Shown: one piece after another, positions 1 to 47,432 of the stretch
How the letters are laid out: the number at the start of each line of letters is the position of its first letter
How positions within the stretch are numbered: the stretch's first letter is position 1
Source of the DNA: Fonticula alba ATCC 38817
Lineage: Eukaryota; Protista; Nucleariida
Length of the DNA stretch: 47,432 bases
Assembly: GCA_000388065.2 (NCBI GenBank)
Contig: KB932201.1
Reading direction: 5' to 3' (one strand)
Notes under the pieces: generated by a model
Seen by the model: only the letters and a program-made list of their open reading frames with translations
What the model was told of the DNA's origin: nothing
The model's database searches: none
Program-made: the position numbers and the translations under genes

Positions 1-36
1 CCTCGCCCCGCCCCTGGGGGACATGTTGCCCTCCAG

Positions 37-479
37 ATGCCGTCATCTCTCCCAGCGAGGAGGCTCGCAGCCGAGTTAATACCCCGGGCTCGCCGTTTGA
101 GCCGCTGGTGGTTGACCTCCACCGGCCAGTGGGGAAATCGATCCTTCGTCGGCGGGGAGACAGTGGGACCTCCACTCCCACGCCCGTGTCTCCGGACAGT
201 GTGGCCTCGCCGGTTTCAAGAGTTCACTGGTCGCAGACCGTGGACGTCGGCCACACCTACAGCACCTTCGAGTATGACCGGCTCTCGGTGCGCGAGAACC
301 CCTTCGACGATGACAGCGACTATGATGATGATGATGATGAGGATGAGGATGATGACAGCAGCGACATGGATGACAATGATCTCTTCTCCCGGGGTGTGAG
401 CGAGACGCCCGACAATCCGGACCTGCTTTTTGTCGATGAGGATGGCTTTGCCAGCTATGTCAGTCCGACGGAAGTCTGA
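37..479 (+). CDS. 3' exon of a gene that starts left of the window; putative protein phosphatase 1 regulatory subunit (neurabin/spinophilin/Bni4-like PP1-docking module) with acidic tail
   Basis: Frame of ORF 108..479 reads KSILRRR (SILK-like), RVHW (RVxF-type) and TYSTFEYDR, then an Asp/Glu-rich tail and TGA at 477-479. There is a candidate acceptor ctccag ending at 36. Confidence 0.6.
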
Positions 480-745
480 AGCGAGGAGATTGTGTTCATC
501 TTCCCTTCCCTCCCCCCCCCCCCCCCCCCCCTCGGCTGTTGCTTCCCTTTCCTTTGCGTGCTTGCGGCATTTCGACGCGCAAGCGGTGTCCAGTTGTTCT
601 CCCCTGTCGTCGATGCGTGGTACACGCGCTCTTTCTTGTTCTCCCCCTTTTCATTGTTCCATCCTCCTCTCTCCACTCCTCCCTCTTGGGAAGGACGTCC
701 TTGCGCGTATCTCCCCCCTCCGCCTCCCTCCCTTTCCCTCCCCCT

Positions 746-1133
746 NNNNNNNNNNNNNNNNNNNNNNNNNNNNNNNNNNNNNNNNNNNNNNNNNNNNNNN
801 NNNNNNNNNNNNNNNNNNNNNNNNNNNNNNNNNNNNNNNNNNNNNNNNNNNNNNNNNNNNNNNNNNNNNNNNNNNNNNNNNNNNNNNNNNNNNNNNNNNN
901 NNNNNNNNNNNNNNNNNNNNNNNNNNNNNNNNNNNNNNNNNNNNNNNNNNNNNNNNNNNNNNNNNNNNNNNNNNNNNNNNNNNNNNNNNNNNNNNNNNNN
1001 NNNNNNNNNNNNNNNNNNNNNNNNNNNNNNNNNNNNNNNNNNNNNNNNNNNNNNNNNNNNNNNNNNNNNNNNNNNNNNNNNNNNNNNNNNNNNNNNNNNN
1101 NNNNNNNNNNNNNNNNNNNNNNNNNNNNNNNNN
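746..1133. other. Assembly gap (N run)
   Basis: Run of N flanked by C-rich sequence. Other gaps are at 4290-4299, 6453-6483, 18833-18842, 35851-35885, 39970-40141, 42501-42520, 44774-45060 and 46873-46882. Confidence 1.
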
Positions 1134-1307
1134 CCCCCCCCTGCCTTCCCGCCTATCAACCTCGCAGCACGCGCTGTCCCGAGCCCGCTCCCGGTCCTTA
1201 AAGTTAATATATGTTGAAATCACAACACTGGCACTGCGATGACACAGAGGAAGGGATTATTCTTTTTATCTTCTTCCCCAGGCCAAGGGCAGATGGGGGA
1301 CTCGCAT

Positions 1308-2160
1308 TTAGGCCACACCGGAGGAGAGCTCATAATAGGCCACTGTGGCTCCATCGGATCCCGCAAGCGCGATGAGCACGGACTGGTCGACGGTCGCTGT
1401 GCCGCCCGTTGGCGAGAGAACCAAGTTCTGTGCTATGGCTACGATGCGAGCCAGCACCGCTGACAAACTGGTGTGTTATGGTGAGTTGGAGGGAGGGGGA
1501 GGGGGAAGAAGCGGGCAACAGGTGTCCGGGTATGTGCATGCATGCATGCATGCATGTATGCAAACATGTAAATGCAAACCCGAGGCGTACATGGCGATGT
1601 CCGGCAGTGATGAGGAGCTCTCGAGGATGAAGGCGCACTATGGGCCCAACCAAGGAAGATGGCGGAGAGGTGAGATTACAGCGGTGTCCAGCGATGAACA
1701 CGCACATGTGAATGCGTGAGTGTGTGCGTGTGTGTGTGTGTGCGTGTGCGTGTGTGAGTGTGTTTATTCGCGCGTGTATGCGTACCTGATAGCACGACGA
1801 GTCAATACCATCACGATGAAGAACCAGAAAGTAGGGCGGGACCTTATCCAAGCCGCCAGGTCCAGCGGCCACAGCTGTGTCCACCTCTAGGGCAACCAGG
1901 TGGCTGAGTACCAGGTCCTGGTCTTGGGTGGGGGAATGTCAGGCGAGAGTCAGCATTCTTGCTCCTGTGTGTGTGTGTGTGTGTGTGTGTGTGGGCATGG
2001 CCTCGCAGATGAAGCCAAGGAGTTGGTTCGCACCTTCAAGATCCGATAGCACCGTGCGAAAGGTCCGGCTGAAGGCGTCCACATGGGCGGCCACAGTGTG
2101 GCGATTGAAGGCTTGAGACCGGACACCGCTCAGAGGTACAGAGGTGGGAGCGCAGCCCAT
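1308..2160 (-). CDS. tRNA-splicing endonuclease subunit Sen15-like protein (4 exons; start uncertain)
   Basis: Manual splicing (approx. 2160-2035, ~1922-1786, 1637-1591, 1467-1308) gives ...RTFRTVLSDLE...CAFILESSSSLPDIAILSAVLARIV...SVLIALAGSDGATVAYYELSSGVA*. The C-terminus resembles the Sen15 motif LAIVxSDSTIVYYxxxxG. Donors (gtgcga, gtacgc, gtacgc) are canonical and the phases are consistent. Confidence 0.5.
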
Positions 2161-2459
2161 TTGGGGCAGACAGGGTGACATGGCTGGATGTGCAGGCGCA
2201 TGTGGGTGCATGTGCGTTTAAAGGAACAGATGGGTATAATTATAGATATGGTACGTGTGTGATGGAGCTTGCTGCGGCATACGTGGGCCACGGCGGTGCG
2301 GCGGCGAGTCAAGGAGAGGGGCTGTGTCTTGGGGGGGTCTCGGTCAGACCCGGTGAAGCGTGCGCGATTGTTGTGGGTACAAATGTGCAGGATCCCCTTG
2401 GTCCCGAGTGGGCGGCCCCCCGTGGGGGCCGCCTGCTTCCTTGCTCCCTTCTTTCTTTT

Positions 2460-2460
<1 letters not shown>

Positions 2461-2518
<58 letters not shown>
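2461..2518. repeat. (CT)n microsatellite joined to a (CG)8 tract
   Basis: Directly visible; intergenic, upstream of the Sen15-like gene. Confidence 0.95.
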
Positions 2519-3346
2519 CTCTTGGCGCATGGTCTGTTCTTGGATGGATTCTCGCTGGTCGGCCCCTGGTGGCCGCTGGGGAAAAAACAAGCAGGAGAAA
2601 GAGCCAGGGCGAGAGAGAGAGAGAGAGAGAAGGAGACCGAGAGACAAGCGGCATCTTGGCTAGACAGTCGCAGCGCTTTCATGGGCACCCGAGGCGGGTC
2701 TACGAAACCAGAACACCATCCGCGAGGACCGGCCCAAGCCCTGAAGGTACGGACCCTCCAGCTTGGGGTCCTAGGGTTGGCGGGGAGGTCGGGGAGGATC
2801 TGATCTTTCCGCGACCTAGCTATTGGCCAGCGAAAATCCCCTCCAAATGTGACGGTACAATTTTTGCCACGATCTTCTGTCCTCGCGCTCCGGTCCGTTG
2901 ACACCGGCGGCACCTCCGGTCTATGATGAGGCGCCGCCATGGGCGCGTGCCCGCGCGCGGGGCCAACCTTCCCGCCCTCCAGGCGCCTTGTGAGCAGGCG
3001 GCCCACTCCGCAATGCGTCCGGGCGCCACATTCTGGCGGGGGCAAGGCGAGGGGCGGGGGGGGTGCGAATGACCTTCCCGTGCATCCCGAGTGGAAAAAG
3101 CCCCCCCGAAGGCGGTGGTGCGGCTGAGGCTGGATGCGGCGTGCCCTGGCCGAATCCCGGACCGTGTACCCCCCCTCTTCCCCCTTGCACCCTTTCTGGC
3201 CCCGCGAGGGGGTCGGGGGCGGCAGGGCGACCGTTACAGCACGCCGGCTGGTATTCCTCCGCCGGGGGCGAGGCAGCAACGTCCGGCGGGTCTTCGGGCC
3301 GGATATTTAAATTCCCCCCGGCCCAGCCCGAAGGCATGAGGAGTAC

Positions 3347-3373
3347 GTCGGTCGGTCGGTCGGTCGGTCGGTC
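3347..3373. repeat. (GTCG)n tetranucleotide repeat
   Basis: Directly visible in the divergent intergenic region. Confidence 0.9.
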
Positions 3374-3935
3374 CGTCCGCCGATCGTCCCCCCGTCTGCC
3401 TCCCCGTGCGGCTTAATCTCGCCAACGTGCACGCGAGCACCCTGCCCTTCTCCACTGGCGGGGTTGGGGGGCGAGAGGAGGCGACACGGACACAAGTGGC
3501 AGCCAAGGACGAAGTCAGACAGGCAGAGGTGGGGGCTAACTCGGTGTCCGAGTCGCCCCCCCCCCCCCCCGCCCCCCTCCCCCTCGACATATCTTATCGG
3601 CCGGTCCGCGCTCGTTTGCCGATCCTTAGGCTCGAGCAACCCGTCTCCTACCCCCTCCTCTCCTCCCCTTCGCCTCTGTTCCTTCTCTCCTCACCCCCTC
3701 ACCCCTGCCTCTGTTGGCACATTGCGAGGGGAAGAGCGCGGGGCTGCGCACAAGCACACCTAGACACATTAGTACATCCAGGCGCACGTATACGTGCCTG
3801 GGCTCCTGATTGCGGACCTGGCCATCCTTCCAAGGGTAAGTCTGAAAGCAAGAACTTCTGGCTTTCCCCTATTCTCCCCCCCCCCCTCTCTCTCCCATCC
3901 TCCTTGCGCATCCTCTCCCCACTTCTTTGCGGCAT

Positions 3936-6425
3936 ATGTCCTTCACGCCCTACTCGGGGGGGCCACCGCCATCCGCTGGCCTTCTGTTCGGGGGCGGTCG
4001 ACCGCCGGCCGAGCCGCTGATTATTGGGCTGGAAGACTTGAGCCCTGTGGCGCCCGCACCGTCATTAGATGCCCCGTTCGTAGACAGAAGTGCGCCCTTC
4101 TACTTCGGAACTCAGTCGCCGTCGATGCCACCGTCGATGCCGCCGTCGATGCCACCGTCGATGCCGCCGTCGATGCCGCCGCCGATGCCGCCGCCGATGC
4201 CGCCGTCGATGCCGCCGCCGATGCCGCCGTCGATGCCGCCGTCGATGCCGCCGTCGATGCCGCCGTCGATGCCGCCGTCGATGCCGCCGNNNNNNNNNNC
4301 CGTCGATGCCGCCGTCGATGCCGCCGTCGATGCCGCCGTCGATGCCGCCGTCGATGCCGCCGTCGATGCCGCCGTCGATGCCGCCGTCGATGCCACCGTC
4401 GATACCACCATCAATGCGAGGCTACCAGCCGCCGGTGGCAACAGCTCCCACTCCTCCTCCCATGCAGCCCTCGCCCTCTTCTTCGGAGTACTACCTTTCC
4501 GGAGCTTTCGCCCCTTCCTATGCTCCGGCCGCTTCCACAGCTCACTATGCCGGGCCAACTGGCGTCCCCCCAGTTAGCGCTCCGCATAATCCTCGAATGC
4601 CGGTTTTCCATCTGGTTCCTGGGCCGCCTCCTGTGGCGATGATGGGCGTCCCGGGAAGGCTGCCCGAGGGACATTTCGGCGCCCCCTCATCATTGACCGG
4701 GCTACCAATCTTCGCGCCTGGCGCGCCGGCAGGACCGCCCACGTCTGCCCCTCCGTCCGATCGGATTGACTTCACTCGACTGGATCGATTGGTTAATCAG
4801 CTGGATGCCAGGCTGTCTCCAGGTTCGATTCGGCCCAGCTGGCCTCGACGCTCGGAAGCTGGGCACTTCCGTTCGCCCATGGCACTTGAGGGCGACAGCC
4901 GGGTCCCCAAGCGCCCTCGTTCAGGCGAATACCCAAGCCGAGCTACTTCCGGTGCTTGGCCCGAGCGAGGGCCATACGCCACAACTGGCGAAGCAGCCGC
5001 TGCCTCCGAGCATTCGGCTGGTCACCCGAGGCCGGTCTTCATCGGCGGCCTTCCTGCGGCCAGTCAGCCAGGTCCAACTGGTTTGGACTCCGACTCGGAC
5101 TCGGACTCGGACCTGGAAATTGAACGCTTGCTGCATGATGCATATCGCACCTTTGGTGGGGGTGGCCAGGCGCCTGCCCACAGACACCCCTCGGCCGCGC
5201 GGCCAACTCCGCAGTCGTGGTCGGCGTCGGCACCGGAGCAGGCCATGCATCCTTACTCGTCTTACTCCTCGACTTCAGGGGGTTCTTTTTCCTCCGGCTC
5301 CTCGGCTCCCGGATATGGTCAGCATATGCAGGCACACCCGCCGTCACGACAGCCACCGCAGCCGCAGGCGCAGCCACCGCAACCGCAGCCACAGCCACAG
5401 TCGCAATCACAGCCCCGGTCAAGGGGCCCGCCACACTCCCAGCACCGCATTGAGCAGCCGGCAGTCACGCTGGCCCCCGCCTCGAGATCTGGCCATGCAC
5501 TGAGCCAGCAGCAGCTGGCTGCCACTGTCGGGCAACTGCACGGGGAAATCCAGAAGCTTGCAGCGGAAAAGTCCTACTGGCGTCAGGTGGCCCGGGAGAA
5601 TGCTCGTAACCCCACACATGCCGAGGGTCGCCGGATTGCCGCCGAGCAGGTGCGTTGGCGCTCCTGCCCTTCCTATGTCCGCCTTTGTCTCGCACACCTC
5701 TGCGTCGGCCATCTGACGCTCTGGTCACACCCCCCCTGGCTTTGTCCCCTCCGGTCCTGCCCCGGGCTGTGCAGGCTCTCACCTCGGCGCAGGACGAGAT
5801 TGCGGAGCTCCGGCGCAAGTACCGCGACCTCAAGCGCAAGGTGTTCGATTTGCACAAGCGAGCCATCCAACAAGCGGGGGCCCGGTTGGCGGCGTCTGCG
5901 CCGCATTACCCGGATTCCGGCCCTCGGCCTTCGGATCTCGACCGGCTGGCCATCGAAACGCCAGCTCGGCGGTCAACCAGCCGGCGGCCCCTTCTACCCT
6001 ATCATAACATGGCGAATGGCTCCTCGCGTGCCCATGCGCCAGTCAACGAGGCGGACTTCCTTCGGTCGCGTGCTGGAAGCCAGGCCTCCCATGGCGCCAC
6101 GCACCCGGCCGACTGGCAGGAGCCAGAGCGTGGTAGCCGTTCCCGCCAGGCGCCAGCCAACTATGCAGATGTCACACCTCAGCGCGCGGGTGGCACCAGG
6201 GCACATGTGGCTGCGAACTCGCGATCCACGGCCGCCGTGCATGGTCCATCGGCGCATCCGCCGCAGCCAGCTGCCAGCCGGGGCCGATCACGCACGCGGC
6301 CCAGTGGGACCACCACCAGTCACCGGGACTTGGTGGACTGGCTATCGGAGATTGGCCAAACCACCCCAACACCCCTGCCACAGGTGCCCCCGCGTGTGGA
6401 CCGCTCCCATGGCCGGCCTTTCTGA
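3936..6425 (+). CDS. Uncharacterised low-complexity protein with (PSMP)n repeat and a predicted coiled coil (2 exons, intron 5650-5774)
   Basis: ATG at 3936 (MSFTPYSGG...). The frame continues across the 10-N gap into ORF 4090. Donor cag|gtgcgt at 5650 and acceptor gtgcag at 5774 join ...RRIAAEQ to ALTSAQDEIAELRRKYRDLKRKVFDLHKR. Stop at 6423-6425. Confidence 0.7.
4119..4416 (+). repeat. Coding 12-bp tandem repeat CCGTCGATGCCG encoding Pro-Ser-Met-Pro
   Basis: About 14 units before and about 9-10 after the N gap at 4290-4299; the true copy number is unresolved. Confidence 0.95.
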
Positions 6426-6483
6426 AGCAAGAAGTTGCTTCATGCCCCCCCCNNNNNNNNNNNNNNNNNNNNNNNNNNNNNNN

Positions 6484-6515
<32 letters not shown>

Positions 6516-6847
6516 CCTCCTCCTTATCTGCTTCTTCTCGCCTTTCCTCCCCTCAGACACATGCACACGATGCATGCACCCTTTTCTGTGCATAGAATGC
6601 ACACACACACATGCGCACCTGCACATATTTCCATGCATGTCCACCAGTGTGCGAAGAGCCGGACATACGCTTGTTCCCCGAGAACCAGCATGTGCCATGG
6701 TGACCCCTCTAAGTATATTTTATCCTCCTGCGAAGGGGAGAGAGAAAAAAGTGGGGCACAGTAGACATCCTCATCAGGGGAAAATGGGAAGAGAGACATA
6801 GTGCTGGAGAAGGAGGGAGGAAAGAAAAAAAGAAGCAGGGCCTTTCC

Positions 6848-9800
6848 TCAATCGGTCCAGTCTTCGTAGATGTCATCGCGCAACATGGCTGCCGAAATTT
6901 GCGCATCCAGTGAATGCATGTCCGGGTCGTCATTGGGGGCGGCTGCGGGCGTGGGACCAGCCAAAGCATCGTCATTGGCGTCATCAAAGTCCTCGTCGTC
7001 GAACTCCTCCTCATCTTCATCATCAAAGTCCCCGTCTTCCTGGTCTTCCTCATCGGCAGCCGGGTCGTACATGCTCTCCAGGAGAGCCTCCGGATCGACA
7101 CCGAGCGCCTGCATGAGCTGCTCGCGGCCGGCCTCGGCGACGTCGGCGTTCGCGCCATTCTGGTGCATATTCATCAACAGATCCATCAGTCCACGGAGAA
7201 TGTCGGCCGGGGCACCGACCCCGCCGACCACCGGGGCACGTCGCGGGGCCGGTGCGACCGAGGCCCAGCCGTCCTCGTTGGCCACCTGCGCGGGACAGGG
7301 CCGGCTGGCGGCGGAGCCACCGGCACCGACACCGGCCTCCGGCACATAGTTCGGGTTGAGCGACTGAATCATCGAGCCGACGGCATTCATCGACACCGAC
7401 AGCAGGGAGGGAGCCTCCTCACTGGCAGCAGACGCGGAGGCGCCACCGGCCACCGAGGCGTCCGTATTGAGGGCGTACCCCCGGACGGGCTCATAGCGCG
7501 GTGGCAACGGGTCATGGGGATGCAAGTCACTCTTGGCATGGGTCGGCGGCAGGCAGCCGAAGGTCTTGGGCAAGTCTGTTGCACCCGGGTGTCAGATGCA
7601 TGGGGCCGGCAAGGGGCGAAGGGCATGGGAAACGAGAAAGACAGGGCCGGGCGGAAAGGGGGGGGGGGAAAGAGCGAGACACCCGAAGAGGGGAGGACAT
7701 CAGTCGCGCACCGGCCACCACAATGTGACGAGAGAGGGCTCGCGTTGACGGGCCAACCTTGGGGATTGTTGGAACAACGGCGGTATTGGCCGGGTCGGCA
7801 GCATCAACCGCGGCCAAGCCACCAGCGAGCGGAACGCGATAGGCCTCGGGCAGCTCGACAAAGCGCGCGGCAAAGGCCGAGTTGTAGGCGGCCAGGCGCA
7901 GGTCGCGGATACGCCGGCTGACGGCCGAATCATCGGTCCCGGACGTTTGGGGGCTCTGGGCCGCCTCATGGCAAAGAGCACGCGCGACCGCCGCAATCCC
8001 CGACCGGAGCCAGTTGGTGGTCTTCCAAGGGGGTGGTAGGTGGGCCAAAAGGCCAAGCAAAGGGTCAGGCGACTTGCTTTCCCGGGGACACACACACACA
8101 AACACACACACACACAGACACGGGAGGGCGAAAGGGAGAGGGAGGGAACAAGCAGGAAGGAGGCATACCGTGGGCTCGCGCCAAATGGAGTGGGAGCGCG
8201 CGGCAAACACGGTCGCCAGCGCGACCGACCGGTTGGCCGCCACGATTGGCACATGCGGCAGCCCGGCGAAAGCCTCCAGAGACTGAGCCAAATCAGTCGG
8301 CCGGGCGGCTGGATGCAGAGAGGCTGGCCGGCCGCAGATGGCCAGCACCCGCTCGGGATCGAACTCATACCACTCGCCGGCGATGGACCACTCGCCTTGA
8401 TTGTCGGAGTCCAAATCCTGAGGCGTGAGAAGTGGAACATGGGCCAGGTTGGCCGGGTCCTCGGGCAGGCTGGACACCGCGTCAGCGTAGGCACTCAAGA
8501 TGGGTGGGAAGTCGGCCGGCGAGCCGCCAGCCTCCTGCCAGAGGGCCCTCGCGGCTGCGGGGAAGGCGGCAATCGCCGCCCACAGACGACCGGCCGCCTG
8601 CTCCGGCAAACGGGCCAGCCCAGAGCAAGCCATGTTCAGCTGAGCCGACAGGTGATCGGTGGCGGTGTTGGCCGCCGAGCGGGCCGCACCGCCGCTGGCC
8701 TTCTTGTTGGTGGCCGAGGTGGGCTTGCGCGAGCCGCGCTGGATGAGTGACGGCGCCGAGTCGGCCGTGCCATTTTCCACGCGATCCGTGCACAGGGCCA
8801 GGCTAAAGGCATATGATGGGAGGAAGTGCAAGCCAAGCACGTCACAGAACGAGTCGTAAATGGACTGTGCGATTGGCCGGCGGGAATGAGAAGAGGGGTG
8901 GGGCACACCGGGGGGGGGGGGGGGGGGGGGGGCGGGGGGCAGTTAGACCTACTTTCGGAGGGAAGCGCAAAGGGGAGGCCCATTGGTACGTACCAGCAGC
9001 CACGAGTCCTCGCGGGCACGGACGGCGCAGTGGTCGAGAAGAAGAACCGACGCCAGCGGGTCATCCAGGGGATTGAGACTGAGCGGCGGATTGGTGTCAG
9101 CACATCCTGGGCACGAATGTTGCACACACACACACACACACACATGCACTTTGCGTGTGCATGTGCACGTGCATGCTCGAGCGGGACGTACCAGAAGAGC
9201 GCCTTAGCCGCTTCCAGGGCCGCCCGGTGGGCGCCAGTCCGGGCCACGGACGACACACGATGGAAGAGGGCCAGGAAGAGAGACCGATTCATCTCCACGT
9301 CATAGGAGAGCCAGCCACCGGCCGGGACCACGCTGTCCGGCGACTCGGCAAGCTGGTCGGGCTTCTGCAGGCGATATGGCTGGAACTGCGACGAGGCGCG
9401 CACCTCGTAGTCGAAGATGATGCGCTCTACGAGGGTAATGGCCGGGCATCCGTGTTAGAGGGCAGACGGGGCCGAGCAAGTGGCAGAGGGTGCGGCGGGG
9501 CTGGGACGTACCAATCACATCGTCGGACTCCGGGGCGCTTCCCTGACGACGCAGCATCTCGGCCACCGTCAGGGCAGTCGGCGCATGGAAGGGGGCCTTT
9601 GGCAGGCCAGCGAGACCAGGAGCACATCCCCCAAGAGGCCGAGGAGAGGAGGAGGAGGAGAAGGCATGTCAGAGGGATATCCGCCACGGAGGGGCAGGAG
9701 GCAGCCAGGGGGCCCGGAGGAGGAGGAGGAGGAGAGAGGTCCTGGCGCACGTCATGGAAGAGGTTGTGAATCTGGTCGTAGTTGTGGGTGCCAAGCAGGG

Positions 9801-10803
9801 CCTCGAAGCGCTGCTGCACCTGGAGGTACACCTGCGTCGGGGTGAAGCAGTAGAAAAAGCGCCCATCCTGGTTGATTTGCGCCGGCGACAAGGGGGTCAT
9901 CTGGAGGCCCGGGCGTGTGGACCGGCCCCGCTGCGAGGGGTGTCCCCGATTATGGCGGAAGGGGACCAGATTGCCACCGCCCATGCCGGAGCTCGAATGG
10001 CCGATGACGTCCGAGCCGAAGAAGCGCCGAAGCTCGGCATTGGCGTCCATCTTGTTGGGCTGCGTGCCGAAAGCCGCGCGGAAGAGCGACGCCGAGAGAG
10101 GATGCTCAAAGCCGGCGCCGGTGCGTGGCTGAGCCGCCGGAGTCTTGCTGGCCTCCGGGACTTCGGTCTCGGCGGCCACTTGCGTGCTGGCAGCCAGCTT
10201 GCTCTGGCGTTGGGCCTTTTTCTGCTGCTTCTTGGAGAGCGGGGCCGCGGCGGGGGCCTGGCGACGGCCTCGCGAGGCAGGAGGCGCCGAGCGTGCCGGG
10301 CGCCGAATGGGCGCCTCATCCTCAGAGGAGGAGGAGGAGGAGGAGTCGGATTCCTCGGACGAGGAAGTGTCATCCTCATTGACACCCATCAGCTGTGCGG
10401 GCGGCGGGCACCACGGGTCAGAGAACGGGGGTCGAGGAGGGGGAGGGAGAGAGAAGGAAGGAAGAGAGCCGCATCTCGAGCAGAGAGAGAGGGAGAGAGG
10501 GAGAGAGGGAGAGAGGGAGAGAGGGAGAGCTTCACGCACCATGGCAAAGGTATTGACACGCTTCGGGGCGGCAAAGACAGGGGCCTCCTCGCCCGAGGAG
10601 GAGGCTTCCGATGAGTCGGAGGCCTCTTGCTGCAGGCGCTGGGCCATCTCGAGCTCGCGTTGCTAAGGCGGCGCAACGGATGGGGTGTCAATCGGAAGGT
10701 GAGGAAAGAGAAAAAGCGATGGAAGGCAGCCGGGGGCAGGTGTATATGCCAGCAATTGGCGGTTGCGCACCCGCTGAAGCTGGCGAAGAGCGCGGGACGA
10801 CAT
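6848..10803 (-). CDS. TCF25: Transcription factor 25 / ribosome quality control protein Rqc1 homolog (multi-exon)
   Basis: Exon 1 (10803-10771) MSSRALRQLQR splices to QRELEMAQ (10662). Family motifs: DANAELRRFFGSDVI, YLQVQQRFEALL, APFHAPTALTVAEMLRRQ, MNRSLFLALFHRVSSVARTGAHRAALEAAK, LSRHIVVA and HDPLPP, followed by an acidic C-terminus. Confidence 0.85.
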
Positions 10804-11589
10804 GGCTCGAGGGTGTCAACAAGACGAGTTAGATCCGCCGCGGAGAAAAAGTGGGCGTGCCAACCGGAGGGAGGGAGGGAGGGGCGGGGGATTGGGCACA
10901 GGACTGGGCGATGGGGGAGGGGCGGGGGTTGCAAGAGGTGGGAGGAGGGGAGTGCCGATCCCTCCCCCGCCCCCGGAGGGCCCTCTGGCTGGGAGGCCGA
11001 TATGTGTCTGTGACGCAAGGGGGGGGGGGGGGGTAGATCGTGGGTACTTCGAGAAGATCGTGCGCCCGCCGGGACGGCGCCCTTACATGGAGCACCCGCA
11101 GCACGTGGTATGCCATTGGGGTGGTGATCAGCCTCGAATCGGCGACTTCCGTCGGCTCTCCCGATCGTGGAGTGTCTGTCTTGACGTATACCTGCCCTTC
11201 CCTTTCTCGATCTCTCCGCGGCTCGGGGGGGGGGCGGCCGGGGGGCGGACGGTTGGACAGTCCCCCGCGTCAGGGCCCCGCTCCTCAGGGTGTCCTCTTT
11301 TTTCCCTTTCGGCCGGTTTAACTCCTCAAGCGCCCTTGCATGGAAACAAGGAGATTGTGGATGGTAGGCAGGGAGGCCGCGGGAAAGACGACGGGGAGGA
11401 CGGGCATATATTTTTCTACTCGGGATGAGGTGTCTCTGGCCGGCGTTGGCCAAAAGGAACACCTCCCCCTCCCTCCCTCTCTCCCTCTCTCCCTCTCCCC
11501 CTCCCTCCCTCTCTCTCTCTCGCTCGCTCGCTCTTTCCCTTTCCTCTCCCGCCCGCCTGTCCTCCTCTCTCGTCTGGGCGTCTGATCGC

Positions 11590-14500
11590 ATGACAACCAG
11601 CCGTCCCAGGGCGCGGGCAAATGGCCGCGCCGAGGTAGCCCCCGTGGGCCGGTCCTCCACCCGACAAGACCCGGCGGCGGCAAATGTCAAGCAACGCCAT
11701 GGTAGCACCTCTGACCTGAAGCCTCAGGTCAAGCCAGCCGCCTCGGATGTCACTGCTTCTGCCCCTGCGATTGCGCCCATGGGCGAGAGCTCACGGGCAG
11801 CCGCTGGCCAAACCGGCATCCCCCCGGCCGATCCCCCGGCCACTTTGCGCCTGCGTCTGGCGGTGTACCTGGCGTCGGCCGTGGCGACGGCCCTGCTGCT
11901 GGGCTTCGCCTGGGCTGGCCTGCTGGCAACTCCGGTGGCGGAGGAGCCCCGGCTGCCGGCCAGTCTTCAGCAGTTGTTGGGCCCCGGGCAGACCGGCCCC
12001 GGCCCATTGCTCCAGAAGGTGACGACCGCGGCTCGTTCGGTCCTCGGCCCGTCCGCCATCGACCCATGCAGCTGTGCGATGACCTATTCGCGGCCATCCT
12101 ACCCGCGACTGAATTTGGCCACCATGCCGATCCCCTACGGCCAGAGGCAGGGCAAAAAGGTCCCCCCTCATCCAGGGCGGGGTGTGCTGTTTGCCGAGCG
12201 CACCGAGGCCGACTGGGCGGCAGCCTATCGGGAGGCCAGTCGCTCGGGGCGGTACCAGCTCATTCGCTTTGATGATGCCGGCCGTCCGCCAGCCACCCAC
12301 CTGCCAGTACGTGGGACCGCGGGCTGGATGTTCTCGAGCATGATGTCGCTCTTCCCTTTTTTATCCTGTGCCAAGGTGCACTTTGAGATCAATCCCCCTG
12401 ACCGTCCCCCCTGTCCCCTCCCCCCTCCTCTCCCCAATGTGCTCCGCCCCTTTCCCCTGCGCAGCTCCAGCCGGTCCTCTTCATCGCCGGCTCCGGCGGA
12501 TCCTCCAAACAGGTCCGGTCTTTGGCATCCGTGGCTGCGAGGCATGCACACGGCCTGACCCTGGGCTACAAGGACCCGGAGATGTGGGATCAGTTTGACG
12601 AGTGGGACTTGGCGGACCTCGGCGGTTCGCCGACTGCCTCGCTGGTTTTCTACTCGGTCGAGACCGATGGCGAGATGACGGGGTTCCGCACGGACGACAT
12701 CATGGCCCAGGCGCACTTTGCCAATTACGTTCTCGCCTGGCTGGCGAATCACCATCCGACTGGTGCGCGGCTTCCCCTGGCCCCCATGAGCCACCCATCC
12801 AGCTGAGGCTCTTCCTCGGTGCCGAGTCGTGTCTGACATCCTGTCTGGGATCTTTTTTTTTTTTTTTTTTTTCCTTTGGGTACCCCGCCACCAGCCGATT
12901 CGATCATCCTCATTGGCCATTCGATGGGCGGCATCGTGGCCCGGACCATGCCCCTGCTGGCTAGCCACCCCCCGCGCACGGTCCAGTCGTATGTCACCCT
13001 GGCGACGCCGCATGCCAGCCCCCCGCTGCCGGCCATTTCGCGCACCCTGCACGATCTGTACCAGGCAGTCAACTACCTTTGGGCGGCGGCGCTGGCGACC
13101 CAGGAAGCTGGCTCGACGGCTGCCATGGTGGCCGACAGCCAGGTGGCCGACACGGCCGCAGCCCTGGGCCTGACCCCGGTCACCGACAGTGCCTGGTTCC
13201 GCCAGCATGTGTCTCTGTTGAGCTTGGCCCCGGGCTCGCGCGATCTGCTGGTTGACGGGTCGCTGAACTGGCTTCAGGGGCTCCTCCAGCGGGGCGTCTG
13301 GGTCGACTGGACAGACGCAGAGAACACCCCTGGGGGTCGGGCAGTCCTGTCGCCGGCCACCAATGTCGTGTCCGGCTGGACCACCGGGCTGCCGGGGGTC
13401 AGCACATCGCAAGACCACCAGGTCCGTGGCAGCGCGCGCTAGCTCCACCTGCCGAGTCTGCCTCTCTCCATCGTCCCTCGCCCGCCCCTTCCGTATCTTC
13501 TGCCAGCTAATGCCCCCCTGCCACAATTCATTCATTCCCCTTCCCTCTCTCCTCTCTGGCCGAACTGGCAAGCAGACGATCGTCTGGTGTGCGGAGACCG
13601 TGCGCGCGGTGAATCACATTATTCAGGCGCAATTGCATGCAAACGACGGTCGGGCGGCCATGCTCGACCTGCCCAGGCGCGTGGCCATCACCCGGCAAAT
13701 TGTGAGCCCCTCCTTTTCCCAGCGCTTTGCCCTTCCTCAGGGCTTGAAACTGGGCGCCGAAGACCGGAGGCTCACCCTGCCGACTGTGCCGGCGGTGAGT
13801 CTGGATGCCGGCCGGCCATGCGCCGACACCGAAGTGCTCGTTGACCTGGATCGGCCACTGGTGATTGCCATCTCGGGCCCCGGGGCGCCGGATGCCCGAA
13901 GTGAGCCTCTCTCCCGGGTGGATGTCTTTGCCGACCCGCTGTCGGCCCCGGCGGCCGGCGGCTGGCCGTCTGATCCATTTGCCGTGTGGCTCTGCTCGCA
14001 GGATGACTATCGGGATTTGGTGTCCGGAGGGGGGGATTCGCCGCGGGTTCCCCTGACGGCTCTGACGGCCGGAGGCGCGTGCACGCCGGTTCCGGCTGCC
14101 CACCTGTCCGTTACTCAGCTCACCCGGCGGCAGGTGAGCCTGTCGGTCACGGTGGACTGGCATGCGGTCATCTACCATGGCCGGCCGTATGACGCGGTGG
14201 CCATCCTGGTGCCGGCATCCGGCGGGGCCGCTCGGTGGAGCACGCGCACTTGCCTGTCGGCCCCGGCCGCTGACCGGTCGGTCACGTCTCCCAAGTCGAT
14301 GTCGTTCCAGCTGCTGCTGGCCCGGCGCCAGGTGTCCCTGCCACTGGTCGGCCACACTGTGGTGCTGCCGGTGCCGGTGGTCGGCATCACGATCCCCCTG
14401 CCGGCCGGGTCTCTGGCCTCGGAGCTGGTGCAGCTGCCTGCTTGGACAGGCCTCTCGGCACTCGGCGGGGGGCTCCCTCTTCGGGCGTGTCTCCTCCGGC

Positions 14501-15992
14501 AGGGCACCACCTCGGAAGGCGGGCCTGGCGGCCAGCGTGTTCTCCTGTGGACCCGTGCGCCGGCCAATGACGAGGAGAAGGTCCACGAGCAGGAGGCCCT
14601 GGAGTGCGGCAATGGCGGGGCGGCCATCTTCTCGCACTCCCATGCCGGGGCCATTCGCGAGCCCTCCAGCGCATTGGACTTCGCCACGCTGGCGGACTTT
14701 GGGCTGCACCTTCGCCTGCTTCGAGTCTTCGAGCAGGAGGAAACCAACGAAGCCCGGTCTCCGGTCTTCGGCTCTGGTGGTGAGCCCCTGGCCCTGCGCG
14801 TGTACTGGGACCTGCGAACCTTCTCGGCCCATGCGACGCGTATTGACGCGGCCACCGTGGCCCCGGTGCTGGTCCTCGGGTGGGGGATCCTCTTTATGGT
14901 GCTCGGGTCGAAGCCCAGCCCCGCCGGGGCTGACCATCCGATTGAAGTGTTCATCGGACGCCACGCGTGGCCGCTGGTCGGGGCGATGGCCATCCTGTCG
15001 GCCGCGGCGGCCGCCGTATCGGCCGTGCGTTTGATCACCCCGGCCGATGGGCTGGAGTCCCTGCTGTCCATCAGCGCCGGGGAGGCTCACGCGCTTTTCG
15101 GCATCGCGGTCGAGGCTTTGGCCGTGGCGGCATATCGGCTGACGGCGTCGCTGCTGTTGGCCCATGCCTGTCTCGGGGCTTTCCGTCTGGTGGTCGGCGC
15201 TCTGGCGGCCATCCTTTCGCCCTTCTGGCTGTTGGTGGTGCGGCCCCTTCGGCCGGTGGTCCGCGGTCTCGGAGCCCGTCTCCCCGGGGTTGGGGATGCC
15301 CTCCGTCTGGCAGCCGTCATCTCGGTTGCATCTTTGCTGCCTGGCCACCTGGCGGTGGTTCTGCTCAGCATTGCCCGGCTCTTGGGCCTCGGCCTGGGTC
15401 GCCTATCTGTCATCGGCATGGGGCCCACTTCGCATGCGGTGCGCCCGGGTCCTCCCGCACATCCGCCTCCCACTCGCGGGCCTGCTACTTCGTTATTTGG
15501 TCCCGCCTTGCTGAATGCGCAAGTAACTTACCCCTCTGCTCGCCCTTGCTGGGATTGCCTCGCGCCGCATGACCACCAGCGCCGAACCCATCAGTATAAG
15601 GTGTATCTGTTGTTCGCGTGCCTGATTCCGGTGGCGCTGGCCGCTACGCGGGCCTTTGCCTGGCTTCGCGCCGAGCGGCTGATTGACTGGCCCTTCAGCC
15701 CGGAGTACCGGCCCACGGCGCACCAGCTGGCCGATCTCTGTCCCTCGCCGGAGCACTTGGCCAAGCTGTCGGCGGCTTTGCCCGGGGCGATGGCCATCCC
15801 GGCCGGGTCCCTGAAGACCCTGGCTCAGGCGGTCATGGGGGCCGGGGCCGAAGGCGACGCGCTTGCCGTGGTGCGGGCCATGCATGTGGCCGCTGTGCGG
15901 ACACTGCGCCTGGTTGTGGCCCTCGTGGCCGGGCACCTGCGCTTGGCTGGCTGCCAGCTGGATGAGCCCATCATCCGGGGCGTTGTGTCTCA

Positions 15993-16024
<32 letters not shown>

Positions 16025-16437
16025 CGGCCACCGGCATGGGCCTGCCCCTGGCGAAGAGCCCGGCAGTCGTGGCCCATGCGGCGGATCGCCTTCTGGCGGC
16101 TCTGCGAGTTGAGCGTAGCCCGGTTTTGGTGATGGCCTACGGTCTTCTGTGGCTGGCCGCCGAGCGCATGGGCCGTGCCCTTTTCCCGGATGCCGAGCCA
16201 AGCACTCACGGCGACCCGGGGCTTTCGCCGGCCGACAAGGCTCTGGTGGCCGAGACGCGCCAGCAGGTGGCCATGGCCCTACGGGCTCTCTGCTTGGTGG
16301 GATCATTCAGCTTGCTGGCCGGCGCGGTCGGGGTCCTCGGGCCGGCAATGGCACGCGAGATTGCCTCCTATGCGCCTGCCCTCTTCCTGTCGCTCATGCC
16401 GCTTGCCACCTTCCTGGCCTCGGGGATGGTGGCGTAG
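11590..16437 (+). CDS. PGAP1: GPI inositol-deacylase (PGAP1/Bst1 family) with multi-TM C-terminus
   Basis: N-terminal TM anchor; spliced PVLFIAGSGGSSKQVRSLAS; lipase nucleophile IILIGHSMGGIVAR; YVTLATPH; DHQ|TIVWC; long hydrophobic C-terminal exon ending TAG at 16437. Confidence 0.88.
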
Positions 16438-16620
16438 TCGCCGGGAATGAACGCACAATCGACTGACTGTGCATATGTGTCTAGGTCTATTGGATATGTG
16501 CCGGGGGGGGGGGCGGGAGAGAAAGGAAGGAAGAGGGAAGAGAGATCCACAATGGGGGGAGGGGGGTAGGAGAAGGGAATGCATCCGAAGGGATTTATGT
16601 GTGAAGCATGAAGAAGAGGG

Positions 16621-16684
16621 CTAGTCCTTTCCTCCAACCGTGGCGGCAGCCTCGAGCTCGAGAGACTTGATCAGGAACCTGGTG

Positions 16685-16735
<51 letters not shown>

Positions 16736-18466
16736 TGGGGGGGGGGGGCGGAGATAGAGAAAAGGAGAAGGCAGCATGATGAAGGGTCAGCAACAGGGCG
16801 AGAGCCAAGAGGAGAGAGGGGGGAGATTGGCCCGCCGGGGCTGAGTGTGACAGTGCGCGTACTCATCGAGATCGCCGGAAAGCACCGCATGCACTTGGGA
16901 CGTTTCGTGGTTGGTCCGGTTGTCCTTGATAAGCTGGGCGGCGGGTTGCCGGAATGAAGCGAGCGTCAGGAGAGGGTCTTTTGCCGCCTGCGAGGCATCA
17001 ACAAGGGGACAGAAAGGGAGACCGAGGGGGGAGACCGCGAGTATGGTGGGGTGGTTGAATGTGCCGGGCGAAACGCACTTGATAGGGGTTCAGCACATAG
17101 GAGCGCACTTGGCCACCGAAGGAGTTGGAGGTCATGTCACTCCGGCGGAGGCTCTCCTCCAGACGTCTGGGAGCAAGTGGCACATGGAGCCATTAGCAAG
17201 GGAAGGGACGAAGAGATGCTGGCTTTGAAAGGCCCAAAGAGGGAGCGAGAGGGAGGAGAGAAAGATGGCGCACTTTTTATGCAGGTGCCGCTCGAGCAAT
17301 CGCGCACGCAGCAGAGACAGTGCCAATGCCCGATTCCGATGCTGCGAGCGCTCCTGCTGGATGGTGATGACAATCCCGGTCGGCAGGTGTGTCATGCGGA
17401 CAGCCGACTCGGTCTTGTTGACATGCTGGCCGCCGGCCCCGCGCGAGGTCGTCGTCTCGATGTGTAGATACCGCGCATCGATCGACAGCTCCGGGTCCTC
17501 GTGGCCCCCTTCATCCAGCGAGTGAGGCGCAACCCCGACCGAAGCAAAGCTCGTGTGGCGGCGACCTTCGTCGAAAGGGGAATTCCGCACCAGCCGATGG
17601 ACACCAGCCTCCCCGCGCAACCAACCATATGGGCCGCCCTCGGCATCGGCCCGTTCATCAGCATGAATCAGCAACGTGGCATTGCGTAGGGTGTCGGGCC
17701 GCTCGCCGGGCGCGCTGTCAATCAACTCCTGCCGCAGGCCCCGGGCCGAGGCCCATCCACGATACATGTCCAGCAGCATTTGCGTGAAGGATTGGCTATC
17801 GACACCGCCGTTGCCGGCATTCAGAGACAGGAAACAGCCAGAGGCATCCGCCTCGCCGGAGAAGAGAATCCCCTGCCGAACTCGGCTCAAGGCGCTGTGG
17901 AATGCCTGCGCCCGAGCGTGCAGTTCCATGGACAAAGCCCCCACGGCGGCCACCTCGGCCGCGGCATCCGCCGCATCAGGACGCATGTCGGCATACATGG
18001 CCTGCAGCATGTCGGCAAGCTCGCAAATGTCGGCTCGCTCAGTCAGGAGCTCATCCATGCGCTGGACCATCACGCGGTCTTTGGCCAACTGACGCTCGAG
18101 CTCGATGCGCCGCCGGAGGCCACCGCCGTCCCCGCTGGCCGACAGGCCATCGCCCTCGGCCATGCGGCTGTACGCCAGCTCCAGCTCCTGCTCGTTGGCT
18201 TGCACTCGAAGGCGCAAGATCGGCAAATGGATCAGCCCCGACACCTGGTCAAAGGCCTCTTGCGACTGGGCCTCAAAGGGGGTCAGCTGCTCCAACAGGC
18301 CGGGCAGATCGCCAGACGTGCGCGCGTGCGAGGAAAGCCGGGCCGAAAAAAGGGACACAATCCCCCGGCCTGGAGGATCGGTCGACAAGGGAGCCGCAGT
18401 CGGCCTGATGGCCACCATGCGGGCCCGAGTGACGGCGAGAAGGCCCGTACGCAATGCCACGAGCAT
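16621..18466 (-). CDS. prfB: Class-I peptide chain release factor 2 (PrfB-type), probably mitochondrion-targeted; 4 exons, 469 aa
   Basis: Exons 18466-17274, 17166-17079, 16933-16863 and 16678-16621 (1410 nt, phases consistent). Motifs: GWLRGEAGVHRLVRNSPFDEGRRHTSFASV, SRGAGGQHVNKTESAVRMTHLPTG, QERSQHRNR and FGGQVRSYVLNPYQLIKDNRT...GDLDEFL. The N-terminus is Arg/Ala/Leu-rich and poor in acidic residues. Start Met is inferred. Confidence 0.9.
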
Positions 18467-19230
18467 ATGTGTAGGATAGATGGACGTCGAGAAGGGGGAA
18501 GAGGATCTTGTGTAACCGGGTGCACACGTGCCTTCGCACGCAGGAGAGGTGAGCAGGTGGAGGGAGAGGGGGGGGGGGGCAGGGGGCTCGGCTGCACTCA
18601 AAGTGACTTCCTTCATCTTCAGGCTCTCTGGAAGAAAAGCCTCCCCCTCCCCCCGCCCCGTCGCCCCTTGCGGCAATCTCTGGTCGGGTCCACGATGCCG
18701 GGCGGCCGGCCGACGAGTGCCCCGATCGCGGCGATTCCGTTGGCATGCGGGGGATTGTGGACATTTCCAGGCTCCCGCTGGAACTGCTTCGCATGCTGTG
18801 TCGCGTGTCTGTGTGTGTACCTGTGTGTGCACNNNNNNNNNNGGGGGGGGGGACGCTTGTGTCCGGGCGGTTTCCACTCCACACCAGCCGCACCCCCCAA
18901 GTCAAGGTCTGTGGTTTCGCACCCGGCCTCCTTGTCCGCGAGGGGTGGCTCCCTCGGGGGGAGGGGGGAAACGAAAAAAGCACCGGCCATCGGAACGAGA
19001 ACACCGGGGAAGATGGCACCTGCCGGGGCTCCGCTCGCACACCCGCACACCCACGCCCGCGTCCTCTTTCCCTGCCATCCCTCCCTTCCCCTGTCCCTTG
19101 TGTCCCCCTTTGCCCTCCGCGCGAGCGCCGCGCAAGGACACCCGGCGCCGTGGCTCTCGGTTGTTCCATTCAGCCTCCCTTCCCCTCCCTTTCCCGCCCG
19201 CCTGCCCTTCACAACGGCGCCAGCATATCC

Positions 19231-19754
19231 ATGTCTCATCCCATTTTACCCGGCATCCCGGCCAGCGGGCACATCACCCCGTCGATGCAGCAACAGGCCC
19301 AGGGCCCGGGCCAGGCGCCGCCGCCCATCCCGACGCACAGCACAGGCGCCATCCCGGTGGACCGCGCCACAAAGTCCTTCATCCTGAATCTGCGCGTTTT
19401 CGACGAGATGGACCCCCGAGAGCGGGTGCGCGCCTATGCTAGCTCGGCCTTCTTGCAAATCTCCCCACCCCTCATGCCGCCTCTCCTCGCCGCCTCTCCC
19501 ATCTCCGGCCCTTCCTCTTCGCGCTGCCTCCCCTCGACGAGACCCAAAGCTAACAACTGCCCCACCCGCCACAGGACTTGCTCAAAGCGCGCAATGCCAA
19601 CGCTCATCTGATGAACTCGCTGAACAACATCTCGGATCCGGATGCCATCAGAGCGCTGGGCGCCAGCAACATTGTGCGCACAGCCTTGCATCCCCCCCCC
19701 CCCTCGTGCATGTTGTCTGCTGGCGAGGATGGCTAACACTGATGATTTGTGACT

Positions 19755-19785
<31 letters not shown>

Positions 19786-22700
19786 GCGTGAGAGTGACCT
19801 CGCCATTGCGTATGACGTCCTGGTTGGCGAGCCGACCGCGCACCGCGTACGTGCTGGTCCCGTGCCTGGGATGATGCCTGCCGCCCCTCTTTCATCTATG
19901 TCGCCGGCTTCCCTGACACCACCTTGTGCCAATGTAGTTCCTGCATCTTTTGCGTTTCGTGAAGCCCACCTACCGGCCAGGCTCCAAGACCCCGGCTCTG
20001 ATTGAGACCCTCACGCACTTCACACAGCTGTACGACAAGCTGCAGCCACATGCGCGGGAGTCGGTACGCGGGATCAAGACATTTGGCCCTGAATTCCCCC
20101 TCATTTGCAATCTCCCCATCCTGCCGCGACGCCCTTCTGACCCGCCCCCCCCCCCTCCTCCTCCTCTTCTTCCTCTTCTTCGGCTCCTCTCCCTTCAGCT
20201 GCTGAAAATCTTCCAAACTCTCATCGAGAACAACACCGCCTCGGTCGATTCGCTCTGCTTCGAGATGGTCAAGCAGATTCGAAGTGCGTCTTTGGGGCTC
20301 CTTATGCGGCCATCCTTGCGGGGCTTCCTCCATTGACACGTCCATCTTTGCCCGGGCCCCCTTCTTTGAAGGCGGCGACGCCACGCCCGCCAATCAGGCT
20401 CTCGCAGAGGGGGTCCTCCGAGTTTTGTTGGCCAACAAGTGCGCTCCCTGCCCTTGACCATGGGCCTCAGCTCGAGAAACTTTCCTGACCCTTGCCACCA
20501 CAACTGCCCTCGTTCCTCCAACCACCTGGCCACAGGGACTGGCTGTATGGCTTCCCGATGATCATCAACACCTGCTTCTACTGCTTTGCCACGGTGGTCA
20601 ATGACCACTGGGAGAATGCCGGCCTACGGCAGCTGGAACTCCAGTTCTTGGACCAACTGCTGCGCGATCGTTCGGCCGACTTGGTGCAAATTGGCCGGGA
20701 ATTTGTCCGCCTGCTGTACAACCTGGCCGCCCGGCATCAGGAACTGCGCCCCTTCTGGATCAAGCTCGTGGAAAATCCGCAGGGCTTCTCGGCCACGGGA
20801 AAAGGTATGCCCTGGCAGTCGCCCTCGGATGTGGCCTGGCTTGCCCCTGGCGCCATGCTCCTCCTGCTGCCTGAATGGCCACATGCTCGAGCGCCCACAT
20901 TCGCCCCCCCATCCCCCCCCCCCCCCCCTCGCTGACCACATCCTGCTCGTTCGAAGACCTTCGCCAGCTCCTGCTCCAGCCGACGCCGCGGCTATTCTAC
21001 ACAAGTCGGCTCACTCAGAAGATGGCCGAATTACTTTACTTCATCCTGGAGAATGTTCCCCGGCCGTTGACCACCCCCTCCGGGGTTACTTTGCCGCCGG
21101 GATTGATGCCGGAGTCGGCGCATCTGGAGTGGTTTGCTCAGGAGTACCTGTCCCAGCCCCAGCAGGCCACCTTGGCCGCGGATCTTGTGCGGTTCCTCTG
21201 CTGTGTCTATCACCCCAGCAACCAAGTGATTGCCAGTGGCAATATCCAACGGTGGAATGTGCTGGGCTGGCTGTTGGGCCGGCAGAATCGCGTATGTCTA
21301 TGCCCCCCGCCCCCGCCTCCCCCCCCCCTCCCTCCCTTTCATCCACGCTGTGCCCGCCCCGTCCATGCGCGCACACATGCAAACATGCTGCTAGCCATGC
21401 AAACATGGCCGCGCCTTCCTGCGAACTGACACTTTCGGTTTTGGCCACAACCAGAACACACATGCCTTCCAGACCGTGGTACTGGCCTGCCTATTTGACT
21501 GGCTGGTGTTCCAGCCACAAGATAATGTCATGCTTGTAGAGCCGGCCATGCTGTTGATGCTGAACCAGCTGAAGGATCCAGGCGCACACTCCTTCAGTGC
21601 CCCGCTGCTGGACTTCTTGGCAGCCGGCGCCGGCGCCGGTGGTCCCAGCGCCGGCGGCTTGGATGGCGGCTTTCTCCCCTCCTTCCGTGTTCTCTTCCTG
21701 GCAGGCATCAACAATGCTCTGTGCGCTCTGCGCGATAAGCATGTCATCCGGTGCGCTCTTCCTCCTCTGTCCCTCTCTCTCTCCCTCCCTCCCTCCTCCT
21801 TTCTCTCTCCCTGCCTCCTGGGCTGGCATTGGGCCTGGGCATCCAGGGGCTGTCTACTGGGGGTCGCACATTGTTGGGCATGCCCTTCATACTCACCTGC
21901 ATGTGTGCCGGCAAGCGCAGCCGCCCACTGGCCTACCTCCTCGGCCATCCAAACCTGCCGGTAGAGACCGTGGGTCGCTTGAAGGTCCGCTTCCCGGACT
22001 TTTTCCGCGACCCCGACCCAGTGCGGCCGGTCAAGCTGGCCGACGTGGTGGATCTCGGCCAGAGCACCTTCACCGAGGGGCTGGTTGCTCCGGGCCATCG
22101 TGGTGGCGCTGGACTTGGGCCGTCGCCCGGCGGGACCACACCCGGGACCTCGGCCGCCGAGGCGCATCCCGGGGCTGCGATGTCGACGCCCACCTCGGCG
22201 GCCGCGCCATCCTCTCTACCGGGCTCTGCCCCGGACACCTCGGCCTCCATCGCGGAGCAACTCATGGCGCAGCTCACGCGCATGGATCAGGCCGAAGGGT
22301 CCCCGACAACGGGGGATGTTCATCAGATCTTGGACAAGTTGGTACAGGTACCTCTTCATGGGAAGATGCTTGCTTTTCCGGCTGTCTTTTAGCCCCATCC
22401 AGAGCTCGGGGGCGGGGGAGGTGGCGGGGGGGGGGAGGGAGGCCATGTGCAACATTTGACCCTCGTATTGTTTGGGGACCTTTCGCTTGCCTCCTCCCTC
22501 CTCGCTCCTCCTCGCTCCTCCTCGCTCCTCCTCCTCCTCCTCGCTCCTCCCTCTTGCGCGTCGCATTGGTATCCGCCTTTTCTCTCTCTCCTCCCCATGC
22601 TAACCAGGCCGGACGTCGATATCCAGCTGGCCGAGAAGGACCCTCTGCAGCTGGATGACGCGCCAGTTCAGGCAGCTGGCTCGTTGCTGTTGCGCATTCT

Positions 22701-24313
22701 GGCCTCCTCTGAGCCGAGTCTGCCAACCTACGCCCAGGCGTCGTCCCATGGGGATGGCAGTGCTCTTGGACGGCTCTTCAGCCCGGTTCCGAATGCGGCC
22801 ATTTCGGCCATCATCGGCTTTCTCTTCCACCACCTGACCATTACGCCTGGGCTTGGCTCCGGGTCGACGGCCATGGCGGCCGCGGCATCGGCCAACCGCA
22901 TGGCCGGCACCCTGGTCCGGGCCATCCTGTCCCAGGGCCCGGGCCCGGGTGCCATCGATCCCCTGGAGGCCATCCGTCGGCCAATTGCGGTGGCTGTCAT
23001 CCTCCAGCGGGCGCTGACCGTGGCACGCAATGAGCGCCCCCCCTCCGTGGTCAGCAGCTCCAAGCGCCCTGCGGCCGAGGCTCTTGCCCGCCTTTCCAAA
23101 GATGCCTGGCCATTGCAAGACCGCCTGCGGGAGCTCTTTGCCGGCCTGACCAGTGACCCGGGGTCGCTGCTGGCCGATGCCATGATCTACCTGTCTGGCG
23201 GGTCGTTCAGCTTGGAGCCGGGCCGAGCCCTGGACTTCGCTTGGAAGGCCCTTTCCGTGGCGCCGGAGCCCCTGCCGCCGAGTGTCACCGGGCTGGGGCT
23301 TTCCTGTCCGCCGGGGTCTGGCTTTCGAGTTAGCCAGCCACTTGGCCAGCTGCTGACCCGCGATCCGGGCATGTTGCTGACACTACTGCAGCAGGTGTCA
23401 GCCGATCGGGTCCCACAGATGCTGGCCGATCTTCAAGGGGGGTCACATGCACTGTTCGACCTGTGTCTGCCTCCTCTTCACATTCTCCGTGCGTCTTTCT
23501 TCCCTGCTCCTTGGGCGCTCTTCCGCGGGGATTGATTTTGACCTTTGCCCGGGCACTTGCATGCGCGTAGAGTCGGCTGCCGGGTGGCCGGCTTCCGAGC
23601 GCGATCTCCTTGTGCGCATGATCGGTGCCGGGCTGACAGCCACCGGCAGCCTGGACATTGTGATGCTGCTGCACCTGTCCGGCTCCGGGGAGGTGGCCAC
23701 GGCATCGGTCTTCTCGGATTGGCTGTTGCAGCTGGCGATTTTGCCGGCCGTGGGCGTCAGCCATATGCCAGCCACTGGATCCCGTGCCGGCATGGCCATC
23801 ATGCAAACAGCCGGCGAGCTCGCCCGGCTGAGCCCGTTGGCTGGCTGGCTCGGGTCGCCAGCTCCGGGCGAGGCTCCCGGAGGGGTCACCGTCTTGGCAC
23901 ACCTACTGCAGGCGCACTTGCGTGCGCTTTTCGCCGTGTGCCGTCGCCTGGAGGCTGGCAAGGCGGCCGCCGGGCAATTGCCCGCCCTGCTGCTGCCACT
24001 CCCCCAAATGTGCCTCGCTCTGCTGGACCGGGCCGAAGTGGCGGATGTCGCCCGCGAGCACCTGGCCACCGGCTTGCACATCTGGCTGAGGGAGCTGGCC
24101 TGCCCCGACAATGAGTGGGCCATCTCGGAACTGGGCACCTGGGCCGACCAATTGGCCGGGCCCAGCCTCGGAAATGCCCTGGAGGCGGTGGCCAATGGGC
24201 AGCCGGCCCCGAGCGCGTCCTTTGCCTCGCTGGTTGCCCGGCATCGAGCCACAGCCGGGACACCCACCCCCATCCCGGAGGCGGCCAACGATGACACCGT
24301 CATCCTTCTTTGA
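19231..24313 (+). CDS. INTS3: Integrator complex subunit 3 / SOSS-A homolog (multi-exon)
   Basis: Motifs GGDATPANQALAEGVL, LVQIGREFVRLL, SRLTQKMAELLYFIL, EWFAQEYLSQPQQATLAADLVRFLCCVYHPSNQVIASGNIQRWNVLGWLL and LFDWLVFQPQDNVMLVEPAMLLM match the conserved INTS3 N-terminal domain. The C-terminal exons are less certain. Confidence 0.85.
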
Positions 24314-24882
24314 GTGTGGACAGAGTACCGGGCGAGGCGTGGGCAGGTAGACCCTTGGTTGCCTGTGCCCCCGGCGCAGGAGCGTGCGCTCCGGGGGAAA
24401 AAAAAATAGACACACTTAGCCTCCTTGCTCTTTTCGCGGCGCGTACCTGCCAAGCAACAGAGGGGGGATCTCCCCTCTTGCGCGCCAGGCCCCCGGTTTT
24501 CTGCTGCTGTTGTTTTTTCCGCGACACCTTCGCCTCGCATCCGTCGGCACTTCCCGGAACCTCGTGGATCCCAATGCATTGGCATGCACCGCCCACAGCC
24601 GGGTGGCTCCCCCTGTGGCGGGGCGCCGGGGGACGGAGAGGGGCACCCGCCAGCCGATCGCAAGCACACACCTGTACACGCACACGCACACGCACACGCA
24701 CACGCTCGCGCGCGCGCGCGCGCGCAGATTCGCACCAACCTAATAAGGGACATCCACATGCCCCCGGCGCCTGCGGCCGGGCGCAGTAGCCATCCCTCAA
24801 AGAGGAATCCCCACCCGCTGCAAGCTCCTCTCCTTTCCTCTCGCCCCCCCCCCCCCCTTCATCACCACACGCAGTCGCCAGG

Positions 24883-25945
24883 ATGTCCGGCAGCGACAGC
24901 GACGACGATTTCCAGCTGAGCGCCAGCACCCTGGCCGCCTTGGCCGCTTTCCGCGATGAGCAGCAGCAGCTGGAGGACCGCTTCCAGAAGCTCCATGTAC
25001 AGCCTCTCCTGCCTCGTGCTCCCGCGCCTTCGTGAGTTTGCCCCTCTGCCAGGTACTGACCGCCATGCATGCCCCTCTTGCAACAACAGGACGACGCGGA
25101 CTCCCGGTTCAAGTCCGGCATGGAGGCCATCCCGGAGGACTGGCAACTGTCCCAATTCTGGTATGATGACGCCACGGCCGAGGACCTGTCGCATCTGGCC
25201 AAGCAGGCGGCCGAGCGCAGCGCCGCTGCCGGCCACCCGGGGGAGATCGTCTTCCTCAGCTCGCCGACGGCTTACGTCAAGTTCAAGGTGTGTAATTGGC
25301 ATGTATGCCGTGTCGTCGCCCCTCGGCTGTGCTCTTGTGGCTGCGGCTGCGGCTGCGGCTGCGGCTGCGGCTGCGGCTGCGGCTGCTGCCAACATTTGCT
25401 CGGCGGCTTCATGCTGTCCCGCATGCATTTCGCTTCCCCCTGCTTGGGCTGACCCGCCTCCTCGCCCGCCCTGCCACCACCCCTCCTCGGGACCCTATGC
25501 GCTGCCATCCCGGCAGGAGCTCTATCCCGACACGCCGGCCTGGCTGCTGGAGTATGACACCCGCTTTGCGGTCTACGCGCCGGAGTTCGTGCACTACGAT
25601 TACAATCAGCCGGAAACCTTCAGCCCGCTGGAGCCCGGCAGCGCGGCCGTCATTGTGGCTGATCCGCCCTTCCTCAGCGAGGAGTGCCTGACCAAAACCT
25701 CGGCCACGGTCCGGGCCCTGTCGCGGCCGGCCGGCCAGCCCAACACCCATGTGGTTCTGTGCACGGGCTTGGTGATGCGCCCGCTGGCTCGGGAGCTGCT
25801 CGGTCTGGAGATGACCCGCTGGCGTCCGGGACATGCGAAGATGCTTAGCAATGACTTCCGCTGCTATTCCAACTTTACGGACACCGACTTCGGCCAGCGC
25901 ACCCTGCGCGGCCCGGCCCTGCCGGAGGACGAGATCGGCGACTGA
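24883..25945 (+). CDS. EEF1AKMT1: eEF1A lysine methyltransferase 1 (N6AMT2/Efm5), 3 exons
   Basis: QLSASTLAALAAF, EDWQLSQFWYD, IVFLSSPTAY, LLEYDTRFAVY, FVHYDYNQP, IVADPPFLSEECLTK, LCTG and LSNDFRCYSNF. Confidence 0.93.
25339..25386. repeat. Intronic (GGCTGC)8 hexanucleotide repeat
   Basis: Directly visible inside intron 2 of EEF1AKMT1. Confidence 0.9.
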
Positions 25946-26544
25946 ACGTGGGGAAAGCCACTCCCTCCGCCCCTCTCCACCTCCTCCGTCTATGTGCCTA
26001 TATGTGCCTGTGTGTGTGTGTGTGTGTGTGTGGGTCGAGAGAGGGGCAGGGGGAATATACGCGCGATGCGCATGTTTTTGGCCCTCCTCCACATCCCGAA
26101 TGCCACTGAAATGCCCCATCGCCAACCCGCCACTCAGGCATCCTGCCCATCAATACAGAGAGACCATGCTCCGGATTTTGTGACACAGTAGTCCGAGGCC
26201 ATCGCCCACCTCGTAGCCAGGAAGGAGGGGCTGCCCGTTGGCCCGGAATTACGTGTGCCCGAATGCGCCTTCCCAAGTATCCCCAGAGAGGATTCGGCGG
26301 GCGGGGACAAGAGAAAAGGGTCCCCTTCCCAGCAGGTGGCGGGGACGAATCTGCCAAAAAGCCGCGACTGCCAACGCACATTGTGCGCTAGCGATCACCG
26401 GCCAGTCGAACCGACGATCGTGTGCATGCGCGTGTACGATGCGTCGTGGGGGGCGTGTGCACGGTGTCGGCGCTTCGCCCCTCCTCCCCCTCCGGGTGCC
26501 TCCTTGGCCGAGAGACCCTGCGCGATATCTCCCCCTCCCCCTCG

Positions 26545-26602
26545 CCCTGCCCCTGCCCCGGCCCCTGCCCCGGCCCCGGCCCCGGCCCCGGCCCCGGCCC
26601 CC
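26545..26602. repeat. (CCCCGG)n hexanucleotide repeat (GGGGCC on the minus strand) upstream of CWC27
   Basis: Five perfect units at 26568-26597, preceded by degenerate CCCTG/CCCCGG units. Confidence 0.9.
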
Positions 26603-26788
26603 GAGAACCCCGCTCTCTGGAGGAGCCCAGCCAAAGGCGCCCCAGCTGAAGGGGTCTGGCTATGTTGCTGGCACTTGCTCCCGACCCTTTTCCCGCCCTC
26701 CGGCTCTCCCGCACCTTTCGCCCCTTCCCTCCCTCTCCCTCATTCCCCTCGCTACATTCCCCCAGGCCTCCCGCCCTGAGCACATTCC

Positions 26789-29488
26789 ATGTCCGTGCCG
26801 ACTTTCGACAGCCGGCCGGTGACCAACGGCAAGGTCGTGCTGGACACCACCTTTGGCGAGCTGGAGATCGAGCTCTGGGCACGCGAGGCACCAAAGGCTG
26901 CGCGAAACTTCCTCCAACACTGCGTCGACGGTTACTATGATGGCTGCCTCTTTCACCGGGTGGTTCGGAACTTCATCATCCAGACCGGCGATCCGACTGG
27001 AACCGGCGACGGTGCGCATGCTCATACAATGCCCCCTGGCTGCCCCTCCCCCCCCCCCCTTGCCCCCTGTGCTTCGATGCTGACACCTCCGTTGCCTTTG
27101 TCTCCCCTCCCCTGCCTCCTTCCCACCGATGCCAACGGCATGTTTGTTTGTTTGTTGTTTTTTTTTTCGATCTCCTTCCCCCCCTCCCCCTCCCCCCTTC
27201 TCCGCCTTCCCAGGTGGCGAGTCTATCTACGGCAAGCCCTTCTCCCATGAGTTTCACCACCGGCTGACCTTCAGCCAGCGTGGCATGGTAGCCTCGGCCG
27301 CTGAGGGCCCCTTCCAGAATGGCTCACAATTCTTCATCACCCTGGGCGAGGCGCCGGAGCTCAATCGCAAGCACACCATCTTCGGCATGATTGCTGGCCC
27401 GACCATCTTCAACGCCCTGCGGATTGGTGAGGTCAGTTGCAACGATGAAGACGTGCCTGACGTGCCAATCCGCATTGTGCGGACTCGGGTTTTGGCCAAT
27501 CCCTTCGAAGACATGGAGATGAGCGAGTGGGCTCGGCAAGCAGCCGCCGAGCGGGAGGCCGCAGCCCGCCGTGAGGCCGAAAAATCCAAGCGCCCAGTGG
27601 TGACCGCACGCGCGACCCGGTACGTGTCGATTGTCGCCTTTGTTTCCGCCTGCAAGTGCGCCTGTGTGCATGGGCCTTTCCTTTCTTTTCCTCTTTTTGG
27701 CTGACATCCCTGGCCGTGAATGCTCTTGCTCCCATTCGCCAGAAACAAGAAGCTCCTTTCCTTCGCCGGCGATGACGATGAGGAGGAGGAGGAGGCGGAC
27801 CTGCCCAAGGCCGGCGCCGGCAGGCTATTGGTCAGTCGTCACGAATCGCTTGGCGTTGGCACGCGCGAGCCTCGGCCGACCGTGGCGGCATCCCCTGCCA
27901 CTGTTGGCAGTGCTGTTCCTGTCACGGCAACCGGGGTCGCTGCCTCTGCCCCTGCTACGGCCGCTGTCCCCGATCCAGCTTCGGCTCCTGCTGCTGAGGG
28001 TGGCCCAGCCCCAAAGCCCACTCCCAGTGGCTTCCGCATCGTTGATTCCTCTGACGACGACGACGATAGTGATGGTGATAAGGAGGAGGAGGAGGCTGCT
28101 GGCGACGCTAGCACAGCTGGTGCTTCCACCAACCAGCCTGCCCCCAGCGGCCGTGACATTCTCGCCTCCATGCATAACGCATACAAGGCCCAAGCCGCGA
28201 CCAACCTCCTCCGGAGGCAGCGAGGCGCCAGTCGGAAGAAGGACTTTGACAGCATGGCCCATTTGATGAATTTCGAGCAGAGCATGCTCAGAGATCGGAA
28301 GAGCGTCGTGCTGGTGCTTCCACCAACCAGCCTGCCCCCAGCGGCCGTGACATTCTCGCCTCCATGCATAACGCATACAAGGCCCAAGCCGCGACCAACC
28401 TCCTCCGGAGGCAGCGAGGCGCCAGTCGGAAGAAGGACTTTGACAGCATGGCCCATTTGATGAATTTCGAGCAGAGCATGCTCAGTGCGATCACCTCGGC
28501 GCGCGAGGAGGACAAACAGCCGGATGCCGAGCGGCCGGTGCTCTGCTCACGGCACGCTCTCCGCGACTGGTCAGTTCACGTTTACGTCGCATCATCCGAC
28601 GCAGAGGAGGCGGGGGGGGCCTTTTCCCTCTTTTTTTTTCTTTGCCCCTCACCTTAGCCACTGACACCATCCATACTGTTCACTCCCGCTCCTGTTCACC
28701 TCCTCCTGATGGACAGCCTGACCTGCCACCCGGAGCTTGGCTCCCGGGAGATCGGTGCCGACTGGTTCACATACAAGATTTTGCAGAAGGAGGACTCGGC
28801 GCGTGCGCGTGAGCAGCAGGCCCTTCTTTTTGGCGAGGCCGATGATTTGGTACACACGCGCCTCTGCTAGGCAGACGAGCACCGCATTTACATGGAAATA
28901 TCCCCTTTCCCGTTTGTCCCACTGTCGGTCAATCCTCCCTCTTTCCGCTAACATGTCCCCCCCCCCCCGCCCCCTGCCACCCAGCTGGTTCTTGACCCTC
29001 TGGATCAAACTGATCGGGCGGAGATTGACCGGCGTGACAGTGAATTTGCCCAGAAGCGCGGTCGTCGTCCGGGGGCCGGTGGCGGCCCGGATCGCAAGTG
29101 GGAAAAACTGGGCCCCGGGAATGATGACCCGGAGCCAGACCCACTGGACTCTCCCTCGTGGGATGGCCCGCCGGACGGTCGTGAAGGTGGTCGATCTTCG
29201 CGGGTCTCTGGCCGGGGGCGCGGCCGCGATTCGAGTCGCGAGTATGACCGCAGCCGCGACCATGATCGTGGTCGTGGCCGCGATCGCAGTCGCAGTCGCG
29301 AGCGCGACCGGGGGCGTGACCGTCGGCAAGATGACCGTGGCCACGGTCACAGCCACAATCCTCGGCGGCGAGATTACAACGATCGCGACCACCGCGACCA
29401 CCGCGACCACCGCGACCATCGCGACCGCCGAGGTGGCGGCTATTCGCGTGGCCGGAGCCGGAGCCCCCCCTCTGGCGGGCGCCGATGA
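26789..29488 (+). CDS. CWC27: Spliceosome-associated cyclophilin CWC27 (5 exons; exon 3 interrupted by an assembly artefact)
   Basis: GKVVLDTTFGELEIELWAREAPKAARNF...[27 protein letters not shown]...EFHHRLTFSQRG...NGSQFFITL...ELNRKHTIFG, then LANPFEDM and NKKLLSFAGD. Downstream exons 28717-28849 and 28985-29488 give CSRHALRDCLTC, DWFTYKI, LVLDPLD and an Arg/Asp-rich tail ending TGA at 29488. Confidence 0.92.
28116..28485 (+). repeat. Exact 176-bp tandem duplication (28116-28291 and 28310-28485) bridged by Illumina adapter sequence
   Basis: The two copies read identically by eye, and the spacer 28292-28310 is AGATCGGAAGAGCGTCGTG. Confidence 0.95.
28292..28310 (+). other. Illumina adapter contamination
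   Basis: AGATCGGAAGAGCGTCGTG is the start of the standard Illumina TruSeq read-2 adapter. Confidence 0.95.
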
Positions 29489-30499
29489 AAAGACCAACCC
29501 AAGGCCCCTCTGTGTATGGCCCTGCCTCCTAAACATGCCGCTCTCAGTGTGAGTCTCAATTCCTGGAGGGTGGGCGGCTTGCTGTGGGCCCACATATGTC
29601 ACAAAGCACTCCCCGAAAAGGAGGAGGGAGAGGGGGGCGTCAGGGAGAGATGCAACCATCAGTGCTGCACACACACATACACACACGGAGCGGGGAGGAT
29701 ACAACCCACAGCCAACGAGCAAGAGCCACACACACCCTGGGTCACAAAAGGGAAGGGGACATTTCTTGGCGTGGCTGTGTGGTTTGCATATTTAGGGAAG
29801 GGGGAAAGAGAGAGAAGAAAAACCATCAGCCGCGGTGGCGAGAGAAGGCAGCGAACACCACGAGCCCGTGCCCCAGGGAGAAAGAGAGAGAGAGAGAGAG
29901 GGGGGGGGGAGGGAAAAGGGAACATGTATATGTATAGGTATGTGTGTGTATGTTTGTTTGTGCGGGCGCGCGGGGGGGGAGAAGGACAAGACGTGACAAT
30001 GCGAGGCTGCGAGACGGCGGTATTTTGGCCGGCGCCATGCATAAGGACAGTGCTGCTTCCACACAACCTGCGGCGCAGCGGGGTGTGAAAAGAGGAAGGG
30101 GCCTGAAAGTGTAGGTGTGTTCGCACATGCGAGCGCACATGGAGACGACGCATGCACGTGCACACACACCCCCCCACAAGCCGCCCCCCGCCCCCCGAGA
30201 AGGACACGGGAGGAGGGGAGGAGGGGGAGGAGAACCGGTGGTGTATAAACTCTAAAGGGTGGGTGCGTGGTGCCACGGGAAGATGCGGGGGAGGCGGTGA
30301 CCACAGGGAGCAGGTGCACGCGCGACGTACTCCCATGAGATGGGCGCCACCATCCATCCACTCCCCCACACTTGCCCGAGCGAGGAGGGGGGGGGGAGGG
30401 GATCGCAGAAGAGCGAATGCGCGTACGGACATGCACAGGAAGGGAGTGGCACCCCGCCCCGGGGACCCACACGAGCGCGAGGAGCGCGCGCACGCGCGA

Positions 30500-31788
30500 T
30501 TACCGGTAGGGATGCTCGGCCAGCAGGTTGGCGGCAATCTCGGTCTCCCACTTGTCACCGTTCTCCAGGAGCTTCTCCTTGTTGTAAAGCAGCTCCTCGC
30601 GGGTGAAGGTGGCGAACTCGGCGTTGGGGCCCTCGACAATGGCGTCCACGGGGCAGGCCTCCTGGCAGAAACCGCAGTAGATGCACTTGGTCATGTCGAT
30701 ATCGTAGCTGTGGGCCGATGTGTACATGCATGGGTGGCGGGGGCGGGGGGAGGAAGGGCCAGGGCAGCAACGGAGAACCGGGGACCGGGGGAGGAGGGAC
30801 GGGGAAAGAGGGTGAGGAGGCGAAACATGCCCAGAGAAGGGGGCCGGGAAGGAAAGAAATGGGCGTGGCTGAGAAGCGCAGACATGGGGAGGGGGAGATG
30901 ATGGGGGGGGGAGGGGGAGGGGGAGGGGGAGGGAGAGAAAGCGAGCGGGGGATAAACGCACCGGGTAGTGCGACGAGAACCATCGGCACGAGTCTCCGCC
31001 TCGATGGTGATGGCCTGGGCCGGGCAGATGGCCTCGCACAGCTTGCATGCAATACAGCGCTCCTCACCGCTGGGGTAACGACGGAGGGCATGCTCACCAC
31101 GGAACCGAGGCGACAGGGGTCCCTTCTCCCAGGGGTAGAGAAGAGTGTAGCTGGGCTTGAAGAAGTTCAGCAGGGCGACATACATGCCACGGCCGAGCTC
31201 AGTCAGGAAGACCGAGGACACGAAGTTGTCGGTGACCGTGTCAAAGGCAGCCGGGTGCGGGGGGTAGACACCGAAGCTGTGAATGCGGCTGCCCTCGGCG
31301 GCCGGGTCAGTCAGGAAGCGGAAGCGCATGCCCTCGAGACCCTTGCGAGTGCTCTCGAACTCGGCCGGGTGAGTGGGAACCGGGGCGCCGAGGACCTCGT
31401 GCAGCGGGGTGTCCACGGTGTAAATCTGCTTATCGGCAGTCGTGGCGTCCGGCTGCAGGTGCATGGTGGCGGCAGAGGAGTTCGGGTGCGACACCTCCGG
31501 GTAGTCGGGGAGGTCATACACGTCACCGGCCTCGCCGAAGCGAATGTACCGGGCGTAGTGAATCTCACTGTTGCCAGGGGGGGCGGGGGGGAGGAACTCC
31601 TCCGGGATGTGAGGATCCTCCGGGGGGAAGCGCAGGGCCTCGCCGGTGGCCGGGGCAGAGGTCTGCGGCAGGCCAGTGGGGAAGTTCTTCACCTGGGTGG
31701 CGAAGTGGGCAGCCGGGGCGGCCGCCGCGCGGGCGCCGGCGAAGCGGCCCAGGGCGGCCGCGCTGATGGAGGCGGTGCGAGACAGCAT
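30500..31788 (-). CDS. NDUFS8: NADH:ubiquinone oxidoreductase 23-kDa Fe-S subunit (TYKY), 2 exons, 344 aa
   Basis: Exons 31788-30962 and 30707-30500 (1035 nt). [46 protein letters not shown]...RTTR|[28 protein letters not shown], containing two 4Fe-4S motifs. Confidence 0.97.
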
Positions 31789-32725
31789 ACTGTCTCTGAC
31801 AGAGAGGGAGAGAGGGGGGGGGAGCGCGCGAGAGGGAAGCGGAGGGGGAAGGGCGAGGGGGAGGGGGAAGGCAATGTGTCAGGGACGCAAAGGAGGGAAG
31901 GGGGAAGAAGGAGGAGGAGGAGGAGGAGGGGAAGGAGGCCAACGCCAGGACTTCGTATTATGAGCGCCTCCCACCCCCCCCGGCCCCGGATCCCGAGAGG
32001 GAGGGGGGAGCCAGGGAGGAGGATATGCCGGTGATCACACTTAGGTGTTGTGAGCAGGCAAGGACGCGACCTCGCGCAAGGGCTTGGCTCCTGCATGACG
32101 GCGACACGAATCAAGGAGGGGCCCGCGACTCTGGCGAGAGGGCGGTGGGGTGTGGGGGCCGAGCCGCCGTCCGAGGCGGGGGGTGGGGGAAAGACCGAGC
32201 CAATCTGCACAGGGAACGAGAGGAAGGTGGGGCGGGAGGAGGTGCGGTGGAGGAGGAGGCGGCGGCGGCGGCGAAAGGCAAGGATAGGGGGGGGAGAGAG
32301 AGAGAGAGAGAGAGGTAGGAGAGGGGGGGAGGGGAGGCATACAGTAAACAGGCACAGGAACCAAAGAGGGAGGGTTCTAGGGACCGGTGGTGTTTGCCTT
32401 AGTTGACCGACAGCCGGGGGGCGACTGTTCAACGATCACCCTACTCCTTGAGTGTGCGCGGGCGAGCCGCTGCGTGTGCGTGTGTGTGTGTGTGTGTGCG
32501 TCCGAGCCACAACAGGCGGCATGGGCCCTGCCTCGGGCGGGCGTCGCGTTCCAACGACTGTCGGGGGGAGGGGTGGTGCTGCCGGGCATGTGTTCTTCGG
32601 CGAGGTGGGGGGCCCACAACCTCTCTCCGGGCCAGGGGCAACCGAGCAACGATGGCTGAGCGGACGGAAGGGGCGGGGGGGAGCCCCAGCTGAGGCGACC
32701 ACCACCGCACACAACAGCAGGGGAA

Positions 32726-32753
32726 CGCGCTCGCGCGCGCGCGCGCGAGCGCG
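32726..32753. repeat. Perfect 28-bp palindrome CGCGCT(CG)8AGCGCG
   Basis: Checked base by base as self-reverse-complementary. Confidence 0.9.
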
Positions 32754-33584
32754 GAGCCAGGCCCCTGGGGAAATGGGCCCCGGCCAGCTGGCTCTCAACT
32801 CCCTCGCGGCCGTCAGCCCCCACCGGCGGGGAGGACAACGGGGACGGGCGGAGAAAATGATACGAGGCCGCCCCCCTTCTCCCCCAGCCAGCTGAGAGCC
32901 AGGTCCTAGTCTCCGTGTCGAGCGGGGCATGCCAGGCGCGGGGCATCTCGACATGCTGTTCCCTGGCCGAACCGCCGCCGGAACCGCGTCTCCCCAGGGA
33001 GGGGCGCCGAGTTGCCGCTGCGAGCATGCCCAAAATGGCGAACTCCCTGGGCCTGCTGGAGTTGCCTTTAGGTATGCCCACCCACAGGGAGCGGAATGGG
33101 CCGAAGGAGGCCGGTGCCCGCCAATCCCGGAGCAAGGGCGCAGGAGAGGGGCAGGGGGGTGGCAATGAGCAGAGTGATCTAACAGCCCCGGGACCAGGGA
33201 CCAGACGGGACAGTGTCTCGCATGGCCGCGGAGCCCCGAAAGGCCTCCCAGCTCGAGTGTCTCGCCCTTTGTTCTGCCTGGGGCAGGGGCGCCGGCGAGA
33301 GAGAGGGGGGGGGGGGGGGAATTCGCAACGGCGGCAAGAAGCTCTGAGAGACGTGCGGATATACCGAGGACGCCCGGCATCAGGGTGGAAAATCGGTGGT
33401 CACTTGTGGAAACCCCGAGCTTTTGCGGGGACAAGCAAGGGACCTAGGGCGTGTCCCCCAACGGACTGACCCTCTATCTGGAGGGTTTAGGAACTGGGGT
33501 GGATGCTCGTTCAACCACATCCGACGACATGTAGCCAGACCCATACAAGGGTTCGACGCGGTGGGTTTTCTGTTGGAATGATAT

Positions 33585-33828
33585 TTATTCCGTGGTACAC
33601 GTGACGGATTCCGTGATTATGCCAGTGTAACAATCTCGAAGCCTTTTGTGGGCCGCCTCCTCGGCGCTGCCGTGGGCGGAGGCCGAATGCGAGACCGATC
33701 CCTCTGGCAGGCCGGCACAGTGCGGCCAAGTGGAGGCATTGCTTCGATTCGGTGCGATGATCAGCAACAGCTGCGAGCACATGAGTGGATATCGGGGGAG
33801 GTGAGAAGGAGAGGGGAAGGGGAGAAGG

Positions 33829-33862
<34 letters not shown>

Positions 33863-34254
33863 AGAAGGAGAGAGAGAAGGGAGAAAGCAAGGGCAGGAAT
33901 GCTGGGAAGTCGTATGTCGTACGTGAGATAGGCCGCCAAGGCTGGCAAGACGCTCATGCGGGCTCAGGGCGACGGTCACCACTGGGGGCACGTCATCCGG
34001 GGCCGCTGCTTCAGGAAGTCGCGCAGCCAGGGCCTGCTGCGCACGTTGCACAGCTCCTGGAGCTCGACGAGTGATGGATGGGCAAACACTGGCCATCAAC
34101 CAAGTGGCCTCAGCTGCAAGGAAGACAGGTGTCCCGTGGCGGCTGGATCTGACCATGAGCAGTGTCAGGATGTGCAGCAGGTGGTGTCAGAGAGAGAGAG
34201 AGAGAGAGGTGGGGGGGGGGGGTGCGTGTGCGCGTGCGTGTGTGTGCGTGTGCG

Positions 34255-34295
<41 letters not shown>

Positions 34296-34308
34296 GTGCG
34301 TGTGTGCG

Positions 34309-34340
<32 letters not shown>

Positions 34341-35791
34341 CGACGGCCGGCAGAAAGGGCAAGGAAACGTACTGGGCGTTGTCACGTAGAGCCAGCAGGG
34401 CTCGTACACGCAGGGCATATTGGGCAATGTTGAGGTCGCGCGTGCCAGACGAGCCGGCACCCCGAATCGGGCGCGGGCTGTCTGGCGAAGTGGAGAAGGA
34501 GATACCGATGCGCGGCCGGCTGGAGCCAGTGCTGTCATCGAGGCGGCTTGCAAGAGCCACAGCCAGGTGGCACAGGAAAGCGCGCGACAAAACACACGAG
34601 CTCCCTAGCTGCTCGCCCTGGCAACATTCCATGAGACGGGTGCACTCAGCGGCATCAAGGCTGGTCCCGGCCGCGTCGAGTCCTGGCGACAGGAAAATGT
34701 GGAACATGATGGCAGTTGGGACAGAGGTCGGGGGCAGGGCGGTGATGGCCTGCACAAGAACGCCACCATCGGCGTGATTGGCGTGTCAGGCGCGAGCCGA
34801 GAGAAAACACACGGCGACAAGTGGGTGATGAGGGGAGGGAAGCGGAACAGGAGGAGGAGTAAGAGCAGGAAAGAGGCCGCGGGGGGGGGGGGGGGGGGGC
34901 GGCTGCACGTACAGTTGCCAGGGCGCGAGCGGATGACACAACGGAAAAGCCACCATGTGCCAGGCCCACTGGCGGGGTGACGATGTGGACTTCGCGTGCA
35001 TCGCCTGGCAGCCCGTGCCAGGTGATGCGCTCCCACCAACTGGTGGGTGCTAGGCGGAGCGCATGTTGAGCTGTGGCCCTCGAGGGGAAGTCGCCTGCCG
35101 CCACATGCTGCCACCAGGCGCTGGGATCGGGCATGGGATTGGGGAAGTCGCCCCGGGGCATGGGCGCAGCGGCCGCCGCCAAAGAGGAGGTGGCGGAGGT
35201 GGAGGGCTCGCTGGTGGTCGTCAGTGTCGGGGGGTCGATAGATGTGTCCACCGAGGCCACGGGGGCTGGCGATGCACGCTCGGCTGTGTCGGACAGCAAC
35301 CCCCCCGTCGGAATGCGTGCCGCTCGGAAGAGGAAGTGTCCCTCGGTCGGCTTGGAGGCGATCAGGCACAGGGTGTCCCCGTCGCGCAGGAGGGATGTTT
35401 CGCCGAGATTCAGCAGCTCGCAAGTCCAGTCGGCCCGGCGCAGGAGGGCCGCGTTGCGGCCTAGCTGTCGGACGGTCATGCCTGACCCATCAGTCGCGAG
35501 GGCAATGGCCACTGGTTGGGGCGATGGAGGAAATGGAGTGAGGAGCATGTGGATACGGGGGACGGCGGATCGGGCACAGCGCGCACCCTGGCTGCGGCTG
35601 ACATTTTGCAGCAGGCCCTGGAGGGTGCCATCACTCAGGGCATCCGAGTCGATGTGTGCTCGGCCAAGGACCAGGTCGCGTGTGCCATCGATCAACAGAC
35701 CGCGGGCATCATCGCGCCCGGGCACCGGCTGGATCAAGCCAGTGCTCAGGCCAGCGAGAGGGCACTCCCGGTCGGGGAGCAGGAACCACAT
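33585..35791 (-). CDS. FHA domain (aprataxin/PNKP/APLF type) plus divergent macrodomain protein (5 exons; start next to an N gap)
   Basis: N-terminus LVLGRAH...VSRSQ|VAIAL...[12 protein letters not shown]...[11 protein letters not shown] fits the PNKP/APTX FHA. C-terminal exons 34148-33923 and 33770-33585 give [11 protein letters not shown]...[20 protein letters not shown]|LLLIIAPN...[11 protein letters not shown], similar to the plant-aprataxin-type macrodomain. Confidence 0.65.
34224..34341. repeat. Intronic compound (GT)n/(GC) microsatellite
   Basis: Directly visible; lies within a predicted intron of the FHA-macro gene. Confidence 0.9.
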
Positions 35792-38078
35792 ACTTCCAGC
35801 AGGGCAGGGGGAGGGGGGCGGAGATGAGGGGCGGATCCTGGCGGGGAGGGNNNNNNNNNNNNNNNNNNNNNNNNNNNNNNNNNNNGGGGGGGGGGGATGT
35901 GCGGACACCTGGCTCCGGGGCGCGTGTGTGGAAGAAAATAAAGCGCGCGCCCGCGCGATCGGGTGGGGCGCCGATCTCGAGAGTGGCGCCCTTTGGGGAC
36001 GGCCGTGCCGCCGTGTGGGGAGATTCAAAAAACAGTTTCATCCAGACGTCCTCGTGACTTGTCCGTGATCAGACACGAGGGCCCTAGGGCTCGTCATCCA
36101 TGGCCTCGTCTGCGGGAGAGGGGGCGCGTCTGGCACGGCCGAGGCGCGGGCCTGCGCGCGTGTGTCTGCGGGGCGGCCTCCTCCGTGTGGGACTTCATCC
36201 CCGCCCTGGTGGTGGTGGTGGTGGTGGTGGTGGGAGACTTTCGCTTGGCCATGCACCTCTGGAGGGCGGGGCTGGTTGCGCGTTGGGCGCCAAAAAGCCG
36301 GCTTTAATATTGGTCCGGGTGTTGTTGGTGCGTGCGTCCCATCAGACACGGGGGGTTCCGGTCGGGAGGCCAATACGGAGCCATCTGCGCCCCGGGCCAG
36401 AGTGCCCTATGAACCGACGCCCGGAACCTCTCACAACACCGCTCAGCAATAATAGAGTAAGGGCGGCGCCCGAGAGACAGCGCCCAGGAACAGGGGTGCG
36501 AGGGCTGAGCGGAAGGGGGGGAGGGGCTCCCCCAGAGTGCGGGGCACCTTGGCTCGCCAGCCCCCCCCCCCCCCCCCGCAGCCGCGGTCGCAGCTGGAGC
36601 TGCTCTGCGCAGCATCGGAGGGCGAGGTGGTGGAACACAGCCGAGGCTCCTTTTTCAGCTTGGCCCTGGTCTCTCGGGTTCTCCTCAGCCCGGCCCCGAG
36701 AGGCCCGCAGGCCGGGGCTCGCGCGTATGCGCGCCGCGGCGCGGGGGCAGCGGGGGGCGGGGGCGACCCATTTGTTGCCCCTCCACCGGAAAGCGGAGCA
36801 AGTGTGACCGTAACCGGGACAAGACCGATGACCGCCTCGGTACCGAAAAATAAATAGCCCCCCCCCCCCCCTCCCCCCAGGTGTTGGGCGTCCCTATCCG
36901 CTTGCCCTGCGTTTGTCTCCGGCTCTCCCTCTCTCCCGGCAGGGGGAGCGGGGCCATGCGCAAAATGCGCGCCCGCACGGCCGGGGCCGGGGCACCCTGG
37001 GCCTTGTCTCGGCCTGGCCCCCCCCCCCCCTCCGCCCCAAGATGCAGACTGGGGACCTACATTCGGGCAGAGGGCAGATGCTGGCCCTATCACCCTTTGT
37101 TGTTGTTGCCCCCCTCCCCCCCCCGCTGGCCCTTCTGGTCCACGGGACGCGTCCCGCCCACTGACCCAACGAGGATAGCGCCAAGTCAAGGGCGGGGGCC
37201 TGACCGAGGACCCCCGAATTCGGCGCCGTGGCTGTGTGCCGAGCGCCGGGCCAATAAGAGCCCGCGCAGGTTCCGATCCACTCCGCCGCCAGGCGGGTCG
37301 CACAACCACCCCGCCTCCAGGACAGTCTTCCCCACCAGACTTCCCGCCCCCTCCCCTCCCCCTCCGATCCCTCTGCTCTCCGCCGCACACATGTACCTCC
37401 CCCTAGCCCTCCTCTCTCTCTCTCTCCCTCGCCCTTCCCCCCTTCTCTTCCTCTCTCGCCTCCCGGCCCCTCCCGCTTTCCTATGCTCCCCCCTCCCCGT
37501 CGCCTCTCCCCCCGCTGCCGATGTGGCAGCATCACCCCTCTCATGGTCATGCGCGCTTGGGGACTCTTCCGTGTTGCCTGGACCCATAGCCTGTTGGATG
37601 TTTCACATGCTGTCTACTCCTGCCCCAGTTTTCAGGCGGGGCGGCGCTCGTCCTTGAAAGACGTGGCGCACACCGCCGGGACACCACCGCATGACTTCAC
37701 GGGTGGCTACTGCGCACCAGCCACGGAAGTGCTCCTTCTTCCAAGGTGGCATAGCCACCTCGCGCACACTGTGCTTGTTGTTGCCACCTCGCCCTCGAGG
37801 ATGCAGCACCCGCACCGGCGTGTCGCCATCACCCAGTGACGATGCCATGTGGCTGCCCTTTGCTTGCTGGCTTAGTGGGCGGCCTCGTCCTTGATCGCCC
37901 CTTGGGCACCCTCCTCACCCATCTTCCCCCCCTCCCCCCCCCCACACACACGCACCCAATCCCACGTATTCAAGAGGCTTTTCCCGATACTAATCTCCGC
38001 CTCTGCTCCCTCTTCTCTCTCCCTGCATCCCCCCTCCTCCCGCTAGTTGTGCAGCCTCTACCACCCTCCCCGAGCAGC

Positions 38079-38939
38079 ATGTCTTTCTCTGAGGTTGTCT
38101 GCCCCGCCTACGCTCCCTTCTTCGGCATGGCTGGCGGCACCCTTTCCATGGTTTTCAGCGGTACGCGGCTGCCTCCTACGCCTTGTGCCCCCTCCTGCAT
38201 GGCTGCCCGACTAATCCCTCTCTTCTTGTCCTCCCCCTCCCCACTTCGCATGCAGCCATCGGTGCCGCTTACGGTACTGCCAAGGCCGGGACCGGTATCG
38301 TCGGTATCTCTACCTTCAAGCCGGAGGCTGTCATGAAGTCTCTCATTCCTGTCGTCATGGCTGGTATCGTGGCCATTTATGGCCTGGTCGTTGCCGTGCT
38401 CATCTCCTCCGGTATTGGTACCCCGGGTGGTGCTTACTCCCTGGCCAGGTGCGTCGCCAGTTGCCATGTCCATGTGTCCCCCCCCCCCCCCTCCCCCCCT
38501 TCCCTACTCCGATTCCTGGTGGCCGGCCTGCCCTAACATCATCCTTTCTGCTTGCCTTCCCCTTCTCCCCGGTTTCTCTGCGATGTAGTGGTCTTGTCCA
38601 TCTTGGCGCCGGTTTGAGCACTGGTCTGGCCGGTATGGCGGCTGGCATTGCTGTCGGCTTCATTGGTGACGCCGCCGTTCGCGGCTACCTCCACCAGCCC
38701 AAGGTATGTTTCCCATCCGATGCCCATCTCTTCCGCGAGAGGATGTGCGCAGTATTGCCCCGGGCATGCGGCTTTCCCTTCTAACCTCCCTCCTGTCACC
38801 TCCTCCCTTCCCCCGTGTGTAGCTCTTCGTCGGCATGGTGCTCATGCTCATTTTCGCCGAGGTCATCGGTCTCTACGGCCTGATTGTTGGCCTGATCCTG
38901 CAGACCCGTGCTGACAACAGCATCTGCTTCCAGAACTAA
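38079..38939 (+). CDS. VMA11: V-type H+-ATPase 16-kDa proteolipid, c'/Vma11-like; 4 exons, 168 aa
   Basis: Exons 38079-38160, 38256-38448, 38589-38703 and 38823-38939 (507 nt). YAPFFG...[10 protein letters not shown]...[18 protein letters not shown]...[13 protein letters not shown]|[19 protein letters not shown], with the proton-binding Glu in TM4. Family assignment is near certain; the subtype is less so. Confidence 0.9.
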
Positions 38940-40183
38940 AGTGTGTCACCGCATGCTGTACATCCCCCCCCCCCCCATGGCGGGTGGAGGGCTGCCGTAG
39001 GGCATCATCCTGCCCTCCCCCTCTCCCTCCCACCATGTTTCCTTGTCACTCCCGCACCTTCAAATCCCTCCCTCCTCAGTCCTCCCCCCCCCCTCTCCTC
39101 CCTTCGCATCTGGAGTGGGATGTGGCCGAGGCTAGGCGTGTAGCACCATGCCCGTCCTCCCATGTCCCTCTCCCAGCAGCATGCTCTCCCTTTCAATATA
39201 AACGATAAATATGTACACACGCACACGCGGGCCACGGACTCTCTCCGTCCAGCGCGGCGCGCCAGGGGGAGATCCCAGCCGCAGAGTGATGGCAGCCGAG
39301 CAGGCGCCGAGGGGCCAGGAGTGCGGGGCTTGGTCTCACACCGAGGGCGGCCGCGGGGGCCGAGCCGTGGAGCATGGAAATGGTGGCAAGGCGCGAGCTT
39401 CCAAAAGGGTGTCGACGCACTTGGCAGCTGGATGCTCATCCGAAGGCCAAGGCCGGGGAGCCACCCAATCGCCAGTCACGTGCCAGGCATGACAGATTGA
39501 CGGGGACCGCACGCCCACTGAGTCGGGCTCGTCGCGGGCCGGGGGGGGGGGGGGGGATGCGTGGCCAGCCGTGAAAGAGAGGACACCCCGGGGTCACACG
39601 GAAAGCCAGAGCAACAAAAACACGGGAAGGGGATTGAGCAGGCATCAGCCCAACGGAGAGGGCAAACGTGAAAGCTGGGGCTGTGCGCCAGTTTGGACAT
39701 TGGTCCGTGAACGCGCACAACACGCCCACAGTCTCACTTGCTGCCTGGGCCGCCCGCGCAGCCGAGCGCTTCTCGATGGATGCCACATTCTGGAGGCCTT
39801 GAGACAGAGGCACCTGACCTGCGCAGCCGCATTGGAGGGGACCAGGCGCTCTTGAGCGGCCCCGATCTAGGGGCCCGCGGGTGGAGCCTTCTTGAGGCTC
39901 GATCGAACTGGGCCTCCTCTATTTCCCGGACCCACACCTCTCCCTCCCCCGATCCGAGGCGGCCTCCCTNNNNNNNNNNNNNNNNNNNNNNNNNNNNNNN
40001 NNNNNNNNNNNNNNNNNNNNNNNNNNNNNNNNNNNNNNNNNNNNNNNNNNNNNNNNNNNNNNNNNNNNNNNNNNNNNNNNNNNNNNNNNNNNNNNNNNNN
40101 NNNNNNNNNNNNNNNNNNNNNNNNNNNNNNNNNNNNNNNNNCCCCCCCCGCTCCCGACCCAGCCACCTCTCGATTGACTTGCC

Positions 40184-42338
40184 ATGATTCTGATCAGCAT
40201 CGCCATCGGGACCATCGCCATCCTGTCGGCCCTCTCACTGACGGCGGCCGTGCTCTTCTTTGTGCTGGTCCCAGCATGTGTGATCACTAGTTTGCGGTAT
40301 CTCCTGCGGCTGATTGGCAAGACCGGCCGCCGGCACCGGATCGGCCGACCGAATGACCCGGTGATCGGCTTCTTCCACCCTTCCAGGAGCCTCGAATCCC
40401 GACCACATGTCCATGCGCTGCCCCTGCCGCCGTTCCTACTCACCCTCCTATCCCGTGGGCGTCACTCCCCAGCCATGGTGGCGGTGGTGGCGAGCGCGTC
40501 CTCTGGTCCGCAGTGGCGGCCATCCAGCGGGCATACCCAACGGCCGCGGTGTGTGTGTACACCGGTGATGTGACGGCCGCCGAGGCTGACGCGGCCGGGC
40601 GCCATGCTCCCGAGCACGCCCTGGATCGCTTCAACATCGATCTCCCGCGGCCAGTGCATTTGGTTCCCCTGGTGGCTCGGCCTCTGCTGAGTCCTCACCT
40701 GTGGCCCGTGGCCACGCTGGTGTTCCAAAGCCTGGCCGGTGCCTTTGTCGGCCTGGAGGCCATTTGGCGTCTGCAGCCGGACGTGATGATCGGTGCGTTG
40801 CCCATTCCACTTGCCGAGCATCCTCGCTTTTCTTCTGCCCCGGCGGCTGACAGCATTGCGGCACCCTCTGGCTTCTCTCACCCGGCGGGCAGACACCAGC
40901 GGCCACGCTTTTGCCTATCCAATCTGGAGCTGGGCCAGTGGCGGGGCCACTTGGGTTGCCTCCTACACCCACTACCCGGTGGTGTCTAGTGATATGCTCG
41001 AGGCACAGCGCGCCCAGAAGACCCTCAAGTCTCGGCTGAAGATCCCGTTCGTGCCTTCCCTCGCACCGTGCCTTTACCTGCGGCTACCCTTTCTCCCTCC
41101 CTCCCTGCCTCCCTCACACGCACACACAAACAACCACACCCGCGCGGCCACACATGCACACGCCTGGACAGGTATTATCGTCTGTTTTCCCAGCTCTATC
41201 GCCTGGCCGGGTCGTATTCCGGCTTCTCAATGGTTCGTGGATGGTGATCTGGCGCGTCCCACTGTCGATGGGGAGGGACGTCCCTCTAACTTTCACTCTC
41301 GTCTCCCTCCACGCTCTCCCCTCTGGCCAGGTCAATTCCACCTGGACATCCAATCATATGGCCGCCATCTGGCGCCAAAAGCCCACCATCGTTTTCCCCC
41401 CCTGTGACACGAAAACCCTGTCGGCACTGCCCTTGGAGGGGGACCCGGGCGCTGGGCGCCAGCCGAACATCGTGTATCTGGCGCAGTTCCGCCCGGAGAA
41501 GGATCATGGCCTGGTCTTGCGGGCTTTTGCCAAGTACCTTCAAGCATGGCTCGGAGCCGAGCAGAAGGAGGCCAATCCGGAGCTTGTGGACTACGAGGCA
41601 CATACGGGACGTATGTCGGCCGCCTCTCGGACCGTTCGGCAGCGGGCCGCCCAGGCTGCTGGACTGGTGTTTATTGGCAGCATTCGTGCGGCGCCCCTAC
41701 AGCGTCAGCAGGACATTGTCCTGCTGCGTGACCTCATTTCCCAAGCCCAGAACCTCCTTGGGCATTTCCCCCCGCGGGTGGGCGTGGCGTCCAGTCCTGA
41801 GGACACCAAGGCGGCCCTCTCGGCTCCGGTGGCTGGTCCTATGGTGGACACGCTGGATGCCTTGCTCCAGCGCCAGGGCTATTGGGATCACCTGCTGGCC
41901 AATGGCCGGGTGCGCTTTTTGGTGAATGCCCCCTTCGACTTGGTGGCCCGGTATCTGGGCCAGTCCCAGGTCGGCGTGCATGCCATGCGACAGGAGCACT
42001 TTGGCATCGGCGTTGTGGAGACCATGGCCGCTGGGTGCGTGATGGTGGCCCACGACAGCGGTGGTCCACAGGCGGACATTGTGGTCCCCGATGCCGGAGG
42101 GAACATCACCGGCTTCCTCGCCCGCACGCATCGGGACTATGCCCGGGCCTTTTCCCATGTGCTTGGCACCCTGGACGGGGCTACTCGGCGTCGGATTGCT
42201 GGCCATGCCCGGGCCCATGTCGGAGCAGCCTTCAGTCAGCAGCGCTTCGACCGGGCCTTCGTCCAGGCCGTGGCTCCAGCTGTGGATATCACCCTGGCCC
42301 GGATGGGCCAGGCGAGTTTGGCCCAGGCGAAGATCTAA
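40184..42338 (+). CDS. ALG11: GDP-Man:Man3GlcNAc2-PP-Dol alpha-1,2-mannosyltransferase
   Basis: N-terminal TM; IGFFHP..GGGGERVLW; DTSGHAFAYP; YTHYPVVSSDML; KIPYYRLF; MVNSTWT; YLAQFRPEKDH; HAMRQEHFGIGVVETMAAG; AHDSGGPQADIV. Intron 1 lacks a GT donor (see findings). Confidence 0.93.
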
Positions 42339-42670
42339 CGTGCGGGCAGGCCCTTACATGTATGGACAGCTGCTGCCTCTACACGAAAAAAAGTAATGAC
42401 ACTCGATCACCCACTTCTTGCTGCCTCCCTTGATATTGTGCATCACGGGCACAGGCGCGAAGCAGTCAAGGGACAAAGGGGAGCAGGGGGGGTGGGGGTG
42501 NNNNNNNNNNNNNNNNNNNNGGGGGGGGGGGGGGGCAATAGAATGCAAGTGTTGTTTTTTTTTTATTCCGTCAGGGGCCACATACGCCCTGAAAAGTTCG
42601 ACGGACAAGGATGGCCACACGTGCAACAGGAGGGAAAGGCAGTCGGGCGGGGGGCGGAGACATGTCCAGC

Positions 42671-44562
42671 TTAGTTGCGGTTCTTGGCATAGAACTTGTT
42701 GAACTCACGGCCGATGAGCATGCGGCGGATCTCCGAAGTGCCGGCGCCAATCTCATAGAGCTTGGCATCGCGCATGATCCGGCCAGCCGGGTAGTCGTTG
42801 ATGTAGCCGTTGCCGCCTGCACATTTTCGATAGGTTGGGGGAGCATGTAGAGAGAGAGGGAGAGAGGGGGGGGGGGAGGGGTATCAGACAGCCTGTTGCA
42901 TGCTATAGCCTCCTGCAGGACGGCGAAATAAAGTGTCTGCACGTACCCAGGCACTGGATGGCATCGAGAGCCACCTCGGTGGCGCGCTCGGCACAGTAGA
43001 GGATGACACCGGCACAATCCTTGTTGGACACCTGGCCACGATCACAAGCACGAGCCACGGCGTACAGGTACGAGCGAGAGGCCATGGTCTTGGTGTACAT
43101 GTCGGCCAGCTTGCCCTGCATGAGCTGGAACTCACCAATCGGCTGACCGAACTGCTTACGGTCATGGACGTAGGGGACCGTGATATCGAGGGCGGCCTGC
43201 ATGAGGCTGTGCATGGCGAGGGTGGTGGTCGTGAGAGAACATCGGGGGGGGGGGGGGGGGGGGGGGAGAGGCAATTGTTAGGACTGGCATATTGGGCGGG
43301 AGGGGGGGGGGGGGACTGCGAAAGTAGAGGTCGTCTCAGGAAAGGGGCGAGACGCACCCGACCGGACCGGCAGCCAGAACCAGACGCTCATAGTCGAGAC
43401 CGCTCATCAGGACGTAAACACCCTTGCCCTCCTCACCGAGGATATTCTCGGCCGGGACCTCGACATTGTCGAAGACCAGCTCACAGGTGTTGGAGCCACG
43501 CATGCCCAGCTTGTCCAGCTTGGGCGAGGTGGAGAAGCCGGGCATGCCCTTCTCAACCAGGAAGGCGGTGATGCCATGAGGCCCGGCCGAGGGGTCGGTC
43601 TTGGCGTAGACCACGAGCACATCGGCATCCGGGCCGTTGGTGATCCAGAACTTGGTGCCGTTGAGAATGTACTTATCGCCTTTGGGCCATGGGCCGGTCG
43701 GAAGCAACAAGGGAGAGAGGCCGAGGAGAAGGGAGGGAGAGAGACAGAGAAAGAGCAGCAGCAGCAGCAGCAGAGAGAGAGAGAGAGAGAGAGCAGCAGC
43801 AGCAGAGAGAGCAGCAAAAAGGTCAGGACCATGGGTCGGCATGGGTTGGCACAAGGCTCGAGTCACGAATACGCACCCTTCTTCACGGCCGACAGACGCA
43901 TGGAGACGACGTCACTGCCGGAGCCGGCCTCGGACATGGCCAGAGCACCGATGTACTCACCGGAAATGAGCTTCGGCAGGTACTTGGCGCGCTGGTCGGC
44001 ATTGCCGTTGCGCACGATCTGGTTGACGCACAGGTTCGAGTGGGCGCCATACGACAGGGCCACAGAGCCGGAGGCACGGGAGATCTCCTCCATCACCAGG
44101 CAGTGGGCGAAGTAGCCCATGTTGACACCGCCATACTCCTCCGGGGCGGTCATACCGAGAACACCAAGGTCACCCAGCTTGCGCCACATGTGCTGCGTAG
44201 CAATGCATCCCCGGTGTAGAGACCAGCAGGGCGTGAGTGGGCGAGACCGGGGCAGAAAGGCCATGGTTGTGGAGGAAAGCAGAACGCGGCACAGCTGGCC
44301 CGCAAAGGGGCGGCGAGCGCTTGACGGCACGCACCATGGGGAACTCGTTCTCCTTGTCCACCGACTGGGCAATGGGGGCCAGCTCGGCGGCGCAGAAGTC
44401 ACGCACGGTGTTGCGCAACATCTGCAGGTCCTCCGGCAGGTCAGACAGGGCGTCGGTGTTGAAGGGATCCATGGACATGGCACGGGTGACCAGGGCCGGG
44501 CCGGGCCGGACAACGGCCTGCTTCGCCGCGTGGCGGCTGGTAGCAGCAATGGCGGTGAACAT
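42671..44562 (-). CDS. IVD: Isovaleryl-CoA dehydrogenase, mitochondrial (multi-exon)
   Basis: Presequence [14 protein letters not shown]; [26 protein letters not shown]; [17 protein letters not shown]; [16 protein letters not shown]; [17 protein letters not shown]; [11 protein letters not shown]; [25 protein letters not shown]; [32 protein letters not shown]. Confidence 0.96.
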
Positions 44563-44678
44563 GGTGGAGGATGGGGAGAAGGGGGAGGGAGGGCAGAAAA
44601 GGGAAAGGCGGAGGAACAAGCGCGGCTTCACCGATCTTGGCTGGCGCGATGCTCCCGGCGCGGAGAAGGGTCGTGGAT

Positions 44679-44773
44679 GCGCCCGAAAAATTCCCCCATC
44701 AAAAGACGACTTAGCCCGGACCCAGGAGCCCGAAGACCAGAGGAAGGGACGGAGGTCGTATCTTCGGGGAAAA
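44679..44773 (+). repeat. 95-bp sequence duplicated at 46883-46977; both copies abut N gaps
   Basis: GCGCCCGAAAAATTCCCCCATC...TCTTCGGGGAAAA ends one contig at 44773 and begins another at 46883. Confidence 0.93.
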
Positions 44774-45406
44774 NNNNNNNNNNNNNNNNNNNNNNNNNNN
44801 NNNNNNNNNNNNNNNNNNNNNNNNNNNNNNNNNNNNNNNNNNNNNNNNNNNNNNNNNNNNNNNNNNNNNNNNNNNNNNNNNNNNNNNNNNNNNNNNNNNN
44901 NNNNNNNNNNNNNNNNNNNNNNNNNNNNNNNNNNNNNNNNNNNNNNNNNNNNNNNNNNNNNNNNNNNNNNNNNNNNNNNNNNNNNNNNNNNNNNNNNNNN
45001 NNNNNNNNNNNNNNNNNNNNNNNNNNNNNNNNNNNNNNNNNNNNNNNNNNNNNNNNNNNNCCCCCCCCCCCCCCGCAGCCCCACCCTGTTCCTGGCACCA
45101 CGTTCACATGCACAGCAGAGGGGCCGCCGATGCCTGTGCCATCCTTCCGAGGCCTATGTGCCCTTGCTTTTGGCCACACGGGAAGTGACTTGTTCTCCAC
45201 CACAAGTCAGGAACCTCTGGGATGCCGAATCTCCTGTCGGAGATCTGCAGCGCTATCGATACAGTTGCCAACGGATAGGGTCCATTTGTGAGAATGGTGT
45301 TCTCTCTCCTTTCATGAAGTAACATGATCTCTATTGTGTGATATGTGACAAGGACAGTGATTGTGGGTCTAGGGCGCTCCGAGAGGATAGAACGCAGGAG
45401 GGGGAG

Positions 45407-45445
<39 letters not shown>

Positions 45446-45561
45446 ACACATTTGGCCAGGAAGAGGGCAGGAAACTACAGATCATGATGGGGCGCGCGGA
45501 GAAGAAGGCGGCCTCGAAGAAGGGGGTCGACACAACGGGAAGGGCTCCCATTGGCAGGTCA

Positions 45562-46725
45562 CTAGGTGGAGATGGGGGCCATAATTGGATGACACCAAGC
45601 ATACGACAGGGGAATGCAAGTGAGGTGATGGCACCACAGACAGCCGGACCATTCCGTGCCATCCTGGAAGAAGAACCAAATGCTGACGGCCAGGAGGCCG
45701 GCCAAGACAATGCCAGCCACCCAGGCCATGGTGATTTTGATGATTTTGTCACGGCGGTTGAAGGTGATGCGTGGCGAAAGGACCAGCCCGGCCAGCGCTC
45801 CAGCCACAAACCCACCGATGTGGGAAATATTGTCAAAGTGCGGCACGAACATGCCCAGCAAGAAGGCCAGGGCCATGCAGAAAACCATCAGGAAGGCCGC
45901 GAACCACGGATACACCAGGAGGCGCCAGTTTTGGATCAAGTCCATCAGGACCACCGCCGACAGGCCATAGAGTGCGGCATTCGAGCCGGCCGTGATGCGG
46001 AAGGGGGACAGATTGGCGCTGACGGTGTTGCCAAAGATGCCCGATACAAAGTAGATGAGACCAACGCGTAGGGCTCCCATATCCTGCTCCAAGCGGTACC
46101 CCATGTACATGTGGATGGTGGACACCCCAACCAAGTGCACAATGCCAGAGTGGATGAAGATCGGTGTGATAAGACGCCACCATTGGTCCGGCACACCGCT
46201 CATGCTCGGGTGCGAATTTTGCGGCGTGGTGGCCGGTGCGTTGACAATCGCATTCCCGAGCAGCAGGCTGGCCGGCGCAGGGGGGAGAGCGCTTGTTCCG
46301 GCGGACTTCCAGCTGTCACTGGCGCTGTCCTGTGCGTCGAGCGTCTGCAGGCCGTTGGTACGCACCGGGCCGAGGCCTAGCACATTGAAACCGCCCATGC
46401 CGCAAGTGGAGGACATGGCATCGCCGTAAGTGCACAAGATGCCAGAACCATTGACCGTGCGCCCGTTGTACGTCGGGGGACAGGCAACCACAGTGTCCAA
46501 TGCCTCGAAGGGATCAGACCCGTCACCGAGAAGATCGTATGCCGCGCGCGCCTGTAGCGAGGGGCCGCGCATGCACGGCTCGAACTTGGCACCGAGACGA
46601 ATGAGCAATGTGTTCGAGGGCCCGACCATGTAGTTTTCCTGGAAGGGGGCAATGCCGCGCTGAAGGAAAATCGCCACAACCAGAACAATGGCGTAGGCAA
46701 TCGTAAGAAGGGGGATGAGCCATGG
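45562..46725 (-). CDS. Rhomboid-family intramembrane protein with altered catalytic motif (5'-incomplete)
   Basis: PWLIPLL, NYMVGPS...LGAKFEPCM, QWWRLITPIFIHSGIVHL, GYRLEQDMG..RVGLIYFVSGIFGN, TAGSNAALYGL, DNISHIGG and C-terminal CLWCHHLTCIP. An in-frame stop upstream of the acceptor aacag at ~46726 implies a missing 5' exon. Confidence 0.85.
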   Translation of the reverse strand, partial: PWLIPLLTIAYAIVLVVAIFLQRGIAPFQENYMVGPSNTLLIRLGAKFEPCMRGPSLQARAAYDLLGDGSDPFEALDTVVACPPTYNGRTVNGSGILCTYGDAMSSTCGMGGFNVLGLGPVRTNGLQTLDAQDSASDSWKSAGTSALPPAPASLLLGNAIVNAPATTPQNSHPSMSGVPDQWWRLITPIFIHSGIVHLVGVSTIHMYMGYRLEQDMGALRVGLIYFVSGIFGNTVSANLSPFRITAGSNAALYGLSAVVLMDLIQNWRLLVYPWFAAFLMVFCMALAFLLGMFVPHFDNISHIGGFVAGALAGLVLSPRITFNRRDKIIKITMAWVAGIVLAGLLAVSIWFFFQDGTEWSGCLWCHHLTCIPLSYAWCHPIMAPIST

Positions 46726-47432
46726 CTGTTGTTTGGATCATCCGAGAGGGGGAGGGGGGAGGGGGGGGGAGGGAGGGCGGCGCAGTATGGCGAACGAGAG
46801 AGGTGGGCAAGTTAGAGGGAGGCCGAGCCAGGGGGGGGGCGAGAACGGACCGGTGAACTCTTGCTGGTTACCNNNNNNNNNNGCGCCCGAAAAATTCCCC
46901 CATCAAAAGACGACTTAGCCCGGACCCAGGAGCCCGAAGACCAGAGGAAGGGACGGAGGTCGTATCTTCGGGGAAAAGCTGCCTCAAGGTTTGTATCGCT
47001 ATTCCCCCCCCCCCCCCCAGCAGCTACTACCTAAGGCCCGATCCAGGCTGTTGCACCAGGCCCAGACGAGGGCACAAGCCGAGACAGTCATCCATCACGT
47101 CGACCCAGGGGGTGCTGTGGCGGGGGAGCGGAAGAGAGGTGGGGAGGTGTGGGGCATCAAGATGGCACCTGGGTCTCGGAGCCGCCCCTCCTCCCGCCCG
47201 GAGGATATCAGGCTGCCCGCCAAGGGGGAGGGGGGGGGTGGGGGGGGGTCAAGGGTCTCCCCTGCTCGCGCTAGGGCCGGGTGGATAGTTGGACATGACC
47301 TGACCAGGGGTGCCCGAGGCTGGGATCCAAAACATCCGTCCTGCCGCCCGCCCTGCCCCGCCGCCGGCTCGCGCCATCACGCCATCGGAGTCGCGAGGTG
47401 ACTGGCCACGAAAGGCTGGCCATCAGTGCCTA

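What the first reader, a model, noticed from the sequence alone, without database searches (positions are those of the whole stretch)
16621..18466. Nuclear, intron-containing RF2 (SPF-type, UAA/UGA-reading) in an apparent opisthokont-like genome
The spliced protein carries SPF (17573-17581), GGQ (17426-17434) and the RF2-type C-terminal xGxQIRSYVL..Y..KD.RT pattern, plus a presequence-like N-terminus. RF1 uses PxT for UAA/UAG and RF2 uses SPF for UAA/UGA. Animal and yeast mitochondria have no RF2, and organellar RF2 is known mainly from plants and some protists. Three spliceosomal introns rule out bacterial contamination. This is either a retained ancestral mitochondrial RF2, predicting UGA as a real stop in this organism's mtDNA, or a horizontal acquisition. 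The loop SPFDEGRRHTSF appears one residue shorter than E. coli SPFDSGGRRHTSF, and the usual AGxGGTEA reads AGNGGVDS, so specificity may be modified.
Basis: partly seen in the sequence, partly recalled or inferred. Interest (0 to 1): 0.75.

Follow-up and report, generated by a model that had tools for sequence, protein, structure and literature searches.

The report
Mitochondrial RF2 gene of Fonticula alba
This is a real, expressed nuclear gene of the slime-mould-like amoeba Fonticula alba for the mitochondrial release factor that reads the stop codons UAA and UGA; it was inherited from the mitochondrial ancestor, several early-branching fungi have it too, and it fits a mitochondrial genome that never uses UGA for tryptophan.

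Summary
On the minus strand, 18466..16621, lies a four-exon gene. It equals Fonticula alba H696_00100 (469 aa), so the host is an opisthokont of the fungal side. All three GT..AG introns are seen spliced out in public transcript contigs. The protein has PCRF and RF-1 domains, SPF and GGQ, and matches RF2 better than RF1.

The mitochondrial DNA of the same assembly has 0 TGA against 65 TGG in 3,910 codons of 11 conserved genes, and one trnW with anticodon CCA. UGA is therefore not tryptophan. TGA ends only four non-conserved ORFs.

The protein falls in the eukaryotic mitochondrial RF2 (mtRF2a) clade, which is sister to alphaproteobacterial RF2. Two of its three introns sit at the same position and phase as in fungal orthologues, and one also as in Dictyostelium. 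This supports vertical inheritance over horizontal transfer.

The gene is not unique among opisthokonts. Orthologues exist in Calcarisporiella, Funneliformis, Paraphysoderma, Gorgonomyces and Amoeboaphelidium. The 2012 inference that it was lost at the root of opisthokonts is outdated.

The codon-reading loop, one residue shorter than usual, is real and rare, but I found no sign of altered stop codons. It is a new member of a known family, of moderate interest.

The parts
17274..18466 (-). Exon 1 (codons 1-397 plus two bases of codon 398). It holds the start ATG at 18466-18464, the N-terminal extension, the PCRF domain and most of the RF-1 domain.
   Evidence: Translation; Pfam PCRF and RF-1; identical to P0001; covered by transcript contigs from 17274 up to 18559.
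18335..18466 (-). Presumed mitochondrial presequence (about residues 1-44). It is rich in Arg, Ala, Leu, Ser and Thr, has no acidic residue before D30, and has a possible R-2 cleavage site at SAR-L|S.
   Evidence: Composition count. The bacterial RF2 alignment only starts at residue 136, giving an extension of roughly 85 residues. Targeting is inferred, not predicted by a tool.
17795..17818 (-). AGNGGVDS (A217-S224), the tip of the helix that reads the first stop-codon base in RF2. The usual sequence is AGAGGTE[AS].
   Evidence: The Asn is unique among the sequences compared. The V-D-S ending is also found in Calcarisporiella, and D in place of E is common.
17546..17581 (-). Codon-recognition loop SPFDEGRRHTSF (S296-F307), holding the SPF tripeptide at 17573-17581. 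It is one residue shorter than in nearly all RF2.
   Evidence: 117 of 118 located loops are one residue longer; the 118th is Fonticula itself. One search shows that only P0240 shares the short form.
17426..17434 (-). GGQ motif (G345-Q347), the catalytic motif for peptidyl-tRNA hydrolysis.
17167..17273 (-). Intron 1 (107 nt, GT..AG, phase 2 in codon 398).
   Evidence: Spliced contig in run X2. The alignment column and phase match introns of Calcarisporiella, Funneliformis, Paraphysoderma and Dictyostelium mtRF2a genes.
17079..17166 (-). Exon 2 (88 nt), coding K398 to Q427 including GGQVRSYVLNPYQ.
   Evidence: The orthologous exon is also 88 nt in Calcarisporiella and Funneliformis.
16934..17078 (-). 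Intron 2 (145 nt, GT..AG, phase 0 after Q427).
   Evidence: Spliced contig in run X2. Same position and phase as in Calcarisporiella and Funneliformis.
16863..16933 (-). Exon 3 (71 nt), coding LIKDNRTNHETSQVHAVLSGDLD and two bases of E451.
16679..16862 (-). Intron 3 (184 nt, GT..AG, phase 2 in codon 451). It contains a (CT)n run at 16687-16730 and is private to Fonticula among the genes compared.
   Evidence: Contig record 14 of run X3 joins 16676 to 16861, the same junction within a 2-nt ambiguity..
16621..16678 (-). Exon 4 coding part, ending in the stop TAG at 16621-16623. The 3' UTR continues at least to 16533.

Best explanation
This is the nuclear gene for the mitochondrial class I release factor 2 (mtRF2a) of Fonticula alba. 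It was inherited vertically from the alphaproteobacterial ancestor of mitochondria.

Inferred mechanism: the precursor is imported into mitochondria through its N-terminal presequence. On the mitoribosome it recognises UAA and UGA in the A site, using the SPF loop, the following His-Thr and the helix tip AGNGGVDS. Its GGQ motif then triggers hydrolysis of the peptidyl-tRNA. It works beside an mtRF1a (PQT motif) that reads UAA and UAG.

Its retention goes with a mitochondrial code in which UGA was never reassigned to tryptophan. Conserved genes end in TAA or TAG, and TGA closes only a few non-conserved ORFs.

What is shown: gene structure, expression, family membership, the state of the mitochondrial code, and shared introns. 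What is inferred: import, UGA-dependent release, and real use of UGA as a stop.
For: - **Identity and host:** the gene is 100% identical to Fonticula alba H696_00100.
- **Splicing and expression:**
- **Family:** PCRF and RF-1 domains with SPF and GGQ. prfB scores 229 bits against 141 for prfA. E. coli RF2 structures match at 6e-49.
- **Family inventory:** the genome has only two PCRF genes, and the other carries PQT and GGQ, so it is RF1-type. There is also one RF-1-only gene.
- **Mitochondrial code:** the mtDNA contigs C211-C214 have 0 TGA, 65 TGG, 323 TTA and 74 TCA in 3,910 codons of 11 conserved genes, even though TGA is commoner than TGG across all frames. There is a single trnW with anticodon CCA. 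Four distinct orphan ORFs of 150 aa or more end in TGA.
- **Tree:** in the IQ-TREE PMSF tree the protein lies in a 39-row eukaryotic clade (support 90/97). Named members are Cyanidioschyzon 'mitochondrial RF-2', Vischeria 'mitochondrial RF2', Dictyostelium, Phytophthora, Diphylleia, land plants and five Holomycota. That clade is sister to alphaproteobacterial RF2.
- **Grouping with fungi:** holding Fonticula together with the fungal and aphelid clade gives a slightly better likelihood (p-AU 0.63).
- **Introns:** introns 1 and 2 share column and phase with fungal genes, and intron 1 also with Dictyostelium. The exon between them is 88 nt in all three Holomycota genes that have both introns.
- **Base composition:** the CDS GC of 64% equals that of the surrounding genome.
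Against: - No conserved mitochondrial gene ends in TGA, so the need for RF2 rests on ORFs of unknown function. Two of these belong to a decaying multicopy cassette.
- The protein tree alone cannot exclude a position next to the alphaproteobacteria (p-AU 0.28), and the backbone of the eukaryotic clade is unresolved.
- The protein is divergent, with an end branch of 1.2 changes per site, and it falls below the NCBIfam prfB cut-off (229 bits for exon 1 against 370).
- Mitochondrial targeting was judged from composition only.
- The one-residue deletion lies in the loop between the parts that read the second and third stop-codon bases, so normal specificity is assumed, not shown.
Confidence: 0.8

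Rival explanations
1. The gene is a genuine, vertically inherited mtRF2a, but UGA is effectively unused in Fonticula mitochondria. The factor would then be kept only as a second reader of UAA or for some other role. This would be 'RF2 without UGA', as reported for Naegleria gruberi and some dictyostelids.
For: All 11 conserved genes end in TAA (9) or TAG (2), and none ends in TGA. Duarte et al. 2012 document such cases. The long branch and unusual motif residues could reflect relaxed constraint.
Against: Four distinct ORFs of 190-731 aa run open up to a TGA. They contain no internal TGA, although TGA is the commoner triplet genome-wide. SPF, RRHTSF and GGQ are intact and the gene is expressed.
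Confidence: 0.12
2. The gene was acquired horizontally from an alphaproteobacterium in the Fonticula lineage. It later gained introns and a presequence, independently of the mtRF2a of other eukaryotes.
For: The best word-search hits are alphaproteobacterial RF2 at about 50% identity. The AU test does not reject holding Fonticula and P0240 with the alphaproteobacterial clade (lnL 6.9 lower, p 0.28). The 2012 survey inferred loss at the root of opisthokonts.
Against: Two of the three introns share position and phase with fungal orthologues and one with Dictyostelium, and the exon between them is the same 88 nt. The free tree puts the protein in the eukaryotic clade (90/97), and joining it to the Holomycota clade costs nothing. 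Five other Holomycota lineages carry the gene in nuclear contexts. GC content matches the host.
Confidence: 0.04
3. The factor has changed decoding properties because of the one-residue deletion in the SPF...RRHTSF loop and the Asn in AGNGGVDS. It might read UGA more weakly, or read a wider set of codons.
For: The deletion is absent from 117 of the 118 word-search sequences whose loop could be located (the 118th is Fonticula itself) and from every other mtRF2a-clade and bacterial sequence whose loop could be located; only one unidentified eukaryote shares it. Changes and deletions in this same region have been proposed to alter the specificity of labyrinthulean mtRF2a and of a dinoflagellate plastid RF2.
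Against: The conserved genes show no unusual codon gaps. TTA, TCA and all other sense codons except CGC and CGG are used. ORF lengths are typical, and the genes end in standard stops. Ser, Pro, Phe, His and Thr of the recognition set are all intact.
Confidence: 0.04

Closest known systems
Eukaryotic mitochondrial release factor mtRF2a (Arabidopsis At1g56350 type; Duarte et al. 2012, PMC3472500)
   Same: Nuclear-encoded, with an N-terminal extension, PCRF and RF-1 domains, SPF and GGQ. It falls in the same clade, sister to alphaproteobacterial RF2, and goes with a mitochondrial code in which UGA is not a sense codon.
   Different: The host is an opisthokont, a group for which that survey inferred loss. 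The recognition loop is one residue shorter and the helix tip has Asn in AGNGGVDS.
mtRF2a orthologues of early-diverging Holomycota: Calcarisporiella thermophila XP_069251358.1, Funneliformis geosporum CAI2168635.1, Paraphysoderma sedebokerense KAI9145981.1, Gorgonomyces haynaldii KAI8913337.1, Amoeboaphelidium occidentale KAI3661998.1
   Same: They belong to the same eukaryotic clade, and monophyly with Fonticula is not rejected and is slightly favoured. Introns are shared at codon 398 phase 2 and after Q427 phase 0, with the same 88-nt exon. All sit in nuclear contexts.
   Different: They keep the normal 13-residue loop (SPFDxxxRRHTSF or SPFDxxxKRHTSF). They lack Fonticula's intron 3 and have other introns of their own. 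Identity to Fonticula is only about 45%.
Bacterial RF2 (prfB), e.g. the E. coli RF2 structures 1GQE and 6OT3
   Same: The domain order and the catalytic and recognition motifs match. The alignment covers residues 136-398 of exon 1 at E = 6e-49. The ESM Atlas model superposes on a bacterial RF2 cluster with TM 0.71/0.90.
   Different: There is no programmed +1 frameshift (one continuous frame in exon 1). It has spliceosomal introns, an N-terminal extension of about 85 residues, and a loop one residue shorter.
Organellar RF2 with altered codon-binding regions (labyrinthulean mtRF2a; pedinophyte-derived dinoflagellate plastid pRF2; PMC12574857)
   Same: The change lies in the same codon-binding region, and deletions there have been linked to new stop codons.
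   Different: Fonticula keeps the invariant Ser of SPF, and its mtDNA shows no sign of extra stop codons (TTA 323, TCA 74 in conserved genes).

Membership tests
Class I bacterial-type release factor, RF2 subtype (prfB / mtRF2a) | PCRF domain followed by RF-1 domain | tested here: met
   Pfam PF03462 at 6e-30 and PF00472 at 2e-27 on exon 1 alone.
Class I bacterial-type release factor, RF2 subtype (prfB / mtRF2a) | SPF tripeptide (not PxT) in the codon-recognition loop, followed by RRHTSF | tested here: met
   S296-P297-F298 and RRHTSF are present. The spacer is one residue shorter than usual.
Class I bacterial-type release factor, RF2 subtype (prfB / mtRF2a) | GGQ catalytic motif | tested here: met
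   G345-G346-Q347.
Class I bacterial-type release factor, RF2 subtype (prfB / mtRF2a) | Scores as RF2 rather than RF1, RF-H or ArfB with curated profiles | tested here: inconclusive
   TIGR00020 prfB scores 228.8 bits, against 155.5 and 140.7 for the two prfA models and 101 for prfH, so RF2 is clearly best. The score is below the curated cut-off of 370. Only exon 1 (398 of 469 aa) was scanned and the protein is divergent.
Eukaryotic mitochondrial mtRF2a | Branches with other eukaryotic mitochondrial RF2, sister to alphaproteobacteria | tested here: met
   The eukaryotic clade has support 90/97 and is sister to an alphaproteobacterial clade with 100/98. The AU test cannot reject the alternative beside the alphaproteobacteria (p 0.28).
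Eukaryotic mitochondrial mtRF2a | Nuclear gene with spliceosomal introns, at positions shared with orthologues | tested here: met
   Three GT..AG introns are spliced in transcript contigs. Two are shared in position and phase with fungal genes, and one also with Dictyostelium.
Eukaryotic mitochondrial mtRF2a | Mitochondrial targeting | not testable with these tools
   There is only a presequence-like composition (no acidic residue in the first 29, 4 Arg, rich in A/L/S/T) and an extension of about 85 residues over bacterial RF2. No TargetP or MitoFates was available.
Eukaryotic mitochondrial mtRF2a | Host mtDNA does not use UGA as a sense codon and uses it as a stop | tested here: met
   UGA is not a sense codon: 0 TGA against 65 TGG in 3,910 conserved codons, and trnW has anticodon CCA. 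Its use as a stop is only in four orphan ORFs, so that half is weaker.
Eukaryotic mitochondrial mtRF2a | Peptide release at UAA and UGA on mitoribosomes | not testable with these tools
   This needs a biochemical assay or complementation.

The most novel reading that the evidence does not exclude
The one-residue deletion between SPF and RRHTSF is shared only with the RF2 of an unidentified GC-rich eukaryote (P0240, Logan DRR659772). It could mark a small lineage whose mitochondrial RF2 reads stop codons differently, for instance with weakened UGA recognition. That would be a step toward losing UGA as a stop, caught before the factor itself is lost.
Probability: 0.08. Interest if true: 0.6.

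Novelty: new member of a known kind. Interest (0 to 1): 0.35.

Why it matters
The standard survey of organellar release factors (Duarte et al. 2012) states that mtRF2a is absent from animals and fungi and was lost, together with UGA stops, at the root of opisthokonts.

Fonticula carries a vertically inherited, expressed mtRF2a. The orthologues found here in a chytrid, a blastoclad, a glomeromycete, a mucoromycete and an aphelid show that the opisthokont ancestor still had RF2 and an unreassigned UGA. The UGA-to-Trp change and the loss of RF2 must therefore have happened several times, separately in the animal line and within fungi.

This refines a textbook example of co-evolution between a genetic code and its release factors. 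It also gives a tractable case, Fonticula, where UGA is almost but not quite out of use. It does not reveal a new kind of system.

Tried and rejected
- **Word search:** it listed only bacterial RF2 apart from the self-hit, so it could not place the gene among eukaryotes. Its best non-self hit, P0002, is a duplicated chimeric bacterial sequence.
- **The search for related loci on genome contigs:** one back-translated peptide biased it towards Pelagibacter. I did not use it for phylogeny.
- **ESM Atlas feature search:** it does not separate RF1 from RF2 clusters, so it served only as a fold check.
- **Pfam on 20 mitochondrial ORFs:** the TGA-ended ORFs stayed unnamed.
- **Source of P0240:** its 514-aa neighbour has no match in Fonticula, and its PSF1 neighbour matches only weakly. 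It is not a close relative and remains unidentified.
- **Paper searches:** searches for Fonticula plus release factor, and for mtRF2 in fungi or opisthokonts, found nothing beyond Duarte 2012. A search for the zygomycete mitochondrial-code paper found nothing in the library.
- **AU test of the horizontal-transfer placement:** it was not decisive.
- **Rejected readings:** bacterial contamination (introns, host GC, spliced transcripts); an RF1, ICT1 or C12orf65 identity; a pseudogene (intact frame and motifs, expressed).

Full report
**What is there**

The minus strand of 16621-18466 carries a four-exon gene. Reading the sequence gives this coding sequence: 18466..17274, 17166..17079, 16933..16863 and 16678..16621. 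That is 1,410 nt, or 469 codons plus TAG. The three GT..AG introns are 107, 145 and 184 nt long and pyrimidine-rich on the gene strand.

A script that threads the database protein onto the DNA reproduces exactly these exons. The word search with exon 1 returned a 100% match, P0001, named 'hypothetical protein H696_00100 [Fonticula alba]', 469 aa. The host is therefore Fonticula alba, a cellular slime mould on the fungal side of the opisthokonts. The gene is already in the public annotation as an unnamed release-factor-domain protein.

**Expression and splicing**

Contigs from four small public runs of 2012 lie on the exons only. One contig of run X2 skips 16934-17078 and 17167-17273. One contig of run X3 joins 16676 to 16861, which is intron 3 within a 2-nt ambiguity. 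These runs therefore hold spliced RNA, and all three introns are confirmed.

Coverage reaches 18559 upstream and 16533 downstream. The ATG at 18466 is the first ATG in the covered 5' part.

**Family**

- Exon 1 alone matches Pfam PCRF (6e-30) and RF-1 (2e-27).
- NCBIfam prfB scores 229 bits. The two prfA models score 156 and 141, and prfH scores 101. The prfB score is below the curated cut-off of 370.
- The best solved relatives are E. coli RF2 chains (6e-49). RF1 chains follow at 1e-31, and C12orf65 is far behind.
- The whole genome has only two PCRF genes. The other, at C1:2948573-2949451, carries PQT and GGQ and is RF1-type. There is also one RF-1-only gene on contig C8.

Fonticula thus has the full ancestral pair of mtRF1a and mtRF2a.

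The assembly holds mitochondrial DNA on contigs C211-C214 (45.2, 18.0, 5.8 and 10.8 kb, GC 28-30%).

- Eleven conserved genes were examined: cox1-3, cob, nad1, nad3, nad4, nad5, a probable nad2, atp6 and rps12. From the first ATG of each they contain 0 TGA and 65 TGG in 3,910 codons.
- A-ending codons are otherwise preferred (TTA 323 against TTG 109; AAA 102 against AAG 28). TGA is also commoner than TGG over all frames (1,026 against 744).
- The only trnW has anticodon CCA.

UGA is therefore not tryptophan. Nine of the eleven genes end in TAA and two in TAG.

TGA closes four distinct ORFs of 190-731 aa. None has a Pfam match, and two are copies of a repeated cassette. In each, TGA lies a few codons before the next TAA or TAG. 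Duarte et al. read the same pattern as true UGA stops in Polysphondylium.

No other codon looks like an added stop. Only CGC and CGG are unused.

**Origin**

The exhaustive representative search returned many long proteins. In a FastTree of 160 rows, and then in an IQ-TREE PMSF tree of 74 rows, Fonticula falls in a clade of 39 rows (ultrafast bootstrap 90, SH-aLRT 97). This clade is sister to an alphaproteobacterial clade (100/98).

Cluster look-ups name these members of the eukaryotic clade:

- Cyanidioschyzon 'mitochondrial peptide chain release factor RF-2'
- Galdieria
- Vischeria 'mitochondrial peptide chain release factor 2'
- Phytophthora
- Diphylleia
- Dictyostelium
- Phalansterium
- Selaginella
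- Colocasia

The clade also contains a well-supported group (99/99) of Holomycota:

- Calcarisporiella
- Funneliformis
- Paraphysoderma
- Gorgonomyces
- Amoeboaphelidium

These fungal genes lie between ordinary nuclear genes.

The backbone of the eukaryotic clade is unresolved. Holding Fonticula and its sister P0240 together with the Holomycota group gives a log-likelihood 2.8 higher than the free search (p-AU 0.63). Holding them with the alphaproteobacteria costs 6.9 log-likelihood units but is not rejected (p 0.28). The protein tree favours vertical descent without proving it.

**Introns settle the origin**

I threaded each protein onto its genomic locus and mapped the introns onto one alignment.

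| Fonticula intron | Position and phase | Same column and phase in |
|---|---|---|
| 1 | codon 398, phase 2 | Calcarisporiella, Funneliformis, Paraphysoderma, and the single intron of Dictyostelium |
| 2 | phase 0, after ...NPYQ | Calcarisporiella, Funneliformis |
| 3 | codon 451, phase 2 | none (private) |

The exon between introns 1 and 2 is 88 nt in Fonticula, Calcarisporiella and Funneliformis. Two exact matches out of three introns are very unlikely for a gene that entered from a bacterium independently. My rough estimate of the chance is of the order of 1e-4, and still below 0.01 after allowing for preferred insertion sites.

The coding GC of 64% also equals that of the surrounding genome.

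**The unusual residues**

The loop SPFDEGRRHTSF is one residue shorter than in 117 of the 118 word-search sequences in which the loop motif could be located (the 118th is Fonticula itself). It is also shorter than in every other mtRF2a-clade and bacterial sequence compared whose loop could be located. The one exception is P0240 (SPYDKDRRHTSF), its sister in the tree (97/90).

P0240 comes from an unidentified, GC-rich (64-68%), intron-poor eukaryote in a Logan assembly. It is not a close relative of Fonticula.

AGNGGVDS differs from other sequences only by its Asn. The V-D-S ending occurs in Calcarisporiella, and Asp in place of Glu is frequent.

Changes in this region have been proposed to alter specificity in other organellar RF2. 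Here nothing in the mitochondrial codon usage points to that.

**Comparison with what is known**

Duarte et al. [quoted passage not shown] The data here contradict that inference for Holomycota.

I found no paper in the searchable library that mentions a release factor in Fonticula, or mtRF2 in fungi beyond that survey. The library is incomplete, so this is not proof that nobody has noted it.

The family, its mechanism and its link to the UGA codon are well known. Fonticula is a new member in an unexpected but not unique place.

**Verdict**

The reading 'retained ancestral mitochondrial RF2, UGA not Trp' is supported. Horizontal transfer is disfavoured, and altered specificity is unsupported.

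Import into mitochondria, release activity and real use of UGA as a stop remain inferred.

Following the operators' note, I searched exon 1 by reference and used the database protein P0001 for the full length, not a sequence joined by me.

Noticed in passing
L084:670-1728 (protein P0240; Logan assembly of run DRR659772): This is an intronless RF2 gene of an unidentified eukaryote with 64-68% GC, lying between a GINS PSF1 gene and a TIG-domain gene. It is the only other RF2 seen with the one-residue-shorter loop (SPYDKDRRHTSF), and it reads KPGGQ where others read GAGGQ. It is sister to Fonticula in the tree (97/90) but only 41% identical.
   Followed up: partly
G000 contigs C211-C214 (loci L004-L013): The Fonticula mtDNA is split over four contigs with large repeats. 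The last 3 kb of C211 and C212 are identical, a tRNA cluster (His-Gln-Tyr-Lys-Leu-Met) occurs twice in C211, most of it recurs in C212, and part of cox1 is duplicated next to a 2.2-kb N gap. Many long ORFs have no Pfam match, including a 731-aa ORF at the shared contig end that stops at TGA.
   Followed up: partly
L091 (Dictyostelium citrinum), L085, L087, L089 against window 17167-17273: The phase-2 intron just after the RF-1 domain helix (alignment column 432) is shared by Fonticula, three fungi and Dictyostelium. It probably dates back at least to the common ancestor of Amoebozoa and opisthokonts.
   Followed up: yes
G000:C1:2948573-2949451 (L001 1531-2502): This is the partner mtRF1a-type gene (PQT and GGQ). 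Its conserved part lies in a single 323-aa ORF, so that part has no intron, unlike the RF2 gene.
   Followed up: partly
protein P0136 / P0291 (Selaginella moellendorffii): NCBI names these proteins 'PrfB2, chloroplastic', yet they branch in the mitochondrial mtRF2a clade with other land-plant sequences. The name may be a mis-assignment.
   Followed up: no
protein P0002 (ENA contig of 1,537 nt): The best non-self hit of the word search is a bacterial RF2 in which the SPF-to-GGQ segment occurs twice in tandem. It is probably an assembly chimera.
   Followed up: no
window 16687-16730 and 18833-18842: Intron 3 contains a 44-nt CT repeat on the gene strand. A 10-N assembly gap lies about 370 nt upstream of the start codon, beyond the covered 5' UTR.
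   Followed up: no
window 16400-16466: Transcript contigs with four- to five-fold higher depth than the RF2 contigs end here. They belong to the convergent neighbour gene, whose long ORF is 13363-16437 on the plus strand. The two genes' 3' ends lie less than 100 nt apart.
   Followed up: no
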